A stretch of 59,895 bases of DNA, taken from contig DVIS01000046.1 in the NCBI GenBank assembly GCA_018711135.1, forward strand, positions 1 to 59,895. The letters run 5' to 3'. The position numbers were made by a program, and so were the translations under genes. This DNA comes from Candidatus Onthousia faecavium (GTDB lineage: Bacteria > Bacillota_I > Bacilli_A > RF39 > UBA660). Below the pieces are notes generated by a model. That model made no database searches and was not told the DNA's origin. It worked only from the letters and a program-made list of their open reading frames with translations. Below, one piece after another: positions 1 through 59,895 of this stretch (the first letter of the stretch is position 1; every line of letters begins with the position of its first letter).

Positions 1-129
1 ACAAATTTGTCGAAGATGTTCATCCACTGTTTCATCAAATACTACACGACGGTATTTTGCTGGACATACAATGTGGTAAACAAGATTGCTTACGTTGTGC
101 GACAAATATAGATATTGACTATCTCCCAT
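1..129 (-). CDS. tnpA: IS200/IS605-family HUH (Y1) transposase TnpA, N-terminal part; runs off the window start
   Basis: Manual translation from ATG at 129: MGDSQYLYLSHNVSNLVYHIVCPAKYRRVVFDETVDEHLRQIC, with the typical 'YHIV..KYRR.VF' motif. RBS-like GAGGG upstream. Not in the ORF track. Confidence 0.9.
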   Translation of the reverse strand, partial: MGDSQYLYLSHNVSNLVYHIVCPAKYRRVVFDETVDEHLRQIC

Positions 130-237
130 AATATCGCCCTCACTTCGTATTTATAATACTACGTTCGGCCTTACGTTGCAAGCAACGGGGAATTAAACCC
201 TAGACTAATGACCATGCACCGTATGGTCATTAGTTAT
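1..237 (-). mobile_element. Left end of an IS200/IS605-family element with subterminal hairpins
   Basis: Inverted repeat ACTAATGACCAT/ATGGTCATTAGT at 204-215/223-234 and a second hairpin CGTTGC-AA-GCAACG at 174-187, upstream of tnpA. KilA-N homology ends at about 238. Exact boundary is approximate. Confidence 0.75.
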
Positions 238-440
238 TAAAGTTTGGATTATACATTAATTCCCAAGTTCCTAAAAATTATAGAGTTATTCTATTTCTTA
301 ACCATTTTCTAATAATATCATCTGAAGCAGATTTTCCATCTTTAAAATTTAGCAAAATCAGAAATACAAATATAATCATAAGCATTCATATTTGTTATAT
401 TTACTTTAACATTTTGAACTTCAATTATTTTATTTGAAAT
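238..440 (-). pseudogene. KilA-N domain protein pseudogene (frameshift plus nonsense codon, truncated by the IS)
   Basis: Joined frames read ISNKIIEVQNVKVNITNMNAYDYICISDFAKF/KDGKSASDDIIRKWLRNRITL*FLGTWELMYNPNFN, matching the KilA-N 'DYI..TD.AK...I..WLRNR.T.EFLG.WE..YNPNF' pattern. Confidence 0.75.
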
Positions 441-496
441 ACATTCACCGCTTTCTAGTTGTTCTTAAAGATAGCAATTCTTTTTTATTTATCTAG

Positions 497-688
497 TCAC
501 ACTTTTTCAAATCCCACAATTATAAAATTCTGCAAAGCTTCTAATGCTTTTGGGCTTTTTTCTTCTCTTATCTTCAATTCTTTCTTATATTCATCTACGG
601 TATATTTCTTTAATCTTTTTAAAACGAATTTCCCATTTTCTTCTAAAATCTCAATAATACTCTTTATCAGTACAAATAGGTTTTGCAA
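497..688 (-). CDS. Hypothetical 63-aa ORF or gene fragment
   Basis: ORF track; TTG start, no recognisable motif, protein-like composition. Confidence 0.3.
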   Translation of the reverse strand: MQNLFVLIKSIIEILEENGKFVLKRLKKYTVDEYKKELKIREEKSPKALEALQNFIIVGFEKV

Positions 689-808
689 TTATTATGAATT
701 TTGACTAAAAATTCAGGACTGCTAAAATTAGTTTTATAATGATATCCTGGAATAATTAACATATCAATTAATTTTCTTATTTCCTTAACACTATTTACTT
801 TACTCTAT

Positions 809-1408
809 TTAATGGTGACTTTCTATTTTAGTGTCATATTGTTTAAAATATTTTTTTACTGTTTTATTTACATTAAAATAATAATAATTTGTCATCATAT
901 TATCATTTGGATCTAATTTTGTTGCTTCTAGTTTTCCACCTAAAGCTTTTATAATTTTATTAGAAGCAATATTATCAGTAGTACATTCAAGAAGCACCTT
1001 TTCTTCACAAAGCTTTTGTTCTTCTAATAAACCTAAATATAGTGCTATTTTAGCATAACCTTTATTTCGTTCATTAGGTCTTATTCCATAGCCAATATGA
1101 GACACTCCTTTTTTCAACATTTCATTTGAAATATTATATCTAATGTTTATCATACCAACTATTCTGTTATCATTTTTTCTTACCACAAAAAATGTTTTTG
1201 AAAGACATCTATTTATTTTACTTACATACTCACTATTTTCTCTTTTTTTTTGCTCTAATAACCATTCTTCATAAGATATTCCCTCTAACCACTTATCAAT
1301 ACTACCTATTCCGTTTAAATCTGAACCATATTTAATATTTTCTTCTAAATAATCCAAGGCATCCTGCTTCCTATCTAATGAAGGTATTTCTAAAAAAAAA
1401 TTTTCCAT
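809..1408 (-). CDS. GNAT-family N-acetyltransferase
   Basis: 'IVGMINIRY...SHIGYGIRPNERNKGYAK...N.AS.K.I..LGG' GNAT motifs; AGGAG RBS. Confidence 0.85.
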   Translation of the reverse strand: MENFFLEIPSLDRKQDALDYLEENIKYGSDLNGIGSIDKWLEGISYEEWLLEQKKRENSEYVSKINRCLSKTFFVVRKNDNRIVGMINIRYNISNEMLKKGVSHIGYGIRPNERNKGYAKIALYLGLLEEQKLCEEKVLLECTTDNIASNKIIKALGGKLEATKLDPNDNMMTNYYYFNVNKTVKKYFKQYDTKIESHH

Positions 1409-1470
1409 TATTGTCTCCTATTTTCTAATATATATATATAAGATTATCTAATTGATAATCTCAATATTAA

Positions 1471-2280
1471 TTAAATAAATTTAACTAAATCACTTAACTC
1501 TTTTCTTTTATTATGTAAAGGATTTTCCTTACAATCAGCAGCTTTATAACCAATAAGCAAAAGACAAATCGGTTCTATATTATCTTCTAAATTAAACTCT
1601 TCCTTAAGTTTTTCCTTATCAAACATTTCAATCCAAATATTATCTATACCAATATTAGTAGCTTCAAGCATCATATGAGTAGCAACAATACAAGCATCCA
1701 TTTCATAAGTAGAATAGTCTTCTTTTTTCCATGCGATAGATTTATCACTACATACAATTAAAACAGTTTGCGCATTATATCTACAAGGTGTAACTTTATC
1801 TAGTTTATTTAATGATTCCAAAGTATTAGCGACCAATATTTTCTGTGGTTGTAAATTCTTGGCAGTTGGCGCTAGTCTTGCTGCTTCTAATATTTTATTG
1901 ATTTTTTCTATCTCAACTTTTTTATCACTAAATTTTCTTGTAGCAGTTCTTTGTCTAATAACAGTTTCAAAATCATGGTTTTCTTTAGAAATCTCAGTAT
2001 ATTGCTCTACTTTCATTTTTAAATTATATTTATCTCTTAACTTTGCTATTTGCATCATCATAGGAGATTTATGATGTAAATCTAAAGCAGTAGAACTTTC
2101 CCAACGATCAATTAAAAGAACAGTCTCCAGATCATCATGAGGATAGAAATATTCATATTTTTCATTCCCTTTTTCTTTACGAATTTGTTCCACTATCCCC
2201 TTTTCTATCATTTCTTTAGCAAATTCTTTAGCACTACCATTTTCACCTTTATAATATATATTTATTGTTAAACTCATCAT
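1471..2280 (-). CDS. Fusion of an ABM (putative quinol monooxygenase) domain and a nitroreductase domain
   Basis: N-terminal ~95 aa 'IRKEKGNEKYEYF...VLLIDRWES..ALDLHHKSPMM' is ABM-like; C-terminal 'RTATRKF...ILEAARLAPTAKNLQP...DACIVATHMMLEATNIGIDNIWI' is nitroreductase. Confidence 0.8.
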   Translation of the reverse strand: MMSLTINIYYKGENGSAKEFAKEMIEKGIVEQIRKEKGNEKYEYFYPHDDLETVLLIDRWESSTALDLHHKSPMMMQIAKLRDKYNLKMKVEQYTEISKENHDFETVIRQRTATRKFSDKKVEIEKINKILEAARLAPTAKNLQPQKILVANTLESLNKLDKVTPCRYNAQTVLIVCSDKSIAWKKEDYSTYEMDACIVATHMMLEATNIGIDNIWIEMFDKEKLKEEFNLEDNIEPICLLLIGYKAADCKENPLHNKRKELSDLVKFI

Positions 2281-2294
2281 TATTCTCCTTATCT

Positions 2295-2610
2295 TTATTT
2301 AGTTTCTTCTAAAATCCAAGCCAAGTAATCATGATTACAACTTGTTATATCAGTTATAGTAAATTCAAAGCAATCATAACTATGAATACTTTTAATAACA
2401 TTATATATTTCTTCACATATTTTTTTCTTTGTTTTTAAAAGTAGTAAGTATTCTTTACTGTTTTCTCGTATTTTTTTCCAAGACCAGTAACAATAAATTT
2501 CTATTACTTGACAACTTGCTACTAACTTTTTGATCTAGCAACACAGAAATAGTTTTATCTATTTCCTCTTTATTACCAAAAGCTATGGTTATATTACAGC
2601 ATTGTTCCAT
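2295..2610 (-). pseudogene. cutA: CutA divalent-cation tolerance protein with a single +1 frameshift
   Basis: Removing one base from the T5 run at 2527-2531 gives MEQCCNITIAFGNKEEIDKTISVLLDQKLVASCQVIEIYCYWSWKK...KEYLLLLKTKKK...IKSIHSYDCFEF...NHDYLAWILEETK. The span of 316 nt equals 3n+1. Confidence 0.8.
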
Positions 2611-2713
2611 TTTTAAATCAACTCCTTTTAATTAAACTTTCCTTATCTTTAACTTATCATATATATTTCTAAATTTAAAGTAAAAGTCTCTCTATAATAG
2701 AATATAGAAAGAC

Positions 2714-3160
2714 TTATTTTAAAACTTTACATTTACTATAATTTTTAGGACAATTTCGTTTTTTTATTAGCTCACTCATACAACAAGACAAGATACTCCA
2801 CTCTTCACTAGTTAGTTTTTGATTTTTAGCTTGACTTAAAAACAATAAGGCAGCCTTATTTTCTTCTAAATATTTTTTAAAAGCAATAGCACCACTTGTA
2901 TAATCAGCCATCTCATAAAAGGCCATTTTCTCTTCATCAGGAATTTGTAAACAATCTATAAAAGTTTCTAAAATATTGTTATGACTATTTACTGGAGCAT
3001 TTCGCACTCCTTTCTCAATATCACTAAGATAAGCAGCAGATATCCCAGCAGTAGCTGCTAAATTTCTAAGAGAATAACCCTTATCTAATCTTTGCTGTTT
3101 TAAACATTCACCAAATGTATATTTATTGTAACTACTTTTATCTATTTCATTATAATTCAT
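2714..3160 (-). CDS. XRE-family helix-turn-helix transcriptional regulator
   Basis: 'FGECLKQQRLDKGYSLRNLAATAGISAAYLSDIEKGVRNAP'; the ATG at 3160 has a GGAGG RBS (track start 3190). Confidence 0.85.
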   Translation of the reverse strand: MNYNEIDKSSYNKYTFGECLKQQRLDKGYSLRNLAATAGISAAYLSDIEKGVRNAPVNSHNNILETFIDCLQIPDEEKMAFYEMADYTSGAIAFKKYLEENKAALLFLSQAKNQKLTSEEWSILSCCMSELIKKRNCPKNYSKCKVLK

Positions 3161-3173
3161 AAAGCCTCCAATA

Positions 3174-3680
3174 TTAAGAGATACCCCCAAACCTAGAAAA
3201 TGGTAAAATAATGAATGTTGCTTTGCCTAGAATCTGATCTTTACTAATAAAACCTAACTCTCTACTGTCAAGGGAGTTATCTCTATTATCACCTAAGACT
3301 AAATAACTATCAAAAGGGACCTCTGTCGCTCCTAATTCCTCAATATCAAAATCATCTGTTTCTAAACCAGAAATAGGTTCTTCTATCTTTTCTCCATCAA
3401 CATATAAAGTATTATCAATATATTTAATATTTTCACCAGGTAAACCTATAACTCTTTTAATTAAATATTCATTAGGCATGGAAATAACAACAATATCAAA
3501 TCTTTTAGGATCACTAAAGTAATAAGCAGATTTATTTAAAATCATTATATCTTTAGGATGAAGTGTAGGTTCCATAGATTCACCATTTACTTTAATAGGG
3601 GTTACTATAAATATTTTAATAAATACTATAACTACGATAATAAGAAGATAGGGAACTAAACTTTTTATTCTTTCTTTCAT
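3174..3680 (-). CDS. lepB: Signal peptidase I (S26)
   Basis: 'VNGESMEPTL', 'LIKRVIGLPGE', 'GDNRDNSLDSR' motifs; N-terminal TM segment; follows rplS. Confidence 0.95.
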   Translation of the reverse strand: MKERIKSLVPYLLIIVVIVFIKIFIVTPIKVNGESMEPTLHPKDIMILNKSAYYFSDPKRFDIVVISMPNEYLIKRVIGLPGENIKYIDNTLYVDGEKIEEPISGLETDDFDIEELGATEVPFDSYLVLGDNRDNSLDSRELGFISKDQILGKATFIILPFSRFGGIS

Positions 3681-3716
3681 ATTTTACCCTAAAGGAAAAA
3701 ATAAGACCTTTAAGTC

Positions 3717-4064
3717 TTATTGTTGTCCTCTTTCTTTAATACGATATTGACCTTTGCTATTTCTTAAAACATTTCTTAGTTTAGCACGTCTTACTTTACC
3801 GTGTCTTACCACTGTAATAGCAGCAATTTTTGGAGAATGAAGAGGAAATGTTCTTTCAACTCCAATACCACTTGACATTTTACGAACAGTAAATGTTTCA
3901 CTAACACTACCACCACGGCGAGCGATAACGACACCTTCAAAAGCCTGAATTCTTTCACGTTTACCTTCGATGATTTTAACATCAACACGAACAGTATCAC
4001 CTACTCTAAATTCAGGAACATTCTTATTAATTTGCTTTTCATTAATTTTGTCAATTACGTTCAT
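3717..4064 (-). CDS. rplS: 50S ribosomal protein L19
   Basis: '[11 protein letters not shown]...[38 protein letters not shown]'. Confidence 0.99.
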
Positions 4065-4085
4065 ATAGATCCTCCTTTACTTATA

Positions 4086-4125
4086 ACCAATGTTCATAGT
4101 TCAAAGACAAGCGGAACATTTTTTT
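4086..4125 (-). promoter_or_regulatory. L19 ribosomal protein leader (autoregulatory hairpin)
   Basis: Minus strand AATGTTCCGCTTGTCTTTGAACTATGAACATT directly upstream of the rplS RBS; 7-bp stem with the recalled 'AUGUUCCGCU...AUGAACAU' pattern of Firmicute L19 leaders. Confidence 0.7.
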
Positions 4126-4179
4126 GACGCTTATGATTATAACACACTACATGCATTATTGTAAAGATATTTTACAAAT

Positions 4180-5463
4180 TTAATCCACTTTTACTCTTAC
4201 TAAAGCTTGATTATCAAAGTTCAGAGCTTTTATTACCTCAGTCATAGTTGTAATATTCATACCTTTAATTAACTCCACATAATTAGTAATTACTTGATGA
4301 TAATTAATTAAATCATCAGTAATATTATCAACTAAGGTATCTGCATAATCAGTTTTAATAACCTCACCAGAAATCCAGACTTTTTTTATACGTTCTAAAT
4401 CTGCTTCATCAATTTTTAAATTAGCTAAGTAATCTTCTAATTCTTTTAAGAAAACCTCAGTATTTAAACTGTCGATTTCGGCATAAAAAGTAATGATATT
4501 GCCTAAATTTTGAAAGTAATAACCACTACGGCTAACTAATTTACGAACTCTAGTCATTTCTCTAAATTTAGAACTACTACCAAAGCAAAGAGAGGTTATC
4601 ATATTCAAATATAAGTCTAATAAAACATCACTTTTTATAGGAAAATTCGCTCTTGCCATTTTATATCCTAAAGCTAATTTTTCTACTTTAGCATCAACTT
4701 TTAATTCTTCATATGCTTTTATAACTTTAACATCTTCTCTATAATCTTTTCTTTTAATATTAGTCGCTTTAGGAAACTTATATTTTCCTAATGTTCTAAT
4801 CGTTGTTTTAATTATTAAATCCGGATCAACCGCTCCTCCTACCACTAAAAACATATTATATGGTTTATAAAAAGTATTGTAGCAACTATAAAGATTTTCT
4901 TTAGTTATCGCTTTAATACTATCGACAGTTCCTCCTACAGTCGTGTTATAAGGAAGATTTTTATATAGATTTTTACACAAACATTTAAAAGCTAAATAAT
5001 CTGGATTATTATCATACATTCTTAATTCTTCATCAATTATGCCTTGTTCTTTTTTTATATTTTCTAAAGTAAAATATGGTTCATTAACAAAAGTTAAAAG
5101 ATATTCTAAATTTTCTATAGATTTTTTATTACCTGTAACAACATAACAAGTAGCCTTATAACTAGTATATGCATTTACATAACTACCACTTTTAGCATAA
5201 AACTCAAATGGAGACTCCCCTTCTTTAGTTTCAAACATTTTATGTTCAAGAAAATGAGCAATTCCTTTAGGAAAACTAGTCATTTTATTACTATCTAAAG
5301 GAATAAAGTCATTAGTTAAAGCACCATAATATGTACCATAGGTATAATAAAAATTTTTTTTCTTACTATAAGGAGGATTTGGAATAATAATGATTTCTAA
5401 ACCATTATCAAGCACTTCTCTATATATTGTTTTACCAACATCTTTAAGTATTACTTTCTCCAC
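4180..5463 (-). CDS. M16-family zinc peptidase, catalytic subunit (YmfH-like)
   Basis: Inverted zinc motif 'GIAHFLEHKMF', 'NAYTS', 'EQGII.EE'. Confidence 0.9.
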   Translation of the reverse strand: MEKVILKDVGKTIYREVLDNGLEIIIIPNPPYSKKKNFYYTYGTYYGALTNDFIPLDSNKMTSFPKGIAHFLEHKMFETKEGESPFEFYAKSGSYVNAYTSYKATCYVVTGNKKSIENLEYLLTFVNEPYFTLENIKKEQGIIDEELRMYDNNPDYLAFKCLCKNLYKNLPYNTTVGGTVDSIKAITKENLYSCYNTFYKPYNMFLVVGGAVDPDLIIKTTIRTLGKYKFPKATNIKRKDYREDVKVIKAYEELKVDAKVEKLALGYKMARANFPIKSDVLLDLYLNMITSLCFGSSSKFREMTRVRKLVSRSGYYFQNLGNIITFYAEIDSLNTEVFLKELEDYLANLKIDEADLERIKKVWISGEVIKTDYADTLVDNITDDLINYHQVITNYVELIKGMNITTMTEVIKALNFDNQALVRVKVD

Positions 5464-6721
5464 TATTTTCTCTCCCTTCTAGAATATAAATTGTATTAAT
5501 ACTAGTTTTTCTAGCCACAGCAACAATCTCATCTTTAGTAACTTTTTGCATTTTTTCTCTTTTTGTTTCAATATCATCTACGCCAAGCAATTCAATCATA
5601 TAATAACTTTCAATAATTTGTAGAGCACTTTCAATAATATCATCTAAAGCACTAGTATAATATTCTTTAGCTTTTATAACCATATTATCATCAAACTTAC
5701 CCTTTGCTAAATCTTTAAGTATCATTTTAACAATTTTTACAGCCTCTTTACTTTTACCACTACTAATACCACCTCTAATAATAATGATATTATCTAATTT
5801 ATTAGGAGTACTTGAGATAGTATATGCTAAAGATTTTTTTTCTCTTACCTCGTTAAAGAGTAAAGACTCTGTCCCTCCACCTAAAATAACATTTAGTAAT
5901 GACAAAGGATAATTACGTTCATAATCAGTTAAACCAAGCGTATTTAAAGTAATAATAAGATTATCCTGACTACTCTCTATATTCTCAGTTACTACTTTTA
6001 CTTTAGAATTTTCTTTCCGCGCAACAAGAGTTGGTAAAGCTTTTTTCTTATAGGTATTAATTGGAAAAATCTCTCTTATCAAGTTAGTCATCTCTTCACT
6101 ATCAAAGGAGCCAAGAACAAAAACATCTACATAGTTATGTTTAATAACATTTTGATAGTACTCATAAAGATTTTCTTTTGTTATTTTTTCTAAATCTTCT
6201 AGATATCCTATACCTCTATAACCTGTTACAGATGAAGGAAATGACTCTTCAAGCCCTCTCATTAAAGCATAAGTCATTTTATCTTCAACAAGACGTTTTA
6301 AATCATTTTTATACTCTTCATAGACAATATCAAATTCAAGGTCACCAAAACTATTATGTTCAACTTTAGGATTAAAGATAATAGAGTTTAAAAGTTCTAA
6401 ACTTTTTCTAAAATTACCAGGTTCTGTATATTTATCATGTAATACTCTTAGACTAATACTAGTATCTAAGTAATTACCAATTCTTCTATTTGCCCCTGCT
6501 ATATTAACAGCATATAAATCTTGTTCTTTTTTCGTAAGTTCTACTTTACTGGGATAATCTTTGGTTGCTAACATTAAAATGCGTGCTAAAAAGTTTCTTT
6601 TTGTAATATTTTCTTTAAGCGCTTCTTCTCTAAAGAATATTTTAACAGTAATAGTCTTATATAAATCAGTCTTAATTAGATGTAGATTATAAGACCCTAA
6701 TTCTTTTTTTGTGTATTCCAT
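5444..6721 (-). CDS. M16-family peptidase, non-catalytic partner (YmfF-like)
   Basis: 'LLFNEVREKKSLAYTISS' M16 C-domain, no HXXEH; overlaps its partner gene. Confidence 0.85.
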   Translation of the reverse strand: MEYTKKELGSYNLHLIKTDLYKTITVKIFFREEALKENITKRNFLARILMLATKDYPSKVELTKKEQDLYAVNIAGANRRIGNYLDTSISLRVLHDKYTEPGNFRKSLELLNSIIFNPKVEHNSFGDLEFDIVYEEYKNDLKRLVEDKMTYALMRGLEESFPSSVTGYRGIGYLEDLEKITKENLYEYYQNVIKHNYVDVFVLGSFDSEEMTNLIREIFPINTYKKKALPTLVARKENSKVKVVTENIESSQDNLIITLNTLGLTDYERNYPLSLLNVILGGGTESLLFNEVREKKSLAYTISSTPNKLDNIIIIRGGISSGKSKEAVKIVKMILKDLAKGKFDDNMVIKAKEYYTSALDDIIESALQIIESYYMIELLGVDDIETKREKMQKVTKDEIVAVARKTSINTIYILEGRENSGESNT

Positions 6722-6757
6722 AAAACACCACCTTTATCCTTAGTATATCCCATATTT

Positions 6758-7474
6758 CTAATCTAATTCAATTAATGCATCAAGACTTAATTTAATCATT
6801 TGATTTAAGTTTTGTTCTCTTTCCTCACTAGATAAATAGCTATCAGTAAATTCACTATCAACAACAGTAAGAATAGTTCCAGCTTGTTTATTTAAATGAT
6901 TTGCTAAACAAAAAAGTATAGCCGCTTCCATTTCATAAGCAAGATAATTATCACTAGGATATAGGTTTAAGTAACGAGTTTTATCAACATAAGGATCAAA
7001 AATATCACTTGTAATAATTCTTCCTGTATGAACATGTATTTGATGTTCTAAAGCTTTAGCAACTAGTTTTTCAGTAACAGTATCAGTTGCTTTAAAAAGT
7101 TTATCATCATCATCAAAGAACAGTTTAGGATAACTACTAAGTGTATAAGCATCAGTAGCAATAATTAGATCTTTAACTAAGATATCTTTATTAGCAGCCC
7201 CACTTGTACCTATTCTAATAATAGTATCAACATCATAAAAATGATATAATTCATAAGCATAGATACCAATAGAGGGCCCACCCATACCTGAAGCAAAGAC
7301 TGTTATTTTAGTTCCTTTATAGTACCCAGTATAAGCTAACATACCACGAACAGAGTTAACCTCTTTATAGTCAGCAAGAAAGTTTTCTGCAATATATTTA
7401 GCACGCAAAGGATCTCCTGGCATAAGTACTTTTTTAGCAATATCCTCTTTTTTACTTTCAATATGTGCCGTCAT
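6758..7474 (-). CDS. deoD: Purine-nucleoside phosphorylase (DeoD type)
   Basis: 'MTAHI...VLMPGDPLRAKYIAE...SGMGGPSIGIYAYEL...IIRIGTSG...EMEAA'. Confidence 0.95.
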   Translation of the reverse strand: MTAHIESKKEDIAKKVLMPGDPLRAKYIAENFLADYKEVNSVRGMLAYTGYYKGTKITVFASGMGGPSIGIYAYELYHFYDVDTIIRIGTSGAANKDILVKDLIIATDAYTLSSYPKLFFDDDDKLFKATDTVTEKLVAKALEHQIHVHTGRIITSDIFDPYVDKTRYLNLYPSDNYLAYEMEAAILFCLANHLNKQAGTILTVVDSEFTDSYLSSEEREQNLNQMIKLSLDALIELD

Positions 7475-7591
7475 AAATATTACCTCCTTTTAAAGTTATC
7501 AAACGGTTAAATGTACCACATAGTTAAATTATATCTTAACTATAGCAAAAAAACAATTATCGTTTCCAATTTATTTTAAATTTTGGCCAAG

Positions 7592-7611
7592 AAAAAACGT
7601 CATTATGACGC
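7592..7611 (-). terminator. Probable intrinsic terminator of the 618-aa gene
   Basis: Minus strand GCGTCA-TAA-TGACGT followed by a T run; short stem. Confidence 0.55.
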
Positions 7612-7620
7612 TTAATCGTT

Positions 7621-9477
7621 CTAGGAAGCAAGGGCAAGTGTGAAAGGATTTTGCAGAGTTCCATCTCCCCCGGTGATGATGACGTTTTGTTTTAGATTTA
7701 GGGATGGTTTAATGCTGATAGCAACTTGTGTGGTGTCAGTAGGGATTGAACTACCGCTGTTACGAATACGATGCACATAATTTGTATTATTATATGGTGT
7801 TAAAGTCCAATACATAGTTGTTAAATTTGTGGGAATATTTTCTCCTTTTTCACTATATCTTGTAAATTGTCCGGCCATTAACTCACCTAGTCTTAATAAT
7901 CCAACTTTTGTATAGATAATACTTGTTGTAAAAATATTGTCTGTGGTATTGGTATATTTTGCTAATTTATAGGAATCACTATCTCCTACAACACCTAAAT
8001 ACCATGTACTACTTTCTTCTATCATGGCTATATCTTCGGATTTTAAATACCCATTTTCTATATTTAAATAATCTCTATTCAAAAACGTCCCTATTGTATT
8101 GTTATTAGTAAATATTGAATTATTTCCAAAAGTTGTAGTTATAAAATTACCTGACTTTTTTAATGGCTCAGCACTTGTTATTTTTGTGCCCATCACATTT
8201 TCATGACTTACTATTCGATATAAATTATTTTCTCCTGTACCAAACCTTATGTATTCTCCACTATATCTTGTGTTTAATAATGTACCTAAGAGATTAGTGT
8301 CATTATCTCCATCTATACGATAAGGATTATTTTCTGTTCCATTACCTTTTACTATTTTAATACTTGGTTTTAGATTTATTGTCGGACGAATTCCTGCTAC
8401 CTCTGTTGGCAAATCATAACTTATACTACCATCACTAAAAACAACACATACTTGAGTATCATTATATGGCGTGATACTCCACCAACCAAGTCCATTATTT
8501 AAATAACCGGTGGTATAATCTGTACCACTATAACTCATAGTATGTTCATAAGAACTTAATAGACCTACTGGATCAGTCACCAATGTAGTTTTAGCTAATT
8601 TAGTAGTTTCTGCAGTCTCTGTCGCATTCCAGACACTATTCATCTTTATAAACTTTTCTGGCTCTCTTAAATTACCAAGAAAACCGTCAACACTAATATC
8701 ATTTAACCATTCTTCCATATAACTACCTTCAAATGCTGTATTACCACTTTCATTATAAGAAATTGCACTTATATTCCATTGTGTTACTAATTTAACACTA
8801 TTATCACTTGTGTCTATTGATACTGCTCTCCATAATTTACCACTATACCAAATATAGTTATTTGGATCTTCTCCTGTTACAAAGTATTGTTCATTATCTT
8901 CTACATTTATATTATTTTTAGTATCAAAAAGAATTGTATCAGAAACAGTATTAGTTATTTCTCTAAATAAATGTCCATTACTTGGTAAACTAAGATTATT
9001 ATAATCTAGGCCTACACTTACTCCTAAGTTTATTATTTGTTCTTCTTCTGTATGGTTTGCTAGTACTATTTGATAAGTTTGACTAGAACTTATGGTATTA
9101 ACTTTTTCTAGATTTACTCCAGTGTCTATTGGTGGTGTATTATAGTTATCTATGATTTTATAACCAGCAAAGACTCCACTTGGAAGATTATTTAAATAAT
9201 AGAAATTAAATCTAGCCATTCTCTCATTTGGATTACTTAAAGTAATCGTAAAAGTTTTTTCTTCTTTTGGTCCAACAACCAATTTATCTGTACTAACTCC
9301 ATCTATTTTCAAAACATAACTTAATGTCCCCGTAACAATGCTTATAGCATTACTTTTTTCTTTGCTAACAGTAAACATGGCATAAGAAAAGTAACTTGTT
9401 AGTAAAAGAAAAGCAATTAATATTACACATATCATATATATTTTTGATATCTTAGTATTTAATAATATTTGTTTCAT
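7621..9477 (-). CDS. Exported/surface protein: TasA/SipW-type N-terminal module plus two DUF6273-like (C-type-lectin-like) domains
   Basis: Hydrophobic N-terminus ending 'SYFSYAMF'. Two repeats 'WW/YW..TPY...G/SI(R/K)P..NL...G.GT..NP(Y/F)'. N-terminal ~170 aa closely resemble the 29095..30864 protein. Domain names are from recall. Confidence 0.65.
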   Translation of the reverse strand: MKQILLNTKISKIYMICVILIAFLLLTSYFSYAMFTVSKEKSNAISIVTGTLSYVLKIDGVSTDKLVVGPKEEKTFTITLSNPNERMARFNFYYLNNLPSGVFAGYKIIDNYNTPPIDTGVNLEKVNTISSSQTYQIVLANHTEEEQIINLGVSVGLDYNNLSLPSNGHLFREITNTVSDTILFDTKNNINVEDNEQYFVTGEDPNNYIWYSGKLWRAVSIDTSDNSVKLVTQWNISAISYNESGNTAFEGSYMEEWLNDISVDGFLGNLREPEKFIKMNSVWNATETAETTKLAKTTLVTDPVGLLSSYEHTMSYSGTDYTTGYLNNGLGWWSITPYNDTQVCVVFSDGSISYDLPTEVAGIRPTINLKPSIKIVKGNGTENNPYRIDGDNDTNLLGTLLNTRYSGEYIRFGTGENNLYRIVSHENVMGTKITSAEPLKKSGNFITTTFGNNSIFTNNNTIGTFLNRDYLNIENGYLKSEDIAMIEESSTWYLGVVGDSDSYKLAKYTNTTDNIFTTSIIYTKVGLLRLGELMAGQFTRYSEKGENIPTNLTTMYWTLTPYNNTNYVHRIRNSGSSIPTDTTQVAISIKPSLNLKQNVIITGGDGTLQNPFTLALAS

Positions 9478-9501
9478 CTTATACTCCTTTCTTAAATCAC
9501 A

Positions 9502-9535
9502 AATAAGAACAGGATAACTCTATCCTGTTCTTATT
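9502..9535 (-). terminator. Leader hairpin (putative attenuator) upstream of the 618-aa gene
   Basis: Perfect 15-bp inverted repeat AATAAGAACAGGATA (9502-9516) / TATCCTGTTCTTATT (9521-9535) with a 4-nt loop, about 25 nt before the main ATG. Confidence 0.75.
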
Positions 9536-9618
9536 CTATGATTAAAGAAAGTACTTAAGCTTCTAAAGCCCCCCCCCCAGGTAACTTGTTGTAAACGTGC
9601 GCTAGTGCTCATTTTCAT
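9520..9618 (-). CDS. Putative poly-G leader peptide, in-frame state (G10)
   Basis: MKMSTSARLQQVTWGGGFRSLSTFFNHRIRTG*; RBS AAGAAGG; C10 on + at 9569-9578; the stop TAG (9520-9522) lies at the hairpin loop. Confidence 0.65.
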   Translation of the reverse strand: MKMSTSARLQQVTWGGGFRSLSTFFNHRIRTG

Positions 9619-9683
9619 ACCTTCTTTCTATCTTTAACTTAACACCAGTTTAACATAATTTAAAGATATCAACAAGAACTTTC

Positions 9684-10229
9684 TTAATCTTCATATAAAC
9701 CATGTATTTTTAGTAAATCATCATCACTTATCTTTTCTAATACCCATTTCTTATTATCTTTAACTAGACTAAATGTTATTGTGTAATTAGCTTTATCAGT
9801 TGTACTTTTCATGGCATTTATTTTATAGTGATCAATCTTTTCATTACTACTTTCTTCTTCATCACTTGCAAATTCATTTTCATGATCATCTATATAATCT
9901 TCCGCTTCATTTAAAGAATTGTTATAGTCAAATACCTCAATCTCAACAATAACATGAGCTCTATCGCCATTTACATCTTCATTTTTTATTTTATAAGATA
10001 AATTTTGATATTGTTTTATCATTAATTCTTTATATTCTTCCCGATAAGCCTCGCTATAAGTACTATTATCAACAACACTATCTAATTCTGTTAAGACTGT
10101 ACTATCTAAGATTTGATATTTACCTAAATACTCTTCTACTCTTTTCGTTGGCGTATTCATCATATCATTACAACCTGTTATTAATAGTAACATTCCTAAT
10201 AATATAATTTTTTTCTTCATTATTATCAC
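9684..10229 (-). CDS. Conserved lipoprotein of unknown function
   Basis: Lipobox 'LLITGC'; acidic soluble domain. Confidence 0.7.
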   Translation of the reverse strand: MIIMKKKIILLGMLLLITGCNDMMNTPTKRVEEYLGKYQILDSTVLTELDSVVDNSTYSEAYREEYKELMIKQYQNLSYKIKNEDVNGDRAHVIVEIEVFDYNNSLNEAEDYIDDHENEFASDEEESSNEKIDHYKINAMKSTTDKANYTITFSLVKDNKKWVLEKISDDDLLKIHGLYED

Positions 10230-10236
10230 CTAGATG

Positions 10237-10265
10237 TAGTATTAACAAATTTTAGATATTTATAC
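10237..10265 (-). promoter_or_regulatory. SigG-like forespore promoter
   Basis: GTATA-N17-AATACTA, compared with the B. subtilis SigG consensus GHATR-N17/18-CATWHTA. Confidence 0.45.
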
Positions 10266-10273
10266 TTTATTTG

Positions 10274-10945
10274 CTAAAAAGTTTTTGTCTCTTTACTTTT
10301 CTTACTTACAGTCAACTTTAGTAAATTATATAACTTACTGTGGAAACTATTGTAGTCTTTTTGTAATTCTTTTTCTAATTTGGTGTATTTAAAATTAAAG
10401 TCAGGATTATCGCTTGAAAAAAACTCTTTATATATGTAATTTAATTTTGCTTCTTCCCGCTTCGCTTTAATCTTTTTTAACTCTTTTTCTAGAAACTTAA
10501 TCTCTTGTTCTTCTTTTCTTGTTAAATATTTAATATCTTTGCAGCTTTTTAATATTTCATAATCTAATTCTAAAGGTGTTAAGCCTTCCCCCATACTAAG
10601 AACCTCATCTTCTTCATCCATTAACATCGCACTTTTATAACAAACTAGGCCTGTTTCATCTAATTCAACAGCAAGAGCTTTTTTATCATTAAAGACAATA
10701 GCAGCATATTCAACAATATCAACATCATTTTTAAAATAACCTTCTGTTTTATCTTTTATTTTAGATAAGAAACTTTTTTCTATTCTTATTTTAGATACTA
10801 ATAGATCTTTAATTAGGTTATCACTAACTTTTATAAGAGGAATTCTCTTAATATGTTCTAAATCATCGTTAATTTGCCACTCAAAATACTCTCTTAGTTT
10901 TAAGTTTTTTGTCCAGTTAAGTAAAATATCATAAATATAAATCAT
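10274..10945 (-). CDS. DUF3603 (YjbA-like) family protein
   Basis: 'MIYIYDILLNW....EYFEW...D.LEHIK.IPL.KV' and 'S.MLMDEED' resemble the family. Confidence 0.65.
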   Translation of the reverse strand: MIYIYDILLNWTKNLKLREYFEWQINDDLEHIKRIPLIKVSDNLIKDLLVSKIRIEKSFLSKIKDKTEGYFKNDVDIVEYAAIVFNDKKALAVELDETGLVCYKSAMLMDEEDEVLSMGEGLTPLELDYEILKSCKDIKYLTRKEEQEIKFLEKELKKIKAKREEAKLNYIYKEFFSSDNPDFNFKYTKLEKELQKDYNSFHSKLYNLLKLTVSKKSKETKTF

Positions 10946-11166
10946 TTCTTCTCTTCCTTTCGTTTTAATTGTATTAATGCAATAAGGATTAAAATAAGAC
11001 CAAGTATTAGGGAATATAGTCCAAGTTTTGTAAGCATGAAAAGAAAATATTCTTTTAGACTATAGCCAAAAGTAAACAAATTAGAATAAACAATTACATA
11101 AAAAAAGCCAAGAGTTGTTAGAATAAAACCTATAATACCAATTAGTAAATATTTAATAGATATCAC
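10942..11166 (-). CDS. Small two-TM membrane protein
   Basis: Two hydrophobic segments and a basic tail; overlaps the upstream gene's stop. Confidence 0.7.
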   Translation of the reverse strand: MISIKYLLIGIIGFILTTLGFFYVIVYSNLFTFGYSLKEYFLFMLTKLGLYSLILGLILILIALIQLKRKEEKK

Positions 11167-11211
11167 CTAATATAATTTATTCTAATTTATTTTTATTATA
11201 CAAAAAAAATG

Positions 11212-12168
11212 CTAATTTATACTTAGCAATTTCCCATGAACAACAATTCTTTCAGTATTATCTAAAGAACAGGTAGAAAGAGTTATTATTTTATCAGTAC
11301 TATATAATAATTGTTGATAATCTTTGTTACTACGGCTTTTCAAAGTGTTTAAAAATTCTAAGTACCGTTCTTCATTTAGAAAGTCAGTTTGTAAATAAGT
11401 AATTTCTGGTTCTATTTGGTAAGAAGAAAAGATTTGGTAAGTGTATAAATTTGCTGGTGTTTTTAGATATATTTTTAAGTTTGTTTCTTTACTTGTTAAG
11501 ATGTTATCTAAAGTACCAAACATGGTTTCATTTAAAATATGATGCCCATAAATAATAAGGTTATTAGTATTAGATAGATTATTAAAATCATTACGATAAT
11601 CAGCATAGATCCAACCTTTAGTGTTGTAACTTTTATCGATACTGTGATCTAAGTAATATGAGTTATCAGTAGTCTTAACAACGGGATAGTTTATATTTGT
11701 TCCTTCAACTCTAATGAAAGCGACAACATCAGGATTAGTAGCTTGTAATTCCGTAAAATTCAAATTATAAAAATCATATGATAAGTATTTACGATAATTA
11801 TCACTTATAACTACATTATTATCAGAATTAGTATTACTTTGTAAAGAACTATCATCACTTTCTGGTATTTTGTTTTCATTAATATTAATAGAGGTAAAAG
11901 GAATATCTTCTTTATAAGTAACAGATACTGGTAATATAAATCTTAAAATAGTAACAAATGTAACAACATAAAGAGTTACTATCATAATTAATTCCTGATT
12001 AGCTAATCTTTTATCTAATTTCTTTTTTAGAGTAACTCTTTTCTTAAAAAGGCCAGGAATTAATAAACTAAGGCCAAGATAAAAATAATAACATAACGAC
12101 CAAATAACTTTATTTAAACATGTTACCACTTGTTCAACAGTATTTCCTATTACTTTAAGTACCTTCAT
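11212..12168 (-). CDS. srtB: Class B sortase
   Basis: 'INYPVV...N.YYL.H', 'IIYGHH....MFG.L', catalytic 'TLSTC...ERIVVHGKL'; N-terminal TM segments. Confidence 0.9.
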   Translation of the reverse strand: MKVLKVIGNTVEQVVTCLNKVIWSLCYYFYLGLSLLIPGLFKKRVTLKKKLDKRLANQELIMIVTLYVVTFVTILRFILPVSVTYKEDIPFTSININENKIPESDDSSLQSNTNSDNNVVISDNYRKYLSYDFYNLNFTELQATNPDVVAFIRVEGTNINYPVVKTTDNSYYLDHSIDKSYNTKGWIYADYRNDFNNLSNTNNLIIYGHHILNETMFGTLDNILTSKETNLKIYLKTPANLYTYQIFSSYQIEPEITYLQTDFLNEERYLEFLNTLKSRSNKDYQQLLYSTDKIITLSTCSLDNTERIVVHGKLLSIN

Positions 12169-12225
12169 ATTCTCTTACCCTCTTCTTTATTAAAAGAATA
12201 TCACAAAGAGCTTTTGATGTAAACT

Positions 12226-13296
12226 TTATTGTTCTAGTTCTTTAATCTCTTTAAAGTCTACTTTATTAATAGCATCAAATTTTTTACTTATCTTTTCAGT
12301 AGTAATAGAAACATTTTCAACATCTTTATTCACTGCTTGAATACTTTTAGACAGTTTATCCCATCTTTCTTTATAACGAGCAAACTCTAAACTAAGTTTA
12401 TTTAATTCTTCATGAATTACCTTAGTATATTTATCTTTTTCCATATTTTTAATAATCATTTGAATAACAGTTAAAGTTGATATCAAAGTAGTTGGTGAAG
12501 TTATAAAGACTCTTTTTTTATAAGCATATTCAATTAAATCTTGATGATAAGCATTTATTTCCGCAAATATAGCTTCTGCTGGTAAAAACATAATAGCTTC
12601 TTCACTTGTAACACCATGAATAATATATTTACTACTAATTGCATCAATATGTTTTTTAACATCTAGTTTAAAAGCTCTAGCAGCCTCTTCTCTTTCTCCT
12701 TTTGATAATTCTTTAGAAACCATTAATTGATAATGCTCTAAAGGAAATTTAGAATCAATAGCAATTGTTCCTAAAGGCTTAGGAGCAAAAAGAATAGAAT
12801 CAGCAATAGTACCATTAGGTAAAGGACATTGTAATCGATAAATGGCATCATTCTTTTCCCCAAAAACATTAGCTAAAATATGTTTTAAATTTACCTCTCC
12901 ATATATTCCTCTTGTTTTTTTATCAGTTAAAATACTTTGTAAAGAAATAATATCTGTAGAAAGACTATCTATTTTCTTTTGGGCTTCATCTATTTTTCCT
13001 AAACGTTCAATAACAGAGGTAAAAGTCTTATTTGTTTTTTCAAAGTTTTGGTTGATTCTTTCATTAACTTGTTCATTAATAGCTAATAAACGTCTTTCCA
13101 TATTTACATTTAATTTATCAAAATCTTCTCCTAAACTTTTAGTTAAGTTATCTTTAAAAGTATTTAATTCTTTAATTGTACTTATCTCTAAATTATTAAG
13201 CCGATCTGTTATTTTTTGTTCATTTATATTCTTCATTAAGGAAATTACTATTAAAATAATAATTAAAACTAGTAAACCAATTATTACATAATCCAT
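12226..13296 (-). CDS. rmuC: DNA recombination protein RmuC
   Basis: N-terminal TM, coiled coil, 'RGIYGEVNL..IL', 'IAIDSKFPL', 'AIMFLPAEAIF'. Confidence 0.92.
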   Translation of the reverse strand: MDYVIIGLLVLIIILIVISLMKNINEQKITDRLNNLEISTIKELNTFKDNLTKSLGEDFDKLNVNMERRLLAINEQVNERINQNFEKTNKTFTSVIERLGKIDEAQKKIDSLSTDIISLQSILTDKKTRGIYGEVNLKHILANVFGEKNDAIYRLQCPLPNGTIADSILFAPKPLGTIAIDSKFPLEHYQLMVSKELSKGEREEAARAFKLDVKKHIDAISSKYIIHGVTSEEAIMFLPAEAIFAEINAYHQDLIEYAYKKRVFITSPTTLISTLTVIQMIIKNMEKDKYTKVIHEELNKLSLEFARYKERWDKLSKSIQAVNKDVENVSITTEKISKKFDAINKVDFKEIKELEQ

Positions 13297-13354
13297 ATTA
13301 ACACCTCATAGCAATTATATAATTTCAAACATTTATTCGTCAATAGTAAATTAA

Positions 13355-13630
13355 TTAAATTGCTTCATAACCGTCTTTAACACTGTAAACATGATAACCT
13401 AAAGTATTTAACTTTTCAGCAAGAACTTTACTTTTAAAGCCACTTTCACAAATTAAGTAGTACGTTTGCATTTTATCTAAATACTTATCAGGCATAGTTT
13501 TTAACATTCTTGCTGGAATATTTTTAGCATTAGGAAAGTGCCCCCTTACATATAAATAATTTTCTCTAATATCAATAACATTAGGATTTGTTCCTAACAA
13601 ACTTTTTAAAGTATTCATAGTAATAAACAT
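13355..13630 (-). CDS. Rhodanese-like domain protein
   Basis: 'VIDIRE..Y..GHFPNAKNIP', 'YYLICESGFKS', 'VKDGY'. Confidence 0.88.
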   Translation of the reverse strand: MFITMNTLKSLLGTNPNVIDIRENYLYVRGHFPNAKNIPARMLKTMPDKYLDKMQTYYLICESGFKSKVLAEKLNTLGYHVYSVKDGYEAI

Positions 13631-13680
13631 ATAACCACCTATATTATTATAGATGGAAAAGAAAAATAAGTGCTAAGCAC

Positions 13681-14226
13681 TTATCTAACCTGTTCTCCTA
13701 TAATTCGTATTTTACCTTTCCAAACTTGCCCTCCAAAGTCACCATCTATTTCTGTAGTTGGCCAAACTTTTAATACATAATTGTTACTTTCACCACTGTT
13801 TAAGGTACCACTATCAAGAATTCTCGAACCATCTGTTCCTAAGCTAGTAAGGTAATAAGGAGAACCAGTAACATCATTTTTATTAAAACTATATTTTAAA
13901 TATTTATCATCTAATTTAACATCAGGACTTGCTATTGCCACATTATCTAAATAAATAGTATATTCAGCATCTGCAGTTCCCGTATTTTCTAAAGTAAATG
14001 AATATCCATCTAATTCCAGTCCTTGACGATCAGTTAAAGGATATGTATCACTTAAATTAATCATTTCCCCCTCTGTTAAAGTTAATTTTAACGTTCCTAA
14101 AGTCACAATATTATCTTTTTTACCCAATCCTGCATAACTAAAAATAGCATAAGATAAAACAATAACTAATACTATAAGAACAATTAGTAAACCTAATAAA
14201 AATATTTTGTTTTTTCTATCTTTCAT
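13681..14226 (-). CDS. Secreted TasA/camelysin-like (SipW-type signal) single-module protein
   Basis: 'LSYAIFS...GTLKLTL...YSFTLENTG..DAEYTIYL...L..GES..Y.L.VW'; same architecture as the N-terminal module of the two ~600-aa proteins. SigA promoter TTGAAA-N17-TATACT upstream. Confidence 0.6.
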   Translation of the reverse strand: MKDRKNKIFLLGLLIVLIVLVIVLSYAIFSYAGLGKKDNIVTLGTLKLTLTEGEMINLSDTYPLTDRQGLELDGYSFTLENTGTADAEYTIYLDNVAIASPDVKLDDKYLKYSFNKNDVTGSPYYLTSLGTDGSRILDSGTLNSGESNNYVLKVWPTTEIDGDFGGQVWKGKIRIIGEQVR

Positions 14227-14284
14227 TTAAATCACCTATACTAGTTAAAGTATAGCATTATTAGAAAACAGTTTCAACTATTTT

Positions 14285-15226
14285 CTAAAGCAAATCGCTT
14301 CTTTTAACATTAGAAATACTTTCCCCATTCACTTTAAAATTAATAACATTAATATCATAATTAGCAAAAACAGAATAACTAAGAGTATATAAAACCTCTT
14401 CTTTTAACTTACTATCACCATCAAAAAGATAATCATTAAAATCTAAAATAAAAACTCCATCTACTATTTCTTTATCAGTTAAAACTAAATTTTCATTTAA
14501 AATACTTTGTAGATTATCTTCATAAATATAACTTGTTGTCAATTCTTCAACAATAATATCAATTTTCTCTTTATCATCATTTATATATTTAGTTACAGGA
14601 ACATAGAATAAATCATTATCAATATTTTCATTATAATAGATAACTACTTTCGTAATGTCATTTAAACTAGTTAGACAGTATTCTTTATTAATTCCTATAT
14701 CTCGAGAAAGAGGTAAAGTCAGTTTTTTATCAGTATTAGGATAAGAATCTAAAGGTGTTCCATTAACAGATATATAAACTTTATTAATATCATCTAACTC
14801 AGTAAGAGAATAAACAATGCTTTCAATTAATTTACTAGATAACTCTTCTTTAACCGTTAAAAATTCTTTTGAAAAATCTAAATAGACTGTATCTTCTTCT
14901 ACTCTAACCTCATTTAATTTGGTATTTAATGGAATAAGTGCTTGTAATTTATCACTAAATTTACTATTACTATTAAGAGTTAAATTATTAATCACACTTT
15001 TTATATCAAGAATAAGGTCATCGTTATCTAGTAATATTTTGGTTTTAACTAAGTGCTTATTGCTATCTAAAAGATAAATAGAAGAATTAGCAAGATTAGT
15101 TATATATTCAAATTCAAAATTAGTATTAATAGTTTTTTCAGTTGTAGGAATTAAATAAATAGTCATGATAATAAAAAGACTGGCTGTTGCTACTAATATT
15201 TTTCGTAAAGCTTTTGTTTTTAGCAA
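14285..15226 (-). CDS. gerM: GerMN-domain spore germination protein
   Basis: Two GerMN repeats ('LIP..TKL....VEEDTVYLDFSKEF...ESIVYSLTE' and 'FYVPVT'); SigE-like -10 CATATAGT at 15244-15251. Confidence 0.8.
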   Translation of the reverse strand: MLKTKALRKILVATASLFIIMTIYLIPTTEKTINTNFEFEYITNLANSSIYLLDSNKHLVKTKILLDNDDLILDIKSVINNLTLNSNSKFSDKLQALIPLNTKLNEVRVEEDTVYLDFSKEFLTVKEELSSKLIESIVYSLTELDDINKVYISVNGTPLDSYPNTDKKLTLPLSRDIGINKEYCLTSLNDITKVVIYYNENIDNDLFYVPVTKYINDDKEKIDIIVEELTTSYIYEDNLQSILNENLVLTDKEIVDGVFILDFNDYLFDGDSKLKEEVLYTLSYSVFANYDINVINFKVNGESISNVKRSDLL

Positions 15227-15273
15227 TTGACACCACCCATTTAACTATATGAAAAAAAGTACTAAATTAGTAC

Positions 15274-15477
15274 TTATAAAGTTATTTCTTTTAGTTTTAA
15301 TAATTCAATAACGGCATTAGCACGACCTTTGACACCCAGTTTTTGCATGACATTAGAAATATGATTTCTAACTGTTTTTTCACTTATTTCAAGTTTTAAA
15401 GCTATTTCTTTAGTTGACAATCCCGTCACTAAAAGTGAGAAGACTTCTCTTTCTCTATCCGTCAAGATACCACTCAT
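15274..15477 (-). CDS. gerE: Spore coat regulator GerE (stand-alone LuxR HTH)
   Basis: 'LTDREREVFSLLV...TKEIA..L.ISEKTVRNHISNVMQKLGVKGR..AV.ELL' is very close to B. subtilis GerE as recalled. Confidence 0.85.
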   Translation of the reverse strand: MSGILTDREREVFSLLVTGLSTKEIALKLEISEKTVRNHISNVMQKLGVKGRANAVIELLKLKEITL

Positions 15478-15551
15478 AATAATCCCCTTTCAAATACAAG
15501 CATTTCACTAGTAGTTTATGAAAGAAGATTTATTTGTTGTAGATAAAAGAA

Positions 15552-16088
15552 CTAATTACCTTCAAATTTTACGGTTATTGTTTTTTTTGTATCAAATTCT
15601 CCTTGAACAGTCCTCATGATATTATTAGCTAAAGTAACATCATGATCTTTCTTAGCTGCAACAATAGTAATAGTTTCATTATCTATTTTGACAAAACTAT
15701 TAATTTTATAATTATCTTTAATGAGTTTCTCAAGTTTCTCTTCTTCTCCTTCAACAACAGCTAAATTTTTTAATTGTTCATAAGCATTATTTTTTTCTTC
15801 AACCGTTGCTTCTTCTTTTGTCATAGTAGCTTTTAATTCTGTTTTTTCTTTATCCCGTTCTTCATCTAAATTAACTCTTAAGGCCGTTAAACTATCTGCT
15901 TCACTAACATCACTGATAGTATCTGCCTCATCACTATCAGTATTTTCTTCAGTCGTTTTGTTTCCCTCTTCTAAAGTTGTACTATTACTAGCAATTAAAA
16001 GGTCATTAGGCATAGTTATATAATAAACACTAAGAACTAAGATAAGACTGAAAAGAGTTAAAAACCATAAGTTTTGTTTATTAATCAT
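15552..16088 (-). CDS. spoIIIAH: Stage III sporulation protein AH
   Basis: 'MINKQNLWFLTLFSLILVLSVYYIT' N-terminus and a YscJ-like C-terminus. Confidence 0.88.
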   Translation of the reverse strand: MINKQNLWFLTLFSLILVLSVYYITMPNDLLIASNSTTLEEGNKTTEENTDSDEADTISDVSEADSLTALRVNLDEERDKEKTELKATMTKEEATVEEKNNAYEQLKNLAVVEGEEEKLEKLIKDNYKINSFVKIDNETITIVAAKKDHDVTLANNIMRTVQGEFDTKKTITVKFEGN

Positions 16089-16112
16089 TTGTATCCTCCC
16101 TTTTACTAATAC

Positions 16113-16141
16113 ACTTTATGAGGAAGGATATTTATTTATGA
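16113..16141 (-). promoter_or_regulatory. SigE-type promoter of spoIIIAH
   Basis: TCATAAA-N14-CATAAAGT, compared with the SigE consensus KMATAWT-N14-CATAMANT. Confidence 0.65.
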
Positions 16142-17353
16142 CTTTAATTTAGAGGCAGCATTTAAAACAGCAAGTTTACCGTAACAATAAGTAAGTGACC
16201 CCTGTTGATAAGCAATAAATGGTGGTCTAATTGGACCATCACATGAAAGTTCAATGGATGAACCTTGAGTAAATGAACCACTGGCCATAATAACTTTATC
16301 AAGGTAGCCTGGCATAGGACTAGGTATTGGCGTAAAAGCTGAATCAATCGGTGATGAATTTTGAATAGCCCCCACATATTTAACTAAATCACTTTCATTA
16401 CCAAAAATAATATTTTGAACAATATCAGCACGTTCTTCATTATATTTAGGTTCTACTTGATAACCTAAATCTTCTAATAAAGCAGCAGTAAATATCGCTG
16501 TTTTTAAAGCTGAAGCAACAACAGATGGAGCAAGAAATAAACCTTGTAATATTTCTTTATTAGCATTAAGACTAGGTCCAACCTCTTTACCCTCACCAGG
16601 TAAAGTAAGCCGTTCTGCACAAAGATTAATTAAATCTTTTCGCCCAACTATATAAGCACCATTAGAAGCAATACCACCACCTAAGTTTTTGATTAAGGAA
16701 CCAACGGCAATATCTGCTCCTACCTCAATTGGCTCTTTAGTATTAACAAATTCACAATAACAGTTATCAACCATAATAATAGTCAAAGGTGCAATTTCCT
16801 TAATAAATTTGATAACTTTCGCAACTTTCTCAATAGTTAAACTTTTTCTTGTTGAATAACCTTTACTACGTTGAATTTCAATAACTTTAATTTTTTTAGT
16901 TGTTAAAAGCACTTTAATTTTTTCATAATCAAAGTCATTATCAATTAAGTCTATTTGTTCATAAGAAATATGATAACTTGCTAAAGAAGAAGGATTAGGA
17001 ATAATACCAATTACCTCATCTAAAGTATCATAAGGTTTACCCGTAATACTAAGTAAAGTATCATTAGGTCTTAAAAGGGCAAATAAAGCTACTGTTAAAG
17101 CATGACTACCAGAAATAAATTGATTTCTAACAAGAGCATCTTCAGCTTTAAAGATATCAGCATAAATCCTTTCTATTTTATCTCTACCATTATCGTTATA
17201 ACCATAACCAGTAGTAGCATGAAAATCTTGTTCTGACACCTCATTTTTTATAAAAGCACTTAAAACTTTAGTACTTATTTCTTTTTCTAAATCATCTATT
17301 TTCTCAAGTTGATCTTTTATTTTTTGATCAATTTTTGTTTCTAATTCTATCAT
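16136..17353 (-). CDS. Methionine gamma-lyase family / aluminium-resistance (YnbB-like) PLP enzyme
   Basis: 'TGYGYND.GRD..E..YA..F.AE.ALVR.Q..SG.HA', 'GSLIKNLGGG', 'MASGSF.QG.SIELS.DGP'. Confidence 0.9.
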   Translation of the reverse strand: MIELETKIDQKIKDQLEKIDDLEKEISTKVLSAFIKNEVSEQDFHATTGYGYNDNGRDKIERIYADIFKAEDALVRNQFISGSHALTVALFALLRPNDTLLSITGKPYDTLDEVIGIIPNPSSLASYHISYEQIDLIDNDFDYEKIKVLLTTKKIKVIEIQRSKGYSTRKSLTIEKVAKVIKFIKEIAPLTIIMVDNCYCEFVNTKEPIEVGADIAVGSLIKNLGGGIASNGAYIVGRKDLINLCAERLTLPGEGKEVGPSLNANKEILQGLFLAPSVVASALKTAIFTAALLEDLGYQVEPKYNEERADIVQNIIFGNESDLVKYVGAIQNSSPIDSAFTPIPSPMPGYLDKVIMASGSFTQGSSIELSCDGPIRPPFIAYQQGSLTYCYGKLAVLNAASKLKS

Positions 17354-18078
17354 CTTTTTATCCCTCCATCTATTCTAATCACACTATCATTTATATAACT
17401 TGCTTCCCTACTTGCTAAAAAGTAAATAAGGTTAGAAATCTCAACTGGTTCTGCAAAACGATTTAAGAGAATTTTGGCAGTTTCTTTAGCTTTAAAATCA
17501 GGACTCAAACCTTTATTCATTTCAGTATTGACCCAACCAGGTGCAATAGCATTAACTCTTAGATAAGGAGCAAAATAATTAGCTAGATTATGGGTTAAAG
17601 AAATAAGTCCTGCTTTAGCTGCATCATAGTCAATACTCTCTGGATAAGTAGTATCAAGACCATTAGTTGAAGATATATTAATGATGCTACCTTCCTTTCT
17701 ATCAAACATTTTAAGGCCTACTTTTCTTGCTAATAAATAAGGACCAACTAAATCAGTATCCAAAGTCATCAAAAAATCATGCTTCGTCTTTAAAGTAAAA
17801 TCTTGATCATTAGCAATTGCAGCATTATTAACTAAAACATCAAGAAAACCTTCTTTGTATATTTCTTCAACTAAATTATTGATATCTTCTTCCTTTGCTA
17901 AATCTAATTTATAGAAAGTTACATGAGTATTATATTTTGTTTCTAACTCTTTTTTTAGGTTAATAGCATTTTCTTGATCTTGATAATACGTGAAAATAAC
18001 ATCATATCCTAAACTAGCAAATTTAATAACGGTACTTTTACCAATTCCTTTAGTTCCTCCTGTAATTAAAACACGCAT
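17350..18078 (-). CDS. SDR-family oxidoreductase (FabG-like)
   Basis: 'TGGTKGIG', 'LVNNAA', 'YDAAKAG', 'RVNAIAPG'. Confidence 0.9.
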   Translation of the reverse strand: MRVLITGGTKGIGKSTVIKFASLGYDVIFTYYQDQENAINLKKELETKYNTHVTFYKLDLAKEEDINNLVEEIYKEGFLDVLVNNAAIANDQDFTLKTKHDFLMTLDTDLVGPYLLARKVGLKMFDRKEGSIINISSTNGLDTTYPESIDYDAAKAGLISLTHNLANYFAPYLRVNAIAPGWVNTEMNKGLSPDFKAKETAKILLNRFAEPVEISNLIYFLASREASYINDSVIRIDGGIKR

Positions 18079-18165
18079 TTTAACACTCCTTTTTTAAATT
18101 TCGTACTAATATTACCACAACACTTTAGTATTGACAAGAAAAAAAGTACTCTTAGTAAAGAATAC

Positions 18166-18906
18166 TTATGCCCCTATTATACCAAATAAGTATAAAAAGG
18201 AAATTATTATAGAAACTATTGTAATAACAATCGCTATTTTAGCTTTCCCACCCTTTTTAGTATCTAATCCTTGATAAGCTAAAATAAGGATAATTATATT
18301 AATAAGAAAACCAAAAGCATAACCGAAAATAGATACAACTAACCCTATTAAGGAAAACCAAAAACTAAATTCTGCCATCGTCTCTTGCTTTTTAGAAACT
18401 TGATTACTAAAGGTTTGAGAAAAATCTTGAGCATTATTACTTGTATTCATATTATAATAATTAGGAGTATATTGTGATGTACTAGAATTTAGCATCTTAT
18501 TTATATCAGTTTGATTAACACTACTATAACCAGTACTATTATTATTAAGACTGTTATTAGGTGTAATATTATCATGTAACTTACTTACCTCTTCAAATAA
18601 TTTTGCCAGTGATTTTTGATATTCCATTGCAATAATATCAAGTCCATTATGTTCAATTTGAGCATCTCCAAAAAGACTATGGAACCAAGCAGTTACTGTA
18701 AGTGTTTGTCCAGAAATATTATAACTAAAGTATTTAAAACCTTTAAGATTATTCCCTGACTCAAAATAACTTTCTCCATTCTTAGTTTCATAAATAAAAT
18801 TATTAGCATTTAAATAACTTTGTACTAATCTATCAACAAGACTAGCTTCACAATTAAATTGACAGCTATAAGAGCTTCTTCCTTTTTTCATATTAAATCC
18901 TTTCAC
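18166..18906 (-). CDS. Membrane protein with Asn/Ser-rich linker and C-terminal TM hairpin
   Basis: Soluble N-terminal domain, low-complexity middle, hydrophobic C-terminus. Confidence 0.7.
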   Translation of the reverse strand: MKGFNMKKGRSSYSCQFNCEASLVDRLVQSYLNANNFIYETKNGESYFESGNNLKGFKYFSYNISGQTLTVTAWFHSLFGDAQIEHNGLDIIAMEYQKSLAKLFEEVSKLHDNITPNNSLNNNSTGYSSVNQTDINKMLNSSTSQYTPNYYNMNTSNNAQDFSQTFSNQVSKKQETMAEFSFWFSLIGLVVSIFGYAFGFLINIIILILAYQGLDTKKGGKAKIAIVITIVSIIISFLYLFGIIGA

Positions 18907-19277
18907 TTATTATTTTTTTGACTTTCCTCATCTATTTGCACTTTCATTTCTTGTGCTTTCTGCCAACAATTCTTTATATCAAATTTATCTTCAGGAAGCC
19001 ATGAAATAACTAAATTTACAATTGATGGTAAAAAGAAAATAATTAGAGCAGCAGCTATTTTTATGATTATAGTTTTTAATATTCCTTTTTTATCAGGATT
19101 TGTAACCGCTCCAATAATAGTTAAAGCTAAACTTATAATTAAAATAATAGGCACAACTATACAAATGATAGTAAAGGCCGTTTGAAAAAGTGACAGTGTA
19201 TTTGCTAAAGCATAATCATCACAAGCATCAGCAACCGCTAAAATATACATATTTTTCACCTCACTTATTTTTTTCAC
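18903..19277 (-). CDS. Small two-TM protein (pilin/VirB2-like topology)
   Basis: Two TM helices joined by a short charged loop and flanking cysteines; family assignment tentative. Confidence 0.5.
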   Translation of the reverse strand: MKKISEVKNMYILAVADACDDYALANTLSLFQTAFTIICIVVPIILIISLALTIIGAVTNPDKKGILKTIIIKIAAALIIFFLPSIVNLVISWLPEDKFDIKNCWQKAQEMKVQIDEESQKNNK

Positions 19278-19866
19278 TAACAGCTATACCATCTCCAACC
19301 TCATAGATAGTAGTTGTATAATCTTCATTATTTTTTAAAAAAGTTATATAATCTTTAATCTTTCTTACAATCCCTCTTAAATTACGACTCGTTATTGTTT
19401 TTTCATCCTTTTTTACTAAGCCATGAAAATACATATTATCGGTAATGATATAACCTTCATCATTTAAATTACGTTCAAATAATTCAAAAAATTTAATATT
19501 TTGAGCCTTAGCAGCATCAATAAAAACTAAATCGACTTTATCATCAATTCTAACATTTAAAGCATCATTAAATATTAAAGTAATTCTATCTTCCAAATTG
19601 AATTTTTTTATATTTTTAAGAGCTTCTAAGTATCTTTTTTCATCCCGTTCTATACTTATTACTTTTAAATTAGGACTACATAAACACATCATAATAGCAG
19701 AATACCCAATCGCAGTTCCAATTTCTAAGACTGTTTTTATTTGATGTTTAATAATAAATGTTGTTAAAAAGTCAATACCTTCATTCTGCATAATAGGTAT
19801 TTTATTTAAGGATGCATATTCTCTTATTTCTTTAATCAGCATATAATTACTACTTACCATATCCAA
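19261..19866 (-). CDS. O-methyltransferase (YrrM/TrmR-like)
   Basis: 'VLEIGTAIGYSA', 'DLVFIDAAKAQ', 'ITDN'; conserved synteny with mltG. Confidence 0.88.
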   Translation of the reverse strand: MDMVSSNYMLIKEIREYASLNKIPIMQNEGIDFLTTFIIKHQIKTVLEIGTAIGYSAIMMCLCSPNLKVISIERDEKRYLEALKNIKKFNLEDRITLIFNDALNVRIDDKVDLVFIDAAKAQNIKFFELFERNLNDEGYIITDNMYFHGLVKKDEKTITSRNLRGIVRKIKDYITFLKNNEDYTTTIYEVGDGIAVSEKNK

Positions 19867-20918
19867 TCACCATTTTCTTTTAACTCTTGCACTTTCGCTT
19901 CATGTTCAGCCATATTCTTTGTAAAGTAAACTTTTCTATTTTTGTCAGCAACAAAGTATAGATAATCACTTTTCGCAGGCTCTAAGGCCGCAATAATAGC
20001 AGAAATAGAGGGATTACAGATAGGACCAACAGGAAGACGTCCAGCCATTTCGCTACTTCTTGTATTATATGGATTGTAGGTATTAAACATTTCTGAGGTT
20101 AAATCTCGATCCATCTCTTCATTAAAGGCATAGTAAGTAGTAACATCACTACCTAGATTCATCCCTAAAGCAAGACGATTATTAAAAACACTAACAATTA
20201 ATTTTCGATCCTCGTCTGTTACACCTTCAAGTTCAGCCATAGAAGCTAAGGTTATAATATCATGAATATTATTACTTTCTAAAATCTCTTTATATGAAGC
20301 TAATTTCTTCCCCTCTTCATCAAGTAATTTTCTAACAATAGTATCAACAGTTAAATTACTCTTTTGAAACTGATATGTATCAGGAGCTAAATAACCTTCT
20401 AAAGAATAATAGATATCCGGATTTAAAATATCTTCAGTTAAAAACCAATAATCATTAATAAGAGTTGTTAAATAAGCCTCATCATTAACTGTTGTTAAAA
20501 AATCACTAGCAGAAATATTAGTATTCTCTTCAATCATAGTAGCATAGTCTTTAATAGTTTCTCCTTCTTTAAAAGTAAGATTAATAACATCACTATTATC
20601 AATAGTACCACCAACTAAAATATTTACTATTTCATCTAAACTCATATTCTTAGAAAGATTATAAGTTGCAGCTTTTAAATTGCCAACATTATTAAGTTTT
20701 AGATATACTTTAAAGAAAAAATCACTTCTAATTAAATTTTTATCTTTTAAAGTCTTAGCTATATTAGAGGTACTCATCCCACTAGGAATAACAACCTCAA
20801 TTAAAGCATCACTACTGTTATCAACAGGCATTACATTATATTGATAATATCCAAACAACCCAATTAAAATTAAACCTAAAAATCCAATAATCAGGGACAA
20901 TAAACGCATCTTTTTCAT
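19854..20918 (-). CDS. mltG: Endolytic transglycosylase MltG
   Basis: 'LEGYLAPDTY', 'TLASMAELEG', 'VFNNRL..GM.L.SD.T', 'YNPYNT...LP.GPICNPS'. Confidence 0.95.
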   Translation of the reverse strand: MKKMRLLSLIIGFLGLILIGLFGYYQYNVMPVDNSSDALIEVVIPSGMSTSNIAKTLKDKNLIRSDFFFKVYLKLNNVGNLKAATYNLSKNMSLDEIVNILVGGTIDNSDVINLTFKEGETIKDYATMIEENTNISASDFLTTVNDEAYLTTLINDYWFLTEDILNPDIYYSLEGYLAPDTYQFQKSNLTVDTIVRKLLDEEGKKLASYKEILESNNIHDIITLASMAELEGVTDEDRKLIVSVFNNRLALGMNLGSDVTTYYAFNEEMDRDLTSEMFNTYNPYNTRSSEMAGRLPVGPICNPSISAIIAALEPAKSDYLYFVADKNRKVYFTKNMAEHEAKVQELKENGDWIW

Positions 20919-20935
20919 ACTGCCACCCCTACCCT

Positions 20936-21229
20936 TTATTCTTCATTACTTGTTTCTGTTTGTTTTCTAACCTCTTCTTGGATAGTTTCCAAAATTTTAT
21001 CAATTATTTGCCATTCTCTTTCTGTTTCAACAGGATCTAGTTTATTATTATCACTTTCAGGATAATAAACACTAGCATAAACTTGAACATTACCAGCATC
21101 ATCAAAGGTATTATCAGTATACACGACATAACTTTTATTTGTTTCTTCATTATCAAAGGTAAATAAAACATCATAAGTTGTTTCTTGTCCATATTCATCT
21201 TTTAATTTAAATTTATCTTTTAATTCCAT
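20936..21229 (-). CDS. DUF1292 (YrzB-like) protein
   Basis: Acidic; 'L.DE.G.E..Y.VLFTFD..E..KSY' and 'ETE.EW'; synteny. Confidence 0.85.
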   Translation of the reverse strand: MELKDKFKLKDEYGQETTYDVLFTFDNEETNKSYVVYTDNTFDDAGNVQVYASVYYPESDNNKLDPVETEREWQIIDKILETIQEEVRKQTETSNEE

Positions 21230-21646
21230 TTACTTTCTCCTTTTATCTAAAAATGATTGTAATATAATTGTAGCAGCTATTTTATCTATCACTTGTTTTC
21301 TTTTTTTCCTACTTGTATTAGCACTAATTAACACATCTTCAGCACTCTTAGTTGTTAAACGTTCATCTTCTAAATATATAGGAAGATCAACTTTAGATTC
21401 TAATATTTTTTTAAAATCAAGAGTTGCTAAAGCTCTAGCTCCTAAAGTATTGTCCATATTCTTAGGCAATCCTAAAACTAAGGCTTCAACGTTTTGATCT
21501 TTAATTATAGCAAATAACTCATCAAGACATGACAAAGGATTATTATCATGATGTAGCACTTTTAAAGAACTAGCAATTAAACCAGTTTTATCACTAACAG
21601 CAAGCCCAATCGTCTTTGTACCTAAATCCAAACCCAAATAACGCAT
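21230..21646 (-). CDS. ruvX: YqgF/RuvX-family nuclease
   Basis: 'LGLDLGTKTIGLAVSD', 'VLGLPKNM', 'DERLTT', 'DKIAA..ILQ'. Confidence 0.95.
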   Translation of the reverse strand: MRYLGLDLGTKTIGLAVSDKTGLIASSLKVLHHDNNPLSCLDELFAIIKDQNVEALVLGLPKNMDNTLGARALATLDFKKILESKVDLPIYLEDERLTTKSAEDVLISANTSRKKRKQVIDKIAATIILQSFLDKRRK

Positions 21647-21891
21647 TATTTATTTAACATACTAGTAAGAAGGACCTCAATAATCTTACTTCTATCAATA
21701 GTTTTAATTTTGCTTCTAGCATCTTGATAACTGGAAATATAACCTAAATCGCCACTAATTAAATAGCCAACTATTTGATCAATAGGATTATAACCACGTT
21801 CTTTTAAAGAATTATAAACCTCAAGTAATGTTTTATGAACTTTAGCTTGATCATTGCTTACTAGTCTAAATAACCTTGTCTTATCATCCAT
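21646..21891 (-). CDS. IreB/DUF965 family regulatory phosphoprotein
   Basis: 'VYNSLKERGYNPIDQIVGYLISGDLGYI'. Confidence 0.9.
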   Translation of the reverse strand: MDDKTRLFRLVSNDQAKVHKTLLEVYNSLKERGYNPIDQIVGYLISGDLGYISSYQDARSKIKTIDRSKIIEVLLTSMLNK

Positions 21892-21978
21892 ATTATCACC
21901 TCACTACAATTACTAACATAAGTTTAGCATTTTTTTTTAATAAGTTCAAGTAGCAGAAAGCAATAACATTAAGGACTT

Positions 21979-23118
21979 TTAAAACAAAACTCTTTCTGAT
22001 TTATATTGTTTAATTATAACCACTAAAACTAAACTAATAATCACAATTGTTGATAAAACCATTAATAAAATATTAATGATATCTATATTTCCAATAACAA
22101 TATCTTGGAATACAAGCGTAAAATTCAAAAATGGTATTAACGATAAAAGTGGTGAAGAACTAACTCCTGCCATAAAAGCAATCATACCAGGAAAAAAAGA
22201 AATAAATGTTAACGGAGTTAAAGCACTTTGAGCTTCTTTAAAAGTTTTAGATTTACTAGCAATCGCAATACATAAACCACTTATTAATAAAGAATAAGCA
22301 ATAATTACTAAAATTGAAAAAATTAGGCTACTAGAAGATAACATTAACCTAGTATCTTTATATATTTCAAAACTACTATTAGCATAAACTAAAGAAATAA
22401 GCATTAAAATTAAACTAATAATCCCCGTAATAATTGATGATAAGGAAACACTTAGAAATTTACCAATAATTATATCTTTACTCTTAATAGGAAAAGTAAG
22501 TAAAGTTTCAAGAGTGCCACGCTCTTTTTCCCCTGCAGTAGTATCAGTTGCAGGATAAGTTGCTGATATTGTAATAGCCATAATTATAAATAAGAAACCA
22601 TAGTTTACAATGTAATTACCATAAAAATTTTCTGTTTCTTTTAAATTTTTATTAACTGTTATAATATCAGTAACAGCACTAGGATCTATATTATTAGTAA
22701 CTAAATAATTAGTTTGCATCGCTTCTTTATAAGTAGCAAAATAAGTATCCATTAAACTTGTAGCATAAGTACTATTCTCATTATCTTCACCATTAATTGT
22801 ATAAGTAGTGTCTTCTTTAGTGATATATAAATCAATTTCTCCATTAGCATACATACTCTCTAACTCTTCAGTAGTTCCACTGGTAATTTCAATATCTAAG
22901 TTACTAGCAATATCTTGTTCCATAGTACTTAACTCATAATTAAAACCGATTTTATTATAATCAGTTATTGGTTTATTAATTTCTGATTCAAATAAAGCTG
23001 ACATTCCTATCACTAAAGCAGGTATCAAGATTGGAATAATTAACATCATAGCAAGAGACTTCTTATCACGAAACATCTCTCTTAATTCTTTCTTTAAAAT
23101 ATTACCTAAATTACTCAT
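21979..23118 (-). CDS. ABC-2 type permease (NatB-like Na+ efflux)
   Basis: 'ILKKELREMFRDKKS', 'AGEKERGTLETLLT.P'; multiple TM segments. Confidence 0.85.
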   Translation of the reverse strand: MSNLGNILKKELREMFRDKKSLAMMLIIPILIPALVIGMSALFESEINKPITDYNKIGFNYELSTMEQDIASNLDIEITSGTTEELESMYANGEIDLYITKEDTTYTINGEDNENSTYATSLMDTYFATYKEAMQTNYLVTNNIDPSAVTDIITVNKNLKETENFYGNYIVNYGFLFIIMAITISATYPATDTTAGEKERGTLETLLTFPIKSKDIIIGKFLSVSLSSIITGIISLILMLISLVYANSSFEIYKDTRLMLSSSSLIFSILVIIAYSLLISGLCIAIASKSKTFKEAQSALTPLTFISFFPGMIAFMAGVSSSPLLSLIPFLNFTLVFQDIVIGNIDIINILLMVLSTIVIISLVLVVIIKQYKSERVLF

Positions 23119-23866
23119 TAGTTCTACCTCCTATTAAAGTAAAGAAAGCATCTCTTAGATTAGTTGTTTTAGTAGATTTCTTAATATCAATAGGAGTACC
23201 TTCTTTAATAACTTTACCTTTATTAATCATAATAACATAATCACAGATATTTTCTGCTTCCTCCATATAATGAGTAGAATATAAAATTATCTTACCACGT
23301 TTCTTTTCTTCTTTAATAAAGTCTAAAATAATCTGACTAGAAATAATATCAAGGCCACTAGTCGCTTCATCTAAAATATAGTATTTAGGATCATGAACTA
23401 AGCATCTTGCAATATTAACTCTTTGGGTTTGACCTGTAGATAAGTTTTCAATCCTATTATAAAGAAAGCTATCCATGTTTAATTTTTTAGATATTTCTTT
23501 TATCCTAGTTTCTAATTTACTACCATCTACTCCATAAATATTGCCACACATTTTTAATAGTTCATATGGTGATAATGTATTATAAAGTTTGGTATTACCA
23601 GATAAATAGGCAATATTTTTCTTGATTTCGATCTCATTATGAAGGTAATCTAACTTTCCAAAAGAAATTGTCCCACTAGTAGGAACAAGAATACCTGCAA
23701 TCATTCTAAGCAAAGTTGTTTTCCCGGCTCCATTTGGTCCTAATATGCCAATGATTTCTCCATCTTTTGCTTTAAAACTAATACCATCATCAGCATAGAA
23801 CTCTTCTTTTTTATGTTTATCATTATATTTGACAAACTTTTTCTTTAAGTCTTTAATTTCTAGCAT
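23111..23866 (-). CDS. ABC transporter ATP-binding protein (NatA-like)
   Basis: Walker A GPNGAGKTT, signature 'LSTGQ', 'ILDEATSGLD', 'STHYMEEAE'. Confidence 0.9.
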   Translation of the reverse strand: MLEIKDLKKKFVKYNDKHKKEEFYADDGISFKAKDGEIIGILGPNGAGKTTLLRMIAGILVPTSGTISFGKLDYLHNEIEIKKNIAYLSGNTKLYNTLSPYELLKMCGNIYGVDGSKLETRIKEISKKLNMDSFLYNRIENLSTGQTQRVNIARCLVHDPKYYILDEATSGLDIISSQIILDFIKEEKKRGKIILYSTHYMEEAENICDYVIMINKGKVIKEGTPIDIKKSTKTTNLRDAFFTLIGGRTNE

Positions 23867-24072
23867 AATTCACCTCTTCCAGGCAAAATTATAGCATAGC
23901 TGTTACAACGAGGGCAATATAAAAAGAAGAACTTTTTGTCTTCTGTTTTTTCTATAAAATGTTATTTGTTCGATTATTTTGTTTTAATATATATGCTACA
24001 TTATTAACGTAATATCTAGTTGTTTAGGTACTATCCCCTTAAACTTATAATTTTATACTGTTGAAAGGGAAA

Positions 24073-24171
24073 ATGGATATGAGAAAAATAGAAAAATTTC
24101 TTTGTTTAATCACTATCCTTCTTATTATTTTGAATTATTTCATTATAATTAAATTAGTACCTAACAAGTGA
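24073..24171 (+). CDS. Small hydrophobic peptide, candidate type I toxin (locus B)
   Basis: MDMRKIEKFLCLITILLIILNYFIIIKLVPNK*; SD-like GAAAGGGA; own promoter; not in the ORF track. Confidence 0.55.
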   Translation: MDMRKIEKFLCLITILLIILNYFIIIKLVPNK

Positions 24172-24249
24172 AAACTAGGTATTCCCTTTTTTATTGTATG
24201 TAAATTTTCTTTACATATACATAGTACCATAAGTATATGACATATTCAA
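24160..24249 (-). ncRNA. Candidate antisense antitoxin RNA and its promoter (locus B)
   Basis: Minus-strand TTGAAT(24244-24249)-N17-TACTAT(24221-24226) with extended TG, downstream of the ABC operon terminator and pointing into the peptide gene. The 3' end is uncertain. Confidence 0.4.
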
Positions 24250-24276
24250 ATACCGATTATGCCCAATTATATATAG

Positions 24277-24322
24277 AAAAAGATAGGACTTATTATCACC
24301 TTAATAATCTCCTATCTTTTTT
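24277..24322 (-). terminator. Intrinsic terminator of the TetR-ABC-ABC operon
   Basis: AAAAAGATAGGA / TCCTATCTTTTT inverted repeat with an additional inner stem. Confidence 0.7.
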
Positions 24323-24346
24323 CTTAAAAATCTTTAATTATTCAGC

Positions 24347-26176
24347 TTAAGCTTCGGCTACACTTTCAAATTGTGAATTATAAAGTTCGGCATAGAAACC
24401 ATTTTTCTCTAATAATTCATCATGTGTTCCTTGCTCTACTATATCTCCATCTTTCATAACTAAAATTAAATTAGCATTTTTAATGGTAGAAAGACGGTGA
24501 GCTATAACGAAACTAGTTCTACCCTCCATTAAATGATCCATTGCTTGTTGAATTAAAGTTTCCATTCTGGTATCTACACTACTTGTAGCTTCATCAAGAA
24601 TTAAAATCTTTGGATCTTTTAATATTACTCTAGCAATCGTTAAAAGTTGTTTTTGTCCAGCGGAAACGTTATCACTTTCTTCATTTAAAACCATATCGTA
24701 ACCATCTGGTAGAGTTCTAATAAAGTGATCAACATGACTGGCAATAGCGGCATCATATACAGCTTCATCGCTTGCATTTAAATCACCATAGCGAATATTT
24801 TCTTTAATTGTATCACTATAAAGCCAAGTATCTTGTAAAACCATACCAAATAAACTACGCAAATCATTACGTTTCATATCTCTTATGTCAACACCATCTA
24901 TTTTGATAGAACCACTATTAACATCATAAAAGCGCATTAATAGTTTAACAATTGTTGTTTTACCAGCACCAGTTGGTCCAACAATAGCAATCTTTTGTCC
25001 TTTCTTCATAATAGCGTTAAAGTCGTTAATGATAATTTTATTTTTATTATAACCAAATTTAACATCTTCAAAAGTAACAGTATTACCCATTTTTTCTAAG
25101 TCATAATTAACATCAGTTATATCAGGAATTTCTTCTTTTTCTTCTAAAAATTCAAAGACACGTTCACTTGAAGCCACCATAGATTGAATCATATTACCAA
25201 CTTGAGCAATTTGAGCTAAAGGGTTCATAAAATTTCTAATATATTGAGTAAATGATAAAATGTCTCCAACCTCAATTCTATTTTTAATAACCAAGTATCC
25301 TCCTAAAATAGAGATTAAAACATAACCAATATTACCAATAAAATTCATAATTGGATGCATCATACCTGAGAAAAATTGCGCTTTCCAAGCCGAATTATAA
25401 AGTTGTTCATTAGTCTTACTAAAATCTTCAATAGTTTTCTTTTCACCATTAAATAGTTTAACAACTGTATGTCCTGAATAAATCTCTTCAATCGTACCAT
25501 TAATTTCCCCTAGATAATTTTGTTGATCTAAGAAATATTTTTGAGAGTGTTTCATAATAAAGCTCATCATAAATAAAGCGATTGGAACAATAACTAAGGT
25601 TACTAATGTCATTAAAGGACTAATTGTTAACATCATAACAACAACACCAATTAAAGTTGTAACTGATGTTAGGATTTGCGAAATTGATTGATCTAAACTT
25701 TGAGATAAAGTATCAACATCGTTTGTAACTCTTGAAAGTATTTCTCCTGTAGTTTTACTTTCAAAATATGATAGAGGTAATTTATGCATTTTATGAGATA
25801 TCTCTTCCCTCAAATTAAAAGTTACCTTTTGATTTACTCCACTCATAATAAAAGCTTGGATATATGAGAAAAGTGAGCTAATAATGTATAGGCCTAATAA
25901 GGTTAATAAAATACCTGCTATTTTACCAAAGTTGATTCCAGCGGTTGTTCCCATTACTTTTCCCACTAGGCCATTAAAAATTTCTGTTGTAGCTTGACCT
26001 AAGATTTTAGGACCAATAATAGAGAAGATAGCACTACCTATAGCAAAGATAATAACTAAAATTAAACTAACTTTATAGGTAGATAAATACTTAATTAATT
26101 TCTTTAACGTTCCTTTAAAGTCTTTAGCTTTAGAGGTAGAGCCCATTAAAGGTCCATGATTATTTCTACTAGGCAT
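24347..26176 (-). CDS. Heterodimeric multidrug-type ABC exporter, subunit 2
   Basis: TMD plus NBD; GPTGAGKTT, 'VSAGQKQLL', 'ILDEATSSVD'. Confidence 0.92.
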   Translation of the reverse strand: MPSRNNHGPLMGSTSKAKDFKGTLKKLIKYLSTYKVSLILVIIFAIGSAIFSIIGPKILGQATTEIFNGLVGKVMGTTAGINFGKIAGILLTLLGLYIISSLFSYIQAFIMSGVNQKVTFNLREEISHKMHKLPLSYFESKTTGEILSRVTNDVDTLSQSLDQSISQILTSVTTLIGVVVMMLTISPLMTLVTLVIVPIALFMMSFIMKHSQKYFLDQQNYLGEINGTIEEIYSGHTVVKLFNGEKKTIEDFSKTNEQLYNSAWKAQFFSGMMHPIMNFIGNIGYVLISILGGYLVIKNRIEVGDILSFTQYIRNFMNPLAQIAQVGNMIQSMVASSERVFEFLEEKEEIPDITDVNYDLEKMGNTVTFEDVKFGYNKNKIIINDFNAIMKKGQKIAIVGPTGAGKTTIVKLLMRFYDVNSGSIKIDGVDIRDMKRNDLRSLFGMVLQDTWLYSDTIKENIRYGDLNASDEAVYDAAIASHVDHFIRTLPDGYDMVLNEESDNVSAGQKQLLTIARVILKDPKILILDEATSSVDTRMETLIQQAMDHLMEGRTSFVIAHRLSTIKNANLILVMKDGDIVEQGTHDELLEKNGFYAELYNSQFESVAEA

Positions 26177-28376
26177 TTTCTAACTCCTCCTTTGATAGTT
26201 GACTTTCAGCTATTTCTTTATAGACAGAACAGTTTTTTAGTAATTCTTGATGAGTACCAATTCCTACAACTTTACCTTCATCTAAAACGACAATTTGATC
26301 TGCTTTTAAAATAGTATTAATACGTTGAGCCACAATAAAGATTGTAGAATCTTTAGCATAATTATATAAAGCTTTTCTTAATTCAAAATCAGTTTTAAAA
26401 TCTAAAGCAGAAAAACTATCATCAAAAATATAGATTTCTGGATTTTTTGCAATCGCTCTAGCAATAGATAAGCGCTGTTTTTGGCCTCCTGATACGTTAG
26501 TACCACCTTGACTAATTGGACTCTTATAGCCTTCTTTTTTACTTAAGATAAACTCTTCGGCTTGAGCAATTCTTGCTGCTTCTATCATTTTCTCATCAGA
26601 CATAGATTCATCACTATATTTGATATTTGATTCAATTGTTCCAGAGAATAAGACTCCTTTTTGTGGAACATAACCAATTTTATCATGTAAATCTTTTTGC
26701 AAAACATCTTTAACATTAATACCATCTACCAATATTTCTCCATTAGTAACATCATATAATCTTGGTATTAAATTAATTAAAGTTGATTTTCCACTACCAG
26801 TTGAACCAATAAAAGCAGTAGTTGTTCCTGGTTTCGCAGTAAAAGTTACATCAGTTATAACATCTTCATCACTATCAGGATATCTAAATGAAACATTTTT
26901 AAACTCTACTAAACCTTTAATTCTCCGACCAAATTCTTTTGGTTTTTCTGGATCTTTAATAGATTCATCAGTTTCTAATATTTCCATAATTCTATTAGCA
27001 GAAACATTAGCACGTGGTAACATAATAGAGAACATTGATATCATTAAGAATGACATAATTATTTGCATAGCATATTGAATAAAAGCTAGCATATCTCCAA
27101 CTTGTAATAGTCCATTATCAATAGCATGCGCTCCTTGCCAAATAATTAAAATACAAATACCATTCATGATTAACATCATTAAAGGCATCATTAAGTTCAT
27201 AACTCTATTAACAAAAAGGTTTGTTTTCTTTAAATTAATATTAGCATTACTAAATCTTTCTTCTTCATATTTTTGATTAGAGAAAGCTCTAATAACCGGA
27301 ATACCAGTAATAATTTCTCTTGTGACTTGATTTAATTTGTCAATAAGTTTTTGAACTTTCTTAAACTTAGGCATGGTTAAAGCAAATAATGTAAAGATTA
27401 CTACTAAAACTACGATTATTCCTAACCAAATAATATAAGTCATTGATGGAGCAGTAGCAAATACTTTTCTAACAGCACCAAAGGCAATAATTGGAGCATA
27501 AATGAATAATCTTAAAGTCATTATAATCATCATTTGTACTTGTTGAATATCATTGGTACTTCTAGTAATAAGTGAAGAAATACCAAATTGTTTATATTCA
27601 GCAGTTCCAAAGTTTAAGACTTTTGTAAATTCTTTCTTACGAACACGTTTTGATAATCCAGACCCTACTCTAGCTCCTAATAAAACGGTTAGAATAGTAG
27701 CAGTAACGCTAAGTAAAGATAATCCTAACATTTTAAGACCGGTAATAATGATGTAGTTAGTTTGAATACTATCAGTATCTAATCCTACCTCAATATATTC
27801 TAACTTTATTGCACTAACAGCACTTTGTGAAATGATACTATCAGGCATAGATGAGAATTGTTCATTAATATTGGCTCTCATTTCTTCAAGCTGTTCTATA
27901 GGTAAAAAAGCAATAACATCAATAATAGCTGCATCTTGCATTTCCAAAGGCATATCTTTTTTAATTTCATTTTGAATATTCTTTGCTTCTTCTTCATCAC
28001 TTGTAAGCATGAAATCGATTAAGATTGCTTTTTCTAAATCACTATTTAACTTATTTTCATCTTTGATAACATAAACTGGTTCTTCATCTAAAATATCATA
28101 ATCATATTGAGAACTCTTTTCTGTTACTAAATTATAATTAGCAAGTATTTCTTCCTTTGTATCTTGATCAACAAAAAGTAAGATTTCATTTAATTTAGAC
28201 TCTCTAATTACTTTAGGATTAGTCTCACTAATTCCTCCTTGTTGGACACCAACATTAATAATATTAGATGTATATCCAGGAATAGTTAAGTCACAGTTAG
28301 CTTGAACTACTAAAAGTAAAATAATTAGAATAACAGAAATTATATTATCTTTTAAATATCTAAATATTTTTAACAT
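26169..28376 (-). CDS. Heterodimeric multidrug-type ABC exporter, subunit 1 (with extracellular insertion)
   Basis: TMD plus NBD; GSTGSGKST, 'VSGGQKQRL', degenerate 'FDDSFSALD'. Confidence 0.92.
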   Translation of the reverse strand: MLKIFRYLKDNIISVILIILLLVVQANCDLTIPGYTSNIINVGVQQGGISETNPKVIRESKLNEILLFVDQDTKEEILANYNLVTEKSSQYDYDILDEEPVYVIKDENKLNSDLEKAILIDFMLTSDEEEAKNIQNEIKKDMPLEMQDAAIIDVIAFLPIEQLEEMRANINEQFSSMPDSIISQSAVSAIKLEYIEVGLDTDSIQTNYIIITGLKMLGLSLLSVTATILTVLLGARVGSGLSKRVRKKEFTKVLNFGTAEYKQFGISSLITRSTNDIQQVQMMIIMTLRLFIYAPIIAFGAVRKVFATAPSMTYIIWLGIIVVLVVIFTLFALTMPKFKKVQKLIDKLNQVTREIITGIPVIRAFSNQKYEEERFSNANINLKKTNLFVNRVMNLMMPLMMLIMNGICILIIWQGAHAIDNGLLQVGDMLAFIQYAMQIIMSFLMISMFSIMLPRANVSANRIMEILETDESIKDPEKPKEFGRRIKGLVEFKNVSFRYPDSDEDVITDVTFTAKPGTTTAFIGSTGSGKSTLINLIPRLYDVTNGEILVDGINVKDVLQKDLHDKIGYVPQKGVLFSGTIESNIKYSDESMSDEKMIEAARIAQAEEFILSKKEGYKSPISQGGTNVSGGQKQRLSIARAIAKNPEIYIFDDSFSALDFKTDFELRKALYNYAKDSTIFIVAQRINTILKADQIVVLDEGKVVGIGTHQELLKNCSVYKEIAESQLSKEELENA

Positions 28377-28987
28377 TCTTTCTCCTCCTCTTTAAGACAT
28401 CCATACTTTAATATTTCTAGTTGTGCATAATAGTCATTAAGTATATCTTGATTAAGTATATCTTCTTTGAGTAATTTAAATAGTGCTATCATTAAAAGAT
28501 GCATATTAATCGCAAAAATAAGTTCAAGATGTCTTTTTGCAGTATCAGTTAATTTTTCTAAATTGATGTTAGGAATTAGTTTCTTTAAGAGTCTTTTATC
28601 TCGAAAACCAAAGGTTCTTTTTGACTCTTCCATAATAGTGATATTTTCAAGTGACTTTTTAAAGAAATTGATATTGGTATTTTTAAAAGCTTTGTAACAG
28701 TTACTGATAGTATCATAAAACATTTTAAATATATCACCATCATTTTTAATTAAAGCCTCCATCATGGTCTCTTCAAGAATCTTTCCATGTCTTTCCAATA
28801 AATAAAAGTACAAGTCTTTTTTATCTTCAAAATACATATAAAAGCTTCCTCTAGAAATACCAGCTTCCTTAATAATTCTATTAATTGAAGCTTCATTAAA
28901 GTCATGACTAGAAAACTCATTAAAACTAGCATTAAGTAGTTTATCTTTCTTTTCTTTACTAAGTCTTAAAAAGGTATCACTAGGCAT
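28370..28987 (-). CDS. TetR/AcrR-family transcriptional regulator
   Basis: 'LLNASFNEFS...ASINRIIKEAGISRGSFYMYFEDKKDLY'. Confidence 0.93.
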   Translation of the reverse strand: MPSDTFLRLSKEKKDKLLNASFNEFSSHDFNEASINRIIKEAGISRGSFYMYFEDKKDLYFYLLERHGKILEETMMEALIKNDGDIFKMFYDTISNCYKAFKNTNINFFKKSLENITIMEESKRTFGFRDKRLLKKLIPNINLEKLTDTAKRHLELIFAINMHLLMIALFKLLKEDILNQDILNDYYAQLEILKYGCLKEEEKEC

Positions 28988-29015
28988 AAGTATCCCTCCT
29001 AACAGTCACTATAAC

Positions 29016-29044
29016 ATTATATGTGACAAGTTGTCATATGTCAA
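29016..29044 (-). promoter_or_regulatory. Consensus SigA promoter with a palindromic TetR operator in the spacer
   Basis: TTGACA-N17-TATAAT; palindrome TGACAA-N-TTGTCA at 29024-29036 inside the spacer. Confidence 0.85.
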
Positions 29045-29094
29045 CAAAAAATTACAAAAAAAGAATAGAACTGTTTTCTACTCTCCTATAATAA

Positions 29095-30864
29095 CTACTG
29101 TAAATTAACTAAAGTAACCCTAAATGTTAAACCATAAGCTGCTATTCCATTATCATCATAATTATCAAAATAAAATATTCCTCCCTGTATAGAACTAATA
29201 AATGCTCCTCCCCGTCCTTGCCAAGCATTATTTGCATCGACTAGTTCTTTTATATCATTATACCAACCCCAATTCTCTCCTAAACCATGAGAAATACAAG
29301 CATTACCACTGCATGAGGTTAGAACATCATCACTTGTATATTTATCATAATATTTAGATTCAGGCATTGTTTCAAAACCAGAGTTTTCCACTAAGCCATT
29401 ATAATTTGCCATTACAAGTTCAAAAGCTCCACCACTCATATCATATACTCCATATATCGTTCCTGTGGTACTTGCTCCTGTTCCATTAATATCTACATCA
29501 TAAGTATATTGACATCCATAATCAGCAGAAGTTCCCCCACTAGGTGCCCCCAAACTACATCCTGTTATTATCTCATCCGATTTATTTTGATACACCTCTT
29601 TATTAGCTCCAGTAAAATTAACATTACCTAACTTTCCATACTTAGATTGAGATAGGTATGTAATAATAGCCCATTCACTATTTTTTATCATATGCGTATC
29701 TACATCAGTACTAAAACCATACCGATTACCAGGATTATTCATTTTTAAACTAACTTGAAACATAGTAGCAACATTAATATTATCCCAACTAGATACATTA
29801 GGTTTAATCATAACATCTAAATTCATAGAGTCAATACCACTTTCTAAAGCTTCAATATTACTACTTGAAGATTCAAACTTACCAACCCAAATTCCTGATA
29901 ACTCTTTTCCATCAAAGGTAAAAGCATCTGGAGTATACCAATCATCAGCACCTATTCCTTCACTTACAAGATATTTGGCTGTTCCTTTATCTTTAACATT
30001 TGGTTCTATAAACTTTATATCTATTTCTCCTGGTAATTCTTGAGTTGGCATTGTTGTTAAAAAATTCCCTTGCTTTCCATAGTAATTAATACCATCTTCA
30101 CTTCCAATACTGTAACTATATCTTGGTATCCATACCCACATAGTTTCAATATCATCCATCGAAATTACAGTGCCAATATCTGCTTCTAAATATGTATCTC
30201 TAGTTGAACTGCTTACTGTTACTGCATTAGCCCATTCGCCTTTATCATAGTTATACCAGTTTGCCTCATCAGTCTTTACCCAATTATTATTCTCATAAAT
30301 AACAGGAATCATATTATTATCTAATTCTGGAGTATTAACTGTAAAAATCTCTTCAAATAAATTTCCGTTACTTGGTAAAGCTAAATCATTATAGTCTAAT
30401 CCGACCTCAACTCCTAAATTGATAACAATTTGCTCATTATTATTATTAATGACCTTTAATTGATAAATTTGACTTGCACCAATTCCTTCTTTTTCAAGAT
30501 TTACTCCAGTTTCTTCTGGAGGAATATTAAAGTCTTTAATCTTTAAATACCCCATTTCAATATTTTCAAATATTGGAGTTATATAATAGAAATTAAATCT
30601 TGCTAAACGATTATTAGGATTACTTAAAGTAATCGTAAAAGTTTTTTCTTCATTTGGACCAACAACTAGTTCATCAGTACTAACTCCATCTACTTTCAAA
30701 TCATAACTTAATGTCCCTGTCACAATACTTATCGCATTATTCTTTTCTTTAGTTACAGTAAACATCGCATAAGAAAAGTAACTTGTTAATAGTAATAAGG
30801 TTATTAAAATTACACTTATTATATATATTTTTGATACTTTAGTATTTAATAATAGTCTTTTCAT
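29095..30864 (-). CDS. Exported/surface protein: shared TasA/SipW-type N-terminal module plus FGE-sulfatase-like (C-type lectin fold) C-terminal region
   Basis: N-terminus paralogous to 7621..9477. 'MWVWIPRY', 'GIWVGKFE', 'HM.KNSEW....YL.QS.YG', 'GT.YGVYDMSGG..E.V', 'RGG...G.F...G...FRV'. Confidence 0.65.
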   Translation of the reverse strand: MKRLLLNTKVSKIYIISVILITLLLLTSYFSYAMFTVTKEKNNAISIVTGTLSYDLKVDGVSTDELVVGPNEEKTFTITLSNPNNRLARFNFYYITPIFENIEMGYLKIKDFNIPPEETGVNLEKEGIGASQIYQLKVINNNNEQIVINLGVEVGLDYNDLALPSNGNLFEEIFTVNTPELDNNMIPVIYENNNWVKTDEANWYNYDKGEWANAVTVSSSTRDTYLEADIGTVISMDDIETMWVWIPRYSYSIGSEDGINYYGKQGNFLTTMPTQELPGEIDIKFIEPNVKDKGTAKYLVSEGIGADDWYTPDAFTFDGKELSGIWVGKFESSSSNIEALESGIDSMNLDVMIKPNVSSWDNINVATMFQVSLKMNNPGNRYGFSTDVDTHMIKNSEWAIITYLSQSKYGKLGNVNFTGANKEVYQNKSDEIITGCSLGAPSGGTSADYGCQYTYDVDINGTGASTTGTIYGVYDMSGGAFELVMANYNGLVENSGFETMPESKYYDKYTSDDVLTSCSGNACISHGLGENWGWYNDIKELVDANNAWQGRGGAFISSIQGGIFYFDNYDDNGIAAYGLTFRVTLVNLQ

Positions 30865-30892
30865 CTCTTTCTCCTTTCATTTAACCATAAAA

Positions 30893-30920
30893 AAGAACAG
30901 AATCCTTCTATCCTGTTCTT
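30893..30920 (-). terminator. Leader intrinsic terminator (putative attenuator) upstream of the 589-aa gene
   Basis: Minus strand AAGAACAGGAT-AGAAGG-ATTCTGTTCTT followed by TTTT (11 pairs including one G-U), about 28 nt before the main ATG. Confidence 0.75.
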
Positions 30921-30950
30921 ATTCCACGATTAAAGAAAGTACTTAAGCTT

Positions 30951-31055
30951 CTAAAGTACCCCCCCCCAGGTAACTTCTTGTAAACGGGTGTTAGTATAAA
31001 TTTGGTACACCAATTCTTTAGGATATACCATCATCTTTATTCCCTTCATCTTCAT
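30951..31055 (-). CDS. Putative poly-G leader peptide, out-of-frame state (G9)
   Basis: MKMKGIKMMVYPKELVYQIYTNTRLQEVTWGGVL*; C9 on + at 30959-30967. With G8 or G11 it would read ...YFRSLSTFFNRGIRTG* and stop at 30908-30910 inside the hairpin. Confidence 0.6.
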   Translation of the reverse strand: MKMKGIKMMVYPKELVYQIYTNTRLQEVTWGGVL

Positions 31056-31137
31056 TACTTCCTTCCTATCTTCTATTAAAGAATAGCATAATTAACTAAT
31101 ATCTGTCTAGCTAATAAAGAAAAAATAAACTTTTTCA

Positions 31138-31450
31138 CTCCTTGTTATCCCAAAGCCCTAATTTCAAGATAAAATATATTCTATTCTCCATAAGCTTGAA
31201 TTTCACTAAAAACAATAAACACTATTTTTTCACTATTCATTTTAATCTTAAACATCATTTAATACTTTCAAATCTTTATTTACATAAGTAGGAAAATTTC
31301 TTAAAGCTATTATTCTCTTGATAATCTAAAAATAGTTATAAACAAATCTAACACAACCAAAAGTTTTTATGAATTAATAGTTTTTGATTACCTGTTGGAT
31401 ATAGTCTAAACTTATATACTTTATATGCTTCCACTTTGATACCTCCCCTG
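31138..31450 (-). mobile_element. Non-autonomous internal-deletion derivative (MITE-like) of a tnpB element
   Basis: GTG at 31434 gives VEAYKVYKFRLYPTGNQKLLIHK/TFGCVRFVYNYF (TnpB N-terminal helix, frameshifted). It joins directly to 3'-end sequence homologous to 59108-59240. Confidence 0.8.
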
Positions 31451-31526
31451 ATGTAATCAGCTTAACATATAGAACAATAGCTTACTAATAATTTTTTGAT
31501 TTTTTAAACGCACTTTCCTTATATAC

Positions 31527-31558
31527 AAAAAAAGTCCAAAGAAACGTCTTGGACTTAC
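31527..31558 (-). terminator. Intrinsic terminator after the putative 6S RNA
   Basis: AAGTCCAAG...TTTGGACTT followed by a T run on the minus strand. Confidence 0.7.
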
Positions 31559-31715
31559 GATAAAACCTATACTTATGTACAGGTGGGTGTATATAGTCAG
31601 TTCTCAGGATCCCTATCCAGTGGAAAGGTCTTCAACACAAACATGACAATCATCAATACTCCCGTATCGTTAATTTAGTCGGTTTTATACTAAGATGTCC
31701 TATACGTTTTCTTTA
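31558..31715 (-). ncRNA. ssrS: Probable 6S RNA
   Basis: Closing stem ATAAAACC/GGTTTTAT. Internal 'CGGGAG...TTGAAG...GAGAACTG...CACCCACCTG...GTATAGGTT' resembles Firmicute 6S RNA. Extended -10 near 31725-31730 and a downstream terminator. Ends approximate. Confidence 0.6.
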
Positions 31716-31746
31716 GACATTTATAGTATATCATACTATATGATAA

Positions 31747-33054
31747 TTATTCAATTACTTTTCGGAAATTTTCAATTAAATGACTAACTGTAGCACAACC
31801 CATGAACGCTACAACTCCATCTTTATAAGGAATAAGTTTAGATATAGTATCTTCATCTATTAGTTCGCTATTAGGCACTAAAGAAACAATATCTTCTGAT
31901 TTAATAGGTGGATAATCTTCTTTTTTCTCTCTATCACACAAAATTGGGGTAATAAAGGCTTTGTCAGCTTCTCTTAATACCTCCGCAAATTCCTTTTTAA
32001 AAGCAGATGTTCTTGAATAAGTATTAGGCCGAAAAACAACTGTTAATTTTTTATCGGGATATTTTTGTTTAATTGCTTCTAAAGTCACCTTTATTTCAGT
32101 TGGATGATGAGCATAATCATCGATTATAATCGTCTTTCCTATTTTAGTTTCCGCAAATCTTCTAGCAGCATTATGAAAACTTGTTAATGAGGTCTTTATT
32201 GTAGTAACATCTAAATTCTTGTTTAATGCTTCAATAATACTAGCGGCAGCATTTAAAACCATATGTTTACCATATAAAGGTATCATAAAACTACCAATAA
32301 ACGTTTCTTTTTTATATAAATCAAAGTAAGAACCTGATGTTTCTAATTTCATATTTCTTATAATATAATCATTATCTTCATTTTCACCATAGAAAATAAC
32401 TTTCTTCGTAAAGTTAATCGCTCTAATATTCTTATCATCACCATTTGCAATAACAAGCTCGGCTTTATTAGCAAACTTTTCAAAAGTTCTAATAGTGTCT
32501 TCTAAATCTTTATAGATTTCTGTATGTTCTAACTCAATACAAGTTATAATAGCAGTCTTAGGGTGATAAGCAAGAAAATGGCGATTAAATTCATCTGATT
32601 CAATTACTAATAGATCATTTTTCATCTCAATATGACCAGTACCATCACCTATAAAATAGTTACAACCAATCGTCTTTTCAAATAGGTGTTTTAATAAAGA
32701 GGTAGTTGTTGTTTTCCCATGTGTTCCACAAACAGAGATAGTATTAAACTTTGCAGTAATATCTCCTACTACCTCATTATATGGTTTAATCGTAAGACCT
32801 AGTTCCTTTACTCTTTTAATCTCTCTATGGTCTTCACTAAAAGCCTTAGAATAAGTAACAATTGTATCTTTATCTAAAGGATGTTCATTATCATAGAATA
32901 TTTTTATTCCTCTATCTTTTAAACCCTTTTCCGTAAATTTATAATCTTTAGCATCATCATAACCACTAACACTATTTCCCATATCATATAACATTTGGGC
33001 TAACGTACTCATTCCTGTTCCTTTAATTCCTATACAATAGTATTTCATAATCAT
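31747..33054 (-). CDS. murC: UDP-N-acetylmuramate--L-alanine ligase
   Basis: 'IGIKGTGMS.LA', 'GTHGKTTTTS', 'ESDEF', 'DDYAHHPTEI', 'VFRPNTYSRT'. Confidence 0.95.
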   Translation of the reverse strand: MIMKYYCIGIKGTGMSTLAQMLYDMGNSVSGYDDAKDYKFTEKGLKDRGIKIFYDNEHPLDKDTIVTYSKAFSEDHREIKRVKELGLTIKPYNEVVGDITAKFNTISVCGTHGKTTTTSLLKHLFEKTIGCNYFIGDGTGHIEMKNDLLVIESDEFNRHFLAYHPKTAIITCIELEHTEIYKDLEDTIRTFEKFANKAELVIANGDDKNIRAINFTKKVIFYGENEDNDYIIRNMKLETSGSYFDLYKKETFIGSFMIPLYGKHMVLNAAASIIEALNKNLDVTTIKTSLTSFHNAARRFAETKIGKTIIIDDYAHHPTEIKVTLEAIKQKYPDKKLTVVFRPNTYSRTSAFKKEFAEVLREADKAFITPILCDREKKEDYPPIKSEDIVSLVPNSELIDEDTISKLIPYKDGVVAFMGCATVSHLIENFRKVIE

Positions 33055-33159
33055 ACTCCTTCTTTCTTCATATTATAGCTTATGTATTTTATATTTTCAA
33101 ATATACGGTTTCTTCTTTACAGACTTTGACATCTAAGTTATGATAAGATTGGTGATTTT

Positions 33160-34056
33160 ATGGAAGAATTATATACATCTTGTAAGTTATGTCCTAGAAA
33201 ATGTGCGATTAATAGGAGAATAAGAACTGGAGTTTGTGGTAGTTCTAATACGGTTAAAGTAGCAAGAGCATCCCTTCATTATTTTGAGGAGCCTTCTATT
33301 TCTGGAGTTAATGGTAGTGGTACAATCTTTTTTAGTGGTTGTAATTTAAAATGCTGCTATTGTCAAAATAAGGATATTTCCGGGGAAAACTTTGGTAGAG
33401 AAATAACAATTGAAAGACTTGCAGAAATAATGTTAGAACTGCAAAGTAAAAAAGCTCATAATATTAATCTTGTTACCCCTACCCACTTTGTACCTAGTAT
33501 TATTGAAGCGATTAAGTTAGCGAAAGAGAAAGGCTTAAATATACCTATTGTTTATAATACTAGTGGTTATGAAGATGTTCTGACTTTAAAATTACTTGCT
33601 CCATATATTGATATTTATTTAACAGATTTTAAATATTTTAGTAATGACTTAGGGGAAAAGTTTTCTAAGTGTTCTAATTACTTTAATATTGCTAGCAAGG
33701 CCTTAGATGAAATGTATAGACAGACAGGAAAGAATAAATTTAATAAAGATGGCTTAATGACAAAGGGTATTCTTGTCAGATGTTTAATTTTACCAACGCT
33801 TAGTGATGATACGAAAAAAATAATTGAATATGTATATAAAAAATACCAAGATAATGTCTATCTTAGTATTATGAATCAATATACACCAGTTACATATAAT
33901 AAGGATTATCCTTTTTTAAATCAGACTTTAAGTGCTACTGAATATGATGAGGTAGTAGATTATGCTGTTGATCTAGGAATTAAAAATGCTTATATTCAAG
34001 AAGGAGAAACTTGTAGTGAATCTTTTATTCCGCCTTTTGATCTTGAAGGTGTTTAA
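33160..34056 (+). CDS. Radical SAM protein (PflX-like)
   Basis: 'CKLCPRKC', CxxxCxxC motif 'GCNLKCCYCQN', 'HNINLVTPTH'. Confidence 0.9.
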   Translation: MEELYTSCKLCPRKCAINRRIRTGVCGSSNTVKVARASLHYFEEPSISGVNGSGTIFFSGCNLKCCYCQNKDISGENFGREITIERLAEIMLELQSKKAHNINLVTPTHFVPSIIEAIKLAKEKGLNIPIVYNTSGYEDVLTLKLLAPYIDIYLTDFKYFSNDLGEKFSKCSNYFNIASKALDEMYRQTGKNKFNKDGLMTKGILVRCLILPTLSDDTKKIIEYVYKKYQDNVYLSIMNQYTPVTYNKDYPFLNQTLSATEYDEVVDYAVDLGIKNAYIQEGETCSESFIPPFDLEGV

Positions 34057-34651
34057 GTCTTTCTACTTTTGAATAGATACAACCACAATAGTCTTGACGA
34101 TATAAATTATAAAGATGTGATAATTCGATACTACGCTTATAACCATTTTTCTTTTTAAAGTCAGCATATAAGTAATTTATATGATACTTAGAAGCTAGCT
34201 CTTCCCCTATTTCATTTAACCATTTACTATTTTTATAAGGGCTTATTGATAAAGTAGTCGTAAAGTAGTCAAAATTATTTTCTTTAGCAATTTTAGCTGT
34301 TTCTTCAAGTCTTAATCTATAACATTTATAACATCTAATATCTCCTTCTTTTTTATCTTCTAAACCAGAAGCCATTTCAAGAAATTTATCTTTATCATAG
34401 TTGCAGTCTAGTAGTTTTATATCATAGCCAACTAAGGTGATGAATTTTTCTAATTCATCTTTTCTTTTTAAGTATTCTTGATAATCAGTTATATTAGGGT
34501 TATAAAATAAAATAGTAATGTTGAAGTATTTAGCAATTTTTTCTAAGACACTAGATGAACAAGGAGCACAACAAGCATGTAGTAACAAGGATGATTTATT
34601 ATTTAAATCAATACTAGCTAATATTTTTTCACATTCCAAATTATAGTTCAT
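34025..34651 (-). CDS. queH: Epoxyqueuosine reductase QueH
   Basis: 'LLLHACCAPCS', 'FYNPNI', 'RCYKCY..RL', 'YRQDYCGC.YS'. Confidence 0.93.
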   Translation of the reverse strand: MNYNLECEKILASIDLNNKSSLLLHACCAPCSSSVLEKIAKYFNITILFYNPNITDYQEYLKRKDELEKFITLVGYDIKLLDCNYDKDKFLEMASGLEDKKEGDIRCYKCYRLRLEETAKIAKENNFDYFTTTLSISPYKNSKWLNEIGEELASKYHINYLYADFKKKNGYKRSIELSHLYNLYRQDYCGCIYSKVERLKHLQDQKAE

Positions 34652-34660
34652 AACTACCTC

Positions 34661-35563
34661 CTACTTTAATCTTAATCTTTTTTCATCAGCAATTATTCTA
34701 TCATAAGCTTCATTAATTTTGTGATAGTATTTTTTATTTTCGATGTAAAAATCTCCCAATAAAGATTTATTTATTATACACTTGATAATGGCATCTTCCA
34801 TATTATCACACACGGTAATTTGTTTATTTTTATCTAATGATTGTAGTTCTTGAAAAGATTTTGGCTTATCATATAGAGCACTGTATTTATATAAAGGTAT
34901 AACAATATCACTATCAGTACCTATTTTAGAATTAAATGGATAAGCTAAATTATTGTCATCATATCCTACAGTATAGAGTCTTATAGCCCTTGTTGTTATA
35001 TCAATTAAATAACTAATATCCTCATCTCTTACATAATTAATAGCATGATTTCCTAAAAATTTTTCTTTAAAGTAGTTATTAAGAAATAATCTTGTCTTTG
35101 CTAAATTATAATCGTTATGTAATGAAAGGGTTGTAAGAACTAAATCATTAGGCTTATTGAAATAATCCAAAAATTGTTGTAAGAAAGCAGCAGTATGACG
35201 ACAACAACCCTCACCCCTAAAGATTGATAAAGACAAATCAAAGATAAACGTTTCGTCTTGACAATTGATAAGATCATAACTAATGTTATTATTGATATAT
35301 TTTCCTGTTTCTGATAAAAGACCTCGATGAATCAGATGCTGACAAAGAATAGTTAATTCCGTAGCAGTATTAAAACCTAGTTCTTCTTTTAGGTCTTTAA
35401 TATGGCTAAAAACAAGATTATAATTTTCAACAATTTCTAAGTAATCAGGATTACTACTATATCCACTTATAAAATTTTCTCTTTCATTAGTAGTTTTTAT
35501 TACATAGACAAGTTCTTTTATAATATATTTTAACGATATTAATTCATCCTTAACTGTACTCAT
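34661..35563 (-). CDS. Hypothetical protein with a transglutaminase/papain-like Cys-His-Asp arrangement
   Basis: 'GEGCCRHTAAFL' ... 'NHAINYV' ... 'YLIDIT'. Confidence 0.5.
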   Translation of the reverse strand: MSTVKDELISLKYIIKELVYVIKTTNERENFISGYSSNPDYLEIVENYNLVFSHIKDLKEELGFNTATELTILCQHLIHRGLLSETGKYINNNISYDLINCQDETFIFDLSLSIFRGEGCCRHTAAFLQQFLDYFNKPNDLVLTTLSLHNDYNLAKTRLFLNNYFKEKFLGNHAINYVRDEDISYLIDITTRAIRLYTVGYDDNNLAYPFNSKIGTDSDIVIPLYKYSALYDKPKSFQELQSLDKNKQITVCDNMEDAIIKCIINKSLLGDFYIENKKYYHKINEAYDRIIADEKRLRLK

Positions 35564-35741
35564 AGTTTCCTTCTTTCTATAGGAAACTATTTTAGCACGA
35601 AAGTTGGTGGTGGTATATATTTTTTTTGATAAAATGCAACTTGTTCGATTGTATTACAAATATATTTATAGTATATTAGCTACTAGGAAATACTGACTGT
35701 TGAGTACTTGCCTCCATCTTATTAGGAAGGAGGCTGATGTT

Positions 35742-35831
35742 ATGAAGAAGAAAGATTTACTAATCTCTTTTCTAATATTAATCATCATTTTATTAATAGT
35801 TTCTTTAGTGATTCTATCGATAGAAAAATAG
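35742..35831 (+). CDS. Small hydrophobic peptide, candidate type I toxin (locus A)
   Basis: MKKKDLLISFLILIIILLIVSLVILSIEK*; strong SD GGAAGGAGG sequestered by upstream GCCTCC; promoter TTGTAT-N17-TATATT (35649-35677). Confidence 0.7.
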   Translation: MKKKDLLISFLILIIILLIVSLVILSIEK

Positions 35832-35973
35832 TACTCAATCTAACGATTAAGTACTAAACTCAAATTAACATGGGTAAGTACTCAACACGTGAAAGTTAAG
35901 TATTTCCCATTTTTATTTTATGCAAGACTCTTGCTTACATACTTATATTAGCATATATTTACCGAGTTGACAA
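35824..35973 (-). ncRNA. Candidate antisense antitoxin RNA (~115 nt) with promoter and terminator (locus A)
   Basis: TTGTCA(35968-35973)-N17-TAATAT(35945-35950) with extended TG. Terminator AGTACTTAATC-GTTA-GATTGAGTACT-ATTTTT overlaps the peptide stop codon. Confidence 0.6.
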
Positions 35974-36048
35974 GATATTTAGGTTATCATAATTGGCTCT
36001 ACTTATAATATTAACACAATCTTTAACATATAAATTAGTGGTGATATT

Positions 36049-36813
36049 ATGTCTAATTTTCTATATGCTTTTATGTTGTCATCTTTAGCAGGATTATCTA
36101 CTTTAGTTGGTTTTATCCCTGTGTTATTCAATTTAAAGAAAGAGAATTTAATTATTCTTTTAGCTTTAGCTTTTGCAAGTGGTGTTATGATTTGTGTATC
36201 TTTAACTGATTTAATACCAGAGAGTTTCTCTCTTTTGAAGACAATTTTTAAAGATTTTCCAGCTTTATTATTTCTTTTAATTTTTATTACAATAGGAATT
36301 ATTGTTTCTATTTCTATAGATAAGTTTTTACCTAAAACAGATTATAAAGATGTAAATAACAAAAAGCTATATAGATTAGGACTTGTTGCAATGCTTGCGA
36401 TTATTATGCACAATATTCCTGAAGGAGTTGCTACTTTTTTATCTTCTGCTACTAATAAGTCTTTAGGATTATCTTTAGCTTTAGCGATTAGTTTTCATAA
36501 TATTCCAGAAGGTATAAGTATTGCTATTCCCATTTATTTTAGTACCAAATCGAAAGTTAAAGCTTTTCTATATACACTAATATCTGGACTATCTGAACCT
36601 TTTGGAGCGATTCTTGCTTATTTATTTTTATCTAATATTATCAATAACTTTATTATGAGTATAATTTTAGCTTTGACCGCTGGGATTATGATTCATATAA
36701 GTTGTTATGAATTATTAAAGGAATCTTTAAGTTATAAGAGAAAAGCTATAACCATTCTTTGTTTTGTTATTGGCTTTAGTTTTATGTTACTTTCACATTT
36801 CTTGTTAGGATAA
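36049..36813 (+). CDS. zupT: ZIP-family zinc transporter (ZupT-like)
   Basis: 'AFASGVM', 'MHNIPEG', 'FHNIPEGISIAIP', 'SGLSEPFGA'. Confidence 0.9.
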   Translation: MSNFLYAFMLSSLAGLSTLVGFIPVLFNLKKENLIILLALAFASGVMICVSLTDLIPESFSLLKTIFKDFPALLFLLIFITIGIIVSISIDKFLPKTDYKDVNNKKLYRLGLVAMLAIIMHNIPEGVATFLSSATNKSLGLSLALAISFHNIPEGISIAIPIYFSTKSKVKAFLYTLISGLSEPFGAILAYLFLSNIINNFIMSIILALTAGIMIHISCYELLKESLSYKRKAITILCFVIGFSFMLLSHFLLG

Positions 36814-36863
36814 GTAGCATTTTAAATTGATAAAGAGAAGATTTTATAGTACAATATGTTTAG

Positions 36864-37112
36864 GTGTTAATTATGAAAAAGATTCTGATTAAATTAGTTC
36901 GTCTTTATCAGAAAATGCCATTTGCAAGTCATGGAGCTTGTCATTTTTATCCTACTTGTTCTAATTATATGATTGAAGCGATTGAAGAGTATGGTTCAAT
37001 TAAAGGTTGTTATCTTGGGTTTAAACGAATTCTAAGATGTCATCCCGGAGCAAGATTTGGATATGATCCAGTTATTAGAAATGAGGAAAAAAAGAATGAA
37101 AAGAAGATTTAA
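36864..37112 (+). CDS. yidD: Membrane protein insertion efficiency factor YidD
   Basis: '[27 protein letters not shown]....GYDPV'. Confidence 0.92.
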
Positions 37113-37983
37113 AAATTTAGGTAAGCTTGCTTTTCTTTCCTGTGCTGTTATGTTAGGAGCGACAGGATGTAAAAGTGATAATATGGAAGATATTGAAATA
37201 ATTACAACTAATTATCCTAATGAATACATTATTGAAAGATTATATGGTGATCATGCAAAGATAAGTACTATCTATCCTGATGGAGTTGATGTAGAAGACT
37301 ATAATTTTACGGATAAACAAAAAAGGGATTTTGCAAGTAAAGATTTGTTTATTTATACTGGTTTAATTGATCGTGAGCGTGATTTAACAGTAGAATTATT
37401 AGATTATAATGAGTCTTTAAAAATAATTGATAGCTCTTATGTCTTAGATAATGATTATGATATGGATGAGGTTTGGATTGATCCCTCATTTATGTTGATG
37501 ATGAGTCAAAATGTTAGATTAGGTTTGAAAGAATATGTTTCTAATAATTATTTGAAAGAAGAAATTGATAATAATTATGAAGAGTTAAAAGTAGATGTAT
37601 CTGAACTTGATGCTGATATTAGATTAGCGGTAGAAAATGCAAATTATAAAACTATTGTAGCGACAGATACAAATTATAAATTTCTAGAAAAATATGGTGT
37701 TACGGTGTATTTACTAAATGATGATACCTCTGATAAAGATTTAGTTACAATTGATGAATTAGTAGCAAATGGTAGTATTACGAAGATATTTAGTTATGAA
37801 GAAAATGAGGTTACTACTAATGTTCAAAATCTTATTAATAAATATCCGAATAATCTAGAAACAGTTAATTTTAAACATATGACAATTTTAACTGATGAAC
37901 AAAGAGAAACGAAAACTGATTATATAACATTGATGAATCAAAATCTTGATATCTTAAAAGAAGAGTTGTATCATACAAATTAA
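37096..37983 (+). CDS. Metal ABC transporter substrate-binding lipoprotein (ZnuA/AdcA-like)
   Basis: Lipobox 'GATGC', 'TTNYP...I..RLYGD', 'DEVWIDP'; metal-binding histidines look degenerate. Start moved from 37057 to 37096. Confidence 0.7.
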
Positions 37984-38017
37984 AAAAAGAAAAGTTATTC
38001 GCAATGAATAACTTTTT

Positions 38018-39055
38018 TTAAAATAATCTTAAGATATCATAGAAAGTAACATATAGCATTAATAACATAAGAAGGAATAATCCAGCGGCATGGAATTTAG
38101 CTTCTGTCTCTGGCTTAACAGGACTTCCTTTTATCTTTTCAATAATAATAAATAAAATATGTCCACCATCAAAGGCTGGTAGTGGTAGAAGATTAATAAA
38201 GCCAACATTGATTGATAAAAATGAGAATAAGTAAAGAATACTTGCTATTCCCCCACTCGCTTGGGCACCGACAACCTCATAAATGCCGACCGGACCACTT
38301 AATTGATTTAAAGCAATACCTCCAGTAAAGAGATTAACTAAAGTAACAGCCATTTGTTTAAATAAAGAACCTGTTTTAACTACCATATATTCTAAAGCAC
38401 TAACAAAGCCATGCTGTTCTTCACCTTTCATTTCAATGCCATATATATAGCGTTCTGTGCCATCAATGGTTTCCTTTTCAGGCTTAATCTTGTAAGTTTC
38501 AACATCACCATTCTCTTTTTTCACCTCAAAAGTATTCTCTTCTTCAGGATTAGCAATAGCAAGATATAAAGAAATATCATCAATTGTCCAAATATCATGG
38601 CCATTTATTTCTAAGATTTCATCACCTTTACGTATACCTGCTTCATAAGCTGGAGAATCTTCCGTAACATTTGATAAGACTGGGTCTAATGAAGTCGAAC
38701 CAAAGATAAGACCAATAAAAAATAAAACTAAGATAGCAGAGATAAAGTTAAAACCCGCTCCAAAGAACATAACTAAGAACTTTTGCCATGGCTTTTTTCC
38801 TTGTAGAGTTCTATTTTTAGGAACATCTGGATCTTCTGTATCATCCTCTCCTGCTAATTGACAAAAACCACCAATAGGAATTGCTCGTAAAGAATAGACT
38901 GTTTCTCCTTTTTTAAAACTAAATAATTTTGGCCCCATACCTAAAGCGAATTCATAGACATAGATACCGGTTAATTTAGCGAAAAGGAAATGTCCTCCTT
39001 CATGAACAAAGATAATTGAGCCTAATAGAATTATGAATAATAATAATGTAACCAT
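38018..39055 (-). CDS. rseP: RIP metalloprotease RseP
   Basis: 'FVHEGGH', 'RAIPIGGFC', PDZ domain, 'NLLPLPAFDGGH'. Confidence 0.95.
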   Translation of the reverse strand: MVTLLLFIILLGSIIFVHEGGHFLFAKLTGIYVYEFALGMGPKLFSFKKGETVYSLRAIPIGGFCQLAGEDDTEDPDVPKNRTLQGKKPWQKFLVMFFGAGFNFISAILVLFFIGLIFGSTSLDPVLSNVTEDSPAYEAGIRKGDEILEINGHDIWTIDDISLYLAIANPEEENTFEVKKENGDVETYKIKPEKETIDGTERYIYGIEMKGEEQHGFVSALEYMVVKTGSLFKQMAVTLVNLFTGGIALNQLSGPVGIYEVVGAQASGGIASILYLFSFLSINVGFINLLPLPAFDGGHILFIIIEKIKGSPVKPETEAKFHAAGLFLLMLLMLYVTFYDILRLF

Positions 39056-39063
39056 CTTGCCTC

Positions 39064-39864
39064 CTAAATAACACCCATTACTAATATAAATGATAAGATA
39101 ACAAAAATTAGACTATCAAAACGATCTAATATTCCTCCATGACCAGGAATTAAAGAAGAAAAATCTTTAACTCCAAAGGTTCTTTTGATACTTGAGAAAA
39201 CTAAATCTCCTAATTGGCCTACTAAAGCCAGGAATAAAGTTATAAAAATTAGAATAGCTAAAGAAATTTTAGGATCAATTACAACGTAATAGAAAGTACT
39301 AGCAACAAAAGTACCCATTACTAACCCACCAATTAAGCCTTCTATTGTTTTATTAGGACTAATAGTTGGAGCTAGTTTGTTTTTACCTATATATTTGCCA
39401 GTTATAAAAGCAAAAGTATCAGTTATAACCGTGATTAGTAATAAATAGATTAAATAATTTAAACTATAATTACGTAGAACAACAATTAAATTAAAAGCAA
39501 CGTTGATAAATAATAGTGAACCTATTAAATATAAAGCATCAGTAATATTATATTTTTCTTTATTACTTACTAATAATATAGGTAATAAGAAAATTAATAT
39601 TATGAAGCTTATTAAATGATAGTCCATGGTATAACTATAGATACTTTTATCGAAAGATAAAACATTAGCTAGAATAATCAGTAAAAAGCTTATTACTTTA
39701 ATAAAAGTAGGAAATTTCTTTTTCTTCTCTCTTATTGTAATTAATTCATACAATGCACCTAATGATAAAATAGTCATAAATAGGGCAAAGAAAACTCCAC
39801 CTAACAATAATAAAGGCACAAATATTAAAATCATTATAATTGCACTTAAAACTCTCTTTTTCAT
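39064..39864 (-). CDS. cdsA: Phosphatidate cytidylyltransferase
   Basis: 'TDTFAF..GK..GK.KLAP.ISPNKTIEG', 'GDL..S.IKR..GVKDF..LIPGHGGILDRFDS'. Confidence 0.95.
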   Translation of the reverse strand: MKKRVLSAIIMILIFVPLLLLGGVFFALFMTILSLGALYELITIREKKKKFPTFIKVISFLLIILANVLSFDKSIYSYTMDYHLISFIILIFLLPILLVSNKEKYNITDALYLIGSLLFINVAFNLIVVLRNYSLNYLIYLLLITVITDTFAFITGKYIGKNKLAPTISPNKTIEGLIGGLVMGTFVASTFYYVVIDPKISLAILIFITLFLALVGQLGDLVFSSIKRTFGVKDFSSLIPGHGGILDRFDSLIFVILSFILVMGVI

Positions 39865-39917
39865 AAATATCCTCCGTCTATATTAAGTATAATATAATTT
39901 TTCACTTTAGACAATAA

Positions 39918-40844
39918 TTATAAGTGTTTTAATAATCTTTTATCCTGTAAATCTAAGCCTGTTTCCCTAAGAAGTCTTTTATTTACTATTTTTTCTAAAG
40001 CAAAATCTAAATCTAGACATCTTTCTGTTAGAGGCTTTTCTTTAGTTGTTTTATAGTTATAGTCTGCCATTAAATAGGCAATAATATGCTCATAATCTAA
40101 TAAAGGAATATTGTGACTAGCAAGAGCTTTACTTAACTTAGTAAAGTCTTCGGAAGAAAGTTCTCCTGTCTGATAAAATTTATCAGTTAGTTTAAAAATA
40201 TTTATTTCTTGTTCTATTATAGCAGTTGAATCTCGATAAACCATCGCCGTATCTTTACTATATCCTAGAGTTTCTAAGTATTCTTGAAAATAAAAAGTGT
40301 TTAAATAAGCTAAATATTCACTATATAAATTTAAGAATGATTCGTTATCATAATTACTAGTTAGAGAAAAATGAAAGAGATGGGTATATTCATGAATTAA
40401 ATTACAAGCTAGTCTTAAATTATGATAGTTAGTAGCCATTATAATGTTAGATTGGGAGTTATATAAGGCTTCACCAATTAATAAGTCCCTAGCTTCTTCG
40501 ATAGTTAAGAATGGAACATCATAATTTAGTAAATTATCTTTTTTATTTATATAATTATAAAGTAACTCCCTGTCATAAATAACTACTTTTTCCTTACGAT
40601 GAGTTTGGTAATAATCGTAAAAGACCGGATAGAATTCTTTTAAATATTCTCCTAATAGAGTAAATGATTCTTCGGTAGTAATATTAGATTGCATGGTAAT
40701 TCTCCGGTCATAAGTTAGTTTTATGTTTTCTAGTGTGTCATGATACTCTTGGTAATATAAAGATAGAAAAGGATCTCTTTCTATCTCACTATACACACTT
40801 ATTAAGAAATGTCTTGCTATAATTTTTTCTGAAATTTTATCCAT
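39918..40844 (-). CDS. HEXXH zincin-like hypothetical protein, paralog 1
   Basis: 'NLIHEYTHLFH' plus a downstream 'YSEYLAYLNTFYF'. Confidence 0.55.
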   Translation of the reverse strand: MDKISEKIIARHFLISVYSEIERDPFLSLYYQEYHDTLENIKLTYDRRITMQSNITTEESFTLLGEYLKEFYPVFYDYYQTHRKEKVVIYDRELLYNYINKKDNLLNYDVPFLTIEEARDLLIGEALYNSQSNIIMATNYHNLRLACNLIHEYTHLFHFSLTSNYDNESFLNLYSEYLAYLNTFYFQEYLETLGYSKDTAMVYRDSTAIIEQEINIFKLTDKFYQTGELSSEDFTKLSKALASHNIPLLDYEHIIAYLMADYNYKTTKEKPLTERCLDLDFALEKIVNKRLLRETGLDLQDKRLLKHL

Positions 40845-40857
40845 GGAAATCCCTCTT

Positions 40858-42057
40858 TCAATTTTTTTCTAAAAGAAAGTCTATTATATTTTTATGAATA
40901 ATTCCATTTTGTGAATAATCTAACTTGTCAGTAGAAATAACATATTTTGGATAATTATCATCTATATTATCGTATGCAGAAAACTCTCTTTCTTCAGTAT
41001 CATCACTAGCTAAGGTGTAAGCAACTTGATAATATTCTTTTTGATTATATTTTGTCGCAATAAAATCTATCTCTTTACCATTGTTATTACCAATGTTAAC
41101 ATTGTAACCTCTATATATTAATTCATTATAGACAATATTTTCTAAATAAGCACCAAATTGTGTTTTCTTATTGATATTAAGTACCTGTCCTAAACCTAAA
41201 TCTTGCAAATAGTATTTATCTTTTCTTGATAGTATTTTCTTTCCTCTAATGTCATAAGCTGATACTTTTGACATTAATAATGACGATTCAGCATAATCTA
41301 AACATTCGTATATTGTTCTTGTAGAAATAGGAATTTCTTCTTTAGTAAATTCTTTTAACATATTTGTTGGGGAAAAGGATTGGGATAGATTGGTAGCTAA
41401 ATATTCAATCACTCTTTGAAATAAAGTAATGTTCTTAATATTATTTTTTTTAACAATATCTTTTAAAACAATAGCGTCAAAAACATCTGATAGATAGGCT
41501 TTTGTAGCATCGATAGTTTTAAATTCAAATCTTTGAGGAAGACCACCCCATAGTAAGTAATCATTAAAAGCATCTTCAATATCTCTTTTATCTGTTAATT
41601 GTTTCAGCTCTACTACCTCACTGAAAGAAAATGGTGCAATTTTAAAAGATACATAACGACCTGATAATAAGGTTGCTAGTTCACTAGATAAAAGCTTTGA
41701 GTTAGAACCCGTTACAAATATAGAAACATTTAAGGTTGCTTTAAAAGAATTAACAGCTTTTTCCCATTCTTCTACTAACTGAATTTCATCAAAAAGCAAA
41801 TAATATTTAGATTCATCTGTTATTTTTTCTTTTACATATTTATTTAAATCTAAATAATTTTTAATATAAGAATATTCAACATCTTCAAAATTAATATAAA
41901 TAATATGATTGTCAGTTACTTTTTCTTCTTTAAGTTCATCCATAATTTGTTTTAATAGAACAGATTTACCACATCTTCTAATTCCAATAATAACTTTAAT
42001 TAAATCTGCGTCATAAAACTCTCTCATTTTAGACAAATATTTTTCTCTTTTTATCAT
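40858..42057 (-). CDS. AAA_14 / DUF4143 family ATPase
   Basis: 'GIRRCGKS', 'LFDEIQ', 'TGSNS.LLS.EL.T.LSGR', 'KYYLQDLG', 'LENIVY.EL..RGY', 'EIDF'. Confidence 0.88.
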   Translation of the reverse strand: MIKREKYLSKMREFYDADLIKVIIGIRRCGKSVLLKQIMDELKEEKVTDNHIIYINFEDVEYSYIKNYLDLNKYVKEKITDESKYYLLFDEIQLVEEWEKAVNSFKATLNVSIFVTGSNSKLLSSELATLLSGRYVSFKIAPFSFSEVVELKQLTDKRDIEDAFNDYLLWGGLPQRFEFKTIDATKAYLSDVFDAIVLKDIVKKNNIKNITLFQRVIEYLATNLSQSFSPTNMLKEFTKEEIPISTRTIYECLDYAESSLLMSKVSAYDIRGKKILSRKDKYYLQDLGLGQVLNINKKTQFGAYLENIVYNELIYRGYNVNIGNNNGKEIDFIATKYNQKEYYQVAYTLASDDTEEREFSAYDNIDDNYPKYVISTDKLDYSQNGIIHKNIIDFLLEKN

Positions 42058-42139
42058 TAATCATCACCTACAACAAGTATAAATGATAAAACAATTAAAA
42101 TCAATATGTTTTTCTACAGAAAAATATACCGCTCTTTTT

Positions 42140-43087
42140 TTAAGCATATTTTTTTATTAAACGTTTATCTTGTAAATCTAGACCTGTTTCAGCCATAACT
42201 TTGCTATCTACGGTTTTACTTAAATCTTTAGCTAGTATATCACAACGTTTAGATAGATCTATATCTTTAGTTTCTTGGTAATTATGAAAGGCCGTTAGAA
42301 AAGCGATTAAATGATGATAGTCATTAAGAGGAATATAGTCTTCTTTAAGACATTCTGTTATTAGTTCAAAATCTGTCTCTTCAAGTGGCTTCTTTTTATA
42401 ATAATCATCCATTAGCATAAAAATATCACTAGCAGCCATAATATTGTCAAAGAGAATACCATTACTAATTTCATAGTCAGAAAAATATCCTAGACTTTCA
42501 AGATAATCCCCAAAATAAAAGCTATTTAAGTAAGCAAGATATTCTGTATAGAGATAAAAACACTCTGTATTTTGTTTACTATTAAAGTCATCATATATCT
42601 TATGCGTATACTCATGAATAAGCGTAATGGCCGTATTAATATCATTAGTACTGACAATATTAATATCTTTTAAAATATAATCATAATAGCCCTCTCCACT
42701 TAGCAGAGCTTTCGCTTCTTCAAGAGTTAATGGTGGTAATTTCTTCTTGGTAGTTAGTATTTCCTCTTTACTCATTCCAATATATTCTTCAAGGTCTTTC
42801 TTAGGATAGATTGCTAACTTAAGTTTAGAATGTAAGAGATATGTATCATATAAATCTGGATAATATTCTTTTAAGAAATTTCCTACTAAAGTGATAATCT
42901 CATCATTACTAAAATATCTTAAAGGTCCTTCTTTAAGAGGATATTCTTCAACGCCAAATAGCAGATCTTTATAATCTTTAAAATGCTTTTTTAAATATTT
43001 ATCATTTTTTATACTTTCATAATAATAGTTAAGTATATTTCTTACCTCTTTTTCACTCATCTTGAACCACCTATTAAAATTATACAA
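42140..43087 (-). CDS. HEXXH zincin-like hypothetical protein, paralog 2
   Basis: 'TLIHEYTHKIY' plus 'YTEYLAYLNSFYF'; C-terminal 'ETGLDLQDKRL' shared with paralog 1. Confidence 0.55.
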   Translation of the reverse strand: MYNFNRWFKMSEKEVRNILNYYYESIKNDKYLKKHFKDYKDLLFGVEEYPLKEGPLRYFSNDEIITLVGNFLKEYYPDLYDTYLLHSKLKLAIYPKKDLEEYIGMSKEEILTTKKKLPPLTLEEAKALLSGEGYYDYILKDINIVSTNDINTAITLIHEYTHKIYDDFNSKQNTECFYLYTEYLAYLNSFYFGDYLESLGYFSDYEISNGILFDNIMAASDIFMLMDDYYKKKPLEETDFELITECLKEDYIPLNDYHHLIAFLTAFHNYQETKDIDLSKRCDILAKDLSKTVDSKVMAETGLDLQDKRLIKKYA

Positions 43088-43152
43088 TAGAAACTAGATT
43101 CAAGTATATTTTTTTTGCAAAATTTAAAAAAAGCTACGCAGAAACGTAACTT

Positions 43153-43401
43153 TTAAAACTTATCAATATTAATTTTAACATATTTGTTATCATGAAGACT
43201 ACTACTAGCTTGAACTAAACATCTAATAGCATTAGCAGTAGTACCATTCTTACCAATGACACGACCGATATCACTTTCACTAACTAATACCTCAATGATA
43301 ATTTCTTGATCATTTTCACTAGGGAATTCTTTAACCGTTACTGCTTCTTCATCTTTAACAATACTTTTAACTATCTTTTCAGTTAATTCTACTAATGACA
43401 T
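43153..43401 (-). CDS. khpA: KH-domain RNA-binding protein KhpA
   Basis: 'DIGRVIGKNG.TANAIR'; directly downstream of rpsP. Confidence 0.9.
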   Translation of the reverse strand: MSLVELTEKIVKSIVKDEEAVTVKEFPSENDQEIIIEVLVSESDIGRVIGKNGTTANAIRCLVQASSSLHDNKYVKINIDKF

Positions 43402-43682
43402 TATTTACTTTCCTTTTTATTTTTAGATTCAGCAAATTCTTTCATAACGCCAGCTTCTTTTAACAAGCTTCTAACTGTATCTGATGGAATAGCACCATTA
43501 TTTAACCATTTCATAGCGATATCTTTATCAATTTTTACCTCTTTTTCACTACTAATTGGATTATATGTACCTATTTGTTCAATATATTCTCCATCTCTTC
43601 TACTTCTAGAATCAGTTGCTACAATTCGATAAAATGGTCTTTTCTTAGCTCCCATTCTCATTAATCTAATTTTTACTGCCAT
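43401..43682 (-). CDS. rpsP: 30S ribosomal protein S16
   Basis: '[31 protein letters not shown]'. Confidence 0.99.
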
Positions 43683-43715
43683 AATTATTTCCTTCCTTTC
43701 TTTAAAACTGATACT

Positions 43716-43744
43716 ATTATACAGAAATAAAAAACAACTGTCAA
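43716..43744 (-). promoter_or_regulatory. Consensus SigA promoter of rpsP-khpA
   Basis: TTGACA-N17-TATAAT. Confidence 0.85.
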
Positions 43745-43795
43745 TATTTTTTTATTGACAGTTTAAAGAAAGTCCCGTTAAGCTTAACATAAGGA

Positions 43796-44332
43796 CTATT
43801 TATTATCTTCTTCTAAATATTCTTCTACTACCTCTTCATCAATTTTTTCATCAATTGTTTCGTCACTATCCATAATTTCGTCCCAATCATCTATTTCATC
43901 AAGGGTATTAATTCTAACTTTAGTATCTCCTACTAATTCTATACCTAGAACTTTATCAATTATACAGTTAATATTATTACCAGCTATTTCAGCTTTAACA
44001 CAACTTGGACCACTTAAGCTCCTAATAATAACCTCTTGATTTGTAAGGTTATCATCACCACCTTGAACATTAATTGTCTCGGTATAATTCTTTGTTTCTT
44101 TTAACACCTCAGTCTTAGTATCATTATCATATGAATACCAAATATTTACATCATAACTACCATTTATAGTGACAACTCCACTTTGAACAGTTCCAGTGAA
44201 ATTATGGTTTATAACCCAACACCCCAACACTGTGGTGGGATTATTATTAACGGGCAAAGTTAAGTTATCAGTAAATTGTTTTTTTCCTTTACCAATAACT
44301 GCCTTTGTTACAATTTCTCTAAAGCTTGCCAT
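43796..44332 (-). CDS. cotE: Outer spore coat morphogenetic protein CotE
   Basis: 'REIVTKAVIGKGKK', 'LGCWVINH', 'GSYDVNIWYSY..DTKTEV'; acidic tail. Confidence 0.93.
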   Translation of the reverse strand: MASFREIVTKAVIGKGKKQFTDNLTLPVNNNPTTVLGCWVINHNFTGTVQSGVVTINGSYDVNIWYSYDNDTKTEVLKETKNYTETINVQGGDDNLTNQEVIIRSLSGPSCVKAEIAGNNINCIIDKVLGIELVGDTKVRINTLDEIDDWDEIMDSDETIDEKIDEEVVEEYLEEDNK

Positions 44333-44352
44333 GGTTTTCCCTCCTCTAATTT

Positions 44353-44378
44353 AATTTATGCTTAAATAGGTCAAAAGT
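44353..44378 (-). promoter_or_regulatory. SigK/SigE-type promoter of cotE
   Basis: AC-N16-CATAAATT matches the SigK pattern AC-N16-CATAnnnT. Confidence 0.5.
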
Positions 44379-44392
44379 ATACAAAAAAAGAA

Positions 44393-44740
44393 CTAATCAG
44401 TATTAATTAGTTCATCTATAGTTGTATTTAACCCTTCTTTAATCATAATAAGGATATTATTAAGAGCTCTTTCTTTAGCAATATAATCTTGATAAAGAGT
44501 ATTTTCTTGTAATCTTTCTAATATCTCATTAAGTTCTTCTTCAATAGTTTTATCTAAGTAAGCACTTTTTACATAGTCTTTTTGTAAAGCTTTAACTTTA
44601 TTTATTTCATTAAGTAGTAAAGAATCTTTAGCAACTAAAGCTCTTATCTTAATATAATCTTTATACGTATCACTGTTTTTGATGATATTAACTAAATCAT
44701 AGGCTTTCTTTATAATCTCTTCATTACTTAACATAACCAT
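44393..44740 (-). CDS. YlbF/YmcA (RicA-like) family regulator
   Basis: Helical, 'I..A..L...IK.S..Y..Y'; miaB-ymcA-cotE synteny. Confidence 0.8.
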   Translation of the reverse strand: MVMLSNEEIIKKAYDLVNIIKNSDTYKDYIKIRALVAKDSLLLNEINKVKALQKDYVKSAYLDKTIEEELNEILERLQENTLYQDYIAKERALNNILIMIKEGLNTTIDELINTD

Positions 44741-46133
44741 CTAAACTCCAAGTCTTACTATCTGTAATTAAAACCTCTACTATATCTCCTATTTTAATAT
44801 TATCACCTGTAAAATTAATAAGTTTATTAGTTTCACTATAACCAAAGTATTCATTTTTCTTAGTACTAATACCTTCGACTAAGACTTTTAACTTTTTACC
44901 AACTAGTTTATCATTATTTTCTTTAAAGTATTTATTAACTAAACAATTTAATTCTTGGAGTCTAGCTTCTTTCACCTCTTTACTAACATTATCTTTAAGT
45001 TTAGCAGCAGGAGTTCCTACTCTAGGAGAATAGATAAAGGTAAAGGCATTATCATATTTACATTCTTTAACAAGATCTAGAGTTTCCTTAAAGTCTTCAT
45101 CTGTTTCTCCTGGAAAACCAACGATTATATCGGTAGAAATAGTGCAGTTAGGGATTTGTTCTTTCATTTTATGGAAAAGAGTTAAATAAGTTTCTTTGGT
45201 ATAACGTCTTCCCATAAGTTTTAATATTCTATTACTACCTGATTGAACTGGTAAATGAATACTAGGCATAATATTAGGATATTTAGCGATAACCTCGATC
45301 ATTTTATCGTTAAAGTCCCAAGGATGGCTAGTCATAAATCTAATTCTAGGTATATCAGTTTTAGCAACATCAATAAGTAGTTCAGCAAGAGAATAATCAC
45401 TATATAGATCTTTTCCATAGGCATTAACATTTTGGCCAAGTAAAGTTACCTCAGAGTAGCCTTCTTTAACTAAGTCTTCTACCTCTTTAATAATATCTTC
45501 CTTTTTTCTACTCCGTTGTCTTCCTCTTGTATATGGAACAATACAATAAGTACAGAATTTATCACAGCCATAAATAATATTTACATAAGCTTTATACTTA
45601 CTAGCTCTTACAACAGGAAGACGCTCCACTAAGTCTTGCTCTCTAGAATAGACCTCTATTTGTTGGTTATTGCTTAGTTCTTCTTTCTCTAATATTTCAG
45701 GCAATTCATAAAAGTTATGAGTCCCTATAACAAAATTAACAAAAGGATATTTCTCCATAATAGTCTTAACAACGATCTCTTCTTGAGCCATACACCCACA
45801 TAGGCCTACTTTAATATTAGGTTTATTTTCTTTTAAGTGTTTAACCCGTCCTAAAAGTCCAAAAGCTTTATTATGAGCATTTTCTCTAATAGAGCAAGTA
45901 TTTAAGATAATTAAATTGGCATCATCCATTTTATCAGTAAAAGTAAAACCTAATAGAGTAAGAATTCCCTTGATATTTTCACTATCATGTTCATTCATTT
46001 GACAACCATAAGTACGTAAATAACAGGTTTCTCCTTTATATTTATTAAGATACTTTTCATTTAATCTATAAGTCTTAGTTACATAATCTTTTTTATCACT
46101 ACTACGAGCAACTTTAAAATCAGGCAAATGCAT
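44724..46133 (-). CDS. miaB: tRNA-2-methylthio-N6-dimethylallyladenosine synthase
   Basis: 'TYGCQMNEHDSE', 'NTCSIRE', 'GCDKFCTYCIVPYTRG', TRAM tail. Confidence 0.97.
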   Translation of the reverse strand: MHLPDFKVARSSDKKDYVTKTYRLNEKYLNKYKGETCYLRTYGCQMNEHDSENIKGILTLLGFTFTDKMDDANLIILNTCSIRENAHNKAFGLLGRVKHLKENKPNIKVGLCGCMAQEEIVVKTIMEKYPFVNFVIGTHNFYELPEILEKEELSNNQQIEVYSREQDLVERLPVVRASKYKAYVNIIYGCDKFCTYCIVPYTRGRQRSRKKEDIIKEVEDLVKEGYSEVTLLGQNVNAYGKDLYSDYSLAELLIDVAKTDIPRIRFMTSHPWDFNDKMIEVIAKYPNIMPSIHLPVQSGSNRILKLMGRRYTKETYLTLFHKMKEQIPNCTISTDIIVGFPGETDEDFKETLDLVKECKYDNAFTFIYSPRVGTPAAKLKDNVSKEVKEARLQELNCLVNKYFKENNDKLVGKKLKVLVEGISTKKNEYFGYSETNKLINFTGDNIKIGDIVEVLITDSKTWSLDGYVK

Positions 46134-46369
46134 TTTATCAACTCCTTAAACTTTTAACTGCTAAATATTGTAACATTAATTATTTACAAATTCAATTGGA
46201 TTTACTGATTTACATTTCTATAATATTATCAGTTGATATTGTACTTTCGCAAAATCAAAAAATTGCATTTAGATTTAGATAAAATAAATTAGACATATAC
46301 TTATCATTAACGAATGCAAATTGACTAAACAATGTATAATTTTTCTAAATTTGGAAATATTAAAAATAA

Positions 46370-46411
46370 TTAGCACTCATACTTGACAACTGCTAAAAAT
46401 AGTGCTATAAC
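46370..46411 (+). promoter_or_regulatory. CIRCE element (HrcA operator) overlapping the -35 of the hsp20 promoter
   Basis: TTAGCACTC-N9-AACTGCTAA at 46370-46396 (2 mismatches to consensus); TTGACA(46383)-N17-TATAAC. Confidence 0.75.
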
Positions 46412-46439
46412 ATAATTGTGAAAGGAAAGTGATAAAGAT

Positions 46440-46823
46440 ATGTTACCAAGAAGATTTTATTTTGATAACGCATTAGATCAATTTTTTGATGAAGGAAATA
46501 GTATGAAATGTGATATTTATGAGAAAGATAATACTTATCATGTAGAAATGGATTTACCTGGATTTAAAAAAGATGAGATTAAGATTGAATGTAATAAAGG
46601 TACTTTATCAGTAACTGCTGAAAAAGAAAGTAGTTCTGATGAAAAAGATGATGATAAAAAATACATTCGTCGTGAAAGAACTTATGGTAAATACTCTCGT
46701 AGTTTTTATCTAGGTGATGTTAATGAAGAAGGTATTGAAGCTAAATTCGATAATGGTACATTAACTATTTCTATTCCAAAAATTGATGCGAGTGTAAATA
46801 AAAAATATATTGATATAAAATAA
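46440..46823 (+). CDS. Small heat-shock protein Hsp20
   Basis: 'MKCDIYE...Y.VEMDLPGFKK.EI', 'RERTYG..SRSF', 'A.FDNG.L.I.IPK'. Confidence 0.93.
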   Translation: MLPRRFYFDNALDQFFDEGNSMKCDIYEKDNTYHVEMDLPGFKKDEIKIECNKGTLSVTAEKESSSDEKDDDKKYIRRERTYGKYSRSFYLGDVNEEGIEAKFDNGTLTISIPKIDASVNKKYIDIK

Positions 46824-46830
46824 AAAGCCA

Positions 46831-47232
46831 CTACTGGCTTTTTTCTTTTGAATCTAAAAAATAAATAAAGATAGTATTTAAAATTATTCCTAAGATAACT
46901 AAAGATATAATAATAAAATTAGTTTGGAAATAATCATAATTTAATTCTAAAAAAGGATTACTTGGTTGGTACTCGTTATAATATCTAAAAGTAATAAGAG
47001 CTAGATAAATAGTAAGAGCAATTGATATTAAGTTATAGCTTATTAATTCTTTATAAATCTTTTTTCTTGATAGAATAGTAAAGATATTTATCATAATAAA
47101 AAGAATGGACATTATAAGAAAACTGATACCTACTACATAAGAAGAAAAGATAACATCTAAAAGTAAAGAGATAAGGATGATAAATATTAGAACAGATGAT
47201 AATCTTAAGTAATAGAATATTGACTTAAGCAT
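46831..47232 (-). CDS. Four-TM membrane protein of unknown function
   Basis: Hydrophobic; overlaps the stop of the Clp-like ATPase gene. Confidence 0.7.
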   Translation of the reverse strand: MLKSIFYYLRLSSVLIFIILISLLLDVIFSSYVVGISFLIMSILFIMINIFTILSRKKIYKELISYNLISIALTIYLALITFRYYNEYQPSNPFLELNYDYFQTNFIIISLVILGIILNTIFIYFLDSKEKSQ

Positions 47233-48166
47233 TAGAAAGGCCTTGATCTATACCATCTCTTATCTCATTTTTAAATTCTTCTTTAAATCTAGGTAATTCT
47301 TTTTTTATAACATCAGGATAAACATTTTTTGTATTAGTTATAGCTCTTTCAATATCAAAGATATTAACCTCCGTTCTATTGTTATAAATAGCATAAGAAA
47401 AAGCTTGTTGTAACAAAGTTAAAGTTATATCTGGATATCTTGATCCTATTTCATAAATACGACGATATTCACTTGTTAAATCAGTTAAAAAAGTCATTAT
47501 TTTTTGTTTTACATAGGGATCATATAAAAGTTTTGCTCCTGTTTGTTTTTCTATTTTAGGTAATGTTCCCATACAAATAGCTATAACTTGTTCTTTCGTT
47601 GGTTCACTAACACTAACTCTTTGAAATCTTCTTACAAAGGCTTTATCTCTTAAGATATAACGTTCATATTCATCATCTGTTGTCGCCCCAATTACTTTAA
47701 TATCTCCACGATCTAGTGCTGGTTTAAACATATTAGCAAAATCTAAAGATTCAGAACCACTACCCATTAAAGTATGGATTTCATCAATAAAAAGAATTAG
47801 GTTTGAATAACTCTTTAACTCATCTATAAGTATTTGGATCTTACTTTCTCCTGTATCAGGATCAACTCCTAATAAAGCCGAGGTATTAACTTTTATGATT
47901 TGGTAATTTTTTAAAGCATTAGGGACATTACCAAGTTTAATTCTATAAGCTAGGCCTTCAACAATAGCCGTTTTCCCTACACCTGGTTTACCTGTTAGGA
48001 TAGCTGATTTTTCAGGAGTTAATAGGATTAAGACTAGTTGTTTTATTTCTTCTTCTCTACCTATAGCAGGATTAGTTATATAGTTTTTTTCTGAAAAATT
48101 TTCTCCATAACTTTTTAAAATACTAACTTTACTTTTTCTAATTATTTCATCATTCATTACAATCAT
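47225..48166 (-). CDS. Clp/Hsp100-type AAA+ ATPase, first nucleotide-binding domain only
   Basis: 'PAIGREEEI', 'GKPGVGKTAIVEGLA', 'LFIDEIHTL', 'GATT..EY..YI..D.AF.RRFQ', 'SRYPD'. Confidence 0.8.
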   Translation of the reverse strand: MIVMNDEIIRKSKVSILKSYGENFSEKNYITNPAIGREEEIKQLVLILLTPEKSAILTGKPGVGKTAIVEGLAYRIKLGNVPNALKNYQIIKVNTSALLGVDPDTGESKIQILIDELKSYSNLILFIDEIHTLMGSGSESLDFANMFKPALDRGDIKVIGATTDDEYERYILRDKAFVRRFQRVSVSEPTKEQVIAICMGTLPKIEKQTGAKLLYDPYVKQKIMTFLTDLTSEYRRIYEIGSRYPDITLTLLQQAFSYAIYNNRTEVNIFDIERAITNTKNVYPDVIKKELPRFKEEFKNEIRDGIDQGLSNA

Positions 48167-48224
48167 CCTTTACGATATAAGTATAGCAAAAGAAATAAGA
48201 CAAGACAAGTTTTGTTAGGTATTT

Positions 48225-50236
48225 CCCGAGTTTTTCAATAGGACCAATTTTTCATATATATCAAAGCCTTTTAGTATAAGGCTTTTTCTATGTCAATATT
48301 TTTATATTTTTGTATTGTACAATTTAGTACAATGTGATATTATAGTCTTATAAAGGTAGTGATAATATGTCCTTATTTATTAAAAAATATAAATATCCTA
48401 ATGGTAAAATTTATTGTTCTATTGTTGATGGCTATAGAATTAATAATAAAACCAAACATAAAGTTATCCAAAAATATGGTTATTTTGAAGATATAGAAAA
48501 ATTACATGGCGATGCTAATAAATTTCTTAATGATGAACTTATGAAATTAAAAAAACAATTTGAATCTAAAATTACTACTACATTTGATACAAATTTAGAT
48601 AATGATTTCAATGATGATACTTTTAATATCGGGTATGCTTATTTAAAAAAGATATTTCAAGAGTTAAATATTTCTGATATTCTCAAAGCTAAAAAAGCTT
48701 CTATCAATATTGAATATTCTTTATCTAAAGCTTGTGAATTACTTATTTATTCAAGAATACTTAATCCAGGAAGTATTAAATATACTTATGAACATAAAAA
48801 TCAATTTTTTGAGCCTTTTGATTTAAGCCTTAATGATTTATACCGTTCTTTAAAACCTTTATTAGATTGTAAAGAAGATATTTTTAAATGTATCTGGGAT
48901 AATACTAAGGACAAATATAATCGAGATGCTTCAATTTCTTATTATGACTGTACCAATTACTATTTTGAAATAGAATACGATGATGAAGATATATTAAACG
49001 ACAAAGGAGAAATTATAAAAAAAGGATTAAGAAAAAGAGGGCCTGAAAAAAATCATCGTCCAGATCCTATTGTTGAAATGGGCTTATTACTTGATAAACA
49101 AGGGTTTCCAATGTCATATAATGTTTTCCCAGGAAATACGTCTAAAAAAGAAACTATAATTCCAGAAATAAATAAAGTTAAAAAAAGACATGATATAGAT
49201 AAAATTATAGTAGTCGCAGATAGAGGACTTAACTGTTCTAATAACATGATAAAAATGGCAGGAATAGATTTAGATAAAAAAAACAGAGATGGTTATGTTT
49301 ATGGTCAATCTGTAAGAGGAGCCGATCAAGAATTTAAAGATTGGGTATTATCTGGTGACTATGAAGTTGATACAATTATAGAAGATGATAAAGAAATTAA
49401 ATTCATACATAAATCACGTATTTATCCTAAAAAAATGTATATTACAAGAGTTGATTTAGGTCTAACCAAAAAAGGAAATAAAAAAAGGCAATTAATAACT
49501 GTAGATCAAAAACAAATGGTATATTACTCAAGAAAATATGCTGATAAACAAAAAAGAGATAGACAGGCAGTTATTGAAAAAGCCAAAGATTTAATAAAAA
49601 ATCCCGGTTCATATACTAAGGCAACTTCCTATGGGGCTGCTGGATATATCAATAATATTAAATTTGATAAGGATACTGGTGTTATTTCTAACGGTTCTGA
49701 ACTAACTCTAAACGAAGATAAAATAAAAGAAGATGAAAAATATGATGGTTATTATTCAATAGTTACTTCTGAAGAGAACTTGAGTGATTTAGAACTAAGA
49801 AATATTTATAGAGGTCTTTCTAAAATAGAAGAAACATTTAAAATTACTAAATCAGAATTTAATGCTAGGCCTATTAATGTAAGGCTTGAAGATCATATTG
49901 ATGCACACTTTCTAATATGTTTTATTTCATTAATTATTATAAGAATACTTCAAAAAAAAGTTGATGAAAAATATTCATTAAAAACTTTATTAGAGAAGAT
50001 TAAAAAGTTTCAATGTACACATGAAACTGGCAATCTCTATAAATTTATAGGATATAAGCCAGAGATACAATATTTAAATGAAAAATTAGAATTGAATTTA
50101 GATAAAAAATATGACAAAAGAGAAAATATTAAAAAAATTTTAAAATATTAGGAATAGCGATTATTGTACAACACTCAAAAAAGGGCTCTAGCCCTTTTTT
50201 TATAATGGTTTGCAAAATATTGCTGAAAAACTAAAG
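48225..50236 (+). mobile_element. IS1634-family insertion sequence
   Basis: Imperfect terminal inverted repeats CCCGAGTTTTTCA (48225-) and reverse-complement CTTTAGTTTTTCA (-50236) around the transposase; no clear target duplication seen. Confidence 0.75.
48367..50151 (+). CDS. IS1634-family DDE transposase
   Basis: 'YYDCTNYYFE' (D), 'VVADRGL' (D), 'IEETFK..K' (E), 'HIDAHFLICFISL'; uninterrupted 594-aa frame. Confidence 0.93.
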   Translation: MSLFIKKYKYPNGKIYCSIVDGYRINNKTKHKVIQKYGYFEDIEKLHGDANKFLNDELMKLKKQFESKITTTFDTNLDNDFNDDTFNIGYAYLKKIFQELNISDILKAKKASINIEYSLSKACELLIYSRILNPGSIKYTYEHKNQFFEPFDLSLNDLYRSLKPLLDCKEDIFKCIWDNTKDKYNRDASISYYDCTNYYFEIEYDDEDILNDKGEIIKKGLRKRGPEKNHRPDPIVEMGLLLDKQGFPMSYNVFPGNTSKKETIIPEINKVKKRHDIDKIIVVADRGLNCSNNMIKMAGIDLDKKNRDGYVYGQSVRGADQEFKDWVLSGDYEVDTIIEDDKEIKFIHKSRIYPKKMYITRVDLGLTKKGNKKRQLITVDQKQMVYYSRKYADKQKRDRQAVIEKAKDLIKNPGSYTKATSYGAAGYINNIKFDKDTGVISNGSELTLNEDKIKEDEKYDGYYSIVTSEENLSDLELRNIYRGLSKIEETFKITKSEFNARPINVRLEDHIDAHFLICFISLIIIRILQKKVDEKYSLKTLLEKIKKFQCTHETGNLYKFIGYKPEIQYLNEKLELNLDKKYDKRENIKKILKY

Positions 50237-50264
50237 ATATAGACAAATAAATATGGAAAATTAG

Positions 50265-51731
50265 TTACTGATTATTTTTATACCCAATATCATAGTTACT
50301 AGGTCCAAGAATACATTTACCATCTAGATCAAATTTTGAACCATGACATGGACAATCCCAAGTTTTTTCAACCTCATTAAAGACAAGACTACATTTTAAA
50401 TGGGGACATTTATTGTAAATAATATGTTCTTTACCATCACTATCTTTATAAATAGCAATGTTTTTACCATCTTTCTTTGTAAAATAAGGATTACCTTGAT
50501 AGTAGTCTTTATTTTTATTTATTTTACTACCTACAAAACTATAAATATTACTAAAGATATTTAGAGGATAATTAATTAGTTTTTGGATATTTAATCCTCT
50601 TTTAGGATCAAATAAATCTTGATAAATAGACTCTTTATTACTAAGTAAGTCTTTAATAATTTTACTAGCAATTAAACTATTAGAGTTACCCCAAGTATTA
50701 TAACCTGTCGCTAATATTAAATTATCATCGATAAAACCTATTAAAGGTAAATGATCTAGAGTCATTAAATCATGATTACTCCAAAGATAAGTGATATCTT
50801 GTATCTTAGTATTTTCTTTTAGATCATTAACCATCTTTATATCATCACTACCAAAGGCAAGGTTTTTAGAGGAAGAAACTGTTAAGTGATAATCTTTATA
50901 ATAACGCATAGAGTTTAAAGGCTTTTCAATATTAATGGCATTAAAACTATAAGTATCCTCTGTTTTAGAACAAGCGAGATATGACTTTTCTAAATAACAT
51001 TTTAAAGGCATTAAGTAAGGAAAAAGAAAATACGGATAATGAAGAGCTAGAACGATTTGTTTAGTTTTAATAATATTAGTATCAGTATAACATTTAAAGT
51101 AATTATCTTCTTTTTCTATTTTTGTAATCTTAGTATTTTCATAAACTAAATGATTAGGAGTAAGAGACTTTTTAATAATATTTTTAACAAACTTTAAGGG
51201 ATGAAAAATATAAGTATTATTAACAGTGAAACCTGATTCTACTTTAAGACCATTAGGTAAGTTTGTTATATCTAAAACTTTCTCACCAAAGGAAACTAAG
51301 AGTCTTTTTTCTTCTTCAATTCTTTTAATATTGGCTTTATTCATAGTATATAAAATAGAATCACTTACTTTTAAGTCACAAGAGATATTTTCTTCTTTAA
51401 CAATATCTTTCAATATTCCTAAAGCTTCTTTTTGACTCTTATAATATAAAGATGTTTTTCTTAGACCAAAAATATTATTTAATTTCGTATAGATATCTTC
51501 TTGAAGAAATGTTACTTTAGCACTACTCCTACTAGTAGCACCATTACCTATTTTATTTTTTTCAACTAAAGCGATTTTTCTTTTGTCATCTTTAAATTGA
51601 TAAAAGGTACTACAACCTGTAATACCTCCACCTATTATTAAAATATCTAAATTCAAATTCTCTTCTAACCTAGGATAACTATAATTATTATTATAATCTT
51701 GCCAAATAGACATATTCTTCATTTCTATCAC
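50265..51731 (-). CDS. FAD-dependent oxidoreductase with C-terminal Rieske domain (YhfW-like)
   Basis: 'IIGGGITG', 'GATSRSSAK', 'CPHLKCSL....EKTWDCPCHGSKF'; SigF/G-like -10 GGCATACTA at 51739-51747. Confidence 0.88.
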   Translation of the reverse strand: MIEMKNMSIWQDYNNNYSYPRLEENLNLDILIIGGGITGCSTFYQFKDDKRKIALVEKNKIGNGATSRSSAKVTFLQEDIYTKLNNIFGLRKTSLYYKSQKEALGILKDIVKEENISCDLKVSDSILYTMNKANIKRIEEEKRLLVSFGEKVLDITNLPNGLKVESGFTVNNTYIFHPLKFVKNIIKKSLTPNHLVYENTKITKIEKEDNYFKCYTDTNIIKTKQIVLALHYPYFLFPYLMPLKCYLEKSYLACSKTEDTYSFNAINIEKPLNSMRYYKDYHLTVSSSKNLAFGSDDIKMVNDLKENTKIQDITYLWSNHDLMTLDHLPLIGFIDDNLILATGYNTWGNSNSLIASKIIKDLLSNKESIYQDLFDPKRGLNIQKLINYPLNIFSNIYSFVGSKINKNKDYYQGNPYFTKKDGKNIAIYKDSDGKEHIIYNKCPHLKCSLVFNEVEKTWDCPCHGSKFDLDGKCILGPSNYDIGYKNNQ

Positions 51732-51761
51732 CTAGTATTAGTATGCCTATTTTCAATTATT

Positions 51762-52352
51762 TTAGTCATAAATACTATCTACATCATAACTAATTATCGT
51801 TCCTGTTGCAGCATCTATTTTATAATCATATTCATAATTATTGTAAATAAAGTCTACCTCATATACTAAAGTGTTATTTTCATAATCGCGTTCAGTCCTT
51901 AAATGGGTAATGCTATTGATATTAGTACTAGCATGATTTAAAGCGATATCTCTAGCTTCATCCATAGTTATAGTAGTTGTATTACTATTAGAAGCATTTT
52001 CATTATTAGTAGATTCGTTAGTATTAGAATTATTATTATCTATAATACTATTAGTAAAATATTTAAAATCAGTATAAATAATTCTTCCACCTTCAGTAGC
52101 ACTTTTAGCATCTATCTTATATTCATAATCATCATTATGATAATACACCTCTACCTCATAAATACCTTTATCAAGTTCTAAATCAATACTTTCAAAATAT
52201 AAATCATTAACATTAACATTCATATTTGCAGCGATAATATCTTTTACCTCACTTTTACTAATAAATGCTACTTTTAAGTAGATTAAAAAGATTAAAGCTA
52301 GTATTAAAAGTACTCCTATAACAATAATAATTATCTTTTTAGTATTTTTCAT
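51762..52352 (-). CDS. PepSY-domain protein (two repeats)
   Basis: N-terminal TM; 'YEVE......EY.IDA..G.I' twice with an Asn-rich linker. Start moved from 52388 to 52352. Confidence 0.85.
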   Translation of the reverse strand: MKNTKKIIIIVIGVLLILALIFLIYLKVAFISKSEVKDIIAANMNVNVNDLYFESIDLELDKGIYEVEVYYHNDDYEYKIDAKSATEGGRIIYTDFKYFTNSIIDNNNSNTNESTNNENASNSNTTTITMDEARDIALNHASTNINSITHLRTERDYENNTLVYEVDFIYNNYEYDYKIDAATGTIISYDVDSIYD

Positions 52353-52353
52353 T

Positions 52354-53232
52354 TTATTTATCCTCCTTATAATTATTTTTAGCATCATCTATATCACTTT
52401 TCTTTAGTTTAAGTGTCTCTTCAATAACACCTGTAGCATTTAAACACATCCCTAAAGTAAAGATATAAGCTAAAATATAAACCCAGATAAGTAGAACTAA
52501 GATGTTTGACATAGCTCCATAAAAGACATTGTAGTTAGCAAAATAATCAACGTAGAAAGCATAGATTTTAGAGCTTAGTAACCACATAATAGTAGTAAAT
52601 AATGCACCTGGAATAGTACTTTTACTACTTATTTTAGTATCAGGAGCAATAGTGTATAACAGTTTTATATTATAGTAGATTAAGAGTAAGGAAATAGGAT
52701 ATTTTATAATATGATATATTCCTTCAATGATGGCAGTTATACTTTCATTATCAATAGAGGTAGTAATAAACGTTACTAAGACATCACCAAAAGCTGGGAC
52801 TAGTACGAGAAATAAAAGTAAGGTAACTAAGATAAAAGTCATTAAGATAGCTTTGGCACGTCTTTTAATTTCATTACCCTCTTTAACTTTATAGATTTCA
52901 TCAGAGGTTGTAATAATAGAATAAGTACCATTACTTGCTAAGATAAAAGCAGCGACAAAGAAGACAATGGCATTAAAGTTTAAGAAATCTTGTTCTGCTA
53001 CTGGTATTAAATAACTAAGAACATTACTCGGAATAACAGATTCTAAAAGATCTTTAATAGAGGCAGTAGGAAACCCAAACTCACTACCTATTGCCCCTAC
53101 TAAAGTCATTAAAGGAATAATTGAAATAACAAGAAAAAAAGCAAGCTGACCAGGTAAAATCCGCATTTCTGGTAATCTAATTATGGAAATGACTTTTCTT
53201 AAAAAGATTTTTAATCGCTTACTTTTCTTCAT
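52354..53232 (-). CDS. YihY/virulence factor BrkB family membrane protein
   Basis: 'QLAFFLVISIIP', 'PGALFTT..W', 'YG....ILVLLIW.Y'. Confidence 0.9.
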   Translation of the reverse strand: MKKSKRLKIFLRKVISIIRLPEMRILPGQLAFFLVISIIPLMTLVGAIGSEFGFPTASIKDLLESVIPSNVLSYLIPVAEQDFLNFNAIVFFVAAFILASNGTYSIITTSDEIYKVKEGNEIKRRAKAILMTFILVTLLLFLVLVPAFGDVLVTFITTSIDNESITAIIEGIYHIIKYPISLLLIYYNIKLLYTIAPDTKISSKSTIPGALFTTIMWLLSSKIYAFYVDYFANYNVFYGAMSNILVLLIWVYILAYIFTLGMCLNATGVIEETLKLKKSDIDDAKNNYKEDK

Positions 53233-53241
53233 CTTTATCCC

Positions 53242-55293
53242 CTACTTCAATCCTTGTTTTTTTGTCATCATCTCTAAAGTGGCTTCATTAATAGCATCAT
53301 CTAAAGTTTTAATATCATCTAATATCATACTATAACCAACGCTTGCTCCAAAATCATGTGGTAAACCTTTCATTTCTTTTTCAAGTTTATTTGTATAAGT
53401 TGCTACTTGTCTTTCACTATAACCAACAAGATAAACTAAGAATTCATTACCATCAGTTCTTATAATCTCACTATTTTCAAGTTGGGTATTAACAAGCATA
53501 GAAGCAGCCGTAACAATTAATTTATCTCCTTCTTCATGACCATAGTTATCATTTACATATTTAACATTATTAAGATCAATAATAACTACAGCTTGTGGAT
53601 AAACTTTACTAGCTTCCCATTCAGGAGCTTTTTTATTTAAGTAATTTCTATTCTTAAGTGATGTTAATAAATCTGTATACTTATGACGATCTTCTTTTTT
53701 AACTTTCTTAACTTTTCTTTTATATCTAAAATACAAATATAGAATTCCTAAAGTAATTAATGGTATTGAAACAATTAATAGAATAATTAAGAATAAGCCC
53801 ATAAAACTACTTCTTTCTAGTAATGATCTATTAATATCAACTAAACCGTTATTACGGTAATTATAATAGGAATTAGTTGTAATTATATAATTGAATAGAT
53901 TATAGAAAGTCTTATTATTATTCTTTACCATAAATTTATAATCATTCATCATATTATCTTCATATAAAACATCAAAGTCTTTAAAGGTTTGATTTTTATA
54001 TAGATTATATACCTCTTTATCAACAATAATTAGATTATCAACAGCATTTTTAACAAGGTCACTATTAGAATCATAGGTTGTAATATTACTACGACTATTA
54101 TTCTCAAAATAGTTATAAAGTGAGGTATTACCTATCATGATAATATCTTGGTCTTTTAAACTTTCAAAGGAGTTAATGATATGGTTATCGTCTCTTTTAC
54201 CTAGAACAACGTATTTTTCAACAAATGTCGAAATAGTTGGGTTATAATCAGTATTTTCACCACTAAAGTTATAGTAGTCAAAATAGATATCAACATCTCC
54301 TTTTTCAATTGCTTTTCTTAATGCTTCTTTACTAGAGTATTCTTTATAAGTAAAGGTAATATTAGTAAGTCTACTCATTCTATTTAAGTATTCACCAGCA
54401 ATACCACTTACTTTACCATCAACTAAAACCTCATATGGATAGTTAGAAACATAACCGTAAACATAGTTTTTCTTAACTAGTTCTGTTTCTTCACTAGAAG
54501 AGACATTGTTTTCAGTTAGATAATAATTAAAGTAGGAAGCATTATATTCATCTACATAGTTATTACTTTTCCATTTTTCAAAATATTTTTTTACAATGGT
54601 ATTTAGTCTAGCATCATTAGGATCATCGCTTAAAGTCAAGACAAGTTTTTTATTCATTTCTGTAAAATAGTAGTTTATATAGTAACTGTTATTTTCAATA
54701 GTTTTATCTAGATACATAATATTAGGAATGATAATCATAGAGACCTCATCACTATCTAGAGCAGCGAATAATTCATCAATTGTCTCATATGATTTAAAAG
54801 CTAAGTTACTACCTGACTTTAAGTAATAACTAATTTCAGCAGCATCACTTTTAAAAATACCAAAGGTTACATTAGAAAAATCTCTAATACTATTGATACG
54901 CTGATATTCTTTACCAATTGCTATATAACCATCTGTAGCGATTAATAAATCGTTACTAGTTAGTTCTTCTTCATTATTTAAAATTCTAAAACTATAGCTA
55001 GCTTCTTCACTTTGCTCTTCTTTTAGATAAGCTTTTTTATTAAATTCTAGACCAATATTTTGTTCAAAATCATTTAGAAAATCAAAAAATACTCCCTCTC
55101 CATTAAGACCATATAAAGGATAGTTATTAACAACACTAACATCAATCATCGTATTATTATTTTCATCTACCCACTCTTTTTCACTAACTGTTAGTGAGGT
55201 TTTAGAGTCCTCACGATTATAATATATAAAAACACCAATAAAAACGAGAGCAACAACGAGAAGTGGTAAAATTATTAAAGTTTTTTTCTTCAT
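53242..55293 (-). CDS. Membrane receptor: tandem extracellular solute-binding domains, TM, degenerate GGDEF domain
   Basis: 'D.LT.LKNRNYL', 'IIDLNNVKYVND.YGHEEGD', active-site segment 'RTDGNEF' in place of RxGGDEF. Confidence 0.8.
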   Translation of the reverse strand: MKKKTLIILPLLVVALVFIGVFIYYNREDSKTSLTVSEKEWVDENNNTMIDVSVVNNYPLYGLNGEGVFFDFLNDFEQNIGLEFNKKAYLKEEQSEEASYSFRILNNEEELTSNDLLIATDGYIAIGKEYQRINSIRDFSNVTFGIFKSDAAEISYYLKSGSNLAFKSYETIDELFAALDSDEVSMIIIPNIMYLDKTIENNSYYINYYFTEMNKKLVLTLSDDPNDARLNTIVKKYFEKWKSNNYVDEYNASYFNYYLTENNVSSSEETELVKKNYVYGYVSNYPYEVLVDGKVSGIAGEYLNRMSRLTNITFTYKEYSSKEALRKAIEKGDVDIYFDYYNFSGENTDYNPTISTFVEKYVVLGKRDDNHIINSFESLKDQDIIMIGNTSLYNYFENNSRSNITTYDSNSDLVKNAVDNLIIVDKEVYNLYKNQTFKDFDVLYEDNMMNDYKFMVKNNNKTFYNLFNYIITTNSYYNYRNNGLVDINRSLLERSSFMGLFLIILLIVSIPLITLGILYLYFRYKRKVKKVKKEDRHKYTDLLTSLKNRNYLNKKAPEWEASKVYPQAVVIIDLNNVKYVNDNYGHEEGDKLIVTAASMLVNTQLENSEIIRTDGNEFLVYLVGYSERQVATYTNKLEKEMKGLPHDFGASVGYSMILDDIKTLDDAINEATLEMMTKKQGLK

Positions 55294-55301
55294 AATTACT
55301 C

Positions 55302-55766
55302 CTATCTATCTTTTGTAAAGGTAAATCCGTCTTTATTCTGATGTTTATATCCTATGATTGGGAAACTTGCATCATCATTATCTTTTTTTATGAAAACTTG
55401 AATATCATAATAACTAGTTTGATCAGTTTCTAAAGGTTCAATTACAATACTTGTTAGACCTTTAGCTGTATCAAGAGTTACATCATCATTAACGGTTATC
55501 ATGACATTTAAAAGTCTTCCTCTTATGTCAGTACTAGCATCTTTAACACTTTCATTAGCTTTAAGGCCATCTGTAATTTCGCTTTCCTGATCACTTGTAA
55601 TTTCAACCTCTTCAATACCATCTAAGCGGTCACCATAGATAGCAGTAGCTTCAGCTGGGAAAAAGACTAGTTTAACAACAAATACTAAAATTACAAAAAT
55701 TACACACAAAATAAAGACAACAGTAGTTCTTTTATTTTGCTTAATAAATCTTTTTAAATCTTTCAT
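55302..55766 (-). CDS. Hypothetical single-TM protein
   Basis: N-terminal TM, acidic soluble domain, 'FPIIGYK' C-terminus. Confidence 0.7.
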   Translation of the reverse strand: MKDLKRFIKQNKRTTVVFILCVIFVILVFVVKLVFFPAEATAIYGDRLDGIEEVEITSDQESEITDGLKANESVKDASTDIRGRLLNVMITVNDDVTLDTAKGLTSIVIEPLETDQTSYYDIQVFIKKDNDDASFPIIGYKHQNKDGFTFTKDR

Positions 55767-55817
55767 TAAATCACTTCCTAGTATATTTATTATATAATAA
55801 TATTAAAGTATTAGCAA

Positions 55818-57236
55818 TTACTTATTTAAGGCAGAAACTAACATTTCATTAGCTTTTTTAGGGTTAACTTTACCTTTAGCAAGTTTCATTACTTGTCCCA
55901 TTAAGTATTTTAAAGCCCTATCATGACCATTTTTATAATCAGTAACACTCTCTTCATTTTCACTTAAAACTTGATTAATTATGTCCATAATAACTGTATC
56001 ATCGGTAATATTTTCAATTTGACATTTATTTTTAATTGTTGCAAGAGAATCAGTTGTTTCCATTAATAGTGGTAATATTTCTTTGATGTTTTTATTAGAG
56101 ATTGCACCAGTTTCTAATTCTTTAATAATATCTATTAAGCGTTCATAATCTAGAGCAGTATCTTGTAAGGATTTATTAGTCTTATTTAAGTATGATGAGA
56201 TATCTTCTAGTAAAAGATTAGCGGCAACTTGATAATTAGTGTCATAGTCTAGTAGTTTTAAAAAGAAACTGTTTAAAGGACGATTAGCGATTAGTTTTTC
56301 TATTTGTAAAGGAGTAAGGTTTAAAGAGGTGTATTTTTCTCTTAATTCATCTGGTAAAAGAGAAAGAGTACTTAAAGCTTCATTTATAAAAGTATCATCT
56401 AGTTCTAGATAAGGGATATCTGGTTCAATAAAGTAACGGTAGTCATTACCTGTTTCTTTAACACGCATTAAGACTGTTTCTCCTAGTTTATCATCAAAAC
56501 GTCTTGTTTCTTCTTTAATTGTTTCTCCTTTAGCAAGCATACTCTCTTGTCTTTTTATTTCTTTGTTAATAGCAAGACCAACACTATGAATTGAACCAAT
56601 ATTTTTAATTTCCGTCTTAGTACCAAGTCTATTATCTTTACTAATAGAAACATTGGCATCACAACGCATACTACCTTCTTCCATTTTGCAGTCACTAATA
56701 TTAGCATAGAAGAGAAGTTCTTTTAATTTGATAAGATAAGCAACGGCTTCTTCACTATTATTAATACATGGTTTAGTTACGATTTCTATTAGGGGAACTC
56801 CAGCTCTATTAAAGTCAAGAAGACTAACACTACCGCGATGAGCACTTTTACAAGTATCTTCTTCGATATGAATTTCTTCAATGTAGATTTTTTTCTTACC
56901 CTCTTTTGTTTCTATTTCCACATACCCATTAGTACCGATAGGAGTTCTATTTTGGGTAATTTGATAGTTTTTAGGATTATCAGGATAGAAATAGTTTTTA
57001 CGATCAAAATGCATTCTTCTTGTAATATCACAGTGTAAAACATGAGCAGCACGAATACCTTGTTTAATTATTTCTCTGTTTATCGTTGGTAAAGTTCCAG
57101 GATATCCTAAGTCAATGACATTAACAGCTGTATTAGTAGCCATTCCATAAGTATTAGCACTGTTTGAGAATAGTTTACTTTTACTTTTAACCTCTACATG
57201 GACCTCAATTCCGATGGTAGGATTATAACTTTCCAT
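55818..57236 (-). CDS. gatB: Asp/Glu-tRNA amidotransferase subunit B
   Basis: 'IGIEVHV', 'FDRKNYFYPD.PK.YQITQ', 'IHIEEDT.KS', 'DFNRAGVPLIEIVT', 'EGSMRCDANVS'. Confidence 0.98.
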   Translation of the reverse strand: MESYNPTIGIEVHVEVKSKSKLFSNSANTYGMATNTAVNVIDLGYPGTLPTINREIIKQGIRAAHVLHCDITRRMHFDRKNYFYPDNPKNYQITQNRTPIGTNGYVEIETKEGKKKIYIEEIHIEEDTCKSAHRGSVSLLDFNRAGVPLIEIVTKPCINNSEEAVAYLIKLKELLFYANISDCKMEEGSMRCDANVSISKDNRLGTKTEIKNIGSIHSVGLAINKEIKRQESMLAKGETIKEETRRFDDKLGETVLMRVKETGNDYRYFIEPDIPYLELDDTFINEALSTLSLLPDELREKYTSLNLTPLQIEKLIANRPLNSFFLKLLDYDTNYQVAANLLLEDISSYLNKTNKSLQDTALDYERLIDIIKELETGAISNKNIKEILPLLMETTDSLATIKNKCQIENITDDTVIMDIINQVLSENEESVTDYKNGHDRALKYLMGQVMKLAKGKVNPKKANEMLVSALNK

Positions 57237-58655
57237 TTAAAACACCTCCTCAAGGATACTGGCTAGTTGATAAATAGTCGCTTCATCATAACTTTTACCT
57301 ATAATATGTAAACCGATTGGTAGATTATTACTATTAACACCTACTGGTACACTTAAAGCAGGAAGACCTGCCATATTAACAGGAATAACTAAAACATCAT
57401 CCATAAAGGCTTTATGTGGATCATCTTTACTGGTTCCAAGTAGTGGTGCTACTCTTGTCGTGGTAGGTCCAATAATCAAGTCATAGTCTTTAAAGACGCG
57501 GTTAAACTCTTTGGTAATATCATCACGTATTTTTAAAGCTTTATCATAGTATATTTTAGCATTTTCGCCACTTAGGATATAAGAACCAACCATAATTCTT
57601 CTTTTAACCTCATCACCAAAGCCTTCTCCTCTTGTTTTAGCATACATTTCATCTACTGAAGAAGCATCATGCACTCTTTCTCCATAACGAACGCCATCAA
57701 ACCGGGCTAAGTTACTACTAGCTTCGGCCATAGCGATAATTTGGTAAAGATTAACAGCAGTATCTAAATAAGCCATATCAACAATATTAACTATCGCCCC
57801 TTGTTTTCTTAGATAAATAACAACCTCTTCTATTCTCGTTCTAAGTTCTTGATCAACAATATCACTGACATAAAATTTAGGTATAGCTAGAGTCATGCCT
57901 TTAATGTCTTTACCGATTAATCTCGTAAAGTCTTCTTTTTCTTTGTTTACACTAGTAAGATCTTTCTCATCAAGACCTACTAAAGCGTTAAGTAAAGAAG
58001 CATTCTCATAGACAGTTCTTGTCATTGGACCTATTTGGTCAAGGCTTGAAGCAAAAGCAACTAAACCATAACGAGAGATTCTTCCATAAGTTGGTTTCAT
58101 TCCAACAATTCCAGTATAACTAGCAGGTTGTCTAATACTTCCCCCAGTATCACTACCTAAGGCAAAGGGAACAAGATTAGAAGCGACAGCACTAGCACTA
58201 CCACCGGAACTACCACCAGGAGTTCTTGTTTTATCTTTAGGGTTTAATGGCGCTCCAAAATAACTAGTTTCACTAGTTGAACCCATAGCAAATTCATCCA
58301 TATTGACTTTACCAATAATAAGCATTTTATTATCTTTTATTTTTGCAACTACGGTAGCATCATAAATTGGGATAAAGTTATCAAGAATATGGGAAGCACA
58401 AGTTGTTCTTAAGTCTTTAGTTACAATATTATCTTTAACGGCAATAGGAAGACCAAATAAAATATTATCTGGATCAACCTCTCCTAAGTTTAAAGCTTCC
58501 TCACGCACTTTATCATTTATGGTAATAAAGGCATTTAAGTCTTTATTTTCTTCTATTCTATCTAATGATTCATTAACAAGATCAAGAGGTGTTATTTCTT
58601 TTTTTACTAATAATTCATGTATTTCTTTGATACTTAAATCTAAATATTTACTCAT
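57237..58655 (-). CDS. gatA: Asp/Glu-tRNA amidotransferase subunit A
   Basis: 'PIAVKDNI', 'PGGSSGGSA', 'LGSDTGGSIRQPA', 'EVKRRIMVG'. Confidence 0.98.
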   Translation of the reverse strand: MSKYLDLSIKEIHELLVKKEITPLDLVNESLDRIEENKDLNAFITINDKVREEALNLGEVDPDNILFGLPIAVKDNIVTKDLRTTCASHILDNFIPIYDATVVAKIKDNKMLIIGKVNMDEFAMGSTSETSYFGAPLNPKDKTRTPGGSSGGSASAVASNLVPFALGSDTGGSIRQPASYTGIVGMKPTYGRISRYGLVAFASSLDQIGPMTRTVYENASLLNALVGLDEKDLTSVNKEKEDFTRLIGKDIKGMTLAIPKFYVSDIVDQELRTRIEEVVIYLRKQGAIVNIVDMAYLDTAVNLYQIIAMAEASSNLARFDGVRYGERVHDASSVDEMYAKTRGEGFGDEVKRRIMVGSYILSGENAKIYYDKALKIRDDITKEFNRVFKDYDLIIGPTTTRVAPLLGTSKDDPHKAFMDDVLVIPVNMAGLPALSVPVGVNSNNLPIGLHIIGKSYDEATIYQLASILEEVF

Positions 58656-58941
58656 TTATCATCACCGGTACTTCTATAAAATTTCCATTTTTGCAAGGTG
58701 TATTAGCAAGAGCCTCTTTAGCACTTAACATTTCTCCAACCTCATCTTCTCTTAATCTTGCCTTGTCTTTTATTGGGGTATACATCATTTCTTCATCATA
58801 GCCTTTAACATCTTTTATTTTATCTATATCATCCATTAAAACTTTAAGCCCACTTCTAAACTTTTCTATTTCTTCTTCGGTTAAGGAAATACGAGCTAGA
58901 TGGGCAACATGTAGTACTTCTTCTTTACTTAATTTATCCAT
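58648..58941 (-). CDS. gatC: Asp/Glu-tRNA amidotransferase subunit C
   Basis: 'EEVLHVAHLARI', 'LREDE', 'F..VP'. Confidence 0.95.
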   Translation of the reverse strand: MDKLSKEEVLHVAHLARISLTEEEIEKFRSGLKVLMDDIDKIKDVKGYDEEMMYTPIKDKARLREDEVGEMLSAKEALANTPCKNGNFIEVPVMINE

Positions 58942-59107
58942 AATATCTTCCTTTCCTTCTTCGTATTATATCACAGATTCCTCGTTAAAAAAAGTAATAG
59001 TATTAATTGTATTATCTATTACTTAAAGTTATTATTTTCTATTTTGTCAGTCATAAAGTTTAACACAACTTTTTCAGAACAAATGAAACAAAATTTATTT
59101 TGTTTCG

Positions 59108-59238
59108 CTCCTTGTCGTTACCTCCAAGGCTTCCTACTTCACAGATAGAGTACCCTCTATTCTCCATAGGCTTAAATTCCGACAGTCGCCGCCGTACTTT
59201 TTTGCTCTTTATTCATTCATTTTAATCTTAAACATTAT
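59108..59238 (-). ncRNA. Right end / omegaRNA-like scaffold of the tnpB element
   Basis: 'GTACGGCGGCGACTGTCGGAATTTAAGCCTATGGAGA...GAAGTAGGAAGCCTTGG...CAAGGAG' directly 3' of tnpB, resembling IS200/IS605/IS607 3' ends as recalled. Confidence 0.55.
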
Positions 59239-59895
59239 TTAATTTTGATAGTGTAACTTTAATCCTTCAAATAAGATATTTATACTAGCATTTATATCTC
59301 TATCTAACTCTCTTCCACAACTTTGGCATTTATATTCTCTTATACTTAAATCTTTTAAACTTGCGTCTTTTTGTCCACAGTAAGAACAAATCTGACTACT
59401 TGGATAGTATGTATCTATTTTATAGTAGAATTTACCTTGTAATTTACTCTTCCATTCTAGTAAGCTACATAATTTGGAAAAGCTGGCATCTAAGATGTAT
59501 TTTGCTAGGCTTTTATTTTTACTCATCTCTTTTTTATTACGATATCCTCTTATATCAACTAAAACTAATTTAGGGAGTTTTATTTGTCTTTTTTCTAAAT
59601 CAATCTTTATATTGCTATAAATATTATTTTTATAACTACTTACAATACAGTTAGTTTTATAACTTTGATAAGATCTTTTAGCTTTAAAAACAGGATAGTT
59701 ACCTCTTTTAGAAATTCATACTCATTATTTAGTACTTTTAAATCTTTACATAAGCAGGAAGATTTCTTAAAGCCATTATTCTTCTGATAATCTAGAAAAT
59801 GGTTATAAATCAATCTAACACAACCAAAAGTGTTTATGAATTAATACCTTTTGATTAGCTGTTGGATATAGCCTAAACTTATATGCTTTATATGA
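59239..59895 (-). pseudogene. tnpB: Decayed TnpB (RNA-guided nuclease) with frameshift and internal deletions; runs off the window end
   Basis: N-terminal SYKAYKFRLYPTANQKVLIHK/TFGCVR..YN; intact C-terminal 95-aa ORF with zinc ribbon (CSYC, CQSC) and 'DRDINASINI'. The RuvC-I region is missing between 'IRGYRNKK' and 'EMSKNKSLAK'. Confidence 0.88.

Follow-up and report, generated by a model that had tools for sequence, protein, structure and literature searches.

A module of about 350 bases that carries no annotation lies in the genome of the chicken-gut bacterium Candidatus Onthousia faecavium. The module specifies a very small membrane peptide, carried on a predicted mRNA with a tight fold, and, at the sequence level, a small antisense RNA gene that faces this mRNA. 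[quoted passage not shown] All coordinates given there were checked by string search on the sequence of the window, by which we mean the whole stretch of 59,895 nucleotides that was analyzed, and every listed feature was found in its place (Table 1). The description of the locus as unannotated also held: none of the four public contigs that carry it has a gene call there, and the peptide is absent from a collection of 15 billion proteins (exact look-up of ten peptide variants). The strain-level contigs L001-L004 are 99.8-100% identical and are therefore uninformative on constraint.

Table 1. Features of the module and position of the second family copy in the window.
Feature	Position	Strand	Details
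Toxin promoter region (predicted)	35640..35677	+	Conserved upstream block CTTGTTCGATTG 35640-35651; -35 TTGTAT 35649-35654; 17-nt spacer; -10 TATATT 35672-35677; predicted start ~35684
Predicted full-length toxin mRNA, ~235 nt	35684..35920	+	Leader, ORF, and structured 3' UTR; fold z = -8.49
X, 5' arm of long-range closing helix	35686..35713	+	3' end overlaps anti-SD
SD-locking hairpin	35710..35734	+	Anti-SD GCCTCC 35710-35715 pairs with GGAGGC 35729-35734 of SD GGAAGGAGG
Toxin candidate ORF, 29 aa, MKKKDLLISFLILIIILLIVSLVILSIEK	35742..35831	+	ATG..TAG
Post-stop hairpin, predicted antisense RNA terminator	35829..35856	.	Overlaps stop codon; on the minus strand a perfect 12-bp stem, then TTTTTCTATC (35828..35819)
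X', 3' arm of closing helix (35872-35907) and predicted intrinsic terminator of toxin mRNA	35872..35920	+	Alone, a hairpin then AUUUUUAUUUU (35909-35920)
Predicted antisense (antitoxin) RNA, ~118 nt	35821..35938	-	5' hairpin 35934..35922, A-rich linker, mirror of X', terminator
Antisense promoter (predicted)	35945..35973	-	TTGTCA 35973..35968, 17 nt, extended -10 TGcTAATAT 35953..35945
Second family copy in the window (locus B)	23947..24255	+	nhmmer E = 7e-46

The open reading frame (ORF) specifies the peptide that had been claimed, with an N-terminal KKKD followed by an apolar run of 22 residues (GRAVY 1.88), and it has its own ribosome-binding site, a Shine-Dalgarno (SD) sequence 8 nt 5' of the ORF. 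Lack of conservation in relatives, which the earlier note had named as grounds for abandoning its proposal, was looked for and not found: the ORF is kept in about 22 intact copies. The homologous peptides carry the motif M-x-K-K-D-[FL]-L-I, measure 22-33 aa (the commonest subfamily having 22), and consist of an apolar helix with GRAVY values of 1.3-2.3. The ratio pN/pS is 0.23 for a set of 10 sequences and 0.20 for a set of three, and variable sites are distributed 11/7/21 over the three codon positions, with the third predominating. Judged by these substitution patterns, the peptide ORF is under purifying selection.

Upstream, the two elements of the proposed toxin promoter are present with the expected spacer. 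This promoter is weak by consensus (three of six positions in the -35 element) and for that reason was skipped by the promoter scanner, but it aligns column for column with the TTGATT-17-TGnTATTAT (TGcTATTAT) of relatives, a version that the scanner does detect (L009). The SD lock is also there, GGAAGGAGGC at 35725-35734 and the complementary GCCTCC being paired with each other in the minimum-energy fold, and the SD is mostly paired in 21/21 homologous copies (unpaired probability 0-0.44). Thermodynamic modelling gives the SD of the 35742 ORF the same unpaired probability, 0.20, whether the 3' UTR is occupied or free; because the SD is locked in both states, neither an antisense-dependent translational switch nor an obvious route to activation is predicted. 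Tightening of the SD stem upon antisense binding, as in SR4, was seen as a slight tendency in 15 of 21 copies, with no change at this locus, and since SD pairing is unchanged here, we have not adopted an SR4-like model for it.

The most conspicuous property of the predicted mRNA is that its two ends pair. The earlier note had pointed to complementarity between 35698-35712 and 35873-35887 (15 bp with one G.U) and between 35686-35694 and 35899-35907 (9 bp), and both helices form in the minimum-energy fold. The arms X and X' make a closing helix of 28 bp including three G.U pairs (-36.1 kcal/mol). The region 35684-35922 folds at -74.4 kcal/mol, compared with -40.4 +/- 4.0 for 200 shuffled sequences, none of which was as good (z = -8.49). 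X' alone, which is the hairpin of the mRNA's own predicted terminator, folds at -14.2 kcal/mol (z = -3.6). Every full copy of the family closes its 5' end on its 3' end in the minimum-energy fold, and the same architecture recurs in 21 homologous copies.

This closure is specific to each subfamily. A matrix of 5'/3' duplex energies is block-diagonal, cognate duplexes having -35 to -46 kcal/mol and duplexes between members of different subfamilies -7 to -30; X:X' of the present locus gives -36 kcal/mol when cognate and -15 to -25 when non-cognate. On the alignment, 86.8% of closing-helix cells are paired, compared with 79.0 +/- 0.9 after shuffling, and 38-52% in slid controls. Compensatory changes occur in 14 of 20 closing-helix pairs, and 0 of 500 shuffles matched either this number or the paired fraction. 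These counts understate the pairing because MAFFT shifts registers between subfamilies and places this locus one base out, and for the same reason RNAalifold applied to the whole mRNA retrieved no more than the outer helix and a portion of the SD lock. In terms of the aligned sequences, then, the 5'-3' closing helix co-varies between subfamilies, and the fold-back part of the original proposal stands, closing helix and SD lock both being conserved, with covariation. The leader can also pair with an arm of the post-stop hairpin, in a manner that is subfamily-specific in subfamily 1, this locus, and the L091 group; this alternative pairing, seen in predicted structures, is a lead.

On the minus strand, the convergent extended -10 promoter and the terminator that overlaps the stop codon (35829-35831) were both recovered, the latter as one such site against 0.1 expected in a terminator scan. 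They delimit a predicted RNA running from 35938 to ~35821, close to the ~115 nt suggested earlier. It folds with z = -5.68, contains no ORF longer than four codons, and is perfectly complementary to the stop codon and the whole 3' UTR of the toxin mRNA, including the post-stop hairpin and X'. That hairpin is more stable on the minus strand (-14.9 kcal/mol) than on the plus strand (-9.8) at this locus, and a hairpin occupies the terminator position in 17/17 homologues tested, with differing sequences. The promoter is homologous to the TTGAAA-17-TGaTACTAT of relatives and is the best conserved stretch of the family across subfamilies. Both promoter and terminator are conserved in relatives that had been found without using them as bait, and among the antisense sequences of 19 homologues the 5' hairpin is invariant and the middle hairpin carries compensatory changes. 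By these sequence features, the module includes a predicted cis-encoded antisense gene that has its own promoter and terminator and overlaps the toxin mRNA.

Gut metatranscriptomes provide RNA evidence. In four of them, contigs 100% identical to the locus span 35697-35870 at depth 2-11, beginning at or before 35697, so that gut RNA covers the leader, the ORF, and the hairpin, in contigs without strand. The flanking genes have no RNA contigs in these data sets, and across 20 kb only the 6S RNA is higher. Positions 35871-35938 are uncovered in the four metatranscriptomes, whose contigs are strandless, and the antisense RNA of this copy is consequently unobserved. For the L009 homologue, coverage extends from the ORF up to the 5' hairpin of the antisense RNA and comes within 3 nt of where that RNA is predicted to start, in contigs that are strandless and whose end could have been placed by conserved 31-mers shared between copies. 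Run X29 was considered as a source of antisense-side RNA; it yields the only contig over 35840-35990, but its scattered low coverage over 20 kb looks like DNA, and we set it aside. Two runs labelled as an organism contain 76-91% of the words of the locus. RNA ends recur at ~35719 or ~35870, as does an RNA of ~150 nt from 35718/20 to 35868/70, and the recurrent end offers a lead toward RNA processing.

The module belongs to a dispersed family. With nhmmer, full-length homologues were detected in related species, and a metagenome scan anchored on the antisense promoter added 18 loci. About 30 homologous copies, the second copy in the window among them, occur in uncultured "Candidatus Onthousia"-like Bacilli. 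Locus B encodes the peptide M(DM)RKIEKFLCLITILLIILNYFIIIKLVPNK (ORF 24079-24171) and has X at 24012-24038, X' at 24156-24183, and an antisense extended -10 at 24229..24221; it has no post-stop hairpin, which was lost by deletion between two TAGTACCTA repeats still present in relatives (comparison with L089, L092, and L095). Tandem pairs occur in L011 and L093, and L085 has two copies. Copies are found in at least 10 different housekeeping neighborhoods. In this species and seven others, a site flanked by murC and a radical-SAM gene holds no copy and measures 92-123 nt; at least four species have it occupied, at a length of 433-444 nt, or of 818 nt where two copies are present. In at least six copies the toxin ORF is deleted, frameshifted, or stopped and the antisense gene is kept, although five of the six come from the scan anchored on the antisense promoter, which partly biases retention, and only L014 is unbiased. 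The hosts are uncultured gut Bacilli with small genomes, and one related MAG chromosome measures 1.52 Mb.

These neighborhoods bear on the possibility that the module is a cis-regulatory leader or small ORF serving downstream zinc-uptake genes (zupT 36049-36813, yidD, and a znuA-like gene). In the window it does lie directly upstream of zupT in the same orientation, and the interval between the two holds a TTGACA on the plus strand (35967-35972) and the palindrome TTATCATAA (35984-35992). However, at least nine related species have no module upstream of zupT; in these the homologue is oppositely oriented and lies at a distance of 1.7-3.6 kb, flanked by murC and the radical-SAM gene. Other copies adjoin genes for PFOR, pyruvate kinase, peptidase C1, methyltransferases, and ABC transporters. 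The module also has its own terminator, and the RNA contigs do not extend into zupT. Contradicted by synteny, this explanation is rejected as extremely improbable.

Dispersal raises a different possibility, that of a miniature mobile or repeat element in which X and X' are inverted repeats at the level of DNA and the ORF and "promoters" are incidental. A multicopy, dispersed unit of ~330-380 bp that is present or absent at a fixed site would fit such an element, as would the deletion between internal repeats that produced locus B. Yet the inverted repeats are internal rather than terminal, with conserved sequence, including both promoters, extending beyond them on both sides, and comparison of occupied with empty sites reveals no target-site duplication. 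Moreover, in 18 of 21 copies the mRNA (plus) strand exceeds the minus strand in stability owing to G.U pairs, which systematically favor the helix on one RNA strand, and the ORF varies in a codon-position-specific way within a transcribed region. Because the repeats are internal, target-site duplications are missing, and the helix is strand-specific through its G.U pairs, we reject this reading as well and consider it highly improbable.

A more serious alternative is that the peptide is a non-toxic small membrane protein, for instance a subunit or modulator of a membrane complex, tuned by an elaborate mRNA and a cis-antisense RNA and with no function in addiction or growth arrest. The clear purifying selection on the peptide fits a beneficial membrane protein equally well, the copies sit in core-genome neighborhoods without mobile-element genes, and there are zero phage, plasmid, or IMG/VR matches. 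Against this, close species differ in the number and position of their copies, tandem duplicates occur, and none of the neighboring genes is a constant partner. From one subfamily to another the peptides can barely be aligned while the RNA architecture persists, the ORF has repeatedly been inactivated with the antisense gene retained, and a double translation lock, made of the SD hairpin and the end-to-end closure, typically marks genes with harmful products. On balance, we regard a non-toxic protein as unlikely.

We favor, at a probability of roughly three in four, the view that this is a chromosomal module that resembles type I toxin-antitoxin systems and belongs to an undescribed family, with the peptide as candidate toxin. 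The proposal of a type I layout found support in each part that could be tested, in that ORF, fold-back, and antisense gene are all conserved in a module that is multicopy and variable in position, and so did the suggestion that the peptide family might be undescribed, since no known peptide or RNA family matches. Rfam gave 0 matches for the window at gathering thresholds and none at permissive thresholds for the region or for L009; the best match in the region was a miRNA model at 22 bits against a threshold of 65, with the same outcome for L009. Five peptide variants yielded only noise in Pfam and NCBIfam (E > 0.1), and no Fst, Ldr, or other type I toxin model was matched even at E <= 10. 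Plasmids and phages returned no match to the locus by blastn or to the peptide by tblastn, where the low-complexity filter probably suppresses the peptide query, and IMG/VR held none in scans with the family anchor and the locus-specific leader.

By analogy, the layout would combine the 3' antisense overlap of txpA/RatA and bsrG/SR4 with a fold-back like that of par and hok. All described Gram-positive type I pairs overlap at their 3' ends (PMC4147584). The Bacillus subtilis systems txpA/RatA, bsrG/SR4, and bsrE/SR5 share with the module convergent promoters, a small single-helix membrane peptide, an SD within a stem, and an antisense RNA that covers the toxin 3' UTR over ~75-120 nt (~100 nt predicted here) and not the ribosome-binding site; in them, control proceeds through duplex formation and RNase III decay, the route we would expect here as well (PMC4147584). 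There is no detectable sequence relationship between these systems and the module in either peptide or RNA, the peptides are shorter here (22-33 vs. 38-59 aa), and the module sits among housekeeping genes, whereas the B. subtilis systems sit in prophage or skin elements. Unlike theirs, the mRNA terminator hairpin here doubles as partner of the 28-bp closing helix with the 5' end.

The par locus (Fst RNA I/RNA II) of Enterococcus faecalis plasmid pAD1 likewise has convergent toxin and antitoxin RNAs, and its RNA I has an intramolecular upstream helix (5'-UH) in which the extreme 5' end is sequestered, while the SD is locked by a stem-loop of its own (5'-SL), as in the fold predicted here (PMC7472228). 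Fst/Ldr peptides and that of the module both begin with a charged N-terminus of M-K-D-L type followed by a hydrophobic helix, but the peptides here lack the PXXXG motif (having no Pro/Gly motif) and the long charged C-terminal tail. The overlap differs too, being the whole 3' UTR (~100 nt) here and only a shared bidirectional terminator in par. A par-like second complementarity between the antisense RNA and the 5' leader or initiation region was considered and rejected, the duplex being no better than shuffles (z = -1.0 here, -2.0 in L009), so that, unlike par, the module has no counterpart of DRa/DRb complementarity to the translation initiation region.

In hok/sok of plasmid R1 and aapA1/IsoA1 of Helicobacter pylori, 5'-3' fold-back keeps the full-length mRNA closed, as is predicted here with covariation. 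Further likenesses are the alternative pairings possible between repeated motifs and the hint of a shorter RNA species without the 3' fold-back element. The antisense RNAs of both pair with the 5' leader or initiation region, and the translatable form arises there by 3' trimming. Here the predicted antisense RNA is complementary to the 3' UTR only, including the fold-back element; no mok-like reading frame, known from hok/sok, is present, and the systems come from a different phylum and show no sequence similarity. The Ibs/Sib systems of Escherichia coli also have a very short, almost purely aliphatic toxin (18-19 aa vs. 22 aa in the commonest subfamily here) and several copies per genome, but Sib covers the whole ibs ORF and ribosome-binding site, whereas only the stop codon is overlapped here, and there is no homology.

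If the module is indeed of type I, a sigma-A-type promoter would produce a ~235-nt mRNA for a 29-aa single-helix membrane peptide. Transcription would end at the terminator hairpin X', which on release would refold onto the leader X in a ~28-bp helix that buries both ends, and a local GC-rich hairpin would lock the SD sequence; with its ends buried and its SD locked, the full-length mRNA should combine stability with poor translation. From the convergent extended -10 promoter would come a ~118-nt non-coding RNA, whose ~100-bp duplex with the 3' UTR would target the mRNA to RNase III-type decay, in the manner of txpA/RatA and bsrG/SR4. When this antisense RNA falls, mRNA would accumulate, and some of it could be opened or processed and then translated, the peptide inserting into the membrane and arresting or killing the cell. 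The parts of this scheme that we infer are transcription of the antisense RNA from this locus, decay by RNase III, inertness of the mRNA in translation, its activation, and toxicity of the peptide.

A more elaborate version, which we hold as a doubtful extension, would make the locus a three-way RNA competition of a kind undescribed for type I systems. X' would refold on X, and the antisense RNA, being the complement of X' and therefore a sequence mimic of the leader, would act as a rival for the same 3' element. Within the post-stop hairpin the pairing motif occurs a third time (AGTACT here, CACCC or GTACCTA in other subfamilies); this copy would co-vary with X and X' and might allow branch migration between two conformers. 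The ~150-nt RNA (35718/20-35868/70) would then be an excised core that has lost the anti-SD and/or the fold-back arm and is the translatable form.

Membrane-toxin families have been described mainly from cultured Proteobacteria and Firmicutes (PMC8309996). The present family, which gene callers miss entirely, is comparatively well supported as a new one by its ~30 copies, helix covariation, selected ORF, and RNA evidence. It leaves the concept of type I systems unchanged and offers a test case for how an antisense RNA that binds the 3' end and a 5'-3' fold-back cooperate. Its peptides of 22 aa are among the shortest candidate toxins, and its DNA signature can be used to annotate MAGs of these Bacilli.

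We consider the module at 35620-35975 (locus A), a 29-aa membrane peptide ORF with a convergent antisense RNA gene, to be type I toxin-antitoxin (TA)-like, with a probability of roughly three in four. The window was read from 35300 to 36300 and all elements were placed by string search (see table). The toxin promoter, the lock on the Shine-Dalgarno (SD) sequence, the peptide ORF, and the long-range pairing described in an earlier note were all found in place, as were the convergent extended -10 promoter and a minus-strand terminator overlapping the stop codon, which a terminator scan returned as the sole terminator-like site in 1 kb (0.1 expected). The toxin promoter matches the -35 consensus at only three of six positions and was passed over by the promoter scanner. 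The predicted toxin mRNA (35684-35922) has a folding energy of -74.4 kcal/mol, versus -40.4 +/- 4.0 for shuffled sequences (z = -8.5), and its minimum-energy fold forms the SD lock and both long-range pairings; for the predicted antisense RNA, z = -5.7. On its own, the 3' arm makes a hairpin with a U-run behind it and thus doubles as the intrinsic terminator of the toxin mRNA. The ORF is unannotated, since the genes called on four contigs carrying the locus include none in 5515-6001 (locus coordinates).

Elements of locus A and other features placed in the window
Feature	Position	Strand	Details
Toxin promoter	35649-35654; 35672-35677	+	TTGTAT, 17 nt, TATATT; string search
Leader blocks	35686-35694; 35698-35712	+	GGAAATACT; TGTTGAGTACTTGCC
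Anti-SD	35710-35715	+	GCCTCC
SD	35725-35734	+	GGAAGGAGGC
Toxin candidate ORF	35742-35831	+	encodes MKKKDLLISFLILIIILLIVSLVILSIEK
Post-stop hairpin	35829-35856		first bases are the stop codon
3' blocks	35873-35887; 35899-35907	+	GGTAAGTACTCAACA; AGTATTTCC, then ATTTTTATTTT
Antisense promoter	35973..35945	-	TTGTCA-17-TGcTAATAT
Antisense terminator	35856..35819	-	perfect 12-bp hairpin + TTTTTCTATC
Locus B	23947-24255	+	divergent second copy, 12 kb from locus A
6S RNA gene	31529-31722	-	Rfam RF00013, 51.4 bits (threshold 46.4)

At 99.8-100% identity to the window, the four contigs carrying the locus are uninformative on constraint. An nhmmer search, with the locus as query first and a profile second, recovered full-length homologues in five related species, partial homologues cut at the locus ends, two tandem copies in L011, and locus B. 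A metagenome scan baited with the best conserved stretch (antisense promoter plus 5' hairpin) added 18 further loci, for a total of about 30 copies. Public runs containing the region are chicken-gut metagenomes, and the adjoining ZupT is 77-82% identical to proteins of uncultured Bacilli, 'Candidatus Onthousia' MAGs among them. A strong SD precedes the peptide ORF in all intact copies. The peptide subfamilies comprise MNKKDFLILSLIIIIILLIIFR and variants (22 aa); the locus A peptide with MNKKDFLVFSLVMIIFLLLFLLFIVLI, MSRKDLLIVSLIIIILLLIKLLFLAI, and MNKKDCLISSLIIILFLQNLIFLFMILALI; MRKIEKFL...KLVPTP (30-33 aa, locus B included); and MKTKTFIIKVLKLIPLILLSLSFLVLTFKIK. All are hydrophobic (GRAVY 1.3-2.3), with a basic/acidic cluster at the N-terminus. 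In subfamily 1 (10 sequences), pS = 0.62 and pN = 0.14 (pN/pS = 0.23), and variable sites at codon positions 1/2/3 number 11/7/21 over 22 codons; in subfamily 2, pN/pS = 0.20. These ratios and the third-position-rich variation argue that the toxin candidate ORF is translated and under purifying selection, so that its conservation in relatives, on which the earlier note had made its reading depend, is borne out (pN/pS about 0.2).

The structure of the toxin mRNA is conserved as well. In minimum-energy folds, the 5' end closes on the 3' end in 21 of 21 mRNAs and the SD is paired in each. The sequence of the closing helix varies among subfamilies while complementarity is kept (GGGTGTTTTACCTC/GAGGTAACACCC, TTAGGTACTATCCC/GGGATAGTACCTAA, GTTGGGTGGGCCTC/GAGGCCACTCAAC, and, in locus A, GTTGAGTACTTGCC/GGTAAGTACTCAAC), and the matrix of duplex energies between 5' and 3' arms is block-diagonal (cognate -35 to -46, cross-subfamily -7 to -30 kcal/mol; for the locus A arms, -36 versus -15 to -25 kcal/mol). 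In a two-arm alignment, 86.8% of cells are paired, versus 79.0 +/- 0.9 after shuffling (0/500 shuffles as high), and both sides have changed in 14 of 20 closing-helix pairs (matched by 0/500 shuffles), counts that are conservative because MAFFT aligned locus A one base off; pairing is only 38-52% with the partner slid out of register. Each closing helix holds 1-5 G.U pairs and the plus strand is the stabler in 18/21, an advantage that points to selection on the toxin mRNA rather than on DNA or a read-through antisense. The post-stop hairpin occurs in 17/17 copies tested, with differing sequences; in locus A, a plus-strand C.A mismatch is a minus-strand G.U (-9.8 versus -14.9 kcal/mol), and this modeled minus-strand strength fits a role as antisense terminator. 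Subfamily-1 toxin mRNAs (e.g., L009 2250..2229, minus strand) begin with 22 nt, TCTACTAGGAATACCTAGTAGG, which fold into a perfect local hairpin with GGUGUUUUAC behind it; this hairpin, absent from locus A, is called terminator-like by the scanner and would form in place of the long-range helix. In L091, L099, L101, and L085, the toxin -35 is immediately preceded by a small hairpin plus T-run (TTACGAAAAyyCGTAA CTwwTTTATTAC), apparently a terminator that insulates the toxin gene from read-through; other subfamilies, including locus A, have a conserved block, TGTATCTTGTTCGATTG, in its place.

Loci found without the antisense promoter as bait carry TTGAAA-17-TGaTACTAT at the homologous site, directed at the toxin and recovered by the scanner. 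The predicted antisense RNAs contain no ORF and share a common plan: invariant 5' hairpin, A-rich linker, middle hairpin that mirrors, through compensatory changes, the terminator of the toxin mRNA, and terminator hairpin. Their complementarity is limited to the toxin 3' UTR; the initiation region was examined for a second, par-like complementarity, and none was found. In the proposed mechanism, the toxin mRNA would be closed end to end with its SD locked, and the convergent small RNA would pair across the entire toxin 3' UTR. Such pairing resembles that of txpA/RatA and bsrG/SR4, in which the resulting duplex is degraded via RNase III (PMC4147584), and par RNA I offers a parallel for the helix sequestering the 5' end and for the SD stem-loop (PMC7472228). 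Modeling gave no antisense-dependent change in locus A SD accessibility, which makes mRNA decay, rather than a switch in translation, the likely way for the antitoxin to act. Being complementary to X', the 3' UTR arm of the closing helix, the antisense RNA resembles the leader arm X and would have to compete with that arm. The post-stop hairpin contains the pairing motif as well, and several subfamily-1 minimum-energy folds use this alternative pairing, which is suggestive of a three-way competition among X, antisense, and post-stop hairpin motif but does not establish it. The main rival, a non-toxic small membrane protein under antisense control, we consider improbable.

Locus A is represented at depth 2-11 in four gut metatranscriptomes, whose contigs match it at 100% identity over 35697-35870, over 35707-35857, or, in two of the runs, over 35719-35869; zero contigs cover the flanking genes. 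With the antisense RNA predicted to stop near 35821, coverage of 35697-35820 points to the toxin mRNA, although the contigs are unstranded. Four runs, drawn from two studies and including one that looks like DNA, repeat the boundaries 35718/19/20 and 35868/69/70; with 151-nt reads, this recurrence implies one preferred end, located either just past the anti-SD (a 5' end) or just ahead of X' (a 3' end). Such ends would be the only lead to an activation step. No contig in the RNA runs covered 35871-35938, and the locus A antisense RNA was not seen; at the L009 homologue, contigs extend from the ORF towards the predicted antisense start and come within 3 nt of it, a boundary that k-mers common to copies may have set. 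Only 6S RNA exceeds locus A in abundance over 20 kb in these runs, and by far (depth 177-692). Its gene was found by a focused scan and was absent from the whole-window gathering-threshold scan; the main species is about 125 nt (31575/6-31699/700), with adaptor sequence on both sides.

At least nine related species carry the module between murC-like and radical-SAM genes, a site of 433-444 nt when occupied (818 nt with two copies) and 92-123 nt when empty, as in the window's species, where the module is instead upstream of zupT, and seven others. Comparison of the site (window 33055-33159 versus L009 1895-2329, L023, L029, and L011) gives clean whole-module presence or absence, with no visible target-site duplication; when the site is occupied, the promoter-like TTGACA...TATGATAAG stretch that is usual for the radical-SAM gene is replaced. 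Other copies neighbor PFOR, pyruvate kinase, peptidase C1, FkbM methyltransferases, and ABC transporters. No mobile-element genes were found near copies, and phage, plasmid, and IMG/VR searches gave zero matches. Six copies have lost the toxin and kept the antisense gene, by core deletion (L014), in-frame stop with leader loss (L086), frameshift (L088), or loss of the 5' half (L096, L097, L102), an asymmetry partly built in because five of the six came from the antisense-promoter-anchored scan. Locus B, between an ABC ATPase gene start (23866, minus strand) and an ABC exporter gene end (24347), encodes M(DM)RKIEKFLCLITILLIILNYFIIIKLVPNK and lacks the post-stop hairpin (the antisense terminator), owing to a deletion between two TAGTACCTA repeats, both retained in relatives; it may thus be a crippled or variant copy.

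Other observations concern the window more broadly. A repeat of about 150 nt occurs at 31279-31427 and 59745-59894 (89-91% identical), and a similar stretch (L096 1059-1180, ...CTGTTGGATATAACCTAAATTTATATGCTTTATAT...) stands where the toxin half was in the degraded L096 module; the repeat may mark one end of an element that moves or recombines. Paralogous upstream regions at 9492-9606 and 30880-30995 (86-89% identical) each carry a C homopolymer of about 8-10 bases, in a very low G+C genome. Some 90 nt downstream of each tract lies a large minus-strand ORF, the two ORFs (7621-9477; 29095-30864) being paralogous, and the arrangement looks like slipped-strand phase-variation switches of surface proteins. 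A plus-strand TTGACA (35967-35972), back to back with the antisense -35 (TTGTCA, minus strand), and the palindrome TTATCATAA that follows (35984-35992), upstream of zupT, may form a divergent zupT promoter and a Zur/Fur-type operator on DNA that also serves the antitoxin promoter.

The module family has no match in Rfam, Pfam, or NCBIfam, its peptides occur in none of the protein collections searched, and we found no published description of it or of any type I system in the genus. The lack of a matching family, together with the conserved ORF, helices, and antisense promoter, upholds the type I TA reading, with a possibly new peptide family, proposed earlier. The module resembles the Bacillus 3'-overlap systems in its workings, adds a closing helix of the par/hok type, and is a member of none of these; we file it as a new family inside a known kind of system.
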